DNA of 44,648 nt from Candidatus Heimdallarchaeota archaeon (lineage in GTDB: Archaea; Asgardarchaeota; Heimdallarchaeia; Heimdallarchaeales; Heimdallarchaeaceae), in the NCBI GenBank assembly GCA_030668825.1, contig DAOVET010000012.1, positions 1-44,648 on the forward strand. Direction: 5' to 3'. Below the pieces are notes generated by a model that made no database searches, was not told where the DNA came from, and worked only from the letters and a program-made list of their open reading frames with translations. The stretch's first letter is position 1, and each line of letters opens with the position of its first letter. Below, one piece after another: positions 1 through 44,648 of the stretch. The translations under genes were made by a program, and so were the position numbers.

Positions 1-1
1 A

Positions 2-547
2 GCTGTTGAAAACACTAAAAAACATCTTAATAGTAGCGATGTTGTTCTAGACTACGCTTGTGGGGCAGGAGTAATAACTGCACAAATTGCTGACTATGTG
101 AAAGAGATTCATGCTATTGATATCTCATCTAAAATGATTGATGTTGCACAAAGAATAGCAGACGAACGCAAAATTGAGAATATAAATTTCTCAAAAACAA
201 CCATATTTGATGATAGATATGAAAGGGAATCATTTAATGTGATTACAGCTTTTAACATTCTTCATTTATTAGAGGATTCATTAGAAGTTATACAGAGGAT
301 AAACAAATTACTTAAACCGGGAGGATTATTCATTTCTGAAACACCTTGTATGGGAGAGAAAAAATCGTTATTAGGTACTTTTCTTTCCTTACTAAGTAAG
401 CTGAGAATAGTCCCATACTTGAATCCTTTAAAATTCTCAGAATTAGAAGATTTGCTAAAAGAAGGAAATTTCCAAATAATTGAAACTGAAGATCTACAAA
501 AAAAACAAATGAATTATTTTATAGTAGCAAAAAAAATACAATTGTAA
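2..547 (+). CDS. Class I SAM-dependent methyltransferase (5' partial)
   Basis: Frame is open from position 2. Upstream of the listed start it reads VVLDYACGAG (SAM motif I), then AIDISSKMI, FNVITAFNILHLL and LLKPGG. Confidence 0.9.
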   Translation, partial: AVENTKKHLNSSDVVLDYACGAGVITAQIADYVKEIHAIDISSKMIDVAQRIADERKIENINFSKTTIFDDRYERESFNVITAFNILHLLEDSLEVIQRINKLLKPGGLFISETPCMGEKKSLLGTFLSLLSKLRIVPYLNPLKFSELEDLLKEGNFQIIETEDLQKKQMNYFIVAKKIQL

Positions 548-631
548 AATAAGGGATATGATAGAATAATCTATAATGTACGGGAATCTCTAGCCAAAAA
601 ATTATTAACTTTAAGATGACTATGATTCTTT

Positions 632-1630
632 ATGAAAATGAAAGCGATTGAATATGAAAAATACGGACCTCCTGATGTTCTTGAACTAATAGAAATAGAA
701 AAACCACAACCAGAAGACGATGAAGTCTTAATTAGAAACTATGGGTCGTCAATTAACACCGTAGATGTAATTGCTCGAAGTGGAAAGGCTCCAAAAGTAA
801 TTTTTTGGGGGGCTAGGAAGTTGATAGGACCGCTATTAAGACTATCCTTCGGTGGACTCAGAAAGCCAAAACAGAAAATTCCTGGTTTTGGTTTTGCAGG
901 TGAAATTGATTTTATTGGGAAAGAAGTAACAGATTGGAAAGTGGGAGACCATGTCTATGGATACTCAACAGGAGCTTGTTCTGAATATATGACCGTTCCT
1001 GCATCCAGATTGGCAAAAAAACCTGCGAATCTAAGCTTTCAAGAAGCAGCAGCGGTCCCTGGAGGTGCCTCACCTGCACTATTGGCGTTTAGAGATTTAG
1101 TACAACCTGAGAAAGGCCAGAAAGTCCTTGTTATTGGAGCTTCTGGAGGAGTCGGTACATTTGGAGTCCAGATCGCTAAACTATATGGAGCTGAGGTTAC
1201 TGGTGTTTGTGGACCCACTAATGTAGATATGGTAAAAGAGATTGGAGCAGATTTTGTAATAGACTATACAAAGGAAGATTATACAAAGAAAGATCAAACC
1301 TATGATATAATATTCGATTCCATTGGTGCTAATTCTCTTTCTAAATGTAAGAAAATTCTAACAGATGAGGGGTCATATGTTTCTAATAATTTCTTAAATA
1401 GCAGAAGACACATTTTTCAGGCAATGACTAATCGATTTAGGAGGAAGAAATTGAAATTCGGGGTGGCAAATGAGAGTGCAGATAATCTTGACTCACTTCG
1501 AGAATGGATTGAGAATGGAAAGATCAAACCTGTAATAGATACTGTGTATCCTCTAAGCAAAACTGCAGATGCTCATCGACATTATGAAACAGGTCATTCT
1601 AAAGGTCGAGTAGTGATTAGCATAGATTGA
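632..1630 (+). CDS. Zn-independent MDR-family NAD(P)-dependent oxidoreductase (quinone oxidoreductase-like)
   Basis: YGPPDVL start, GASGGVG nucleotide-binding motif, GHSKGRVVI end; no Zn-ligand cysteines. Confidence 0.9.
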   Translation: MKMKAIEYEKYGPPDVLELIEIEKPQPEDDEVLIRNYGSSINTVDVIARSGKAPKVIFWGARKLIGPLLRLSFGGLRKPKQKIPGFGFAGEIDFIGKEVTDWKVGDHVYGYSTGACSEYMTVPASRLAKKPANLSFQEAAAVPGGASPALLAFRDLVQPEKGQKVLVIGASGGVGTFGVQIAKLYGAEVTGVCGPTNVDMVKEIGADFVIDYTKEDYTKKDQTYDIIFDSIGANSLSKCKKILTDEGSYVSNNFLNSRRHIFQAMTNRFRRKKLKFGVANESADNLDSLREWIENGKIKPVIDTVYPLSKTADAHRHYETGHSKGRVVISID

Positions 1631-1734
1631 ATAAGTAAGGATCATGATCAATAGATCTATCAATTCTTTATCGATTTTTTCATTTACATCACACGTTGGA
1701 ACAAATGCCTGAGGTTCATATTCTCTATTTAGTT

Positions 1735-2265
1735 TTAAAAAGATGAATGGCATTGCTCTTGGATAGGGCAGGATGGACATTTTATCTTCAACAAATAAAT
1801 AACAAAACCCACCAGTGCAGCTATAAAGCCAATTAAAGCTATTAAAGCTAAATAAGAGAAATCCATAAAGAATGAAATGACAATTAGGATAATTGGCAAA
1901 AACCATATTATGGTCATTAGCCATGTCCAATGTTTTTGACCTACATGTTTATGTAAATGCGATTTACTCCACTGATCTACAGACAACAGCTTCTCAATAG
2001 TCTTCCCTTTCTCTTCATCTATTGTAGTTTCCTTAACTTTGAAATAACAGTATTTACAAATCGTAAATGGCATTAGCAAGAAGTAAAACAAAAGAGAATA
2101 TACTAAATACCCCACAGCAACCCATAAATTAAGATAATATATCCCCCAGGTGCCAAAAACTATTAGAGCTAAAATAATCAAAATAGGTATAGGTTTATAG
2201 AAGGGACACTTTGGGAATATTCCCAAAAAAAATAGCTTGGACTTCTGTTCTTCCACCATATTCAT
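1735..2265 (-). CDS. Hypothetical 4-TM membrane protein with Cys clusters
   Basis: Two hydrophobic hairpins followed by CKYC and CPSCPIQEQC respectively. Confidence 0.7.
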   Translation of the reverse strand: MNMVEEQKSKLFFLGIFPKCPFYKPIPILIILALIVFGTWGIYYLNLWVAVGYLVYSLLFYFLLMPFTICKYCYFKVKETTIDEEKGKTIEKLLSVDQWSKSHLHKHVGQKHWTWLMTIIWFLPIILIVISFFMDFSYLALIALIGFIAALVGFVIYLLKIKCPSCPIQEQCHSSF

Positions 2266-2409
2266 TCACTACCAGAATTAACTTAACTGGTTATTAAATT
2301 TACTTAGTTATTTTCTCTCAATAGTGGATACAACCACATTTTCTCTTAAGAGATACATTGTATTACTCTTTCTAGAAATAATATAGAACATATTCTTGAA
2401 TTAGTTATT

Positions 2410-3459
2410 TTATTCAAAATAATCTCGTATTTGATGGAGTTCAGTTTTACATGTCTCGCTAACCAGTTCTGCAAGATACAGACAATATTCATTTATTGAT
2501 TTGAAAAAATACTTGGATTGATTATTTTCATTTGTAATTCCCGGATTATTAATTATGCTATATAATCTTAGTAAGCTGAAAGAGTTAGCTAGTATCATAA
2601 AATAAGATAGATTTTCTACCTTTCTCCCAGAAATTTGTTCATAGGTATTTGTAATCATTTGAACTAACTTTTTTTTACTTCCAAAGATTTGCTCGTAAAG
2701 CGAAAATGCGCTAATAGTAACGGATGTAAATCCTAAATCTGTTCTAAAATCCCCAATAGCAATTCCTGACCAATCCAATATTCTAAAGTCCTGGTTATCT
2801 TGAACGATTACATTTGATTGGTGATAATCTCCATGAATAATAACCAATTCATTGCAAGGATTACTTGTTTTATTATTTTCTAACCATTCAAAAACTGGTT
2901 TTAATTCATGTAGTTCTTTTGGAAACTTCTCAATCAGAGATTTTCTTCTTGTTAATATTTGGTCTATTGGTGCAAAAGGATTCTTTTGAATATCCGGTGA
3001 ATGAATTTGAGTTAACAATCTTGGATCAATTCTGTGAATTTTATCTAATTCTTGCAACAACCTTCTGATAAATTGTGTAAACTTCTTTGGATTCCCATCT
3101 AGTAAATAGTCAAGTCTTGTACCTTCAATTTTCTCCATAACAAAATATGGTCTCTTACGCGTGTTGGGAGTTAGTTTCATAAGATAAGGTTTTGGGACGC
3201 TAATGTTGTTATCGAATAATGTTTTTTGAACACTGAACTCATATTCAGCTATTGTATTTGATTCATTAGGTCTGAAAATTCTCTGAATATATTTTCTTAA
3301 ATGGTTATGAAAGCTTATTTCGTAAATTGTTGTATCTGCTCCTCCTTGTAATTCTTCATAGTGTTTTAATTTCAGATTATTTGGTATGATTTTGATTTTA
3401 ACTAACTCTTCTTGTACTTCCAGAGCATGTTTGTTCTTCTGCAGATTATCTGAATTCAC
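2410..3459 (-). CDS. Aminoglycoside-phosphotransferase/choline-kinase-like phosphotransferase
   Basis: VPKPY, FVMEKIEG, IIHGDYHQSNV and ILDWS motifs. The ORF runs to 3546, but GTG at 3459 with a TATA-like element ~25 nt upstream is the more likely start. Confidence 0.85.
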   Translation of the reverse strand: MNSDNLQKNKHALEVQEELVKIKIIPNNLKLKHYEELQGGADTTIYEISFHNHLRKYIQRIFRPNESNTIAEYEFSVQKTLFDNNISVPKPYLMKLTPNTRKRPYFVMEKIEGTRLDYLLDGNPKKFTQFIRRLLQELDKIHRIDPRLLTQIHSPDIQKNPFAPIDQILTRRKSLIEKFPKELHELKPVFEWLENNKTSNPCNELVIIHGDYHQSNVIVQDNQDFRILDWSGIAIGDFRTDLGFTSVTISAFSLYEQIFGSKKKLVQMITNTYEQISGRKVENLSYFMILANSFSLLRLYSIINNPGITNENNQSKYFFKSINEYCLYLAELVSETCKTELHQIRDYFE

Positions 3460-3510
3460 ACTATATGCGTGTTTAATAACATTAAATAACTTTCTCTCAA
3501 AATATGTAAC

Positions 3511-3540
3511 ACCTTCCAAGAAGGGAATTATTTCCAAGAT
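3511..3540. repeat. ~30 bp degenerate direct repeat, copy 1 (copy 2 at 4536-4566)
   Basis: accttccaagaagggaattatttccaagat versus accttccaataagggtattatttctaaagat. Confidence 0.6.
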
Positions 3541-3593
3541 TATCAAAAGCTTCTATATTCCCTCTTGATATGTTCTTAATCGTTGCAAAAATG

Positions 3594-3601
3594 TTTAAAT
3601 A
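3594..3601 (+). promoter_or_regulatory. Archaeal TATA box
   Basis: TTTAAATA preceded by an A-rich BRE-like run, 28 nt before ATG 3630. Confidence 0.55.
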
Positions 3602-3629
3602 CTTTCTTTAGAATCTTCACTTTGATAAA

Positions 3630-4511
3630 ATGATGCACAAAAACAAAATAAAAAAAATAACTCTTCTATTGTGTCTAACTTATGTTTTAAGTTTCAACTC
3701 ACAAATTTCTAACATTAATGTTTATGGCAGTTTTTTTGGAAGATCGGGGGATTTTTTTAATTTCAATAAAGAATTAGCAAATGGTTCTGTTTTTGAATGG
3801 AAAATACAGAATGTAGAAAAATCAGGTTCTTATGAGGAAATTCAGCTAAATAATAATGATGTTTTGACAGTTGAGTTAGGTAGTATAGATGAGTCCATTA
3901 TAGGTGCAGATTATGAATTACTAACATTCCTGGTATACTTAAATTTTAGTTATGGAATTTTACTAAATGGGAAGTCACTTTGGGAGAACCAGACTCAACA
4001 TCTAGATTCGTATCTATATTGTGGGAGAATGTATAGTCCAATGTTTTATCAATATGCGTTTGGTCTTAGTAATCCTATTTCTTTGAATATTTATGAACCT
4101 ATTTACTTTTATCCGCTTGAGTACATCAATGGTTCAGAGACCATTTCCTATTTTGATAAGTTCTATGACACACTCCACGACATAGCTCCACAAAATGTAA
4201 TTAGAAGCGAGAATGGTAAATATATTGAAATAGTCAGACTTGAACATGTTATAAAACAAGATTATGAGACTACAGAAGAAAATAAATTATCAATAAACAC
4301 TGAAATAGGAATAATGGCATTCTACAGATATTCTTATGAATATTTAGATAAGTTAAACAGCTCAAATTCAGAATATTTTTCCTATGAGATTTTTTCAAAA
4401 GATTATGGTCCCAAAGAATATAGAACTATCCCTGTAGATATTGGACCTATTATATTATCTTTAGGTAGTCTTGCATGTATAACCTATTTCTTTAAAAAGA
4501 AGAAGAAATAA
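3630..4511 (+). CDS. Hypothetical exported protein with C-terminal TM anchor and poly-Lys tail
   Basis: Basic plus hydrophobic N-terminal signal peptide, several N-x-S/T sequons, and C-terminus IILSLGSLACITYFFKKKKK. Confidence 0.75.
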   Translation: MMHKNKIKKITLLLCLTYVLSFNSQISNINVYGSFFGRSGDFFNFNKELANGSVFEWKIQNVEKSGSYEEIQLNNNDVLTVELGSIDESIIGADYELLTFLVYLNFSYGILLNGKSLWENQTQHLDSYLYCGRMYSPMFYQYAFGLSNPISLNIYEPIYFYPLEYINGSETISYFDKFYDTLHDIAPQNVIRSENGKYIEIVRLEHVIKQDYETTEENKLSINTEIGIMAFYRYSYEYLDKLNSSNSEYFSYEIFSKDYGPKEYRTIPVDIGPIILSLGSLACITYFFKKKKK

Positions 4512-4524
4512 TCCCCCTCTTCAT

Positions 4525-4667
4525 TCTTTCTGAAGACCTTCCAATAAGGGTATTATTTCTAAAGATTTGAAACTAACTTCCCTAACGAGAAGGATGACAA
4601 AACTAATAGTTAGGAGTATACGAAAAGGAAGGTCTTTCCAATAAGATACCCATCAATTTCAGAAAGA
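4525..4667. repeat. Intergenic element with nested inverted repeats (MITE-like or structured RNA)
   Basis: IR tctttctgaa 4525-4534 / ttcagaaaga 4658-4667; IR aagaccttcc 4533-4542 / ggaaggtctt 4627-4636; direct repeat ttccaataag at 4539 and 4636. Confidence 0.45.
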
Positions 4668-4701
4668 TATATAATCGAAGTTTGCGTTATTATTATGGAA
4701 A

Positions 4702-5697
4702 ATGAAATCGGATAAAAAGAGAGTAAAGAAACTAGTATATGTTCTTCTTATCATATCAGTACTTCTAGTATCTGTTATCTTGATCGATAGAGTATTACCA
4801 TTTATTTTCGTTACTAGATTGAGAAATACTATTGAAATTACAAGTGATGGAGATTTTGTAAAATATGATTTTCCAGGAAATGGTTCCAAGGATAATCCCA
4901 TAGTTATTGCTGATTTGGAAATTGGAACAAAAAATAGGCGTATTCGGAAAGCTTATCAGTTAATTGAAATTTCAAACACGAGCTATCATGTAATTATCGA
5001 AAACTGTTGCCTTATAGGAGGTGCAACAGCGATATCAGTAGGGAGTTTAAGAGGAGGATCAATAACAATTAGAAATAATTCATTCATCGGTGTAGAACAT
5101 TATACAGGACCAGGATGTGAGGGGTATTTTACTACACTCTTTTTTGAGATATGGATTGCTAGTAATATCAATGTTGCAAATAATACTTTTGAAGGGAGGT
5201 CTTGGGGCATGATTTTTGCAGAAGTGTATAACTCATCCTTTTCAGATAATACTGTATCAACTGAACATAGAAACATAGGTTTAGAAATCCATAAATGTCG
5301 AAATCTAATTATAGAAAAGAATCTAGTAGAAGGTATTGGAATCTCTGATTCAGACTATTTGAATATCACTGACAATGTGATATCTGGTAATCGACCTGGT
5401 TTATTGATTGGTAAAGGATATTATATATTTGTAGCTAGAAATACCTTCTTGAATTGCACAAATTATGCAATTAAGCTTTATTCTGAATCGATGTTTGTAG
5501 AAATTTTCCACAATTCATTTTTAGATAACAACATAGATGGTGTATCCCAAGCATTTGATTCTGGGATTAGTAACATATGGTTTAGTTCGTTATATCTAGA
5601 AGGTAACTTTTGGTCTGACTTAGGTGGTAATTTAAATTACACCATCGATGGGTCAGCTGGTTCGATAGATCTTTACCCTCTTTCTTCTCCAAAGTAA
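4702..5697 (+). CDS. Membrane-anchored right-handed parallel beta-helix (NosD/pectin-lyase-like) protein
   Basis: N-terminal TM helix, FPGNGSKDNP cap, repeated I-x-N-N-x-F units, C-terminal GNFWSD...IDG...DLYPL. Confidence 0.85.
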   Translation: MKSDKKRVKKLVYVLLIISVLLVSVILIDRVLPFIFVTRLRNTIEITSDGDFVKYDFPGNGSKDNPIVIADLEIGTKNRRIRKAYQLIEISNTSYHVIIENCCLIGGATAISVGSLRGGSITIRNNSFIGVEHYTGPGCEGYFTTLFFEIWIASNINVANNTFEGRSWGMIFAEVYNSSFSDNTVSTEHRNIGLEIHKCRNLIIEKNLVEGIGISDSDYLNITDNVISGNRPGLLIGKGYYIFVARNTFLNCTNYAIKLYSESMFVEIFHNSFLDNNIDGVSQAFDSGISNIWFSSLYLEGNFWSDLGGNLNYTIDGSAGSIDLYPLSSPK

Positions 5698-5717
5698 ATG
5701 ATATTTTGAAACTAATT

Positions 5718-6194
5718 CTATTCCCACTTTATACTTTTCATTCCAAGACTTCGTAAAGTCTTTGAAAGTTCTCCTACATGAACCATAGCATGTCTAATGA
5801 CATAAGAGAATTTATGTAATCTTGAAGCAAAACCTCTTTTTGAAAATCCATCTTTCTCCAACAAATCTTTATCATTTAATTTACCAAGAACTTCAAATGT
5901 TTTTGACTCAACTTTTAGAAGGTAATTCTCAAAAAATTGTCTATCTTTCTTTTTCAAAGTCTCTGTTTCTTTTTCCTCAGAATTAGCAGAAACTTCACTT
6001 AAGTGTACCCACTCCTCTGGTGAATCAGACATATAGTACTCTATTGCCTCTATGGCATGAAAAAGAGTATATCCATACATCCATTTATTTTCACTCTTTT
6101 TCCAGAAATCCCCTTCAATTCTAGAAGTAGCATCTTTAAGCATTTTAAATACTGCTTGTATTTCTATATTGATTGCTTTAGTTATAGATTTCAT
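5718..6194 (-). CDS. DinB/YfiT-like four-helix bundle protein
   Basis: His triad pattern: FHAIE and RHAMVHVGEL; 158 aa, helical. Confidence 0.75.
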   Translation of the reverse strand: MKSITKAINIEIQAVFKMLKDATSRIEGDFWKKSENKWMYGYTLFHAIEAIEYYMSDSPEEWVHLSEVSANSEEKETETLKKKDRQFFENYLLKVESKTFEVLGKLNDKDLLEKDGFSKRGFASRLHKFSYVIRHAMVHVGELSKTLRSLGMKSIKWE

Positions 6195-6275
6195 AAGAAT
6201 TTATTCGAGTAAAATTCATAAATCTTTTGGGAAGCCATCAAATCCTACTAATTAACTAAAATATTGTAAAATATT
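6138..6275. repeat. ~140 bp direct repeat, copy 1 (5' end and upstream region of the DinB-like gene)
   Basis: Aligns with 6892-7030 and shares an exact 30-bp block, atttctatattgattgctttagttatagat. Confidence 0.9.
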
Positions 6276-6368
6276 TTCGTATTTATATACTCAAGTAATT
6301 GTATTTGCATACCTAAATAAAAGCTTGGATAAAAAAGTTTTTTTAACGAAACTATAATCTCGATTAGC

Positions 6369-6809
6369 ATGACTTCTAAACAACTGTCAAATTTAGAGGA
6401 ATCTGAAAGAATAAGATTAGAACGAGACACGCTTAAGAATGAGCTTTATGTTCTAACAAAAAATTACAAGCTATTAGAACAAACACTTGAAATTTTGAAA
6501 AAGGATTCAGATACTAAACGCAACGTGGATGAAATACTTCTAGTAGCCCAAAGGAAAAATTTGCAAGATCTTGAGACAAAACTACTTTCTTTGAAAAATA
6601 GAGTTTCGAACTTGAGTTTGCAACTCCCTCACATAATCCTGACAGTTTGGAAGCTACTCTCAGAAAAATCTAATGAAAGTTTGGATAAAAGAGTTTTTGC
6701 TAATAACAAAGAAAAAGCTGTAGAGTATATTGTTGAACGGTTCCACACAACTATACTTGATGCTGAAAGAATCTATTGTCTTATACATGAATGGAGTTTT
6801 CACTTTTGA
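6369..6809 (+). CDS. Hypothetical coiled-coil protein
   Basis: 146 aa ORF with a heptad Leu pattern over the first ~85 aa; lies between two direct repeats. Confidence 0.6.
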   Translation: MTSKQLSNLEESERIRLERDTLKNELYVLTKNYKLLEQTLEILKKDSDTKRNVDEILLVAQRKNLQDLETKLLSLKNRVSNLSLQLPHIILTVWKLLSEKSNESLDKRVFANNKEKAVEYIVERFHTTILDAERIYCLIHEWSFHF

Positions 6810-6891
6810 ACTGTTCAGATACTATAAACAATTGGCTCTTGGAAAAAAGAAACCTGAACCCAAGAAAAAACCTAGTCCTTAGATCCTGGAG

Positions 6892-7030
6892 AAGCATTTT
6901 AAACACTTTTGCATTTCTATATTGATTGCTTTAGTTATAGATGTCGTAAGAATCTATTTGAGCAAAATCTATAAATTTTTTGGGAAACCATCAAATCCTA
7001 CGAAATCAGCCAAAATATTGTGAAACATAT
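6892..7030. repeat. ~140 bp direct repeat, copy 2 (decayed 5' fragment of the DinB-like gene)
   Basis: Copy of 6138-6275. The minus-strand ATG (cttATGaaatc) has become ACG (cttACGacatc). Confidence 0.9.
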
Positions 7031-7070
7031 TTATACAATAAACAAAGATAACTTCAAAGGATGTTAGTTT

Positions 7071-8366
7071 ATGAAAAGTGCTCGATCTAGATGGGAATCT
7101 TTAAACATAATCCGTAAAGAAAAGTTTGAAAAAGTTTTACCAATTGCTATGAGAGAAAATAATATTGACATGTGGATTCATGTAATGAGAGAAGGAAATC
7201 CTGATCCTCTTAACATTGACCTAGGAGGAGATAATGGATACTTCATTTTCACTGATCTAGGAAAAGATAGAATCGAGCGAGCAGTATTAGGTGGATATGA
7301 GGGGGACCTTCAACCATTAGAAGTGTATGATATTTTTAAACATGAAGATGAATTGCAAGAGTTTGTTTCTGTAAGAAATCCTCAACACATAGCAGTTAAT
7401 ATGTCAGATTGGATTGCAGTTGCTGACGGGCTTTCACATTCAGAATATCAAAAACTAACTTCAGCTTTGGGTGAAAAGTTTTCGAAAAGAATCGTTTCAG
7501 CTGAAATGGTTATTACTGATTTCAGAACTAGAAGAGTTCCAATTGAAATTGAAGTTTACTCAGAATTATGCGAAATTACTAGACAACTTCTGGAAAGAGC
7601 TCTATCTGATGAAGTTATAAAACCAGGTGAAACATCATTGGAAGATGTAGGGTGGTGGATGGAAGATCAACTCATAGCTCTTGGAATGAGTTCTACTTTT
7701 GATCTCGCTACTCCAATGATAATAAATTCAGAGAAATCAGATAAGTCAGAATATAAATCAAGTAAGTATGTTATCCAACGTGGAGATCTTATGCAATATG
7801 ACTACGGAATCAGTCATATGAACTTTGGAACAGATTTCAAACGTGTTGCTTATGTATTAAAAGAAGGAGAAACTTCTGTCCCTTCAGGTATTCAATTTGG
7901 ATGGGACAGAGCATTAGAAGCTCGAGAAGTTATTAAATCCACTATTAAAGTAAGTCAGACAGCAGGTGAAACTTTAAAGAAGATTGGACAGGCTCTTGAA
8001 GACGCAGGTTTTGAGTATATCCACTTAATAGTTGATCCAATGTTAGGAGGAGGACCTAGTCTAGACCCCAAAGAAAATCAAGAATATCCGGGTAAAACAG
8101 AGGTTTCAATAGATTGCCATTGTGTGGGAAATACTGGAAATAGTGAGGTGGCATCAGGTCCCTCAATTGCTGGTTTCAGACCAGATCGAGCTCATTTAGT
8201 TATCAAAGAAAATAATCTTTTTGCCTTCGAATTCATAACTTACACCCCCAATCCTGATTGGAACGGAAAAAAAGTACGTTTCAACATAGAAGATGATGCA
8301 ATTGTCACAGAGAAAGGAGTTGAATGGTTGTATCCTCCAAATGAAAGAATACTGTTAATTAAATAG
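7071..8366 (+). CDS. M24-family metallopeptidase (Xaa-Pro aminopeptidase-like)
   Basis: Metal ligands in order: YDYG, GTDF, CHCVG, FEF, IEDD. Confidence 0.85.
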   Translation: MKSARSRWESLNIIRKEKFEKVLPIAMRENNIDMWIHVMREGNPDPLNIDLGGDNGYFIFTDLGKDRIERAVLGGYEGDLQPLEVYDIFKHEDELQEFVSVRNPQHIAVNMSDWIAVADGLSHSEYQKLTSALGEKFSKRIVSAEMVITDFRTRRVPIEIEVYSELCEITRQLLERALSDEVIKPGETSLEDVGWWMEDQLIALGMSSTFDLATPMIINSEKSDKSEYKSSKYVIQRGDLMQYDYGISHMNFGTDFKRVAYVLKEGETSVPSGIQFGWDRALEAREVIKSTIKVSQTAGETLKKIGQALEDAGFEYIHLIVDPMLGGGPSLDPKENQEYPGKTEVSIDCHCVGNTGNSEVASGPSIAGFRPDRAHLVIKENNLFAFEFITYTPNPDWNGKKVRFNIEDDAIVTEKGVEWLYPPNERILLIK

Positions 8367-8495
8367 ATCGGTAGTTTAAGTCATCCTTTCCTTTGAATAT
8401 GTTAGGCTATTTCGATATGTTTTATAACTCTCTCTTGAACAAAGAGAAATAATAAAGATATAAAAACAAATATTTCAAAAATACTGTTCTGGAGA

Positions 8496-9950
8496 TTGAA
8501 GATGTTAGCTAGTCAAATAATCATTTCGCTTTGTTTTGTAGCAGTAATTATTCTATTGTTTACTAACAAGCTAAATAGAGCTATCGCATCTTTAACAGCT
8601 GCAGTAATAACTTATTTTGTTTTGGTTTTTTTAGAAGGAAAAGAATTTCATGTAATCGTCGATCTCTTGTTTGGAACACCCTTAGATAAATTCGTCAATC
8701 TTCATGCCTTAATTCTGATTTTGGGTATGATGTTTATAGTACAGATATCTGATGAAGCAGGTCTTTTCCAGTTCTTAGGAGTTTTAGCTATAAAACTATC
8801 TAAAGGAAAACCGATTGCACTAATGGCAATTTTAGCCACTATATCAGTAATATTCTCTGCACTAATCAATAATATACTTACAGTAATGATACTCATTCCA
8901 CTAACGATTACAATATCACGTATGCTGAATATAGATCCTACTCCGTACATAATCATAGAAGCTATAATGGTCAACATTGGAGGAACATTCTTCTCAATTT
9001 CATCGATTCCAAACATTTTAATTGTAACAGCTTCAGGTATCAGCTTCAATCAATTCTTTATCAATGTTGGATTATTCTCACTATTGATGGCAGTAATCAC
9101 AATTGGATTCTTCATTTTTCTATATAGACAAGAACTTCGAGAACCTAGAAAAAGGATGGTAGACACACTCGAAGAATTCAATGTCTGGAACTTTGTCCCT
9201 AATAGAAGACTGCTCTATGCATCCATGAGCTCATTAGTACTTCTAATAGTGTTATTGGTGAGTGTAAATTCAGATAAGCTAACGCCTGATATAATAGCAC
9301 TATCCATAGCAATGATTCTTACGATTTTCAGTACATTTAATGGATTGAAACCTAAGGAAATAATGAAGAAAATCGATATTGAATTGATACTGTACTTATT
9401 AGGTATCTTTGTTATAGCAGGTGGTTTGGAAGTAGTTGGAGTTATCGATGTGATTGGAAATGCTTTAAGCGGTTTAGGAAGCAGTAATCCTGTATTTCAG
9501 TTTATTCTGATAATTTGGATCGGAGCATTTCTAAGTGCACTTATTGATAACATCCCTATAACAAAAGTACTGATACCTGTGGTCACCAAGATGTCTACTG
9601 GAAGCAATTACTACTACTATGCACTCGCTTTTGGAGCCAACTGGGGGGACAATTTAACTCCTTTAGGAGACAATGTTCTAGTTTTTAATCTTGCTGAACA
9701 ACACAATCGTCCAATCAAAATCAAAACATTTTGGAAATTAGGTTTTGCTACTACAATCATTCAATTGACTCTTGTATCTATCTACTTCACCTTCTTCTCC
9801 ACCCAAACCTATCTTATAGGTTTAATTCCACTAATCTTCATAATTGCATCACTTGGAATAGTTTTTATATTTTCAAAGTATGGTAATGACAAGACTAAAT
9901 CATACTTGAATAGATGGGTAAACAAATTCAGATCATTAATAATTTCATAA
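8496..9950 (+). CDS. ArsB/NhaD/SLC13 (P-protein-like) ion transporter
   Basis: About 12-13 TM helices; SALINN and SALIDNIP hairpin motifs; NIGG..SISSIPN. Confidence 0.85.
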   Translation: MKMLASQIIISLCFVAVIILLFTNKLNRAIASLTAAVITYFVLVFLEGKEFHVIVDLLFGTPLDKFVNLHALILILGMMFIVQISDEAGLFQFLGVLAIKLSKGKPIALMAILATISVIFSALINNILTVMILIPLTITISRMLNIDPTPYIIIEAIMVNIGGTFFSISSIPNILIVTASGISFNQFFINVGLFSLLMAVITIGFFIFLYRQELREPRKRMVDTLEEFNVWNFVPNRRLLYASMSSLVLLIVLLVSVNSDKLTPDIIALSIAMILTIFSTFNGLKPKEIMKKIDIELILYLLGIFVIAGGLEVVGVIDVIGNALSGLGSSNPVFQFILIIWIGAFLSALIDNIPITKVLIPVVTKMSTGSNYYYYALAFGANWGDNLTPLGDNVLVFNLAEQHNRPIKIKTFWKLGFATTIIQLTLVSIYFTFFSTQTYLIGLIPLIFIIASLGIVFIFSKYGNDKTKSYLNRWVNKFRSLIIS

Positions 9951-9960
9951 TGGGATAAAA

Positions 9961-11640
9961 ATGGTAATGAAAACATTAGAAAGGATAAAAAGAGCGCTTC
10001 CAGAAGTTGAACATATCGTCATGTTCTATAATGATGGTACTGTCTATCAAACAACTTTTGAACAATTTGAGGAGTCAGTAAACATCCCCAAAGTTGGTGA
10101 AGAGTTTGCTAAAATTCTTTTAACTTTAAAAAGTCTGTATGATTTATCGAATTATAAATTCAGTGGATATAATCAACTTCTCTTCGACACTGAAGATATT
10201 GATGTGTTAATAATTAAAATTGGAGAGAATACAAATTTAGCTTTATTCTTCAGAAAATCTTTAGAAAAAGGAGAATTGCAAATAGATTCGATTAAAAAAT
10301 ACATCACTAAAATTGGGAAACTGATAGATATAGGGAGAATCGAATTAATTGAAAGTGAAATCCGTTTCAGTGAAAGAGAACTTAAGAAACTCATTGATGA
10401 TATGGGAGAAAAATTACTGAAGCAGAGTGAGCTTAACATCTTAATTGGAGCTTCCTCTGATGACATCATAGAAATAGAAAAAATCGAAAATGAAATTGAA
10501 GAACTGACTGTTGCGATAATGAAATCAGAAACGGACAGAGATTCAAAAATAGAAGAAATATCTAAAATCGAAGAGAAGATAAGCTCTGAAGAAGTGATGC
10601 TAGATTTAGTTAAGAAGGAGCTCAGACTTAAGCGAGAAAATGTTAAAGCACTGGATAAAAGGCTTAATGACAAAATCGAGAAGAAAGAACTTCTAGAGAA
10701 AGAAGAGGAGGAGCAGAGGGATGAAGAAAAATTAACTGAGATTTCTAAGGAAATTGAAGATCTAGAAGAACAAAAAGAAATAGCACAGCTTGAAGTAGCT
10801 GAAAAGCTAGAAGAACTCAAGAATCTCAAAACTAAATATCAAGAAGATAATATTAGAAAAAATGAAATTGTAGAAGAAAAAGAGAAGAAAGAGCTTACAA
10901 TACAAGAGCTGTACAAAGACTTAGAAGCTAAAATGGAAAAGGAAAAGGAACTAAAATCAACTGTTGATACAAAGAAAGATGTTGATAAATTAGCAGAAAT
11001 CAGCCAAGAAATAGATAATCTGAAGGACCAAATCGATCAGCTGAAAGTAAACTCTGAAGAGAAAAACAAGGAAATGGATGATCTCAAATCTCAAATTGAT
11101 AAGATTAATGAACAAATTGAAAAAATAGAAAAAGATAAGCTAGAGATTAAAGAAGAAATTGCTGAACTCGAAGGACAAGTAGAAGAAAATAAGCAAAAGA
11201 TGAGTGAACTAAAAGTACAACTCGTTTCAGAAGATGATGAGAAGAAGGGAAAGAAGATTGAAAAAGAGATAGAAAAACTCGAGAAGGATATTGATTATTG
11301 TCATATCTGCATGAATGAAGATCTTGAAAAGCTAGAAAAGAACAAACAGGAATTAACAGAGCTTCTTGAAGATATGGAAAATGAAAAACGATCTCTGATT
11401 AGATCTCAAAAGGAATCTGAACTCAAGAATAAACAGCTAGAAGTCCTTTACAAAGAACTAGATGCTGAACTGGACATACAAAAATCATTCACTTCAAGCA
11501 TTGATCATGAAGAAGAATACAAGAAAGCAAGCAAAATCAATAAAGAGATAGAGGACTTGGACAGAGAAATTAAATCCATTAAAGAAGGTATTAGTGAAAG
11601 AACAAAAGAGCTTGAAGAACTAAAAGAGAGGATTGAATAA
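9961..11640 (+). CDS. Roadblock/profilin-like N-terminal domain fused to a long coiled coil
   Basis: The first ~120 aa show an alpha-beta-beta-alpha-beta-beta-beta-alpha pattern (HIVMFYNDGTV...QLLFDTEDIDVLIIKIGENTNLALFF). About 430 aa of E/K-rich heptads follow, containing CHIC. Confidence 0.75.
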   Translation: MVMKTLERIKRALPEVEHIVMFYNDGTVYQTTFEQFEESVNIPKVGEEFAKILLTLKSLYDLSNYKFSGYNQLLFDTEDIDVLIIKIGENTNLALFFRKSLEKGELQIDSIKKYITKIGKLIDIGRIELIESEIRFSERELKKLIDDMGEKLLKQSELNILIGASSDDIIEIEKIENEIEELTVAIMKSETDRDSKIEEISKIEEKISSEEVMLDLVKKELRLKRENVKALDKRLNDKIEKKELLEKEEEEQRDEEKLTEISKEIEDLEEQKEIAQLEVAEKLEELKNLKTKYQEDNIRKNEIVEEKEKKELTIQELYKDLEAKMEKEKELKSTVDTKKDVDKLAEISQEIDNLKDQIDQLKVNSEEKNKEMDDLKSQIDKINEQIEKIEKDKLEIKEEIAELEGQVEENKQKMSELKVQLVSEDDEKKGKKIEKEIEKLEKDIDYCHICMNEDLEKLEKNKQELTELLEDMENEKRSLIRSQKESELKNKQLEVLYKELDAELDIQKSFTSSIDHEEEYKKASKINKEIEDLDREIKSIKEGISERTKELEELKERIE

Positions 11641-11655
11641 TCCTAATACAATCCT

Positions 11656-11720
11656 ATTTTTTATACTTTTTATCCAAACTTAATTTTTTGTAATCTTTCT
11701 TTTTCAAGGATTTTCTTTCT
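11656..11720 (+). terminator. Oligo-T tract, probable archaeal intrinsic terminator
   Basis: Multiple T5-T7 runs directly after the stop at 11640. Confidence 0.45.
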
Positions 11721-11779
11721 CCTCATTATTTAGCTCAATTACGTAAAGTTATTAAGCACATATTGATTTCTTCACTCAT

Positions 11780-12526
11780 ATGGTCACCATAATCTGTGGA
11801 AATAAGAAGTTTGACGGTGTAGAAATCATCTGCTTTGATAAAGATGGTACAATACTTACTCTCAACATGTATAAACCTGTTATGAAGAAAAGAGCTGAAT
11901 TGCTTTTAGAGAAATATGGATTGAAACAAGAGAACTATAAAGAGCTACTTGCTCTAATGGGACTTAATCCTGAGACTCATGAAATAGATTATAAAGGACC
12001 TATACTCATTGAGCGTGTTGAAATTATCCGCAGAACTAGAGAATATCTCCGAACATTTTCCATTAATTCCTCTATAGAAGATATTGCTGAACTTTTTGAT
12101 GAGGTTGATCATTTAATCGATTTTACAGAATATGTTGAAGCTTTTGAAGGAGCTAGTACCCTTTTGGATTCATTAAGGAGTAAAAATATTAAGCTGATGG
12201 TATCCACTCATGATAGTTCAGAACCAGCAGCTCAACAATTAGCTAGTGCAGGTCTTTTTGATTACTTTGACCTTGTTCTTGGGTTAGATATTGATTCTCC
12301 TTATCAAGCTAAACCAGCTCCCGACATGCTCCAATATGGTTGTAAAATTCTTGATGTAGATATTAGCAAATCCATTGTTGTTGGAGATGACGAACGTGAT
12401 TTACTTATGGGAAGGAACGCAGGAGCTTTAGCTTGCATTGGCGTTCTTTCAGGTAAAGATGAAGCCAAAGATTTCGAACATGCAGATGTCATAGTAGATT
12501 CTATTGCTGATATAAAAATTAAGTAA
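11780..12526 (+). CDS. HAD-superfamily hydrolase (phosphoglycolate phosphatase-like)
   Basis: FDKDGT motif I, VSTH motif II, KPAP motif III, VGDDERD motif IV. Confidence 0.9.
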   Translation: MVTIICGNKKFDGVEIICFDKDGTILTLNMYKPVMKKRAELLLEKYGLKQENYKELLALMGLNPETHEIDYKGPILIERVEIIRRTREYLRTFSINSSIEDIAELFDEVDHLIDFTEYVEAFEGASTLLDSLRSKNIKLMVSTHDSSEPAAQQLASAGLFDYFDLVLGLDIDSPYQAKPAPDMLQYGCKILDVDISKSIVVGDDERDLLMGRNAGALACIGVLSGKDEAKDFEHADVIVDSIADIKIK

Positions 12527-12612
12527 GTCCTTCTAATTTATTCTGTGATATTTTTCTTTGATTTAAAATATAATTCATACAGTAAATAAAAAAGTGATAA
12601 AAATGGTAGATA

Positions 12613-14373
12613 TTAGTTATCTTCTATTTCAACACCTAAGTAATCTTCAATAATTCCTCTTAATTTATCTGGAGTAACTCTTAAATCATCAATTATTCTA
12701 CCATCTTGAAGTCGAATCAGCCTAAAACCTGGACGAATTAGAGACAAATCATGTGTAGACATTAGTATGGTAGTTCCATATTTAACAGCTGTTTCCATAA
12801 GTAATGAAATGATATTTCGCGCTAGTCTTGAGTCAAGATTTGCACTTGGTTCATCAGCAAAAATTATAGGGGCTCTTCTTGCTAAAGCAACTGATAAAGC
12901 AGCCCTTTGTCTTTCTCCTGCCGATAACTCTGCTGCATAAGAAGTAATCTTATGATCAATCTCAACATCTCTAGCAATGTCCATTATGCCCTCGTTAAGA
13001 TCATCAGTTCTATCATTGAAGAGTCTAGGAATAAACATATTTTCATTAACTGTATATTGATCAAATAGATTGTTGACCTGACTAATCATTGCAATTTCAT
13101 GAAATCTGAAATCAGCTACATCTTTTAGATTACCCTTTACAATATCAAAACCTTTAATCAAAATGTTACCATCATCTGGATCTTCGACACCAGAAACAAC
13201 ATTCATTAAGGTGGTTTTGCCAGCACCTGATTTCCCAGAGATAACAACGAAATCTCCTTTGTTAACAGTGAATGATAAATCTTTCAAAACATCATTCTTC
13301 ATTCTTCCAGCAGGGAAGGATTTGCTAAGATTTTCTACTCTGATAATCTCCTCTGACTTCTTGGGATAGTCAAATTGTTGTTCTAGAATTGGTTTAACTT
13401 CACTGAAAGAAACACGGGAACGCTTATTATTCGCATTAATAAGTTCATTAACTTGGTCTTCATCTGTTTTCTTCATTATTTCATAAATTTCATTAGCATT
13501 AACTTCATTAGGATTATAAATGACGGAAAATTTCTTTGATGGATGAATGTCAAATTCTACTATATGTTTGTAGTTCCCGCTGACATATACTTCATCTGGA
13601 ACACGAACAAACTGTGAACTATCAATTATTGACTGAAGGGATGATTCCTGAGGGCGTATTATGAACTCCAGTTCACTTCTATCCAAATCAGTGTTCACTC
13701 CTACAAGACGTCCGTCTCGTATAATATAGCTTTTCTTGAAAGCATTTCTGAATCTAAGATCGTGAGTCACGACCAAAATAGTAGTCCCAAAATTCTCATT
13801 TAAATCTCTGAATGTTTCTACGATATCATTTGTGTTAGCTGTGTCCAATTGTCCAGTTGGCTCGTCTGCTAGCAAAATTCTTGGTTTTTGAGCTATTGCA
13901 ACACCTATGCTAGCTCTAACTGCTTCACCTCCAGAAACTTTTGTTACTGGATTCATTCTTATTTTTTCCAGATTTAGTATTTTTATTAGTTCATTTGTTT
14001 CTTTCTTTGCTTTCTCTCTTGCTACATATCTCATTTTCATTGGTAGCAAGATATTTTTCTCTAGTGTCAATGATGAAAGCAGATTTTGTCCTATGAACTG
14101 GTTTACTATCCCCATTCTTCCGTACCTAAACTCTCTCATCTGTTTTTCTCCCAGTTCGGCTATATTGATTTCATCTACATATATTGTACCTCCACTGGGT
14201 TTTTCTAGTCCTGAAAGAATCTTAATCAGTGTACTTTTTCCCGAACCTGAAGGACCGATGATACTAGCCACTTCTCCTTCCTTCACATAGAGGTCTAGCC
14301 CTCTTAATGCAGAAACCTTCACTTCTGTCAAGGGATCGTGGTACACTTTAATTAGGTCTTTTGTTATTATCAT
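12613..14373 (-). CDS. ABC transporter ATP-binding protein, two fused LolD/MacB-type NBDs
   Basis: NBD1: GPSGSGKS, VSGGE, LLADEPTG, THD. NBD2: GKSGAGKT, LSAGE, IFADEPS, THD. Confidence 0.92.
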   Translation of the reverse strand: MIITKDLIKVYHDPLTEVKVSALRGLDLYVKEGEVASIIGPSGSGKSTLIKILSGLEKPSGGTIYVDEINIAELGEKQMREFRYGRMGIVNQFIGQNLLSSLTLEKNILLPMKMRYVAREKAKKETNELIKILNLEKIRMNPVTKVSGGEAVRASIGVAIAQKPRILLADEPTGQLDTANTNDIVETFRDLNENFGTTILVVTHDLRFRNAFKKSYIIRDGRLVGVNTDLDRSELEFIIRPQESSLQSIIDSSQFVRVPDEVYVSGNYKHIVEFDIHPSKKFSVIYNPNEVNANEIYEIMKKTDEDQVNELINANNKRSRVSFSEVKPILEQQFDYPKKSEEIIRVENLSKSFPAGRMKNDVLKDLSFTVNKGDFVVISGKSGAGKTTLMNVVSGVEDPDDGNILIKGFDIVKGNLKDVADFRFHEIAMISQVNNLFDQYTVNENMFIPRLFNDRTDDLNEGIMDIARDVEIDHKITSYAAELSAGERQRAALSVALARRAPIIFADEPSANLDSRLARNIISLLMETAVKYGTTILMSTHDLSLIRPGFRLIRLQDGRIIDDLRVTPDKLRGIIEDYLGVEIEDN

Positions 14374-14380
14374 CTTTTCT

Positions 14381-17300
14381 TCACTCCATCATTGTTGGTG
14401 CATATCTTGCAAATTCCCTTTTTAGGAAGTATGTCAAGCTTAAGTATATCAGTGTGGGTATTCCTAGAAATATTGCTATTAACATCATTACTGGATAATT
14501 CACATATAATGAGAACTGTTCGGTTCCATAGTTCAGCTGTTTCAGTGTTGGATATATCACTGCTATTCCCCCTGTTGCTCCCAGAACTAGTGCTGGTATT
14601 ATTGCTGCTACCGTCGTGTGTATTGCTGACAAGTTTATTATTTTCGTTGAGTTTATCCCCATTTTCTTCATTATGTCATGTTTTATTACACGTTTCTCTA
14701 GTATCTTTATCGCCGTTGTAAATGTTGAGAACATTAGTACTATTAAAGCAACAAATAGTGACAGGATCATTTCTATGATAAATATATTATACAATGGTGT
14801 TTTTAGACTATCTTTCACATCTTCAAGCGTTTTCACTTTCATATCTTGTTCTTTTTCGAACAGCTTGTCTACTACTGTTTGCGCATCTCTGCGGTTGTGT
14901 GTTTTTATGTACATCTCATCTTTTGTTTTTAATCTTCTCACCAGGATATCTTCTAATACTTCATAAGCTTCTACTGATATTATCATCATATATTCATCTT
15001 CTTCGTAGTCTCCTTCAAAATAATACATTGGAAACAGATCAAAACTTCCTGTGATTGTTAGAGAGTGCCTCAACCAGGGCAGATCAGGATTAGCAAATTC
15101 ATATTTATCTCCTATATCTTTATAGAAGTCTTCTAAAATTGCCTCTGATATAATTGTCGTGTTTGCATCAAGTTGTCTTATTTTATTCCATTGAATGTTT
15201 GATACTTGATTAGCAGGTTTCTCTACCGTTTCTATAAACGACGTCGTATTTACAACCACTAGTCTCGTATGTTCAAACATTCCAGTATATAATGTATGTA
15301 CCTCCACGTGTGTATACTCTTCAACTTGTGCTATTTCATTTATATCTTCCAAACTTATTTCATCTATACTAGCCCAATTTTCTATTCTCACATCTGTTCC
15401 ATTAATAAAATAGGCTTGTTCTACTAGAGTTGTTTCTTTTGAATAAGGTACAACAAGTACGGGGATTAGTATTAGAACTACTAATAAGAAAATTAATGTG
15501 ATATTTTCAAAATACTTTATATCTTTGCCGATTTCAGCAATTGAGAAGTTGAACCTACTTTTCTTAGCTTTCCAAACTACAACACTCACAGCTCTTAATA
15601 TAAGTCCTAAGAATTTGATTATAAGTGGTAAAGACCCCAAGAGCGTAAATATCGCTCCTGCAATTGTAAGGAAGAGATTGAGGGTAAAGTCACTAATTGC
15701 TGCATTATAATACGAAATGAAAGATTGGTTGTAAAAGTAAATAAGTAACCCTACTCCCAGAGTTAAAAAGAACACATCTCTCCAGGTAATTAATTTGTAT
15801 TTTACTATTGCAATAAAGAAAGCAATTATTGCAGAAGCAGCTACTGCTTCTGGAGCAGTAAAATCGGCTCCTGATTTTATACCTTTTTTAGCAGCCTCGC
15901 TTTGAGCTTTTACTATTGTTTTTACAGGTATTCTTTTAGCTGAAGGTTTGTCTATTTTCCTGATAGAACTTCTTCTCAAAACTGGTGCTTTTTCAATTCT
16001 TTTCTTTCGTCTAACTAGAATAATAATCCTTGGGATGGAAATTATGAATAAGACCCCTGCCACCAATCCAAGTATTGGTGGAACATTACCTATTACTAAA
16101 TGTGTATCAGTATTTGTAAAACTGATAAATCCATTAATTCTAATTAGAGGAATTGCCGTTCCTAATGCTATTGCAAAACTTAATAGACTTGCCACAAAAA
16201 TTTCAACTATTCTTATAGTGAGATAAATCGTGAAAAGTCTCCGAGTACTTATTCCCCTACTTCTTAAAATATTCATTTCTTGTTCATAACTCGTTGAGAA
16301 AAGTTCTGAAGATTCAAATACCATGAAAATTGATAATAGTATAGCAGGTATTGCAAATATCAATAATCGAGCCATGTTATTCAAATAGTAAGTATTAAAA
16401 CTTTGGAAGAATTCCGATATTTCATCATTTATACGGACTATTGCAGAATTATCGTAAGTTAATGAATAAACTCTTCCTAATAGTGTTTCTTGTTCAGTTA
16501 CAATGTTATTCCTTTCTGCAACATTAAACTCATCAAAATTCATCTCTAATTGGAAATATCCCCTTACAAAGAGATTCATCTTTCCACCTTTGGATAATAT
16601 ATCAAAGTATATACTTTGTTTAGTGATAATATAAGCACTTTCTGAAGCAAGAACATAAACATCATAGGGTACTCCCAGATGAGCAGCTGTTCGTCTTACT
16701 TGAGCAAAATTTGCTTGTGAAAAGATTCCTACAACAGTCATATTTAGTAGGTAATTCTCCTCATCAACAGGATCATCAGTTGAAGCAATTAAGCTTAAGG
16801 TGTCATTGACACCTATTTCTATTCTGCTTGCGAGTTGTTCTGCAATTACTACCTCTGTATCATTTATTGGTGTTCTCCCTTCTACTAGCATTGTATTGAC
16901 AAACTCATCACAAGTATCAGGTAGAGAAACAAACTGGTAGGGTAAATAAGTAAGATATCCAGGAGCATAAACCTTCGTATTTGTCCAGTAGCTTGATTGA
17001 ATACCTGAGATATATTTTTCAATTTCTAGACCATCATATAGATTTAGTATTTCTTGTTCAGCATTAGTTCCATAAAATGCCGATACATCTGATGTACCAT
17101 TTATATTCGACTGTAGAGATGTTTGCAGACTAGCTGAAGGAGTTTTATCAGAGAAAAGTGGATATGATCGATCATATGCCTTAATCATGGCAGATTCTTC
17201 TGATTGAGCAATAATAACAGCTGAACTCAACAAGTATCCTGTAATAATGAATCCTGCCAAAGTTAGAATCGATCTTTTCTTATTTGAAAACCAAATAGTA

Positions 17301-18745
17301 GTTACTGTACTGAAAGCATTAGAAATTAGTCTCCAAATATTCATCAAAATTAGTACAATTTTAGAATGATGTCCAACCTGATCATCCGTTAGAAAAGATC
17401 CAATCTCAGCTCCTCTTCTTCTGATAAATAGCCAAATAATAACACCTAACAACCCAACTCCAACAATAGCTATCAAAAAGAAATACCACTGTTTTGTGAA
17501 AAATTCTTTTATGGGATTGTAAGTAGCTAATCCTTCAACATAGGTTGTGTAATCCAAAGTCAGAGATGTGAGAATCAGTAATCCTAAAGCTTCTTCTTCT
17601 CTATATCTTAATGAAATTCCAGGTTTATAATCTGCTGTAGAAACTGTTGAATTGTAAAGTATTACATAGTCTGTTGATGTTAAATAAGCAGAGAAAAAGC
17701 CTTCAGTAATATGGTACAGTGAATTTATTGGAGAGAATGACCAATGACCACTCACATATCTGTAAAAGTATAAATTTACATACTCATTGTCAACTAACTC
17801 AGCAATAATTACTGATCTTGTTAAACCATCATCGAAATAGTAGGAACCTACAGGATTTTCATAAAATGAGGTAATTGTGTTTTCGGTTATATGCGTACTA
17901 TTTATCATTCCCCAGAACAGAACATATGGATTCGTAAAGACATAAGAAAGACCATTAGAGTTTTCTTTTATATTTATCTTATCAACTGGATAGATCACTT
18001 CACTAAATGTTCTTGTTTGTTGAGGATACATCGTATTATTATCTAATATGGCCGTACCTATCCCAAATGTTGGTTGATCAAGTCTATGAACATACCAAAT
18101 TCGCCCTGTTTCATCTAAGGTTATATCCATAACATTCTTTGCGCCTGATACAGGAGCGTCTATCATAAAGACTTCATAATTGTAAGTGAAGAAACCACGA
18201 TAGTAATGAATGTCCATAGATACCATATCTTCATGATCCCACATATTATGAAAAGCATGAAGGATCCCATCTACAAACTGGAATTTAAAGAAAGAGACAT
18301 ACCGTCCACTAATATCCTCCCCAGATATCCAGAAAATTTCATTCATTTGTTGATGGGGTTCTGACCATCTATAATGATAGAAATATCTAGCACCCAGTTC
18401 AGTATCAACAGAATACACTACGCCTATACTGATGTCAGATGAATAAGAATATTGTATTGTAACACCAATGGCATATTCCTCAATAGTTTCAAAGTGAGTC
18501 TCACCATCTAGGTAATACAAATGAAGTAAACTATTTCCTTGAGAATTTATTACATGAAGGAATGTGTGTAAATTCCCATCTCGATCTATCAGAGGAACAG
18601 ATTCAAGTATTCCTCCATTATTTACTATATCCGTTAGATAGAGCAAATCTTCATTTTCTGCAGCTTGAGCTGAAGAAATTAAGTTTGGCAATAGCATCAA
18701 TACCAGAAGTACAAATACAAGTTCTTTTTTCTTCTTTGGCATCAT
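14381..18745 (-). CDS. Large FtsX/MacB-like ABC permease with extra N-terminal extracellular domain
   Basis: Likely start MMPKKKK at 18745 with a signal peptide. Two FtsX-type modules: ILRSRGIS and IMKKMGIN. Adjacent to the LolD-type ATPase. Confidence 0.85.
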   Translation of the reverse strand: MMPKKKKELVFVLLVLMLLPNLISSAQAAENEDLLYLTDIVNNGGILESVPLIDRDGNLHTFLHVINSQGNSLLHLYYLDGETHFETIEEYAIGVTIQYSYSSDISIGVVYSVDTELGARYFYHYRWSEPHQQMNEIFWISGEDISGRYVSFFKFQFVDGILHAFHNMWDHEDMVSMDIHYYRGFFTYNYEVFMIDAPVSGAKNVMDITLDETGRIWYVHRLDQPTFGIGTAILDNNTMYPQQTRTFSEVIYPVDKINIKENSNGLSYVFTNPYVLFWGMINSTHITENTITSFYENPVGSYYFDDGLTRSVIIAELVDNEYVNLYFYRYVSGHWSFSPINSLYHITEGFFSAYLTSTDYVILYNSTVSTADYKPGISLRYREEEALGLLILTSLTLDYTTYVEGLATYNPIKEFFTKQWYFFLIAIVGVGLLGVIIWLFIRRRGAEIGSFLTDDQVGHHSKIVLILMNIWRLISNAFSTVTTIWFSNKKRSILTLAGFIITGYLLSSAVIIAQSEESAMIKAYDRSYPLFSDKTPSASLQTSLQSNINGTSDVSAFYGTNAEQEILNLYDGLEIEKYISGIQSSYWTNTKVYAPGYLTYLPYQFVSLPDTCDEFVNTMLVEGRTPINDTEVVIAEQLASRIEIGVNDTLSLIASTDDPVDEENYLLNMTVVGIFSQANFAQVRRTAAHLGVPYDVYVLASESAYIITKQSIYFDILSKGGKMNLFVRGYFQLEMNFDEFNVAERNNIVTEQETLLGRVYSLTYDNSAIVRINDEISEFFQSFNTYYLNNMARLLIFAIPAILLSIFMVFESSELFSTSYEQEMNILRSRGISTRRLFTIYLTIRIVEIFVASLLSFAIALGTAIPLIRINGFISFTNTDTHLVIGNVPPILGLVAGVLFIISIPRIIILVRRKKRIEKAPVLRRSSIRKIDKPSAKRIPVKTIVKAQSEAAKKGIKSGADFTAPEAVAASAIIAFFIAIVKYKLITWRDVFFLTLGVGLLIYFYNQSFISYYNAAISDFTLNLFLTIAGAIFTLLGSLPLIIKFLGLILRAVSVVVWKAKKSRFNFSIAEIGKDIKYFENITLIFLLVVLILIPVLVVPYSKETTLVEQAYFINGTDVRIENWASIDEISLEDINEIAQVEEYTHVEVHTLYTGMFEHTRLVVVNTTSFIETVEKPANQVSNIQWNKIRQLDANTTIISEAILEDFYKDIGDKYEFANPDLPWLRHSLTITGSFDLFPMYYFEGDYEEDEYMMIISVEAYEVLEDILVRRLKTKDEMYIKTHNRRDAQTVVDKLFEKEQDMKVKTLEDVKDSLKTPLYNIFIIEMILSLFVALIVLMFSTFTTAIKILEKRVIKHDIMKKMGINSTKIINLSAIHTTVAAIIPALVLGATGGIAVIYPTLKQLNYGTEQFSLYVNYPVMMLIAIFLGIPTLIYLSLTYFLKREFARYAPTMME

Positions 18746-19027
18746 CTTGAAGAACCTTAATGGGTTTATAATTTTTTTGAAACGTGCTTCAAGAATCTTT
18801 ACTCTATTTTTATAGAGTAAGCTCTTTGTATCACAATATAATATCTCCAAATGGTAAGCACTTAAAAAACTTACGGGGATAAGATTGAGCTCTAATGGAT
18901 TTTGTTATGTGGCTTGGTTTGATCATTGCTAAGAAAGATGAACTCTATGAAGAAATCTCCAAATGCTATGAATAATCAGAGAAAAGGAAGACCAAAAAGA
19001 TATATTAAACAGATGTTATTTTAATTT

Positions 19028-20929
19028 GTGAAAACCAAATTAGTTGCTGTAATCATTTCTTCAATAATTGTTGTTGCTGCTTCAACTACACTTCTAGTTA
19101 TTTTTATCCCTAAAAAAGCTCCACATTCTGAGTTATTTCAATGGGATTATCCTGCTAATAGCACTTTTTCTGATCATTATGCTAAAATTACTTATATGAT
19201 TCCTATGAGAGCTGGAATTAGGTTAGCTACTGATGTTTACTTACCTCTTTACATTAACGAATCTAAACCTGTAATTTTTGCTAGAACCCCGTATAATAAA
19301 AACGCACTTAGTTCACTTGCTTATTATGCAGAAACAGGTATAATTGTCGTTTTGCAGGATTTTCGAGGATTCTATGCTTCTGAAGGAGATTTAACTTTAC
19401 CCTTTATCTTTGAGCAATCAGATGGTCACGACACTCTTAATTGGATTACTGATCAACCTTGGTGTAATGGTAAAATCGGTACTTGGGGTTTATCAGCTTT
19501 AGGTATAGCTCAATATCTTTTGGCAACTGATGCACCAGAATCTTTAGTTTGCCAATTCCCTATTGTTGCAACACCAAATGTTTACTCAACAGCTTTTACA
19601 GGAGGTCAATTGAGAAATGAGCTTATTATCCCTTGGATAGAAGCTAATGGTTTTCCTGAATCAACTTTCGATTTACTACAAACGAATGAAAAGTATGGTG
19701 AGATATGGAAACAAGTGAATATTGAAAATAATTATTCAGACATTAACGCAGCTTCAATTCACATGGGAGGTTGGTATGATATCTTCTCTCAAAATACAAT
19801 TGATGCATTTACTGGTTATCAAACTGAAGGAGGAGTTGGTGCAGTTGGTAATGCTAAACTGATCATGGGTCCATGGGTTCACGCTGGAATGTTTGGAGTT
19901 ACAACTGGAGATATATTCTTTCCTCATCAAGATCCTGGAATAGTTATTAAGGCAACTGATGCTGTTTTTGAAAAATGGTTATTAGATAATTCTACTATCT
20001 GGGACATGTTACCTCCTGTTATGTTTTATCTCATGAGTTCCTTGGAGTATAATCCAAGCCATCTTGCTAATAACTGGTATCAAGCATCATCTTGGCCAAT
20101 TTGGTCTATACCATCTGATCTCTATATGTATTCAAACCTAAGTTTGATTCCACCACCATACATTCCTGCTACAAGTTTTCCAACATCAAGTGAATCAACT
20201 GCTGACAGTTTGTGGTATTTGTATGATCCAAATGATCCAATTCAAACTCTAGGAGGAGGAAATTTAGTTATTCCAGCAGGGATTTTCGATCAACAAGCTT
20301 TAGATGCTAGAGAGGATATTTTGAGATTTACTACACCTACATTTACACAACCGGAAGCTGTTGTAGGACAAGTTGAAGTTACTCTTTATTTTAGTTCAAA
20401 TTGTACAGATACTGATTTTACTGTCAAACTAATTGATGTCTATCCAGACAATAGATCTATGATAATTACCGATACAATCATTAGAGCCAGAAATAGAAAT
20501 AGTCTTTCTGACTGGGACTTTCTTACACCAGGTTCTATTTATGAAATAAATTTGAAACTTGATAGTACAGCTTATTTATTTAATGAAGGTCACAAATTAC
20601 GTGTAGACATATCTAGTTCTAACTATCCAAGATTTGAGCCAAATCCAAATACTGGAGATCCTTTATGGGGAAATTCAACAACCTCTGTTGCTAATAATAC
20701 TATATACACAAATGGTTCCAAGGTTACTCTTCCATTAACTAATTATAATTCCTTAGTTCCTTTCTCGTTTGATTTCACATCTTCATTATCTCTTCAATTT
20801 ACAGAGATAATTAGAGAAAAGAGAGAAACTGTTGTTTTCTTTATTAGGCTTCCAGCTATGATGATTGCATTATCTCCAAAAAGGAAAAAATGGGATTCTA
20901 AGCTAACCCACTGCTCTCTTCCCCATTAA
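19028..20929 (+). CDS. CocE/NonD-family serine hydrolase (peptidase S15-like), membrane anchored
   Basis: IPMR.G.RLATDVYLP, RTPY, QDFRG..ASEG, GLSALG nucleophile elbow, GGWYD, GPWVH, SSSNYPRF. Confidence 0.92.
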   Translation: MKTKLVAVIISSIIVVAASTTLLVIFIPKKAPHSELFQWDYPANSTFSDHYAKITYMIPMRAGIRLATDVYLPLYINESKPVIFARTPYNKNALSSLAYYAETGIIVVLQDFRGFYASEGDLTLPFIFEQSDGHDTLNWITDQPWCNGKIGTWGLSALGIAQYLLATDAPESLVCQFPIVATPNVYSTAFTGGQLRNELIIPWIEANGFPESTFDLLQTNEKYGEIWKQVNIENNYSDINAASIHMGGWYDIFSQNTIDAFTGYQTEGGVGAVGNAKLIMGPWVHAGMFGVTTGDIFFPHQDPGIVIKATDAVFEKWLLDNSTIWDMLPPVMFYLMSSLEYNPSHLANNWYQASSWPIWSIPSDLYMYSNLSLIPPPYIPATSFPTSSESTADSLWYLYDPNDPIQTLGGGNLVIPAGIFDQQALDAREDILRFTTPTFTQPEAVVGQVEVTLYFSSNCTDTDFTVKLIDVYPDNRSMIITDTIIRARNRNSLSDWDFLTPGSIYEINLKLDSTAYLFNEGHKLRVDISSSNYPRFEPNPNTGDPLWGNSTTSVANNTIYTNGSKVTLPLTNYNSLVPFSFDFTSSLSLQFTEIIREKRETVVFFIRLPAMMIALSPKRKKWDSKLTHCSLPH

Positions 20930-21048
20930 GTTTAATTTGTATTTTCTTGCAATATCAGGAGGAATTACACTTCCTTCAGAATCTTTTTTTTCCATTTTCG
21001 CAGATAAAACTAGTCAAAACATATATAAAAAACATTTTTACTAAAAGA

Positions 21049-22110
21049 ATGAAAACATTGAACACTAAAGATCCCCGAATTAGACAATCATATCTTTTCA
21101 AGAGAATGAATGGTGATACTGTTCAGTGTTTAACATGCCGAAGAATGTGTGTTATTAAAAATGGAGAAAGGGGGAAATGTAAAACAAGGCAAAATTTCGA
21201 AGGAAAACTCTACACCATTCAATACGGGGATATTTCTAGTTATAGTCTTAATCCTATCGAAAAAAAACCAGCCTATCATTATTTTCCCGGGTCAACTGCT
21301 TTAACCTTGGGTTCTTGGGGATGCAATTTTAATTGTGATTGGTGTATAAATTGGGATATTACTACGAATCCTCGACCGGAAAAATATACTGATGCAAGTC
21401 TTATGACTCCAGAAAAAGTTGTTGAAAATGCTAGATTTAACCCCTCCATAAATGGAGTTTGTTTCTCGTTTAACGAGCCAACACTTTCTCTTGAATTTGC
21501 TGTGGATGTTTTCCAGTTACTTCCTAATGACTATTACAAAATGTTTGTTTCTAATGGATATATGACAGGAGAAGCTCTCGATTATCTCATTTCTGCAGGT
21601 ATGAATGGTTTAACTGTAAGTTTCAAAGGAACAGAAAATGTTGCTGATTGCTTATTAGATATAAAACTCAAATATGTTTGGGAAAATCTCCAGATGGCTT
21701 ATCAAAGAAGTATTCACATCGAACTTGTTTATTTGGTTATTCCAACAATAAATGATGACGAAGAATTCATTAGAGATTTCTCCCAGAAAGTTATCAAAAA
21801 CCTCTCAGCTAACACCCCCGTACATTTCATTAGATACTTTCCTTCCCACTTAACTCAAATTCCTAAAACGTCTATATCGCAACTTCAAAAAGCACACACT
21901 ATTGCAAAAGATGAAGGATTAAATTTCGTTTATTTGGGGAATATCCCTGGTCATCCTTTCCAGAGCACATACTGTCCAAATTGCTCAGAATTACTGATAA
22001 AGAGGAATGTGTTTTCTGTTATTTTCAACAACCTAACAGAAACTAGTAAATGCCCAAAATGTAACCAAGTAATTCCAATATACCCACACAAGCCTGTATA
22101 TTTGACCTAG
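21049..22110 (+). CDS. amrS: AmmeMemoRadiSam-type radical SAM enzyme
   Basis: N-terminal CLTCRRMC, PIEKKP.YH, CNFNCDWC, NEP, VYLGN, C-terminal CPNC/CPKC. Likely start is ATG 21049. Confidence 0.85.
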   Translation: MKTLNTKDPRIRQSYLFKRMNGDTVQCLTCRRMCVIKNGERGKCKTRQNFEGKLYTIQYGDISSYSLNPIEKKPAYHYFPGSTALTLGSWGCNFNCDWCINWDITTNPRPEKYTDASLMTPEKVVENARFNPSINGVCFSFNEPTLSLEFAVDVFQLLPNDYYKMFVSNGYMTGEALDYLISAGMNGLTVSFKGTENVADCLLDIKLKYVWENLQMAYQRSIHIELVYLVIPTINDDEEFIRDFSQKVIKNLSANTPVHFIRYFPSHLTQIPKTSISQLQKAHTIAKDEGLNFVYLGNIPGHPFQSTYCPNCSELLIKRNVFSVIFNNLTETSKCPKCNQVIPIYPHKPVYLT

Positions 22111-22176
22111 GTTTTTTAAAGAGGATTTGTTGCCAAATAGAACAACACTCAAATATTTTTCTTTTATTATACTCTT

Positions 22177-23532
22177 ATGGAACTTGCTGTAGAAGGAAGA
22201 GTAGCAATTTATTTTGACAATGATTTTAATCTTAAATTCGTTAAAAATCCCCTTCTGATTATAGAAGAGGACAGAATAATAGAAATAGGAACCTATGATG
22301 AAACAAAACGTAACCTCTCTGGACATGATGTAGTAGGGGATAAAAATCAACTTATAATCCCTGGTTTAATTAATAGCCACACACATTTAGCAATGACTGT
22401 ATTTAGAGGGATTGCAGATGATCTTCCATTAAAAACTTGGTTAGAAGAGACAATTTGGCCTTTGGAAGCTAAGCTTACTGAGGAAGATGTCTATCAAGGA
22501 GCTCTTCTAGGAAGCATGGAATCAATTCTCAGTGGAGTTACAACAGTTAATTCAATGTACTGGTATCCAGAATTTGAAGCAAAAGCAATCAGTGACATTG
22601 GGTTGAAAGGTATCATAGCTGCACCTGTTATCACAGGGATAACAACTTTAGATGACGCCATAGAAATTGTTAAGGAGCATCACAATTCGTTAGATGAAAC
22701 GATCAGAGTATCCTTATCCTTGCACTCTCCATATACAGTTAGCATTTCAGATTTCAAAGCTGCTCACCAGTTCATGAAAGATTATAATTCTAAAAATACA
22801 GAAATTCCTGAAGTTCTTATTCACACTCATCTTGCTGAATCAGAAACTGAAATAAAGGATAGCAAGAAGTTCAATAAAAAATTTGATTTGCCTTTTCCTG
22901 ATGTAAAAACACCTGTTCAATTTCTAGATGAAATAGGCATTCTAGATGAAAATCTAATTGCAGCACATTGTATCCATGTCAATAACAAGGATATCAAATT
23001 ATTAAAAGAAAAAGGAACAAAAATATCGCTAAATCCTCTTTCCAATGCAAAACTTGGTAATTACATGCCTCCGATTCCAGAGATTATTAAGTCAACAGAA
23101 TTAGTAGGTTTGGGAACAGATGGTCCTTCTAGCAATAATACATTAGATCTTTTTGATACTATTAGGTTCCTAGCTGTTTACTATAAAGGCCTTCATCATA
23201 ATCCTACTTTAATCAAGGCAGAAGAAGTTTTTAAATTATCTACTATTGGTGGAGCTAAAGCTCTAGGATGGGAAGGGACTGGAACTTTAGAAAAGAACTC
23301 CTTTGCAGATATTGTTACAATCAATCTTAAGAAACCACATTTAACTCCAAATTTTGATGATAAATATCTTCTTAATCATTTTGCCTATTCCATGAAAGGT
23401 AATGATGTAACTAATGTTATAAGTAATGGTAAAATAATTTTGGAAAATTCAACACTTCTCAATCGAGATATTGATATTACTCTGGAAGAAATAGAAAAGA
23501 TAACTTATCGATTAGTTTCTACAAAAGAATGA
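22177..23532 (+). CDS. mtaD: Amidohydrolase, MTA/SAH/5'-deoxyadenosine deaminase-like
   Basis: PGLINSHTH, FRGIADD, HSPYT, HTHLAE, AAHC, LGTDGPSSNN. Confidence 0.8.
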   Translation: MELAVEGRVAIYFDNDFNLKFVKNPLLIIEEDRIIEIGTYDETKRNLSGHDVVGDKNQLIIPGLINSHTHLAMTVFRGIADDLPLKTWLEETIWPLEAKLTEEDVYQGALLGSMESILSGVTTVNSMYWYPEFEAKAISDIGLKGIIAAPVITGITTLDDAIEIVKEHHNSLDETIRVSLSLHSPYTVSISDFKAAHQFMKDYNSKNTEIPEVLIHTHLAESETEIKDSKKFNKKFDLPFPDVKTPVQFLDEIGILDENLIAAHCIHVNNKDIKLLKEKGTKISLNPLSNAKLGNYMPPIPEIIKSTELVGLGTDGPSSNNTLDLFDTIRFLAVYYKGLHHNPTLIKAEEVFKLSTIGGAKALGWEGTGTLEKNSFADIVTINLKKPHLTPNFDDKYLLNHFAYSMKGNDVTNVISNGKIILENSTLLNRDIDITLEEIEKITYRLVSTKE

Positions 23533-24413
23533 GAATGACGTAAACTCAGCACTACTATTCCACTTAAAGTTACACAAATAGAAATACCAAGAAAAGTTTG
23601 TTGTAATGTTGAAAGTAAACTCCATTCTCCTAGAAGTATCCCCCCAAAGAAAATTGGAAATACTGTCATTACTCCATTATATATAGCCATAATATTAGAA
23701 ACATTACCTTCCCTAAATGCAAATTGGAGACTTCCTGTAGACAGAAGAGCCGTTAGAAGAAATCCAACAAGATAGAATATAGCTATAAATAGATCGATAT
23801 TCCAAGCAGTTTCTGAGGTCCAAATTGTGATTCCTTTTATAACTATGGCTTGAATTCCAGCTATTATTCCAGCAAATATTGCAATATCAAATGGTTGAAT
23901 CTTTCTTTTGAAGATAGCAGGAACAAAAGTAAAAGAAATTGCAACAATAAGACTGCCAACTATCATTATTGTACTCCCCCAAGAATGTGAAGAAATTTTC
24001 CATTGGTTCCAAGTTATAGATGAATCACCAAAACTTGTTAGATATGAAGAAACTGTGATTCCTACTAGAATCAAGAAAATACCAATCAATTCAGTTTTTC
24101 TTATTGATTCTTTTAGATCTAAATGTGCATATATGACCAATATGATAATACCGAAACCCGACAAGGGAGCAATTGCACTTAAGGGAGCCCACAGAAGTGC
24201 AACATAGTAAAAGCCAATACTTATTATTGTTAGGAATGCTCCAAAAAGCCACAATTTACTAGTTATAATTGATTTTAACATTGTTTTTGTTGATTTTTTG
24301 ATTTCCTCTGACATCTTGTTGATTGCTTTCTTCTCCAGAGCAAATCCCATGTTATATAATGCAAAAGAAGCTAATCCTGACAATAATGAAATTATGAAGA
24401 GGAAATTTACCAT
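23505..24413 (-). CDS. DMT-superfamily membrane transporter (NIPA-like)
   Basis: About 9 TM helices; ALLWAPLSAIAPL and LKE motifs. Confidence 0.75.
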   Translation of the reverse strand: MVNFLFIISLLSGLASFALYNMGFALEKKAINKMSEEIKKSTKTMLKSIITSKLWLFGAFLTIISIGFYYVALLWAPLSAIAPLSGFGIIILVIYAHLDLKESIRKTELIGIFLILVGITVSSYLTSFGDSSITWNQWKISSHSWGSTIMIVGSLIVAISFTFVPAIFKRKIQPFDIAIFAGIIAGIQAIVIKGITIWTSETAWNIDLFIAIFYLVGFLLTALLSTGSLQFAFREGNVSNIMAIYNGVMTVFPIFFGGILLGEWSLLSTLQQTFLGISICVTLSGIVVLSLRHSHSFVETNR

Positions 24414-24505
24414 TTTATCTTGATATCATGAAGCCTTTTTAGATTTTGCTCTAAATCCTCAAGAATTTGAAAAAACTTAAAACTAACCTAGCTAACGCAA
24501 ATACA

Positions 24506-25240
24506 ATGTCTGAAAAAGAACCATTCATGATTCTAGCTCCAGGTTTTAGTAATTATAAGAGAACCTATCCTACGTATGAAGAAAGGTATGGAAAAGACAA
24601 TTTTGCATATACAACTAATTACAAGAGATACTCAATAGATGATCATCTAGAAGAGATAGAATCCCTAATCCCCGAAAACAAACCGTTTATGATTGCTGGA
24701 TATAGTATGGGTGGTTGTAATATTATTGAGCTTCTCAGTAGAAGAGCACTTACAAACTGCAAAGGGGTTGTTCTTATTGGGGCAGCTCGAATTTTGACAC
24801 CACATTGGTTTCTTAATTACTTATTCAGGCTTCCTGTTCCATTAATCTACTTCTTAGCAATCTTCATTGCGTTATTATTTCCTTTCAATTTCATAGTGAG
24901 TGGATTTAATCTTAAAAAAGCAATACCTGCATCATTTGAAGGCTTAGTGAGATTAATTGAAAATGGTGCAGGAAAAATGAAAAAAGAATACAATGGATGT
25001 GTTCGTAAAGTTGGGAGAAATGTAGAAGACATTCTAGAAGAAAACAGAAAAATTCCTCTTCTTATCATTAGGATTCAGGAAGATATGATGACTGATGAAG
25101 AAGATCTAGCTACAGTACGAACATTCTTTACAAAATCAAAGGAAAGAATTTTACCTGAAAATATAATTCATCTTACACACAAATACGATAGCTTATACAT
25201 CGAGATTATAGATGAGGAAAAGGATTTCTTTGGTCTATAG
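24506..25240 (+). CDS. Alpha/beta hydrolase
   Basis: PGFS oxyanion loop, GYSMGG nucleophile elbow, late Asp and His. ATG 24506 is the likely start. Confidence 0.75.
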   Translation: MSEKEPFMILAPGFSNYKRTYPTYEERYGKDNFAYTTNYKRYSIDDHLEEIESLIPENKPFMIAGYSMGGCNIIELLSRRALTNCKGVVLIGAARILTPHWFLNYLFRLPVPLIYFLAIFIALLFPFNFIVSGFNLKKAIPASFEGLVRLIENGAGKMKKEYNGCVRKVGRNVEDILEENRKIPLLIIRIQEDMMTDEEDLATVRTFFTKSKERILPENIIHLTHKYDSLYIEIIDEEKDFFGL

Positions 25241-25299
25241 TTTTTGTTCTTTAAAAGGTATAGAAACAACTTTTTAAAGGCATTTCCAACTGAAGCTTT

Positions 25300-26205
25300 G
25301 TGTATTCCGAAGAATTTCAAGACCAAATTGCGAATTTGAAAGCTGATAAAATCAGTGGATCTGAAGAAATAGTCCGTAAAGCTGTTCTTCTTATTAGAAC
25401 TGAGATTCAAATAGATCCAGCTAGATTTGGTAAAATAATTGACCTTTCAGAAATGCTTCGTAAGGTTATAGATATCAAAAAAGAAATGTCTGCTCTTCGA
25501 AATGTTCTGATTTATTTCATGGATTTCTTTCAACATGGTGTAGCTGTTGAGGATTTAGCAGATAGAGTAATTGAAAAGATGGATGAACAAAGAAACCAGC
25601 TAGTGGATAAACTAGTACCCATAATTTCTAAGTGTAAAAATATCGTGACTATGTCAAGATCAAGTACATTTTTCTGTGCACTCAAGAAACTAAGTGAAAC
25701 AAAAGACCCAGATAAACTTCCAGAGTTAACAATTTTTGAATCAAGACCTGCGCTAGAAGGTAAAAAATTAGCCTTGGAAGTAGTTAATCTTGGGTATAAA
25801 GTTAATTACCTTGTAGATGCAGCTGTTGGAAGAGCAATTAAAGCCCTGAATCCAGATTTGGTACTTATAGGTGCAGATACAATTTTTCCTAATGGAAATG
25901 TTGTAAATAAAATAGGTTGTCATGCTTTAGCCATTTTTGCTTCTCAAGCTAGGATTCCTTTTTATGTCGCGAGCACTACCCTAAAACTACTCTTGAAGTC
26001 TATTCCCTTTACTATACTGAGCTATCCACCCACCGAGGTTTGGGAGAAAGATAGACCAAAGGAAGTTAAAGTTTACAATCCTTATTTTGAGATAATACCA
26101 GCTAACTTGATTTCTGGTTTCAGCACAGAATATGGTTTCAGCACAAATATACCTGATGTAAGATTAGTACTTGAAGAAGAATATATTAGAGAAATGTATG
26201 AATGA
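25300..26205 (+). CDS. eIF-2B alpha/beta/delta-family protein (aIF-2B-like)
   Basis: ESRPALEG, LVDAA, LIGADTI..NG.VVNKIG, NPYFE. Has SGS and TMSRS in place of the isomerase RGA and THCN. Confidence 0.85.
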   Translation: MYSEEFQDQIANLKADKISGSEEIVRKAVLLIRTEIQIDPARFGKIIDLSEMLRKVIDIKKEMSALRNVLIYFMDFFQHGVAVEDLADRVIEKMDEQRNQLVDKLVPIISKCKNIVTMSRSSTFFCALKKLSETKDPDKLPELTIFESRPALEGKKLALEVVNLGYKVNYLVDAAVGRAIKALNPDLVLIGADTIFPNGNVVNKIGCHALAIFASQARIPFYVASTTLKLLLKSIPFTILSYPPTEVWEKDRPKEVKVYNPYFEIIPANLISGFSTEYGFSTNIPDVRLVLEEEYIREMYE

Positions 26206-26212
26206 GGAGGAT

Positions 26213-26944
26213 TCAACTTACTTCCCATTCAGTTGTTAACATCTGATCTTTATCTTCTGGAACAATTGGATCCACATAATAAGCTATTTTCCCAGCCCAC
26301 CTTACTTCTCCTGTTCTATAGATAGGATTAGATCGTATATTTCTCAAGGTAGATACAGGTATGTTATATTTCAGACTCAGGGTTTTTAGTGATGCAAAAG
26401 GATTATCAAACTCACCGAAAAGACGTCTAATAAGACCCATTTTACTTTCATCGGCTATTAGGCTTCCCCCCTCATCAACTGCATATCCAAATGGAGGACG
26501 AGACATAACTTTTTTATCATTTATTCTTCGTAACATACCTTTGTATCGTTTCTCTCTATATTTCTCTAACTCCATTTCACCAAAAAGATCCTTTATTCTA
26601 GCAAATGCTTTGTTATCTTCATCATCTAAACAAATGATTGATATTTCTTTTTTCTTGAGCATAACTCGAATATATCCTAGAATATCTACATCTCGTGATA
26701 AACGGTCTCTAGATTGACTCCACAACTCATCAAATTCATTTTCTTCAACCATTCGTAGAATCTCTATGAATCCTTCTCTATATTCCGGATCACTATCACC
26801 TGGAACATCCTCGTCTTTGATTATTTTGATGATCTCCCTATCTCCAGCTTGATAGATTTTTGCTGTAACGTCATCAATTTGTGTTTCTAAACCTGATTCT
26901 TGATCAGCTGTTGAGGTCCTAACATAAACAATACAACGAATCAT
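26213..26944 (-). CDS. Serine recombinase (resolvase catalytic domain plus short recombinase domain)
   Basis: YVRTST with the catalytic Ser, REGF, RDRLSR, RPPFGY, and NPIY.G. Confidence 0.9.
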   Translation of the reverse strand: MIRCIVYVRTSTADQESGLETQIDDVTAKIYQAGDREIIKIIKDEDVPGDSDPEYREGFIEILRMVEENEFDELWSQSRDRLSRDVDILGYIRVMLKKKEISIICLDDEDNKAFARIKDLFGEMELEKYREKRYKGMLRRINDKKVMSRPPFGYAVDEGGSLIADESKMGLIRRLFGEFDNPFASLKTLSLKYNIPVSTLRNIRSNPIYRTGEVRWAGKIAYYVDPIVPEDKDQMLTTEWEVS

Positions 26945-26947
26945 ATT

Positions 26948-26983
26948 AACCTTGTTGATAAGGTTGTAACCTTAACTAAAGGT
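26948..26983. promoter_or_regulatory. Putative recombinase binding/crossover (res-like) site
   Basis: Four alternating half-sites AACCTT, AAGGTT, AACCTT, AAGGT. The central perfect IR TAAGGTT-GT-AACCTTA (26959-26974) lies immediately upstream of the recombinase start. Confidence 0.6.
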
Positions 26984-27008
26984 CTGTAATCCCGAGAAAA
27001 TATCCATG

Positions 27009-27458
27009 CTACTTTTCATCAAAAACTACTTGCTCTACTAATCTTTTGTCTTGTTTCTTTGTAAGATACCTATGAATAAAATATTCTACTTGTTCTATAG
27101 CTTCATCATAGTCTAAGGATAAATCTTTCCCTGTTTCTCTTAATTCAATTAATTTTAGTCTTAACAAACCCATAGTAAGAGCAATAACTCTGTTTCCTAC
27201 ATATAGTTCATTGGCTTTTTGTCTGATTAGTGCATATGTTCCGAACAAATTGGAATATTCCATACTTAACTCGGTGAAAATCTCCTCTTCTTGTTTTCTT
27301 TTAGCATTAAGATCCTCCATATTCCAATTAATGATCTCTTCGGGGATAAAATCAAAGTAGTAGAGATAATATGCAAGGTCACTCGCAAGAATTTCTTCAT
27401 CCTCACAAGGGATTTTATCCTTAAATTTAACATTATATTGAGTTGTACCTATTTTCAT
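27009..27458 (-). CDS. Hypothetical helical protein
   Basis: 149 aa ORF coupled to the upstream gene by a TAATG stop/start overlap. Confidence 0.7.
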   Translation of the reverse strand: MKIGTTQYNVKFKDKIPCEDEEILASDLAYYLYYFDFIPEEIINWNMEDLNAKRKQEEEIFTELSMEYSNLFGTYALIRQKANELYVGNRVIALTMGLLRLKLIELRETGKDLSLDYDEAIEQVEYFIHRYLTKKQDKRLVEQVVFDEK

Positions 27459-27841
27459 TACATGCCACCCTCCTCAAAGCCTTTAACGATCTGTTCAATG
27501 TTGATGATTTTTGCATAATCTTGTTTATATTCTTTGATTGCATCCTCTAAGATTCCAACATGATTCTTTATTTTAGTAAGGTCTTCTCTTCTTTCTTTTA
27601 GTCTAGAAGTAAATTCTGCATATTTCATAATGTCTAGAAAAAAAGTTCTAAATTGCAACTCAGGATTTTCTTGTTGATTTTTCACCCAAGCTTTGTAAAT
27701 AATATGCATCACATCTCTATATCGAGCTAGTAATACTTTTTCAGGAATGTTATTCTTTTGAGCATAATTCTTAATACGCCTACTTTGAGTAATGTTAAAA
27801 GTAAGCTGCTTAATCTGTTTCATTTCCTTCAACAAAATCAT
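27458..27841 (-). CDS. Hypothetical helical/coiled-coil protein
   Basis: 127 aa ORF co-oriented between the GTPase and the recombinase. Confidence 0.7.
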   Translation of the reverse strand: MILLKEMKQIKQLTFNITQSRRIKNYAQKNNIPEKVLLARYRDVMHIIYKAWVKNQQENPELQFRTFFLDIMKYAEFTSRLKERREDLTKIKNHVGILEDAIKEYKQDYAKIINIEQIVKGFEEGGM

Positions 27842-27881
27842 ACGTTCAAAATAGATAAAGATTTAGTTAGTCTGAAGAAGC

Positions 27882-28577
27882 TCAACTATATGCCTGCATA
27901 GCAAGATAATTGAAAATGATTGTTAAGGGTAATTCATAGCAATTTGCATCCAAATTAGTGGTTTCATAGAAAACAAGTTCCCTATCAACAATTGAAGAAA
28001 AAACTATTCTCTCAGCTGTTTCTTTTCCTAAATATACCCCTTTATCTCGAAGATCAGATTTATTGATGAAAATAATAATAGGAATATTTCTATTTTTTCT
28101 AACTTCTTCCATCTGAACCATTTCTAAATAATGAACAATTTTCTCTAAAGAAGAAATATTTGTACCATCGGCCATTATAATAACAAGATCGGAGCCTTTT
28201 ATTACAATATCTTGCATAAAATCAAATCTGTCTTGCCCAGGCAAGTCATTCATAATTACTTGAAACACAGAATCGATTGATTCAAAATCAAGCGTCTCTA
28301 TCTGATCATATTTCTTCAAAATAACTTTGTTGAAACGTGTTAATATTAGTACTGAATTTACAACATTCAGTGAGATTGTTGTTGTACTAGAAGTGAAATT
28401 GTTATACTTTAAGGGAGTGAAATCTAGATTATTCCCAATTTCTCTAAATATTCTTCGTGCAACATCGTTTTTTTCAATATTACCAAAAAGTGCTTCCAAA
28501 AATGTTGTCTTTCCTGAACCAGTAGTTCCTAAGATGGTAATTTTCTTCATTACTAATGGTTCCAACAAGTTCATCAA
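27882..28577 (-). CDS. Small GTPase (MglA/Arf-like)
   Basis: G1 GTTGSGKT, G2 STTTISLN, G3 DLPGQDRFDFM, G4 NKSD, G5 ETT. Confidence 0.88.
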   Translation of the reverse strand: MMNLLEPLVMKKITILGTTGSGKTTFLEALFGNIEKNDVARRIFREIGNNLDFTPLKYNNFTSSTTTISLNVVNSVLILTRFNKVILKKYDQIETLDFESIDSVFQVIMNDLPGQDRFDFMQDIVIKGSDLVIIMADGTNISSLEKIVHYLEMVQMEEVRKNRNIPIIIFINKSDLRDKGVYLGKETAERIVFSSIVDRELVFYETTNLDANCYELPLTIIFNYLAMQAYS

Positions 28578-28738
28578 AATCCTCTCAAATTAACTATTTA
28601 TCATCCTTCTCTATATTGTTGTCATAATCTCTATTTAAAAAATCTGATAGTGCTAACCACATTAAAGAAGGACAGATTTAAATCATTCACAATCTGGATA
28701 ACCTTTTTGATAAATTGTAAATACCCTAGTTTATTCAA

Positions 28739-29785
28739 TTATTCAACAAAATAGATTGATTGTCTAGCATCTCTTAGATGAGGTCTTTGATTAACGACCC
28801 CTTTCTCTTTGAGAATAGATAGAGCGTTTCGAACAGTTCTATTGGGTAATCCTGTACTTTCAATCAATTCTTTCTGTGTCATTTCTCCTTCAGTTAAAAG
28901 CAATTTAAAAATATATTTTGCAGAAGGAGGAACACGTTCTAAAGATCTAAGATCTAATTCAACTAATCTATTTCTTAGTTTAGCAAGTATGTTTTTCTTA
29001 GCTTGAAATCGTATTATTCTAGCTGTTGATGACGATTTTCTAACCAATACTTCCTCATCGATACCTATTCTTATTTGACCATCAATTATTGCTTCCAGGG
29101 GAGATCTTGAACGCAAGTTTACCAATTTAATCTCTGAATCAATTGGAACTACCATAGGAATGTGTTCTTTATTCAATGGATTAACTGGAACTATAATCAA
29201 AACATCTGGGTTACCAAAAGCTATGGGACCTCCTGAGGAGAGAGCATAACCTGTACTTCCTAGAGAGGTAGACACAATTAGTCCATCAGCTCTACCTCTA
29301 TAAAGCTGATTCTTATCTATTATTAACGTATAATTCATTAAAAGTGCTGAATCTTTTGGGAATATAGCTATCTCATTTAGTGCAGGAATTGGCATAACAT
29401 TCCCAGAATCTAGAAAAACTACTCTATGATAATTATCGACATCATATTTTCGATTTAAGATACTTGTTAAGGTATACTGAAGATTAACTGGACTTATTTC
29501 AGTAAAGAAACTTACACTTTCAGACGACGCAGCAACAACAGGAATAGATGATTTTGAAAGAAAAATAGCTCTAAGAAATGTACCTGCATCGCCTACTGAA
29601 ATAATGCAATTTGCTTTTTGTGTGGAGAAACCTTTCATCTGATTTTCCCAATTGTTTTCATTCAATTCTTCATCTTCGAATTCAATGATTTCAACTTCTG
29701 GATCAATTTCAAGAAGCGTTCCCTTAATTATTTCAGCAAATTTTTGCGAGATAATATCATTGGACACATATAGAGCCAAAATCAT
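28739..29785 (-). CDS. NAD-kinase-fold protein with degenerate catalytic motif, fused to a C-terminal winged HTH
   Basis: ALNE and ADGLIVSTSLGSTGYALSSGGP retained; GGDGT replaced by GDAGT. C-terminal PPSAK...TQKEL..STGLPNRTVRNALSILKEKG...DARQSIY is a MarR-like wHTH. Confidence 0.9.
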   Translation of the reverse strand: MILALYVSNDIISQKFAEIIKGTLLEIDPEVEIIEFEDEELNENNWENQMKGFSTQKANCIISVGDAGTFLRAIFLSKSSIPVVAASSESVSFFTEISPVNLQYTLTSILNRKYDVDNYHRVVFLDSGNVMPIPALNEIAIFPKDSALLMNYTLIIDKNQLYRGRADGLIVSTSLGSTGYALSSGGPIAFGNPDVLIIVPVNPLNKEHIPMVVPIDSEIKLVNLRSRSPLEAIIDGQIRIGIDEEVLVRKSSSTARIIRFQAKKNILAKLRNRLVELDLRSLERVPPSAKYIFKLLLTEGEMTQKELIESTGLPNRTVRNALSILKEKGVVNQRPHLRDARQSIYFVE

Positions 29786-29946
29786 GGTTTCATCTACATT
29801 CCTTACTTGACTATTAATGATTAATGTTTATTTATATTTATCCACAGAAAACCAAACTTAAGATGTTTTTAACATACACATCACCAATACATAAATGAAC
29901 TTAGAAGCATTCAAACATACTTCTTCAATCTTTTTCTTTAAGAATA

Positions 29947-29965
29947 ATAGGCAATTATTGCTTAT
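29947..29965. promoter_or_regulatory. Imperfect palindrome, candidate operator
   Basis: atagGCAATtATTGCttat in the divergent NADK-HTH/nadA spacer. Confidence 0.35.
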
Positions 29966-29982
29966 ACTATGCTAGAAATTGC

Positions 29983-30024
29983 TTCAATAGTGTATTTTTC
30001 TTGAGTTTCAAGACTTCTATTGAA
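29983..30024. promoter_or_regulatory. Nested inverted repeats upstream of the nadA promoter, candidate operator
   Basis: ttcaatag 29983-29990 / ctattgaa 30017-30024 enclosing tcttga-gtt-tcaaga 29999-30013. Confidence 0.35.
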
Positions 30025-30059
30025 AAATTTAGTTCAATTTTGACCTTAATCAAACAGTC

Positions 30060-30067
30060 TTTAAATA
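30060..30067 (+). promoter_or_regulatory. TATA box of nadA-nadC
   Basis: TTTAAATA 28 nt upstream of ATG 30096. Confidence 0.55.
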
Positions 30068-30095
30068 CAATTCATAAAAGGGTAGTCCGGTTGAG

Positions 30096-31121
30096 ATGGT
30101 GGTTGTAGAAGAAACTCCTGAAATAAGAAGTGAGGAGTTTGGTTTACTAGAGGAAGAAGTGGGTAGGTTATTTAATAAATTGAATCCTCTAGGATGGACT
30201 AAAAATGCTTGTGAATCAATTGCTCCCTTCACATATAGAATCAACCAACTAAAGAAAGAGAAGGGGTTTAAGATACTTGCTCATTCCTATCAAACAGCTG
30301 ATATTATTTTTGGAATTGCAGATATTGTTGGTGATTCGCTTGCACTTGCTAAAAAAGCTACCGAACTTAAAGAGAAACGAATTCTTTTCTGTGGAGTAGA
30401 TTTTATGGCAGAATCTGTGAAAATTCTTAATCCAGAGAAACTAATTTTAGTTCCAGCAAAAGGAAGGGATTGTACTCTAGCAGATTCAATAACAGGTGAA
30501 GATGTTAGAAAACTTAAGGAAGAATATCCAGGAGTTCCTGTTGTTTGTTATGTCAATACAAATGCAGATGTAAAAGCTGAGTCTGATATTTGTTGTACCT
30601 CAGCTAATGCACAAAAAATTATAGAAGGTTTGGAAGAAGATACTATTGTATTTATTCCTGATGAGAATATGGGAAATAATTTAGCAAAAATTACTGGAAA
30701 AAAGATTATAACTTGGCCCGGTTCCTGTAGAACTCATAACGCTCTCTCAATTAAAAGATTAGAGAAGTTAATTCCTGATGAGAACACCAAAACTTTTGCT
30801 CATCTTGAATGCCGACCTAAAATCATTAATTCTGTAGATTTTGCAGGTGGAACAGGTGACATGCACAGGTATACAACCAAAGTTCCTAAAGGTGAAAGGG
30901 TTCTTTTCTTAACTGAACAAGGGTTCATCGACAGAATGAAAGTTGAATATCCTGATGTTCAGTTTGAAGATAGTAAAATGATATGCATTAGCATGAAAAG
31001 AAATGACCTTTTCTCGACTTGGAAAGCTCTCGAAAATCCAACAGATGATAATGTTATTGAATTAGATGAAGAGATTCGTAAAAGAGCTTTCAGAGCTGTT
31101 AGCAATATGCTGAAATACTAA
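30096..31121 (+). CDS. nadA: Quinolinate synthase
   Basis: LAHSYQ, GDSLALA, FCGVDFMAE, three cluster Cys (CTLA, SCRTH, CISMK), YVNT, CCTSANA. Confidence 0.95.
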   Translation: MVVVEETPEIRSEEFGLLEEEVGRLFNKLNPLGWTKNACESIAPFTYRINQLKKEKGFKILAHSYQTADIIFGIADIVGDSLALAKKATELKEKRILFCGVDFMAESVKILNPEKLILVPAKGRDCTLADSITGEDVRKLKEEYPGVPVVCYVNTNADVKAESDICCTSANAQKIIEGLEEDTIVFIPDENMGNNLAKITGKKIITWPGSCRTHNALSIKRLEKLIPDENTKTFAHLECRPKIINSVDFAGGTGDMHRYTTKVPKGERVLFLTEQGFIDRMKVEYPDVQFEDSKMICISMKRNDLFSTWKALENPTDDNVIELDEEIRKRAFRAVSNMLKY

Positions 31122-31139
31122 TCAGAGAGTTAGAAAAGG

Positions 31140-31976
31140 ATGATACCCCTAGTTTTAGTAGATGAAGATATTAAAAAGTGGATAGAGGAAGATATACCTT
31201 ACTGGGATGTTACAACTTCACTTCTTCCTTGTATAGATGCTAAAGGAAAGATCTATTCAAAACAAGAAGGAGTTGTTGCTGGTCTCGTCTTCATAAAAAG
31301 AATCTTCGAGTTTTTAGGGTCAGAACTTGATATATTGGTAAAAGAGGGAGAGAAAGTATCAAAGAAAACAGCTGTTGCTTCTTTCAATGGAAATATACAC
31401 AATCTGCTGCAAGCTGAAAGAGTATCTTTGAATATTCTTGGAAGATTATCAGGAATTGCTACACAAACAGCTAAAATGATTGAAATAGCTCACGAAGTAA
31501 ATCCTCAATTGAAAATCTGTGCAACAAGAAAATTAGTTCCTGGTTTAGGGAAATATGATAAATATGCTGTTGTTGCTGGTGGAGGAGATACTCACAGGTT
31601 CAATCTATCTGATATGATTCTTCTTAAAGAAAATCATCTTAGAGGTTTCAGTTCAATCACTGAGGCAGTTAAAAAAGCTCAAGAGACCACTAGCTTCAGT
31701 AAGAAAATTGAGGTTGAGGTTCAAAATGAAGGGCAAGCTATGGAAGCAGCTAAAGCTGGTGTGGATATAATCATGTTAGATAATTTTTCTCTCCAACTAA
31801 TAAAGCTGACAATTCCAAAAATCAAGTCGATTAAGAAGGATGTGTTAATCGAATTATCAGGTAATATTAATCTTGAGAATCTACAAGAATTTGCATTAGA
31901 GGGAGTAGACCTAATATCCTCAGGCTCACTTACGCACTCAGTTAAGAATTTTGATTATACTATGTTGATAGAGTAG
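31140..31976 (+). CDS. nadC: Nicotinate-nucleotide pyrophosphorylase (quinolinate phosphoribosyltransferase)
   Basis: LSGIAT, TRK, HRFNLSD, LKENH, EVEV, IMLDN, GSLTHS. Confidence 0.95.
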   Translation: MIPLVLVDEDIKKWIEEDIPYWDVTTSLLPCIDAKGKIYSKQEGVVAGLVFIKRIFEFLGSELDILVKEGEKVSKKTAVASFNGNIHNLLQAERVSLNILGRLSGIATQTAKMIEIAHEVNPQLKICATRKLVPGLGKYDKYAVVAGGGDTHRFNLSDMILLKENHLRGFSSITEAVKKAQETTSFSKKIEVEVQNEGQAMEAAKAGVDIIMLDNFSLQLIKLTIPKIKSIKKDVLIELSGNINLENLQEFALEGVDLISSGSLTHSVKNFDYTMLIE

Positions 31977-31988
31977 AAAAAGAGGAGA

Positions 31989-33053
31989 TTAAAGAGGTAA
32001 GAAACTGTCTCCTTCTTTTATCGATTTTATAAAAGTAACTACAAGCTGAATAATGTTTTTCACATCATCAAGACTAATAATTTCAGAAGCTGTATGCATA
32101 TATCTGTTAGGAATTGCTAGCAAAGCTGTAGCTGCACCTGATAGTTGAATAGCATTAGCATCAGTTCCTGTTCCTCTTGGAGCAGCATGCTTCTGATATG
32201 GTATTTCATTCTTATCTGCAAGTTCAAATATTTTCTTTACAACAACAGGATTGAAATTTGGTCCGATAGAAATTATTGGTCCCCCACCTAATTTTGTATC
32301 TCCAAGTTGCTTTTTCTCCATTTCTGGAGCATCAGCAGCAAAACCAACATCAAACGCAAGTCCAATATCTGGTTTGATTTTCTCTGCAGCTATATGTGCT
32401 CCTCTAAGACCTATCTCTTCTTGAACAGTAGATACGCCATATACCCCAGCAAAGAAGCTTTTATCTTTAGATAACTCTTTCATAATCTCTGCAACAATAA
32501 ATGATCCTATGGCATCATCAAAACCAGAAGCAACTGCGTAATTGTTATCGCCTAATCTCTGATAACCATAATCAAAAACCGCGAAATCACCTACATCCAC
32601 CTTCTTAAGAGCTTCTTCTTTATCTTTGCATCCCAAATCTATGAAAAGTTTCTCCATTTCAGGAGCTTTTTTCCTTTCCTCAGCTTTCATTAAATGAACA
32701 GCTTTTTTCCCAATTACTCCTAGAAATTCACCTTTATTTGATATGACTCTTACTCTTTTCCCTGGAAGAGTAGTAGTATCAAATCCACCTAAGGGATGAA
32801 ACCAGAGATAACCATTATCATCTATGTGAGAGATTTGAAAACCAATCTGATCAATGTGACCTGCTAGCATAATTTTGAAAGGACTGTCAGGGTTAATTAT
32901 TGCATAAATATTGCCCACATTATCTACTTTAACTTTATCTACTTCATTTTCTAGATATGTTTTCACAACAACCTGAGCGGGAAATTCATAACCAGTTGCT
33001 CTTGGTGTTGTTACTAATTTTTTTAAGAATTCTTCATTTATTTCGTAGCTCAT
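31989..33053 (-). CDS. M42-family aminopeptidase (TET/FrvX-like)
   Basis: GHIDQIG, FDDAIG, VQEEIGLRGA, AFDV, GTDA, RYMHT. ATG 33053 follows the RBS gaaggtg. Confidence 0.92.
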   Translation of the reverse strand: MSYEINEEFLKKLVTTPRATGYEFPAQVVVKTYLENEVDKVKVDNVGNIYAIINPDSPFKIMLAGHIDQIGFQISHIDDNGYLWFHPLGGFDTTTLPGKRVRVISNKGEFLGVIGKKAVHLMKAEERKKAPEMEKLFIDLGCKDKEEALKKVDVGDFAVFDYGYQRLGDNNYAVASGFDDAIGSFIVAEIMKELSKDKSFFAGVYGVSTVQEEIGLRGAHIAAEKIKPDIGLAFDVGFAADAPEMEKKQLGDTKLGGGPIISIGPNFNPVVVKKIFELADKNEIPYQKHAAPRGTGTDANAIQLSGAATALLAIPNRYMHTASEIISLDDVKNIIQLVVTFIKSIKEGDSFLPL

Positions 33054-33189
33054 GGTGTAACACCTTCGATTTTTTCTTTTCAAAATAATTTTTAAAGATT
33101 TACTTATGAATTAGTTTGTTATCAACTTGAAACTGATGATTTTCATCATTCATCCAAAAAGTTAAGAAACCATAAGATTTTCCCAATTT

Positions 33190-33495
33190 ATGTCTGAGAC
33201 TGAAGGAATACAAGCAAAAGATATCCAAGCAAATGAAACTGAGAAAAAGCTAGCTAAGTTAGGTAAATATCTTCTCCTCTCATCTATAGCTATTCTATGG
33301 GCAGTTGCTGCAGCTTTAGGTATAAGAGACCTATGGCAGGGAAAGAGGATCCTTGAAACACCTTGGGTAATTTTTAGCCTTGTTCTTACTCTAGTTGTTA
33401 TTGTTCTTGTTGTTTATCCATTATTTTTAAATTTAAGAGATGATGTTCGTAATTATAACAAAAGAAAAGGGGAAAAAGAGAAACAAAATGAGTGA
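33190..33495 (+). CDS. Small 2-TM hypothetical membrane protein
   Basis: Two hydrophobic helices with charged termini. Confidence 0.7.
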   Translation: MSETEGIQAKDIQANETEKKLAKLGKYLLLSSIAILWAVAAALGIRDLWQGKRILETPWVIFSLVLTLVVIVLVVYPLFLNLRDDVRNYNKRKGEKEKQNE

Positions 33496-33502
33496 ATGAA
33501 AA

Positions 33503-36019
33503 TTACTCGTAATCTCGAATACTAAAGATTATTTTCGCTCCTTGTGTATAATCTCCCTCGATTCTATCTTCTATTCTTATAGAACCTTCATACGCTTTAA
33601 CAATCCTATAGATGAACATCATGCCCAATCCCCTTATTCTTTGTCCTGACTGGAAGCTATCAAGAATCTGTTGTTTTCTTTCATCAGAAATACCCTTTCC
33701 ATTATCTTCAATAACAATTTCCCAGAAATCCTTTTGTTGATCTTTAATTCTTGAAGCTGAAACAATAAAGCTTATTTTACTATTTTTCGCAGATTGTATT
33801 GAATTTTCAAAAATATTTGTGAATACATCTTCAAGGAACTTGTTTGCAGAAATTCTTATTTCAGTGTCAAAATTCTTTTTCAAACTAATATTGTGATTAG
33901 GATAGGCTTGTTCAAGAGTAGTTATAGCTTTGTTAATATATGTTTCTAATTTTCTTTTCACAAAAGGTTCGGCTGTTTTTTCTAAACTGCTCAGTTTTCG
34001 AATTCTGTCTTTAACTGTATTGGCTCTTTTAAGTATACGTATGGACTGTTCTATAAGCTTTGTAGATTCTTCAAAATCACCGTTTTGCATTTTTGCTAGT
34101 TCTAAGTAACCAAGGATAGCTTGGTGATAGTTACTTAAATCATGTGTAAAGAGATCCATAGCAAGCTCCGCTAAATGTATTGATTCTTTTTCTTTTCTTA
34201 TTGATTCATCTAGTTTAAGAGCCATATCCTCAAATGCAAAATAGACCTCGCTTACTTCTTTCGTCAACCTTTTAGATAGAACGAAGCTAACACTAAAGTC
34301 TCCTTCTGATATTGCTTTTATTCCTTTAAGAAGTGTAACTGCATAATTTGAAAAATTAAAGGCTATGTATAATGCAACAGCGCCTATAATTGCTATAATA
34401 GAAATTGAAGCAATTATTAAAATTATCTCTAAATATCTCAGATTATTTCTAAGTGTTGCTAATATTGGATCGAAATCTTCCATCACTAAATCTAATGGAG
34501 AAAAGTGAAGCATAAACCAAGGAATAGAGAAGATAGGGTGATACAATACTATATAGACTGTATCATTATGAGTCACAATTCTATAGCCTGATTGAAAATT
34601 AAGTACAGCATTGACACAAAATTGAAGTTCAGGATTTTCATAATCAGCCATATTTTCAGTTGGAAAGTCTTCTTTAGGTTTTCGTGAAACATTTGCAGCA
34701 TAATGAGGAGACAATAATATCTCTTTATCTGAATTTATAATCAGGGAATAATCATTTTCTGTGATGTCTAGCTCAAGTGTGTTCATCAGGTAATCAAGGT
34801 TCAAATCTAGAACCCAAAATCCTTGAAAATCATTCGTATCATTATAAACTGCTTGTCCTAAAGATATGAAAATATTTTGGTGCACATAATCAACACCTAA
34901 ATCTGAAAAATGACTTTCCATTCCTTTATTTGTTGATTCCTCTTCAGCTTGAAGCAACTCATTGTACCAAGGTCTCCGCTTCCAATCAAAATCTGCTGAA
35001 AGTCCTATTGAAAAAGAGCTACCATAATCAGGAAACCAGGGAAAAATCAAGATATAATTTGGAGTAGCGAAATAGACCCATTGTAACATCGGGTTCAATA
35101 AAGGAATCATAAAATCATACAGTTCCTTAAGTCTAGTATCAATATATCCAGAAGCTGTACCATTATATTTCCCTTTTATCAATCCAGTAAATTGCCCAGA
35201 TAATGAGCCATTAATACAACCTTCTATTCTTGATTTTGAACCAGAAGAAACTATAGAACAATTGTTATTTGTATAATGCTCTTTTACTAGAAAGAATGTA
35301 TCCAAATAGTCTGGTTCAAGTTGTGAGAGTTCTTCATCCAAACCTGTTGGAAAGGTGTAGAGACCTAGATTCCATTGTTCTAAGAATAGATTGCTGAAAG
35401 AGTTGGAATAATTTGTTTGATAATATTCTGTTATATTAATCATAAAAACTTCGTTATTCTTATGGGCATAAATAAAGACACTGCTCTGGTTAGAAAGTTC
35501 GCCCTCAAATGTTGCATTAATCTGTAAATAAAACTCACCTGATATATTTAGACGAGTCTCTATATCACCAAAAACACAACAACCTGTTGTTTCAAGATCA
35601 TTAATTCCATTTTTATCATGATCATAATATCCCAGGTTATTCTCTCTATCAACTTTCATATCTATTATACCATCAATGTAAGCATACTCGTCTGTACTGT
35701 TAAAATTTAGAAAATCATGTTGATAAAGAGTACTTGCTTCTTCTGAAAAAAATTGATTGACAATAGTCAAAGCAGTGTTATTTAATTCGGTTTTCATATT
35801 TCCCACAAGCTGGTCAAAAGATTGAACAAATTGATATGTTGAAATATCCATGCTCTGTATTTTTACCTCTAAATATTCCTCTGAAGCTTCCTTGGATATG
35901 CTTTGTAACCTTAGTTCCATTAACAGTATGATTGTTCCATTTATCAATAGCGTCATAACAAATAGAATTAGAGAAATGTACACTGCAAGGCGTCTAGCTA
36001 GACGTGTTCTCTTAACCAT
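33503..36019 (-). CDS. Membrane sensor histidine kinase (Cache-like, HAMP, HisKA, HATPase)
   Basis: Two TM helices, FDWKRRPWY Cache motif, HAMP (GDFS...EV), H-box FTHDLSN, N-box NIFENS, DNGKGI, GLGM. Confidence 0.9.
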   Translation of the reverse strand: MVKRTRLARRLAVYISLILFVMTLLINGTIILLMELRLQSISKEASEEYLEVKIQSMDISTYQFVQSFDQLVGNMKTELNNTALTIVNQFFSEEASTLYQHDFLNFNSTDEYAYIDGIIDMKVDRENNLGYYDHDKNGINDLETTGCCVFGDIETRLNISGEFYLQINATFEGELSNQSSVFIYAHKNNEVFMINITEYYQTNYSNSFSNLFLEQWNLGLYTFPTGLDEELSQLEPDYLDTFFLVKEHYTNNNCSIVSSGSKSRIEGCINGSLSGQFTGLIKGKYNGTASGYIDTRLKELYDFMIPLLNPMLQWVYFATPNYILIFPWFPDYGSSFSIGLSADFDWKRRPWYNELLQAEEESTNKGMESHFSDLGVDYVHQNIFISLGQAVYNDTNDFQGFWVLDLNLDYLMNTLELDITENDYSLIINSDKEILLSPHYAANVSRKPKEDFPTENMADYENPELQFCVNAVLNFQSGYRIVTHNDTVYIVLYHPIFSIPWFMLHFSPLDLVMEDFDPILATLRNNLRYLEIILIIASISIIAIIGAVALYIAFNFSNYAVTLLKGIKAISEGDFSVSFVLSKRLTKEVSEVYFAFEDMALKLDESIRKEKESIHLAELAMDLFTHDLSNYHQAILGYLELAKMQNGDFEESTKLIEQSIRILKRANTVKDRIRKLSSLEKTAEPFVKRKLETYINKAITTLEQAYPNHNISLKKNFDTEIRISANKFLEDVFTNIFENSIQSAKNSKISFIVSASRIKDQQKDFWEIVIEDNGKGISDERKQQILDSFQSGQRIRGLGMMFIYRIVKAYEGSIRIEDRIEGDYTQGAKIIFSIRDYE

Positions 36020-36074
36020 TAATATCTTATTAGAATTGTCTATTTTGAACTTTTCCCAAGTAATATCTTGAAAA

Positions 36075-36467
36075 TCATTGATAGGTGATGGTTAATATTT
36101 CTTGATTAGAACCAACTACAAATACGGATATTTCTCTTCCATTGTTGATGTCCTCTATTATCCATCTAAGTTGATGAAAGAATTTTTCACTCTGAAGTAG
36201 TAGACATTGATCAAATTCTAGTAGAAACCATTGTTTCTCTTTTGGTCGGGTTAAAGGTACCAAATTTCCCCAGAGATTATTATGACCCATTTTTTCCGGA
36301 TTACCATACAGAATTGGAAAAGAGGTGCACCTAGAGTTTAATCTATACTCCTCATTTTGACATCCAGAGTGCTTATTTAGGAAACCACAGTCAAAACAAC
36401 ATGCCCCACACCCTTTACATGAAGAGAAATAGAGATGCAGATGAGAATCTGGAATATTGTCATTCAT
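36075..36467 (-). CDS. CxxCxxCC Cys-cluster (YkgJ-like) metal-binding protein
   Basis: CKGCGACCFDCGFL...C...RCTSFP. ATG 36467 overlaps the upstream stop (ATGAATGA). Confidence 0.65.
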   Translation of the reverse strand: MNDNIPDSHLHLYFSSCKGCGACCFDCGFLNKHSGCQNEEYRLNSRCTSFPILYGNPEKMGHNNLWGNLVPLTRPKEKQWFLLEFDQCLLLQSEKFFHQLRWIIEDINNGREISVFVVGSNQEILTITYQ

Positions 36468-36774
36468 TTTGCTTCTGCTTCGCCTTATAAATCTCATATT
36501 GTTCTTTCATGTCTTCAACATCGTGAGACAAAATCTTTCCATGTTGCTTAAGGACTTCTAAAACTTCTTCTGGCTCATCTGCATGCCAATGAACCTTTAA
36601 CATACCTTTCATTCCAGTAATTGCTAGACTGTCTCCTACGCACTCTTTTATTATGTGCTCTTTTACTTTGGTTGAAAATTCTTTCAAAGTTTCTTTTGTT
36701 ATTTCTTTGTTTTGAATTACAGTTATAATATCATACTGAAAATTTACAGCTTCATCGTGAGGAACCTTTACCAT
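36460..36774 (-). CDS. Stand-alone FakA/DAK2-associated middle-domain protein
   Basis: VGDSL...LKVHWHADEPEEVL...G.I....VEDMKEQ resembles the GDSL..KVHVHT..P..I.NM..Q segment of FakA/YloV. Confidence 0.7.
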   Translation of the reverse strand: MVKVPHDEAVNFQYDIITVIQNKEITKETLKEFSTKVKEHIIKECVGDSLAITGMKGMLKVHWHADEPEEVLEVLKQHGKILSHDVEDMKEQYEIYKAKQKQNE

Positions 36775-36826
36775 AATAACACCTTACTACCTTATAGCTT
36801 CGATGAAAGAGGATATTTAAGAATTT

Positions 36827-37429
36827 TTACCTTGTTTTAATATTCAGGAAGGGAGATTTCTTCCACTTTCTTCTTCTAACTGCTATAAATGCAACAAATA
36901 CTAAGGCACTTAAGGTTGTGAGTACAGTTGTTGTATCTACTGTTGTTAAGATCGACACATCTACAAGAGCATTAGCATTCCCATCTCTATTGTCTACAAC
37001 TAGGATGTATTCTCTAACTCCTAAGTTCGTAATGGATGAATTAACAACAGTAGTATTTACATCAATTACTATTGTTGTATAATCAGTGTGCATTACATTT
37101 GCAGTCCCCAAATTTCCCTCGATAGTGATTTTAGAACCTTCTGAAATATTCGTTCCACCAAGATAAGCTGAAACAACCTCTCCGTTTCCGAAATTCCAAG
37201 CAGTAAAGGTATTGTTATCAAGAATAAAGATATTTATTGGACCTCCTTCATAAACTTCTATTGTCATCTGAAGAAACAAATTATCTTTACTTACCGTAAA
37301 GGATCTGTGACCTGTATCTCCAACTAGAACATTAAAATACCAATCAAATTTTTCAGCATTCACTAAAGATGCTGACATAAACAATACTATTGCAAGAAAA
37401 GATAATCCTATGGAAAGATTCTTTTTCAT
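36827..37429 (-). CDS. Exported beta-sandwich protein with C-terminal TM helix and basic tail (GOLD/p24-like?)
   Basis: Signal peptide ending VNA; IEVYEGGPINIFILD and EYILVVDN; single C-terminal TM helix, then RRRKWKK. Confidence 0.65.
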   Translation of the reverse strand: MKKNLSIGLSFLAIVLFMSASLVNAEKFDWYFNVLVGDTGHRSFTVSKDNLFLQMTIEVYEGGPINIFILDNNTFTAWNFGNGEVVSAYLGGTNISEGSKITIEGNLGTANVMHTDYTTIVIDVNTTVVNSSITNLGVREYILVVDNRDGNANALVDVSILTTVDTTTVLTTLSALVFVAFIAVRRRKWKKSPFLNIKTR

Positions 37430-37550
37430 AGTAGTAAGTTCTATTCCATCTCTTAAATAATTTTTGATTATTATCGGAGTTACTAGATTTTTTTAGATTT
37501 CGAAATATTTAATAGTCTTCTTCATATTCTCTAGTCGAAAGTGAAGTCCT

Positions 37551-37934
37551 ATGAAAAAAATTTATATTATCGAGGATGAGAAAGATATCAGTCATCTGTA
37601 CAGACTGTTGTTTGAGAGAGAGGGTATTGAGATAGAAGATATTGTTTCCAGTGGGAGAGTGGCTTTAGAAAAAATAGAAGAACTGAAAGAGAGAGTAGAA
37701 GATATTGTTTTTCTTATAGACAACAGAATTCCTGAAAAAACTGGGTTGGAAGTTGCAAAAAGACTGATAGAGATTTCACCAATTCTAAAAAATCAGATAA
37801 TTATTGCTACTGCTGATGACACGATTTCAAGAGAGCAAGTTGAAGATCTAGGAATTCCTTATTTTCTTAGAAAACCTTTCAGCTTAGATGAGTTACTCGC
37901 AACTATAGATACTATTGAAAATGAAGAAGAATGA
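37551..37934 (+). CDS. Single-domain response regulator (receiver)
   Basis: IIEDE, LIDNRIP phospho-Asp, ATA, KPF. Confidence 0.92.
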   Translation: MKKIYIIEDEKDISHLYRLLFEREGIEIEDIVSSGRVALEKIEELKERVEDIVFLIDNRIPEKTGLEVAKRLIEISPILKNQIIIATADDTISREQVEDLGIPYFLRKPFSLDELLATIDTIENEEE

Positions 37935-37949
37935 TATTTCTTTTGTATT

Positions 37950-38288
37950 TTAAATGAATGTTGCAGTGGTATTATCTTGCTTTTTGGTTTGCTCAGGTAG
38001 AGCTATTTCTCCAAACCTTGATTCATATGCTTTTATCTGCTCTTCAACAACTTTCAGAAGGATTTTTAGTTGGTGTGGAGAAAAACTGACTTCAGCTACT
38101 ATTTCTTTGATTATTGCACGAGGAATTAGAGCACTTGGGCCTATGCTTGGTTCTGTTGCATATTCAGCTTGATCTTTGAAAATGATCATTTTAAAACCAG
38201 ATATTGAATGAACCATCTGTATACTTTCAGCATAAAAGCTGGGAACTTCCTCTTTTCTCTCTACTTTAATGGGTATATTTCTACTCAT
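37950..38288 (-). CDS. DUF3467-like protein
   Basis: FYAE...F...VSFSPHQLK.L...I.AYESRFGEI pattern. ATG 38288 is the likely start. Confidence 0.7.
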   Translation of the reverse strand: MSRNIPIKVERKEEVPSFYAESIQMVHSISGFKMIIFKDQAEYATEPSIGPSALIPRAIIKEIVAEVSFSPHQLKILLKVVEEQIKAYESRFGEIALPEQTKKQDNTTATFI

Positions 38289-38394
38289 GACTATCAATCT
38301 ATAGGGAGAGAAACACAATAAAAATATATTGTTCTATTAAGGATGTAGGAACATTAAACAAAAGTTTTTGAATAAACTAAGATTTCTAAATTTA

Positions 38395-39375
38395 ATGGCT
38401 AGCTTTGCGGTAGGAGTTGCATTGTCACTTGTAGCAGCTTTTTCTTGGGGAACATCTATGGTTATTTTCAAAGTAGGTGTAAAAAATGTTGACCCACTTG
38501 CTGCTACTTACATAAAGGGACTATTTGCTATTCCTGTTCTGCTAATTATAGGTTTTATAATTGATGGCATATATTCTTATTCAAAACTAATGTCTGGTTT
38601 TAATCTCCTCTGGCTATTTCTTGGAGTTATCTGCTTAACTTTAGGTGATTTTCTTTCACTCAGTGCTCTTAAAAAAATAGATGTATCAATAGCTCAACCA
38701 GTAACTTCGATCTATCCCATCTTTACAACCCTTACTCTTCTTATAGCTAAAATCGAAGATATAACTTGGTTCATAATTGGAGGTACTCTCCTCATATCTT
38801 CTGGTGTAATTCTTATTTCCTACTTTTCACGAAAAAATGACATGAACAATTTGAAAGCGTCTAAAGATTCAATGGAAACTGATGAGTTTGAGCAAAAAAA
38901 GAAAGCACTTCCTATGGGGATATCACTTTCAATTACTGCAGCTGTTTTTTGGGGAATAGCTATTGTTTTTAATAGATTGATTCTTGAAGATCAAACAATT
39001 GAAGTTGTACCTTTGATGGCTCTAAGAAATGGATTAATGGTAGTACTGGTCGCAATTTATGCTTTAACAAGATTCTTTATCAATAAAGAGAAATTTAGAT
39101 CTAAAGTTTTCGCACCTAGAAAAGAAACTTTAATTTTGATGGCTGGTGGTGCCGTATCATGGATTGGTGGAGGGGTTGTCTTCTTTACAGCTGTTCAACT
39201 CTTACAATCAGCAGGGATTACAACGCCTATATCTTCAATTTCTCCATTAATAGTTATGATTCTTGGAAGTATATTTCTAAAAGAAAAAATAACGCTTCCC
39301 CAGATTTTAGGAGTAATTGTTATTGTTGCAGGATCAATTGTGCTTTCCATACCAGAACTACTCTCATCTATTTAA
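38395..39375 (+). CDS. EamA/DMT-family transporter
   Basis: 10 TM helices in two repeats; AAFSWG and AAVFWG; FLKEKIT. Confidence 0.88.
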   Translation: MASFAVGVALSLVAAFSWGTSMVIFKVGVKNVDPLAATYIKGLFAIPVLLIIGFIIDGIYSYSKLMSGFNLLWLFLGVICLTLGDFLSLSALKKIDVSIAQPVTSIYPIFTTLTLLIAKIEDITWFIIGGTLLISSGVILISYFSRKNDMNNLKASKDSMETDEFEQKKKALPMGISLSITAAVFWGIAIVFNRLILEDQTIEVVPLMALRNGLMVVLVAIYALTRFFINKEKFRSKVFAPRKETLILMAGGAVSWIGGGVVFFTAVQLLQSAGITTPISSISPLIVMILGSIFLKEKITLPQILGVIVIVAGSIVLSIPELLSSI

Positions 39376-39430
39376 TAAAATAAGAAATAAAACTGGAGTA
39401 AATTTTTTGTTTTATTTACTTCACAAATTC

Positions 39431-39646
39431 TTAATCTCTTTCTCTTACAATAAATGCCTTAACAAGTTGAAGAATTGCTATTAGAACTATCAGATATGCC
39501 CAAAAAGTGTACGGACCCCACCAAGTACCTAGTATAAGATTTAGTGCTGAATTAAGCCCTATTAAGCCTCCATAATCAAAAACTGAAAGAGCTAAAAACA
39601 AAGAAGCAATTGCTTGAAACAGAGAAATTATTCTATATCCAGCCAT
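39431..39646 (-). CDS. Small 2-TM hypothetical membrane protein
   Basis: ATG 39646 has a TATA-like element ~25 nt upstream; two hydrophobic segments. Confidence 0.55.
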   Translation of the reverse strand: MAGYRIISLFQAIASLFLALSVFDYGGLIGLNSALNLILGTWWGPYTFWAYLIVLIAILQLVKAFIVRERD

Positions 39647-39710
39647 GTTGAAAATTGGTTTTCCGAAATATAAAACTTTTGCTGTAGAAGTCTGTACTTT
39701 GGTTCTTAAA

Positions 39711-40223
39711 TTAGTCACTTTTTTTAAGAAGTTTGTATTTTTTAGCTAACTTTTCTGCTAACGCTTCTTCCTCTAAAGCATGTTTTTCATCTTTGCTTAA
39801 TTCTTCAGGTAACCAAGAAGGTAGTTTTATTTCCTTCTCTTTATAATAAGTTCTGATTGCTCTTCTTAAAGCTCCTACTGCTAAAGAACCACAATGTGTT
39901 TTAACTGAAGGTAAACCACCTAAAGCTTCAGATACATCAGCCCAAGTAATTTTCCATGCTGCTTCAAGAGATTTGTTTTCGATCATAATTGTAAGCTGAC
40001 TAGCTGCTGCAATGTTTGATGCGCATCCATAGCTTTCAAAACTTGATTTAGTAATAATGGCTTTTGGTTCATCTAGTTTTAGATAGAAAGCTATCATATC
40101 TCCACAAGCTGGACTTCCAGCTGCAGCATAAACGGTCGCATCTTCCATTCTTCCAAGATTTTGAGGATTTTGAAACAATTCAAGAACTCGGGGTGCATAT
40201 GGTAAAGGTATTCTGCTTGACAT
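39711..40223 (-). CDS. iscU: IscU/NifU-N Fe-S cluster scaffold
   Basis: FQNPQNLG, ACGD, YGCAS, LGGLPSVKTHC. Confidence 0.92.
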   Translation of the reverse strand: MSSRIPLPYAPRVLELFQNPQNLGRMEDATVYAAAGSPACGDMIAFYLKLDEPKAIITKSSFESYGCASNIAAASQLTIMIENKSLEAAWKITWADVSEALGGLPSVKTHCGSLAVGALRRAIRTYYKEKEIKLPSWLPEELSKDEKHALEEEALAEKLAKKYKLLKKSD

Positions 40224-40237
40224 ATTTTATCATCCTC

Positions 40238-41449
40238 TTAAAGTTCGATTCCTCCGGTTATAGATCGGATTCTTTTTATGATTTTTGGCATTCTTTCTAG
40301 AACATAGTTGACTTGTTCTTCAGTATTTAATCGATTAATTTTCATCAGTAAACTCCCATGAGCTTCTTCTGGTTTCCTACCAATTGCTGTCAATATATGA
40401 CTTGGCATAAGTACTCTACTAGTGCAAGCACTACCGCTTGATACATAAATTCCATTCATACTACATTCAACAGTTAACGCTTCTCCTTCACAGCCTAAAA
40501 AGCTTATATTTACATTGTCTGGAGCTCTACGTTCTCCTGAAGGACCATTGATTTCAGTTCGTTCAATACTTGTTTGGAGACCATATAGTAGTTTATCTCT
40601 GAGGTTTTGTGTGTGATTTTTTATCTCATCGAAACGATTGAATTGAATCTCTACTGCTTTTGCGAAACCAGCAAGAAGAGCAGGATTTTCTACATCTGGG
40701 GAAAGTATTTCAAGACTCAATTGTCCTTCATAAATTGCTTTAATTTTTATTCCATCTTTAATATACAATCCTGCAATACCTTTGGGACCTAAGATTCTGT
40801 TGCTATTAATTGTAGCTAAATCAACCTCAACTTCTCTATAATCCAAGGGTATTCTTCCAAAAGCAGAAGTTGCATCTGTGTGGAATAAAATACTGTCATC
40901 TTTGTCTTTTACAATTTCTAATGCTTCTTTAATTGGTTGAATTGTACCTATTTCATGATTAATTGTTTGAAGACTGACTAAGAGAGTGTCACTATCAATC
41001 TTTTCTTGTAAGATGTCAAGATTTACTGTTCCATCATTGGAAACAGGAATAATCTCGACTTTGTACTGTTCACCAAACATGGATTTTGCTGTATGAATAA
41101 CACTCAAATGTTCTGTTTCTGAAACAATAATCTTCTTTCGTTTTTTATTCATTTTCGCAATTCCTTTAATTGCAAGATTATTAGATTCAGAAAAACTATG
41201 AGTTAATGCTAAAGCTTGAGGATCTATGTTTAAAGGTTTAGCAATTTTTGTTTTTGCTTTCATATAGAAATCTAGAGTTTCCCAACCCATGTGATGTGTG
41301 ATTGCAGGATTACCAAAAGTTCTCTCAAGATAAAAGGGGCGCATTTCAGCATATACTTCTTTATCAACTAAAGAACCGTTCTCCCAGTCTAGATAAACTT
41401 CCTTATCTGGTTTTCCATGTTGTTTCAATAAACCTTCTATGTTCGACAT
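40238..41449 (-). CDS. iscS: IscS-family cysteine desulfurase homologue lacking the PLP lysine
   Basis: FGNP, EHLSV, NHEIGTIQP, HTDA, GPKG and SSGSACTS are present. The SGHK motif reads NSNR. Confidence 0.88.
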   Translation of the reverse strand: MSNIEGLLKQHGKPDKEVYLDWENGSLVDKEVYAEMRPFYLERTFGNPAITHHMGWETLDFYMKAKTKIAKPLNIDPQALALTHSFSESNNLAIKGIAKMNKKRKKIIVSETEHLSVIHTAKSMFGEQYKVEIIPVSNDGTVNLDILQEKIDSDTLLVSLQTINHEIGTIQPIKEALEIVKDKDDSILFHTDATSAFGRIPLDYREVEVDLATINSNRILGPKGIAGLYIKDGIKIKAIYEGQLSLEILSPDVENPALLAGFAKAVEIQFNRFDEIKNHTQNLRDKLLYGLQTSIERTEINGPSGERRAPDNVNISFLGCEGEALTVECSMNGIYVSSGSACTSRVLMPSHILTAIGRKPEEAHGSLLMKINRLNTEEQVNYVLERMPKIIKRIRSITGGIEL

Positions 41450-41454
41450 CAGAT

Positions 41455-41709
41455 TTACTCCAATATTTCAGTAAGAAATTTTTCAATATGATCTACATCA
41501 GTGAGCATTAATTTTCCTGTTCTGTAGAAAGATAAGCTAGTTTTATCAAATTGAAACTTTTCAACCATGTTGCCGATTTTTTGTATCAGTTTTCCTTTTT
41601 TTGAAATCTTTTCATAGACTTCATCAATAGTACCCCATTTGAGCATAACGACATAACTATTGTCTTTTTTACAACTCTCTACTATCGAATCTACATATTT
41701 CTGATACAA
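41455..41709 (-). CDS. Small hypothetical protein
   Basis: TTG start after the RBS aaggag; single N-terminal Cys; LSFYRTGKLML beta-hairpin; 5 nt from the iscS start. Confidence 0.7.
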   Translation of the reverse strand: MYQKYVDSIVESCKKDNSYVVMLKWGTIDEVYEKISKKGKLIQKIGNMVEKFQFDKTSLSFYRTGKLMLTDVDHIEKFLTEILE

Positions 41710-41754
41710 AGAATTAGCTCCTTGTTACATTTCTAACGAAAGTATTGCACTTAT

Positions 41755-42264
41755 TTAATCTTTGTTTTTATCAATTTTTTTCTCTTTTTCCTTTAGCATT
41801 GCTTTACATTTCCAACAAAGATATGTAGGCTTGAGAATTGCTTCTTCTAGATTCTTAGAATATTGCATAACACAAACTTCTTTGCAGTGACCTAGTCCCA
41901 AAATATGTCCACATTCATGAATGCTCTCCTTTATTTTCATGTTTGCTGATTCTAGTCTAAAAAAAGATACTATAGCACCATAAAATTGAGTTGCTAATCC
42001 AAACACAAAATTCCTCCCGGGAACGTATAAATCTTCGTTAACAATCCATAGAAAATAAGTTATGTTTTCACCATCAATCAACTTATTTAGCAGTTTCTGA
42101 CCATCATACTGGTTCCTTGCTTTGTTAAAAGTAATAATCTCAAGCTCTCTTTTCTTAATTGATTGGATGCCAAGATCATAAGTTATTTTCAATTCTTTAA
42201 CAACTTCCTCAACTACATCATAATTTATAGAAGGATCATAGAATACTGTTAGGTTTGGAGACAT
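41755..42264 (-). CDS. amzA: Archaemetzincin Zn metalloprotease
   Basis: RNQY, DLY...NFVFG, HECGHILGLGHC..CVM, LCWKC. Confidence 0.9.
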   Translation of the reverse strand: MSPNLTVFYDPSINYDVVEEVVKELKITYDLGIQSIKKRELEIITFNKARNQYDGQKLLNKLIDGENITYFLWIVNEDLYVPGRNFVFGLATQFYGAIVSFFRLESANMKIKESIHECGHILGLGHCKEVCVMQYSKNLEEAILKPTYLCWKCKAMLKEKEKKIDKNKD

Positions 42265-42405
42265 GTTAATTACCTAATTTGTTCTGCTTGTTGTTTATTA
42301 CTTTTGTGAAGTCTTACGAGTCCAATATGTGTTGTTAGAAATTCTCCAATACCCTTGTTAATTGGAACTATTTCAGCTAGGACAGTACACCTTTGAGGTA
42401 ATAAA

Positions 42406-44058
42406 ATGAAGAAAAAGTTCGTATTAGGATTGGTTGTAATAGGTATAATATTCTTTTCTCTGACTAATAAAACATCACTAAGCACTTCTTTCAGTGAGAG
42501 TGATAAGAAAAATGATCAGTTTGTTTTAACTTTATCACCAACTTCATCTAAATTATTATATTCATCTTTAACTCCACATGACCCAATAGAAATACATAAT
42601 GATGGTGAACTCATTGATTATGGCTTTCCTGGTTTAGGGACTGCTGAGGAGCCTTATATTATTGAAAATTATTTAATTGAAACATCAGATGATTCTGGTA
42701 TATACATCGCTGGTACAGGCAAATATTTTGTTATTCGTAACTGTTATATAGATGCAGAAAACTATGGAATTCTTATAGGCTTCACGGTTGGAGTAGCTGC
42801 TGGAACAGCTTCTATTATAAATAACACTTTAACCAACAATGATAAACTTTCTATCAGATTAAGATATTCTGATGATGTGACAGTAATCAATAATACCTGT
42901 AGTCACAGTTCTACTGGTATCGGCGTGCCTTCTTCAGATGGAGTGATATTAATCAATAATACCTTTAGTCACCATATTAGTGGTATCCGTATTTTTTCCG
43001 ATGGAGCGACAGTAACCAATAACACCTTTATTAACAACGATTATGGTATCAGATTGGATTCTACCGATGGAGCGACAGTAACTGATAACACCTTTATTAA
43101 CGACGATTATGGTGTCTACTTGTCTTCTTCCTATGATGCTACTTTGATAAATAATGTTTTCTTTAACACAGGACTCTATATAGAAGAAGGAATAGAAGAA
43201 ACTGTTGAGGATTACTTATCCTATACAATAGAGAACAATTGGGTGAATGATAAATTATTAGGTTTTTACTGCAATCTCAATAAAGCTACTTTTTCAGAGC
43301 CTATCTATGGGCAATTGTTTTTCATTAATTGTACTGAAATACTCATCAGTAACCAAGAATTAGCTAATGTTCCTGTAGGTTTATATCTTAAATGGTGTGA
43401 TAATGCTACTATTTCCAATAATGTTTGCAATAATAATTATTCTAGAGGTGACTATGGTATCAATTTGTATTATTCCGATGGAGCGACAGTAACTGATAAC
43501 ACCTGTACTAACAATGAATATGGTATCCAGTTGTCTTCTTCCGATGGAGCAACTGTAGCCAATAACACCTGTACTAACAACGGTGATGGTATCCGTCTAG
43601 GTTCTCTTGACTATCCTTCTTCCGATGGAGCGACAGTAACTGATAACACCTGTACTAACAACACTAATGGTATTGAGCTATATTATGATTTTTGTTATAT
43701 TACATATAATCTCATCCAAGAAAATGAAGAGTATGGGGTTATCATAAAAGGTGATTCAAAAGATAATATCATCCACCATAACACTTTCATAAATAATAAT
43801 CTGGGAGGAACTTCTCAAGCGAGTGATTGGGGAGTTAACAACACTTGGTATGAGAAAGAAATTAAAGAAGGCAACTATTGGTCTGAGTGGGATAGTAAGA
43901 AACCTTATCTAATTGATGGTGATGCTAATTCTACTGATCCTTATCCTTTGAATGAAAATCTGGAAAGGATAAATTATGAATCTATAATCTTACTACCTTC
44001 AATTTTCCTAATAGCGATTATTCATATGAATAAAATGAAGAAAAGAAAGAAAAAGTGA
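42406..44058 (+). CDS. Surface parallel beta-helix (NosD-like) protein with C-terminal TM helix and basic tail
   Basis: Signal peptide, FPGLGTAEEPYII cap, 22-aa SDGATVTDNT repeats, GNYWS...DPYPL, TM helix plus KKRKKK. Confidence 0.9.
   Translation: MKKKFVLGLVVIGIIFFSLTNKTSLSTSFSESDKKNDQFVLTLSPTSSKLLYSSLTPHDPIEIHNDGELIDYGFPGLGTAEEPYIIENYLIETSDDSGIYIAGTGKYFVIRNCYIDAENYGILIGFTVGVAAGTASIINNTLTNNDKLSIRLRYSDDVTVINNTCSHSSTGIGVPSSDGVILINNTFSHHISGIRIFSDGATVTNNTFINNDYGIRLDSTDGATVTDNTFINDDYGVYLSSSYDATLINNVFFNTGLYIEEGIEETVEDYLSYTIENNWVNDKLLGFYCNLNKATFSEPIYGQLFFINCTEILISNQELANVPVGLYLKWCDNATISNNVCNNNYSRGDYGINLYYSDGATVTDNTCTNNEYGIQLSSSDGATVANNTCTNNGDGIRLGSLDYPSSDGATVTDNTCTNNTNGIELYYDFCYITYNLIQENEEYGVIIKGDSKDNIIHHNTFINNNLGGTSQASDWGVNNTWYEKEIKEGNYWSEWDSKKPYLIDGDANSTDPYPLNENLERINYESIILLPSIFLIAIIHMNKMKKRKKK
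42998..43660 (+). repeat. Intragenic ~66 bp repeat units
   Basis: ccgatggagc(gacagtaac) begins at 42998, 43064, 43475, 43541 and 43622. Confidence 0.85.
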
Positions 44059-44070
44059 TGAAAAGGATTT

Positions 44071-44212
44071 TTATTCTTCCTCCTCTTCCTCATCATCATT
44101 TCCCCTAGAGGAACTTAAGATTGGTTATTTGGATTTAGTTGGTTTGACCTATTATCCCTAGATGCCTTATAGGTGGGGTTATTAGGATTCATACTATTAG
44201 ATGGGAAGGCAT
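44071..44212 (-). pseudogene. Frameshifted NPNN-repeat micro-protein gene
   Basis: 44192-44115 encodes MNPNNPTYKASRDNRSNQLNPNNQS*. Another frame continues SSRGNDDEEEEEE* to 44071, and an upstream ATG at 44212 follows an RBS-like aggt. Confidence 0.6.
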
Positions 44213-44230
44213 GTATATTACCTAATTTAT

Positions 44231-44647
44231 TCAGCTAGTTGTATATTTCTTTTGTGAGGTTTTACTTAGTTCATATTTATCTAATAATTGCTTAGAAATA
44301 GCATTATCTTTTGCTATTTTACCATACATTCTTGCAGATTCTCTAACAATACGTTCCTTAGTAGAATAATCTATTTCAATCAAACCAAAACGAGGTTCAA
44401 AACCCTCTGCCCACTCCCAATTGTCTAGAGAAGACCAATAAAAGAATCCTTTAACATCAGCACCATTAGATATAGCTTTGTTTACTTCAATTAAATGAGA
44501 TAGAATGAATTTTTGTCTTTCTTCATCATGTAAAGTGGCCATTCCATTTTCAGTAATATATATTGGTCCTTTGAATTCTCTTTTTACTCTCATAATATCT
44601 TCATAAAGACCTTGAGGATAGACTCCCCACCCCATTTGAGTTGTCTC
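44231..44647 (-). CDS. Glycoside hydrolase family 1, C-terminal part (5' truncated by the window)
   Basis: MGW.VYPQG, ITENG nucleophile, YWSSLDNWEWAEGF..RFGL. Confidence 0.93.
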   Translation of the reverse strand, partial: ETTQMGWGVYPQGLYEDIMRVKREFKGPIYITENGMATLHDEERQKFILSHLIEVNKAISNGADVKGFFYWSSLDNWEWAEGFEPRFGLIEIDYSTKERIVRESARMYGKIAKDNAISKQLLDKYELSKTSQKKYTTS

Positions 44648-44648
44648 A

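What the first reader, a model, noticed from the sequence alone, without database searches (positions are those of the whole stretch)
28739..31976. Pseudo-NAD-kinase/winged-helix fusion divergent from nadA-nadC: candidate new NAD-sensing transcription factor
Seen: the NADK signature GGDGT reads GDAGT, so the Asp position is Ala (codon 29585-29587), and the G-x-L-G-F motif has decayed to SESVSFF. The NAD-contacting motifs (LNE, DG...ST..GSTGY..S.GGP) are intact. A complete MarR-like wHTH is fused at the C-terminus, and the gene sits head-to-head with the de novo NAD genes nadA-nadC. Established: the GGDG Asp is needed for NADK catalysis, and the characterised NAD regulators (NadR, NiaR, NrtR, NadQ, Rex) do not use a NADK-fold sensor. 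Inference: an enzyme-derived NAD(P) sensor that feedback-regulates NAD synthesis. NADK-HTH fusions may exist in other archaea; I cannot check this here.
Basis: partly seen in the sequence, partly recalled or inferred. Interest (0 to 1): 0.92.

Follow-up and report, generated by a model that had tools for sequence, protein, structure and literature searches.

The report
NAD-kinase-derived regulator of archaeal NAD synthesis
This gene encodes a NAD-kinase look-alike that has lost its catalytic residue and gained a DNA-binding domain, and comparison across archaea indicates it is a previously undescribed transcription factor that controls the first genes of NAD synthesis.

Summary
ORF 28739-29785(-) is a 348-aa NAD-kinase-fold protein. 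Its GGDGT motif reads GDAGT (Asp to Ala, codon 29585-29587), and it has a C-terminal winged helix. It lies head-to-head with nadA-nadC.

The genome also encodes a canonical 279-aa NADK with GGDGT. The fusion belongs to a distinct, single-origin archaeal family:
- It is present in 70 of 251 sampled genomes of the window's phylum and 95 of 301 of a second archaeal phylum.
- Most members have a degenerate kinase motif (58 of 77 fusions, against 5 of 71 unfused NADKs).
- Members are often divergent from nadA.

The new finding is a 13-bp palindrome, GGCAA-N3-TTGCC (window 29950-29962). It recurs in nadA promoters across both phyla and tracks the fusion gene. With at most one mismatch, it is found upstream of nadA as follows:

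| Phylum | Fusion-bearing genomes | Fusion-less genomes |
|---|---|---|
| Window's phylum | 19/20 | 1/40 |
| Second phylum | 33/40 | 0/20 |

The second-phylum count includes 20/20 genomes where nadA is unlinked to the regulator.

Best reading: a dead-enzyme NAD(P) sensor and transcription factor for de novo NAD synthesis. The ligand and the sign of regulation are inferred, not shown. Eight literature searches found no description of it.

The parts
28739..29785 (-). Regulator gene: NADK-fold sensor domain plus C-terminal winged helix (348 aa; stop codon 28739-28741)
   Evidence: ORF; Pfam and NCBIfam hits; AF2 model and Foldseek; family alignment A1
29579..29596 (-). Remnant of the GGDGT kinase motif, residues 64-69 VGDAGT. 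Ala67 (29585-29587) replaces the catalytic Asp.
   Evidence: Alignments to canonical NADKs. Close relatives read GDTGT, GGTGT, GSTGT, GHTGT, so neither position 66 nor 67 keeps an acid.
29225..29383 (-). Conserved NAD-site motifs of the NADK C-terminal domain (res 135-187: LNE, ADG, GSTGY, SSGGP). This stretch is also the predicted dimer interface.
   Evidence: N137, D167 and G176 are invariant; S177, T178, Y180, S183, G185, G186 and P187 are >=90% conserved in 43 family members. The profile aligns these to solved NADKs. Dimer interface res 156-217.
28742..28933 (-). Winged helix-turn-helix DNA-binding domain (res 285-348), family signature PPSAKxIxKxLxxEGxMTQKEhIxxTxLPxRTVRxAL...LRDxRQxxY
   Evidence: HTH_24, TrmB and MarR_2 hits; helices 287-299, 304-311, 315-327 and strands 331-335, 343-347 in the model; conserved across phyla
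29786..30095 (.). 310-bp divergent control region between the regulator and nadA
   Evidence: genus alignment of 19 spacers; no Rfam family
29950..29962 (.). Operator O1, GGCAATTATTGCT (palindrome GGCAA-N3-TTGCC with one mismatch). It ends 134 nt upstream of the nadA ATG.
   Evidence: Nearly invariant block in the genus. The same palindrome occurs in other families and in a second phylum. It is the only exact AGGCAANNNTTGCTT in about 310 kb of intergenic DNA of the genome, and one of 2 intergenic hits among 31 hits at <=1 mismatch in 2.76 Mb.
30033..30045 (.). O2-like element TTCAATTTTGACC. It is degenerate (4 mismatches to the palindrome; 2 in some congeners). It sits 50 nt upstream of the nadA ATG, where other lineages carry their promoter-proximal operator.
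   Evidence: Conserved block TTTGxCC in the genus alignment. TGCAATTTTGGCC at the same place in L024 and L026. Site-to-ATG distances of 48-51 nt in other lineages. Assignment as an operator is inference.
30060..30067 (+). Putative nadA TATA box TTTAAATA, 28 nt before the ATG
   Evidence: CTTTAAATA is invariant or nearly so in 19 genus spacers. Promoter role is inferred from archaeal promoter knowledge, not measured.
29827..29836 (-). Putative TATA box of the regulator gene (TATAAATAAA on the minus strand), 42-51 nt upstream of its ATG
   Evidence: Conserved TTATTTATA block in the genus alignment; inferred
30096..31121 (+). nadA, quinolinate synthase (341 aa), predicted target
   Evidence: PF02445 316 bits; NF006878 311.7 bits, above its cut-off
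31140..31976 (+). nadC, quinolinate phosphoribosyltransferase (278 aa), co-directional with nadA and 18 nt downstream
   Evidence: TIGR00078 307.9 bits

Best explanation
The gene encodes a transcription factor built from a NAD kinase that no longer works as a kinase. The NADK fold keeps its NAD-binding C-terminal domain and dimer interface. It has lost the catalytic Asp and the glycine-rich ATP loop, so it most likely only binds a nicotinamide-adenine nucleotide (NAD+ or NADP(H)). The C-terminal winged helices of a dimer (possibly a tetramer) bind the palindrome GGCAA-N3-TTGCC in the nadA control region. In the window this is O1 at 29950-29962, plus a degenerate promoter-proximal copy at 30033-30045. 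Ligand occupancy changes DNA binding and so sets transcription of nadA-nadC, and probably of the regulator's own gene, according to the NAD pool.

Shown computationally:
- the fold and the motif loss;
- a separate housekeeping NADK in the genome;
- a single-origin family;
- conserved divergent nadA linkage;
- the operator and its co-occurrence with the protein.

Inferred:
- that this protein is the one that binds the palindrome;
- the ligand;
- the sign of regulation.

On the sign, I lean about 55:35 towards an activator that the end product switches off, because the site always lies upstream of the nadA TATA box. The alternative is an NAD-dependent repressor.
For: Fold and motifs.

Separate canonical NADK in the same genome (279 aa, GGDGT). 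A second NADK-type gene accompanies the fusion in 93 of 95 fusion-bearing genomes of the second phylum and in 61 of 70 of the window's phylum.

Family: fusions fall on one side of a 99%-supported split in a tree built from the NADK domain alone, with the GGDG columns removed (148 rows). Motif state is 19 GGDG, 44 Asp-only and 14 no-Asp among 77 fusions, against 66 of 71 GGDG in unfused NADKs.

Linkage: nadA is divergent next to the gene in 18 of 19 genus genomes, in Heimdallarchaeum aukensis and a Thorarchaeota MAG, in families f10, f18 and f27, and in 14 of 30 loci of the second phylum.

Operator:
- It is a conserved block in the genus and the same palindrome recurs in unalignable spacers of other lineages. 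Family f10 has two copies exactly 29 bp apart.
- Rarity: 31 hits at <=1 mismatch in 2.76 Mb of the own genome, only 2 of them intergenic.
- Prediction tests on nadA upstream regions: in the window's phylum 19 of 20 fusion-bearing against 1 of 40 fusion-less genomes. This includes an unlinked second nadA copy with an exact site, and a within-genus contrast (G091 with both, G110 with neither).
- In the second phylum: 20 of 20 with nadA unlinked to the regulator, 13 of 20 other fusion-bearing, and 0 of 20 fusion-less. None of these second-phylum regions was used to define the motif.
- Both the wHTH and the operator are nearly invariant across the two phyla.

Dimer: the homodimer model scores ipSAE 0.43 against 0.00 for the best of 3 controls. 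That mark was reached by 20 of 30 solved homodimers and 1 of 23 solved monomers. Runs agree in >=80% of contacts and partner pLDDT is 80. NADK dimers are solved, so this pass may be from memory.
Against: There is no experiment: DNA binding, ligand and loss of kinase activity are all unmeasured.

The palindrome was first spotted by eye. Genomes in the tests were picked by me from tables, and relatives are not independent.

In the window, O1 lies 98 nt upstream of the nadA TATA box, which is unusual for a simple archaeal repressor. The promoter-proximal O2-like element has 4 mismatches.

Eight of 60 fusion-bearing genomes tested have no site at <=1 mismatch. G365 also has none.

The family also occurs where no nadA was found: G094 (100% complete) and family f23 (0 of 7). 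So nadA is not its only possible target.

In three f23 genomes (87-91% complete) the fusion, with GRDRD or GRDGD, is the only NAD_kinase_C match. Two congeners do have a 280-289-aa NADK. Asp-only variants may therefore still be kinases.

No operator was found near the genome's aspartate dehydrogenase gene.

Only HTH_24 passes its Pfam cut-off for the C-terminal domain.
Confidence: 0.75

Rival explanations
1. Bifunctional enzyme-regulator: the protein is still an active NAD kinase that also binds DNA, as BirA, NadR and RbkR combine catalysis and repression.
For: The whole NADK fold and the NAD-site motifs are kept. A basal subclade of the family keeps GGDG and GxNCGxxGFL (19 of 77). In G047 the GGDGT-intact fusion is the only canonical-type NADK found; the other hit is a 372-aa GGDGTARD-type paralogue. 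Three f23 genomes show only the fusion.
Against: In the window protein and its whole clade the Asp position is Ala or Thr, and the neighbouring position varies (D/G/S/H), so no compensating acid is conserved. The second glycine-rich motif is gone. The genome has a canonical NADK. NCBIfam NADK equivalog scores are far below cut-off (144 against 326). That the GGDG Asp is needed for catalysis is recalled knowledge, not tested here.
Confidence: 0.12
2. The protein is a NADK-derived DNA-binding protein, but the GGCAA-N3-TTGCC palindrome is bound by some other factor. The nadA adjacency would then reflect shared metabolism rather than direct control.
For: Binding was never measured. Presence of the fusion and of the palindrome both follow phylogeny, so co-occurrence could be shared ancestry. 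The site lies well upstream of the core promoter in several lineages.
Against: The palindrome is present at nadA in fusion-bearing genomes of two phyla and missing in 59 of 60 fusion-less ones, including a within-genus contrast (G091 against G110). The fusion is the only conserved divergent neighbour. Conservation of the wHTH matches conservation of the site. Loci where the fusion is not next to nadA lack the site upstream of the regulator (18 of 20).
Confidence: 0.08
3. The sensor responds to something other than the NAD(P) pool, for example a pathway intermediate such as quinolinate or NaAD, ATP or polyphosphate, or the redox ratio NADH/NAD+ as in Rex.
For: The ligand was not tested. NADKs are known to be affected by NADH, NADPH and, in Bacillus subtilis, quinolinate (recalled, not checked here). 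The ATP loop is remodelled rather than deleted.
Against: The residues kept invariant are those of the NAD site of the C-terminal domain. The ATP-loop glycines and the Asp are the parts that decayed.
Confidence: 0.2

Closest known systems
NAD kinase (NadK/PpnK; Pfam PF01513 + PF20143; e.g. PDB 1SUW, 1U0T, 7QVS)
   Same: Two-domain fold, NAD-site motifs (NE, DG, GSTxY, GGP) and the dimer interface through the C-terminal beta domain.
   Different: The GGDG Asp is Ala and the GxNxGxLGFL motif is lost. A 64-residue winged helix is added, and no solved NADK chain covers it. It forms a separate clade from housekeeping NADKs and coexists with one.
RbkR, the archaeal riboflavin kinase / winged-helix regulator (PMC5397151: passages and abstract read)
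   Same: An archaeal kinase of a cofactor pathway fused to a wHTH that controls the genes of that pathway. It was found by the same comparative-genomics logic, and the enzyme domain doubles as the sensor.
   Different: RbkR is reported as an active enzyme with an N-terminal HTH (passage). Here the HTH is C-terminal, the fold is NADK, the pathway is NAD, and in this clade the catalytic residue is lost.
NrtR (Nudix-related regulator of NAD metabolism; PMC2330246) and NiaR, NadR, NadQ, Rex
   Same: They work alike in outline: an enzyme-like or nucleotide-binding sensor joined to an HTH, controlling nadA/B/C and salvage genes, often autoregulated from a divergent promoter.
   Different: There is no sequence relation: no Nudix, 3H, NMNAT/RNK or Rossmann-Rex hit in Pfam or NCBIfam. 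All of these are bacterial, whereas this family was found only in archaea in my searches.
MarR/TrmB/ArsR-type winged-helix regulators
   Same: wHTH topology and a short palindromic operator suited to a dimer.
   Different: Dimerisation is predicted through the NADK domain, not through MarR-type terminal helices. The wHTH signature is specific to this family. Only HTH_24 passes its cut-off.

Membership tests
NAD kinase (EC 2.7.1.23) | Two-domain NADK fold (PF01513 + PF20143) | tested here: met
   36.3 and 73.9 bits, both above cut-off. Foldseek TM 0.77-0.86 on the target to solved NADKs.
NAD kinase (EC 2.7.1.23) | GGDG(T) motif with the catalytic Asp | tested here: not met
   The motif reads VGDAGT, with Ala67 at the Asp position. 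The clade reads GDTGT, GGTGT or GSTGT.
NAD kinase (EC 2.7.1.23) | Second glycine-rich motif GxNxGxLGFL | tested here: not met
   AASSESVSFFTE, against GVNCGKVGFLTE in the genome's own NADK.
NAD kinase (EC 2.7.1.23) | NAD-site motifs of the C-terminal domain (NE, DG, GSTxY..S.GGP) | tested here: met
   LNE and ADGLIVSTSLGSTGYALSSGGP, invariant or nearly so in 43 members.
NAD kinase (EC 2.7.1.23) | Score above curated equivalog cut-offs | tested here: not met
   The best NCBIfam NADK model scores 144.4 bits against a cut-off of 326.
NAD kinase (EC 2.7.1.23) | Kinase activity on NAD | not testable with these tools
   Needs an enzyme assay.
Winged-helix transcription factor (HTH_24/TrmB/MarR-like) | wHTH domain | tested here: met
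   HTH_24 23.5 bits against a cut-off of 21.9. TrmB scores 24.7 against 25.6 and MarR_2 19.8 against 27, both below. The model shows three helices plus a beta wing at pLDDT 86-95.
Winged-helix transcription factor (HTH_24/TrmB/MarR-like) | Cognate palindromic operator in the promoters of target genes | tested here: met
   GGCAA-N3-TTGCC at nadA promoters co-occurs with the protein: 52 of 60 fusion-bearing against 1 of 60 fusion-less genomes. This is comparative inference; physical binding was not tested.
Winged-helix transcription factor (HTH_24/TrmB/MarR-like) | Oligomer that presents two recognition helices | tested here: inconclusive
   The homodimer model scores 0.43 against a best control of 0.00. 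The mark was reached by 20 of 30 solved dimers and 1 of 23 monomers, and the pass may be from memory of NADK dimers. The placing of the wHTH pair was not scored.
Known NAD regulators (NadR, NiaR, NrtR, NadQ, Rex) | Their sensor domains (NMNAT/RNK, 3H, Nudix, Rossmann) | tested here: not met
   No such family appears among the Pfam or NCBIfam hits at E<=0.01.
Enzyme-derived cofactor regulators of archaea (RbkR-like, by analogy only) | Pathway enzyme fold fused to wHTH, with a regulon of the same pathway | tested here: met
   This is the same logic with different folds, so it is an analogue, not a homologue.

The most novel reading that the evidence does not exclude
A pan-archaeal family of transcription factors derived from NAD kinase forms the first NAD regulon described for Archaea, Asgard archaea included. 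It arose once as a kinase-wHTH fusion, and a still GGDG-intact, probably bifunctional subclade survives. It then repeatedly lost catalysis to become a pure NAD(P) sensor. It recognises one operator, GGCAA-N3-TTGCC, conserved across phyla, at nadA and perhaps also at salvage or transport genes. Paired sites (29 bp apart in one family, 83 bp apart in the window) may be bridged by a NADK-type tetramer.
Probability: 0.65. Interest if true: 0.85.

Novelty: new variant of a known kind. Interest (0 to 1): 0.8.

Why it matters
How archaea regulate NAD synthesis is, as far as my eight literature searches show, undescribed. All characterised NAD regulators (NadR, NiaR, NrtR, NadQ, Rex) are bacterial.

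This family would give a concrete, testable answer for a large part of the domain: about 28-32% of sampled genomes in two phyla, plus DPANN-labelled members. The answer comes with a defined protein, a defined 13-bp operator and a defined target.

It is also a clean natural series of enzyme-to-sensor evolution, from GGDG-intact through Asp-only to no-Asp forms, on a fold whose NAD site is well known from crystal structures. A scaffold like this might serve as a NAD(P) biosensor.

On the practical side, these genes are annotated 'NAD(+)/NADH kinase' in public records. For this clade that annotation is probably wrong, and it inflates NADK counts in metabolic reconstructions.

Tried and rejected
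- **Riboswitch or RNA element in the spacer.** No Rfam match at E<=1 in 29700-30200.
- **Other operator copies in the own genome.** 31 hits at <=1 mismatch, only 2 intergenic. With the genus form AGGCAANNNTTGCTT, the nadA site is the only exact intergenic hit, and the four 1-mismatch intergenic hits were not followed up. There is no site near the aspartate dehydrogenase gene on C105. TIGR00551 (nadB) gave only below-cut-off flavoprotein matches.
- **The search for related loci on genome contigs.** The chosen peptide pattern also fits ordinary NADKs, so only 3 of 80 loci were fusions (L040-L042). I switched to the genome search.
- **Expression.** No RNA holder is listed. The two coded runs are 'RNA? 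probably DNA' contigs at depth 2-4 and show nothing about starts or strands.
- **Alternative targets where nadA is not adjacent.** There is a NAPRTase-like gene beside the fusion in L123 and an MFS PF00083 transporter divergent in L147. Only 2-3-mismatch sites occur there, so I made no claim.
- **sigma-70 promoter scan.** Not used, because archaeal promoters are not covered.
- **Literature.** Eight searches found no paper on a NADK-HTH regulator. I read passages of PMC2330246, PMC5397151, PMC8305020, PMC6675116 and PMC2330245. PMC2738131 is not held. Supplements were not opened. Subscription journals and arCOG or InterPro notes could still hold a mention.
- **Complex prediction.** Only the homodimer was run. 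No ligand or DNA co-fold was possible.

Full report
**The object**

ORF 28739-29785 on the minus strand encodes 348 residues. Pfam places the NAD kinase N-domain at residues 34-114 (36.3 bits) and the NAD kinase C-domain at 136-259 (73.9 bits). A winged helix sits at about 291-345. HTH_24 scores 23.5 bits, above its cut-off, while TrmB, MarR_2, ArsR and others fall just below theirs.

NCBIfam's NADK equivalogs match only weakly, best 144 bits against a cut-off of 326.

The AlphaFold2 model built on a 43-member family alignment has mean pLDDT 89.8. It shows a NADK fold, a disordered linker at 262-277 and a helix-helix-helix-wing domain. Foldseek's best hits are solved NAD kinases (7qvs, 4hao, 1u0t, 1suw, 1yt5) with target-normalised TM of 0.77-0.86. 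A profile search of PDB sequences aligns only profile positions 10-259, so no solved chain carries the C-terminal domain.

- The protein reads VGDAGT where kinases read xGGDGT. The gap-free alignment puts Ala67 (codon 29585-29587) at the Asp position.
- Relatives in the same clade read GDTGT, GGTGT, GSTGT and GHTGT. Position 66 is therefore free to vary and position 67 is never acidic.
- The second glycine-rich motif is AASSESVSFFTE, against GVNCGKVGFLTE in the genome's own kinase.
- The C-domain motifs LNE, ADG, GSTGY and SSGGP are intact. They are among the invariant or >=90% conserved columns of the family.

That the GGDG Asp is catalytically required is textbook knowledge that I recall. 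I did not test it.

**Is it the only NADK?**

No. The genome (2.76 Mb, 138 contigs, 90.6% complete) has four NAD_kinase_C matches:
- this gene;
- a 279-aa canonical NADK with GGDGT and NCGKVGFL on contig C78;
- two 371- and 388-aa paralogues with GGDGTARD that belong to another NADK-like subfamily.

**The family**

A word-indexed search found full-length relatives labelled Heimdallarchaeota, Thorarchaeota, Vulcanisaeta, Woesearchaeota and Parvarchaeota. Their sources mostly name them 'NAD(+)/NADH kinase'. An exhaustive phmmer search found 70 clusters (at 50% identity) with E<=1e-30, nearly all aligned through to residue ~347.

With the family profile, full-length matches occur in:
- 70 of 251 sampled genomes of the window's phylum (69 at E<=1e-100 plus G038), spread over families f1, f3, f10, f12, f18, f19, f23 and f27;
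- 95 of 301 sampled genomes of a second archaeal phylum, reached through a Nitrososphaerales locus.

I built a FastTree tree of 148 rows from the NADK domain only, with the GGDG columns removed. Before building I dropped rows under 250 aa and two N-terminally truncated rows. All fusions fall on one side of a 99%-supported split. With them sit eight short unfused rows, several of which look truncated. A basal subclade is mostly GGDG-intact and a larger subclade is mostly degenerate. The window protein sits in a no-Asp branch.

Motif counts, on 151 sequences of at least 240 aa, one of them with an intermediate C-terminus:

| Class | n | GGDG | Asp only | No Asp | Unreadable |
|---|---|---|---|---|---|
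| Fusions | 79 | 19 | 44 | 14 | 2 |
| Unfused NADKs | 71 | 66 | 4 | 1 | 0 |

So motif decay goes with the fusion. The family as a whole is nevertheless not a pseudo-kinase.

A second NADK-type gene accompanies the fusion in 93 of 95 genomes of the second phylum and in 61 of 70 of the window's phylum.

There is a counter-case. Three f23 genomes (87-91% complete) show only the fusion, with GRDRD or GRDGD. Two congeners also have a 280-289-aa NADK.

**Linkage to nad genes**

| Sample | nadA divergent next to the fusion |
|---|---|
| Genus genomes that have the fusion | 18 of 19 (nadA-nadC) |
| Heimdallarchaeum aukensis; a Thorarchaeota MAG | both |
| Families f10, f18, f27 | yes |
| Families f12, f19 | no |
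| Second-phylum loci | 14 of 30 |

The one genus exception, G023, has nadA-nadC on another contig, still with the operator.

**The operator**

An alignment of 19 genus spacers shows a few sharply conserved blocks in otherwise drifting AT-rich DNA:
- a TATA-like block near each gene;
- a block AGGCAA-N3-TTGCTT;
- a block TTTGxCC just upstream of the nadA TATA;
- a further imperfect palindrome nearer the regulator.

Spacers of other families and of the second phylum cannot be aligned to these, yet they carry the same 13-bp palindrome, GGCAA-N3-TTGCC. In family f10 there are two copies exactly 29 bp apart, one abutting each TATA box.

In the window the site is GGCAATTATTGCT at 29950-29962. In the whole 2.76-Mb genome there are 31 hits at <=1 mismatch, of which 2 are intergenic. 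The genus form has no other exact intergenic copy.

Because I found the motif by eye, I then used it as a prediction. I scanned 701-bp regions (600 bp upstream plus 100 bp into the NadA Pfam match) that I chose from the result tables.

| Phylum | Set | Regions with a site (<=1 mismatch) |
|---|---|---|
| Window's phylum | Fusion-less, spread over 15 families | 1 of 40 |
| Window's phylum | Fusion-bearing | 19 of 20 |
| Second phylum | Fusion-bearing, nadA on another contig or far from the regulator | 20 of 20 (16 exact) |
| Second phylum | Other fusion-bearing | 13 of 20 |
| Second phylum | Fusion-less | 0 of 20 |

Points about these tests:
- In the window's phylum, 11 of the 20 fusion-bearing regions came from genomes or copies not used to define the motif, and 10 of those 11 have a site.
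- The single miss there is G079 of family f19.
- An unlinked second nadA copy in G066 has an exact site.
- Within one genus, G091 has both the fusion and the site while G110 has neither.
- No second-phylum region had been used to define the motif.
- As a further control, 18 of 20 loci where the fusion is not next to nadA have no site upstream of the regulator.

Relatives are not independent, so I give counts, not P values.

The near-invariance of the wHTH (..LP.RTVR.AL..LRD.RQ..Y) across both phyla matches the near-invariance of the site.

**How it probably works**

- **Dimer.** A NADK-type dimer is predicted through residues 156-217. The ipSAE is 0.43 against 0.00 for the best of 3 controls. 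That mark was reached by 20 of 30 solved homodimers and 1 of 23 monomers. Contacts agree in >=80% of runs and partner pLDDT is 80. The pass is possibly from memory of solved NADK dimers. Such a dimer would present two winged helices to the palindrome.
- **Ligand.** The invariant residues are those of the NAD site, while the ATP loop and the Asp decayed. A nicotinamide-adenine nucleotide is therefore the likeliest ligand. This is inference.
- **Sign of regulation.** It is open. The site always lies upstream of the nadA TATA box:
  - about 12 nt upstream in f10 and in the nadA-linked group of the second phylum;
  - about 50 nt upstream in the unlinked group of the second phylum, directly after the stop codon of the preceding gene;
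  - 98 nt upstream in the window, with a degenerate copy in the promoter-proximal place.

In archaea such upstream sites are more typical of activators. This is recalled from LysM, Ptr2 and TrmBL1, not tested here. In f10, however, the other copy abuts the regulator's own BRE/TATA, which would fit autorepression. I lean towards an activator inactivated by the end product (about 55%) over an NAD-dependent repressor (about 35%).

**What it is not**

No Nudix, 3H, NMNAT/RNK or Rex-type domain was found, so it is unrelated to NrtR, NiaR, NadR, NadQ and Rex. No Rfam family matches the spacer.

**Comparison with the literature**

Eight full-text searches returned no paper on a NADK-HTH regulator or on an archaeal NAD regulon.

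The closest described systems are analogues:
- RbkR, an archaeal riboflavin kinase / wHTH regulator (PMC5397151; abstract and passages read);
- bacterial NrtR and NiaR (PMC2330246 and PMC2330245; passages read).

A paper on NADK evolution does not mention HTH fusions in the passages I searched (PMC6675116).

**Verdict**

The finding also extends to a conserved operator and a family-wide regulon.

It is a new variant of a known kind, an enzyme-derived cofactor regulator. It uses a sensor fold not used by any characterised NAD regulator, in a domain of life where NAD regulation is undescribed.

Binding, ligand, loss of activity and sign of regulation all need the bench.

Noticed in passing
window 29874-29895: A second conserved element lies in the regulator-nadA spacer of the genus. 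It reads ATACACATCACCAATACATAAA here and is a near-perfect palindrome, TATGTATTG-N-CAATACATA, in some congeners. It sits about 40-60 bp upstream of the regulator's putative TATA box and is unrelated to GGCAA-N3-TTGCC. It may be a site for another factor.
   Followed up: partly
own genome C76 (L003 808-1923) and C2 (L004 766-1932): Two further NADK-like paralogues of 371 and 388 aa with GGDGTARD. The 371-aa C76 copy, the one scanned, also has a DAGK_cat hit. They form a different subfamily from both the canonical NADK and the fusion. A 372-aa and a 383-aa counterpart occur in G047 and G120.
   Followed up: partly
L123 2659-3870 (genome G094, no nadA found, 100% complete): Where nadA is missing, the fusion gene (motif GGAAN) lies beside a 403-aa nicotinate/quinolinate phosphoribosyltransferase-like gene (NAD salvage). 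The region upstream of that gene has two weak (3-mismatch) palindrome-like sites 30 bp apart.
   Followed up: partly
L147 2603-3957 (Nitrososphaerales MAG contig): The divergent neighbour of the fusion is an MFS transporter of Pfam PF00083, the family to which the bacterial niacin permease NiaP belongs (PMC2330245). Only a 2-mismatch site lies in the spacer.
   Followed up: partly
L246 (G066 contig C34) and G130 contig C23: Two f10 genomes carry a second, unlinked nadA copy. The G066 copy has an exact GGCAAGAATTGCC upstream. The G130 copy was not fetched.
   Followed up: partly
window 27882-28577 (-): A 231-aa Ras/Roc/Arf-like small GTPase lies directly downstream of the regulator. It keeps this place in 15 of the 19 fusion-bearing genus loci (and is doubled in L021).
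   Followed up: no
window 26213-27841 (-): A serine recombinase (Resolvase N-terminal domain, 64.7 bits) is followed by two small ORFs with no Pfam match. This may be a small mobile or integrated element next to the GTPase gene.
   Followed up: no
window 33503-36019 (-): An 838-aa membrane sensor histidine kinase with a dCache_1 hit below its cut-off (31.1 vs 45 bits) and an HATPase_c domain.
   Followed up: no
family f10 spacers (e.g. L140, L042, L144): The two operator copies are always exactly 29 bp apart, start to start. In the window, O1 and the O2-like element are 83 bp apart, about eight helical turns. This may point to cooperative or looped binding by a higher oligomer.
   Followed up: no
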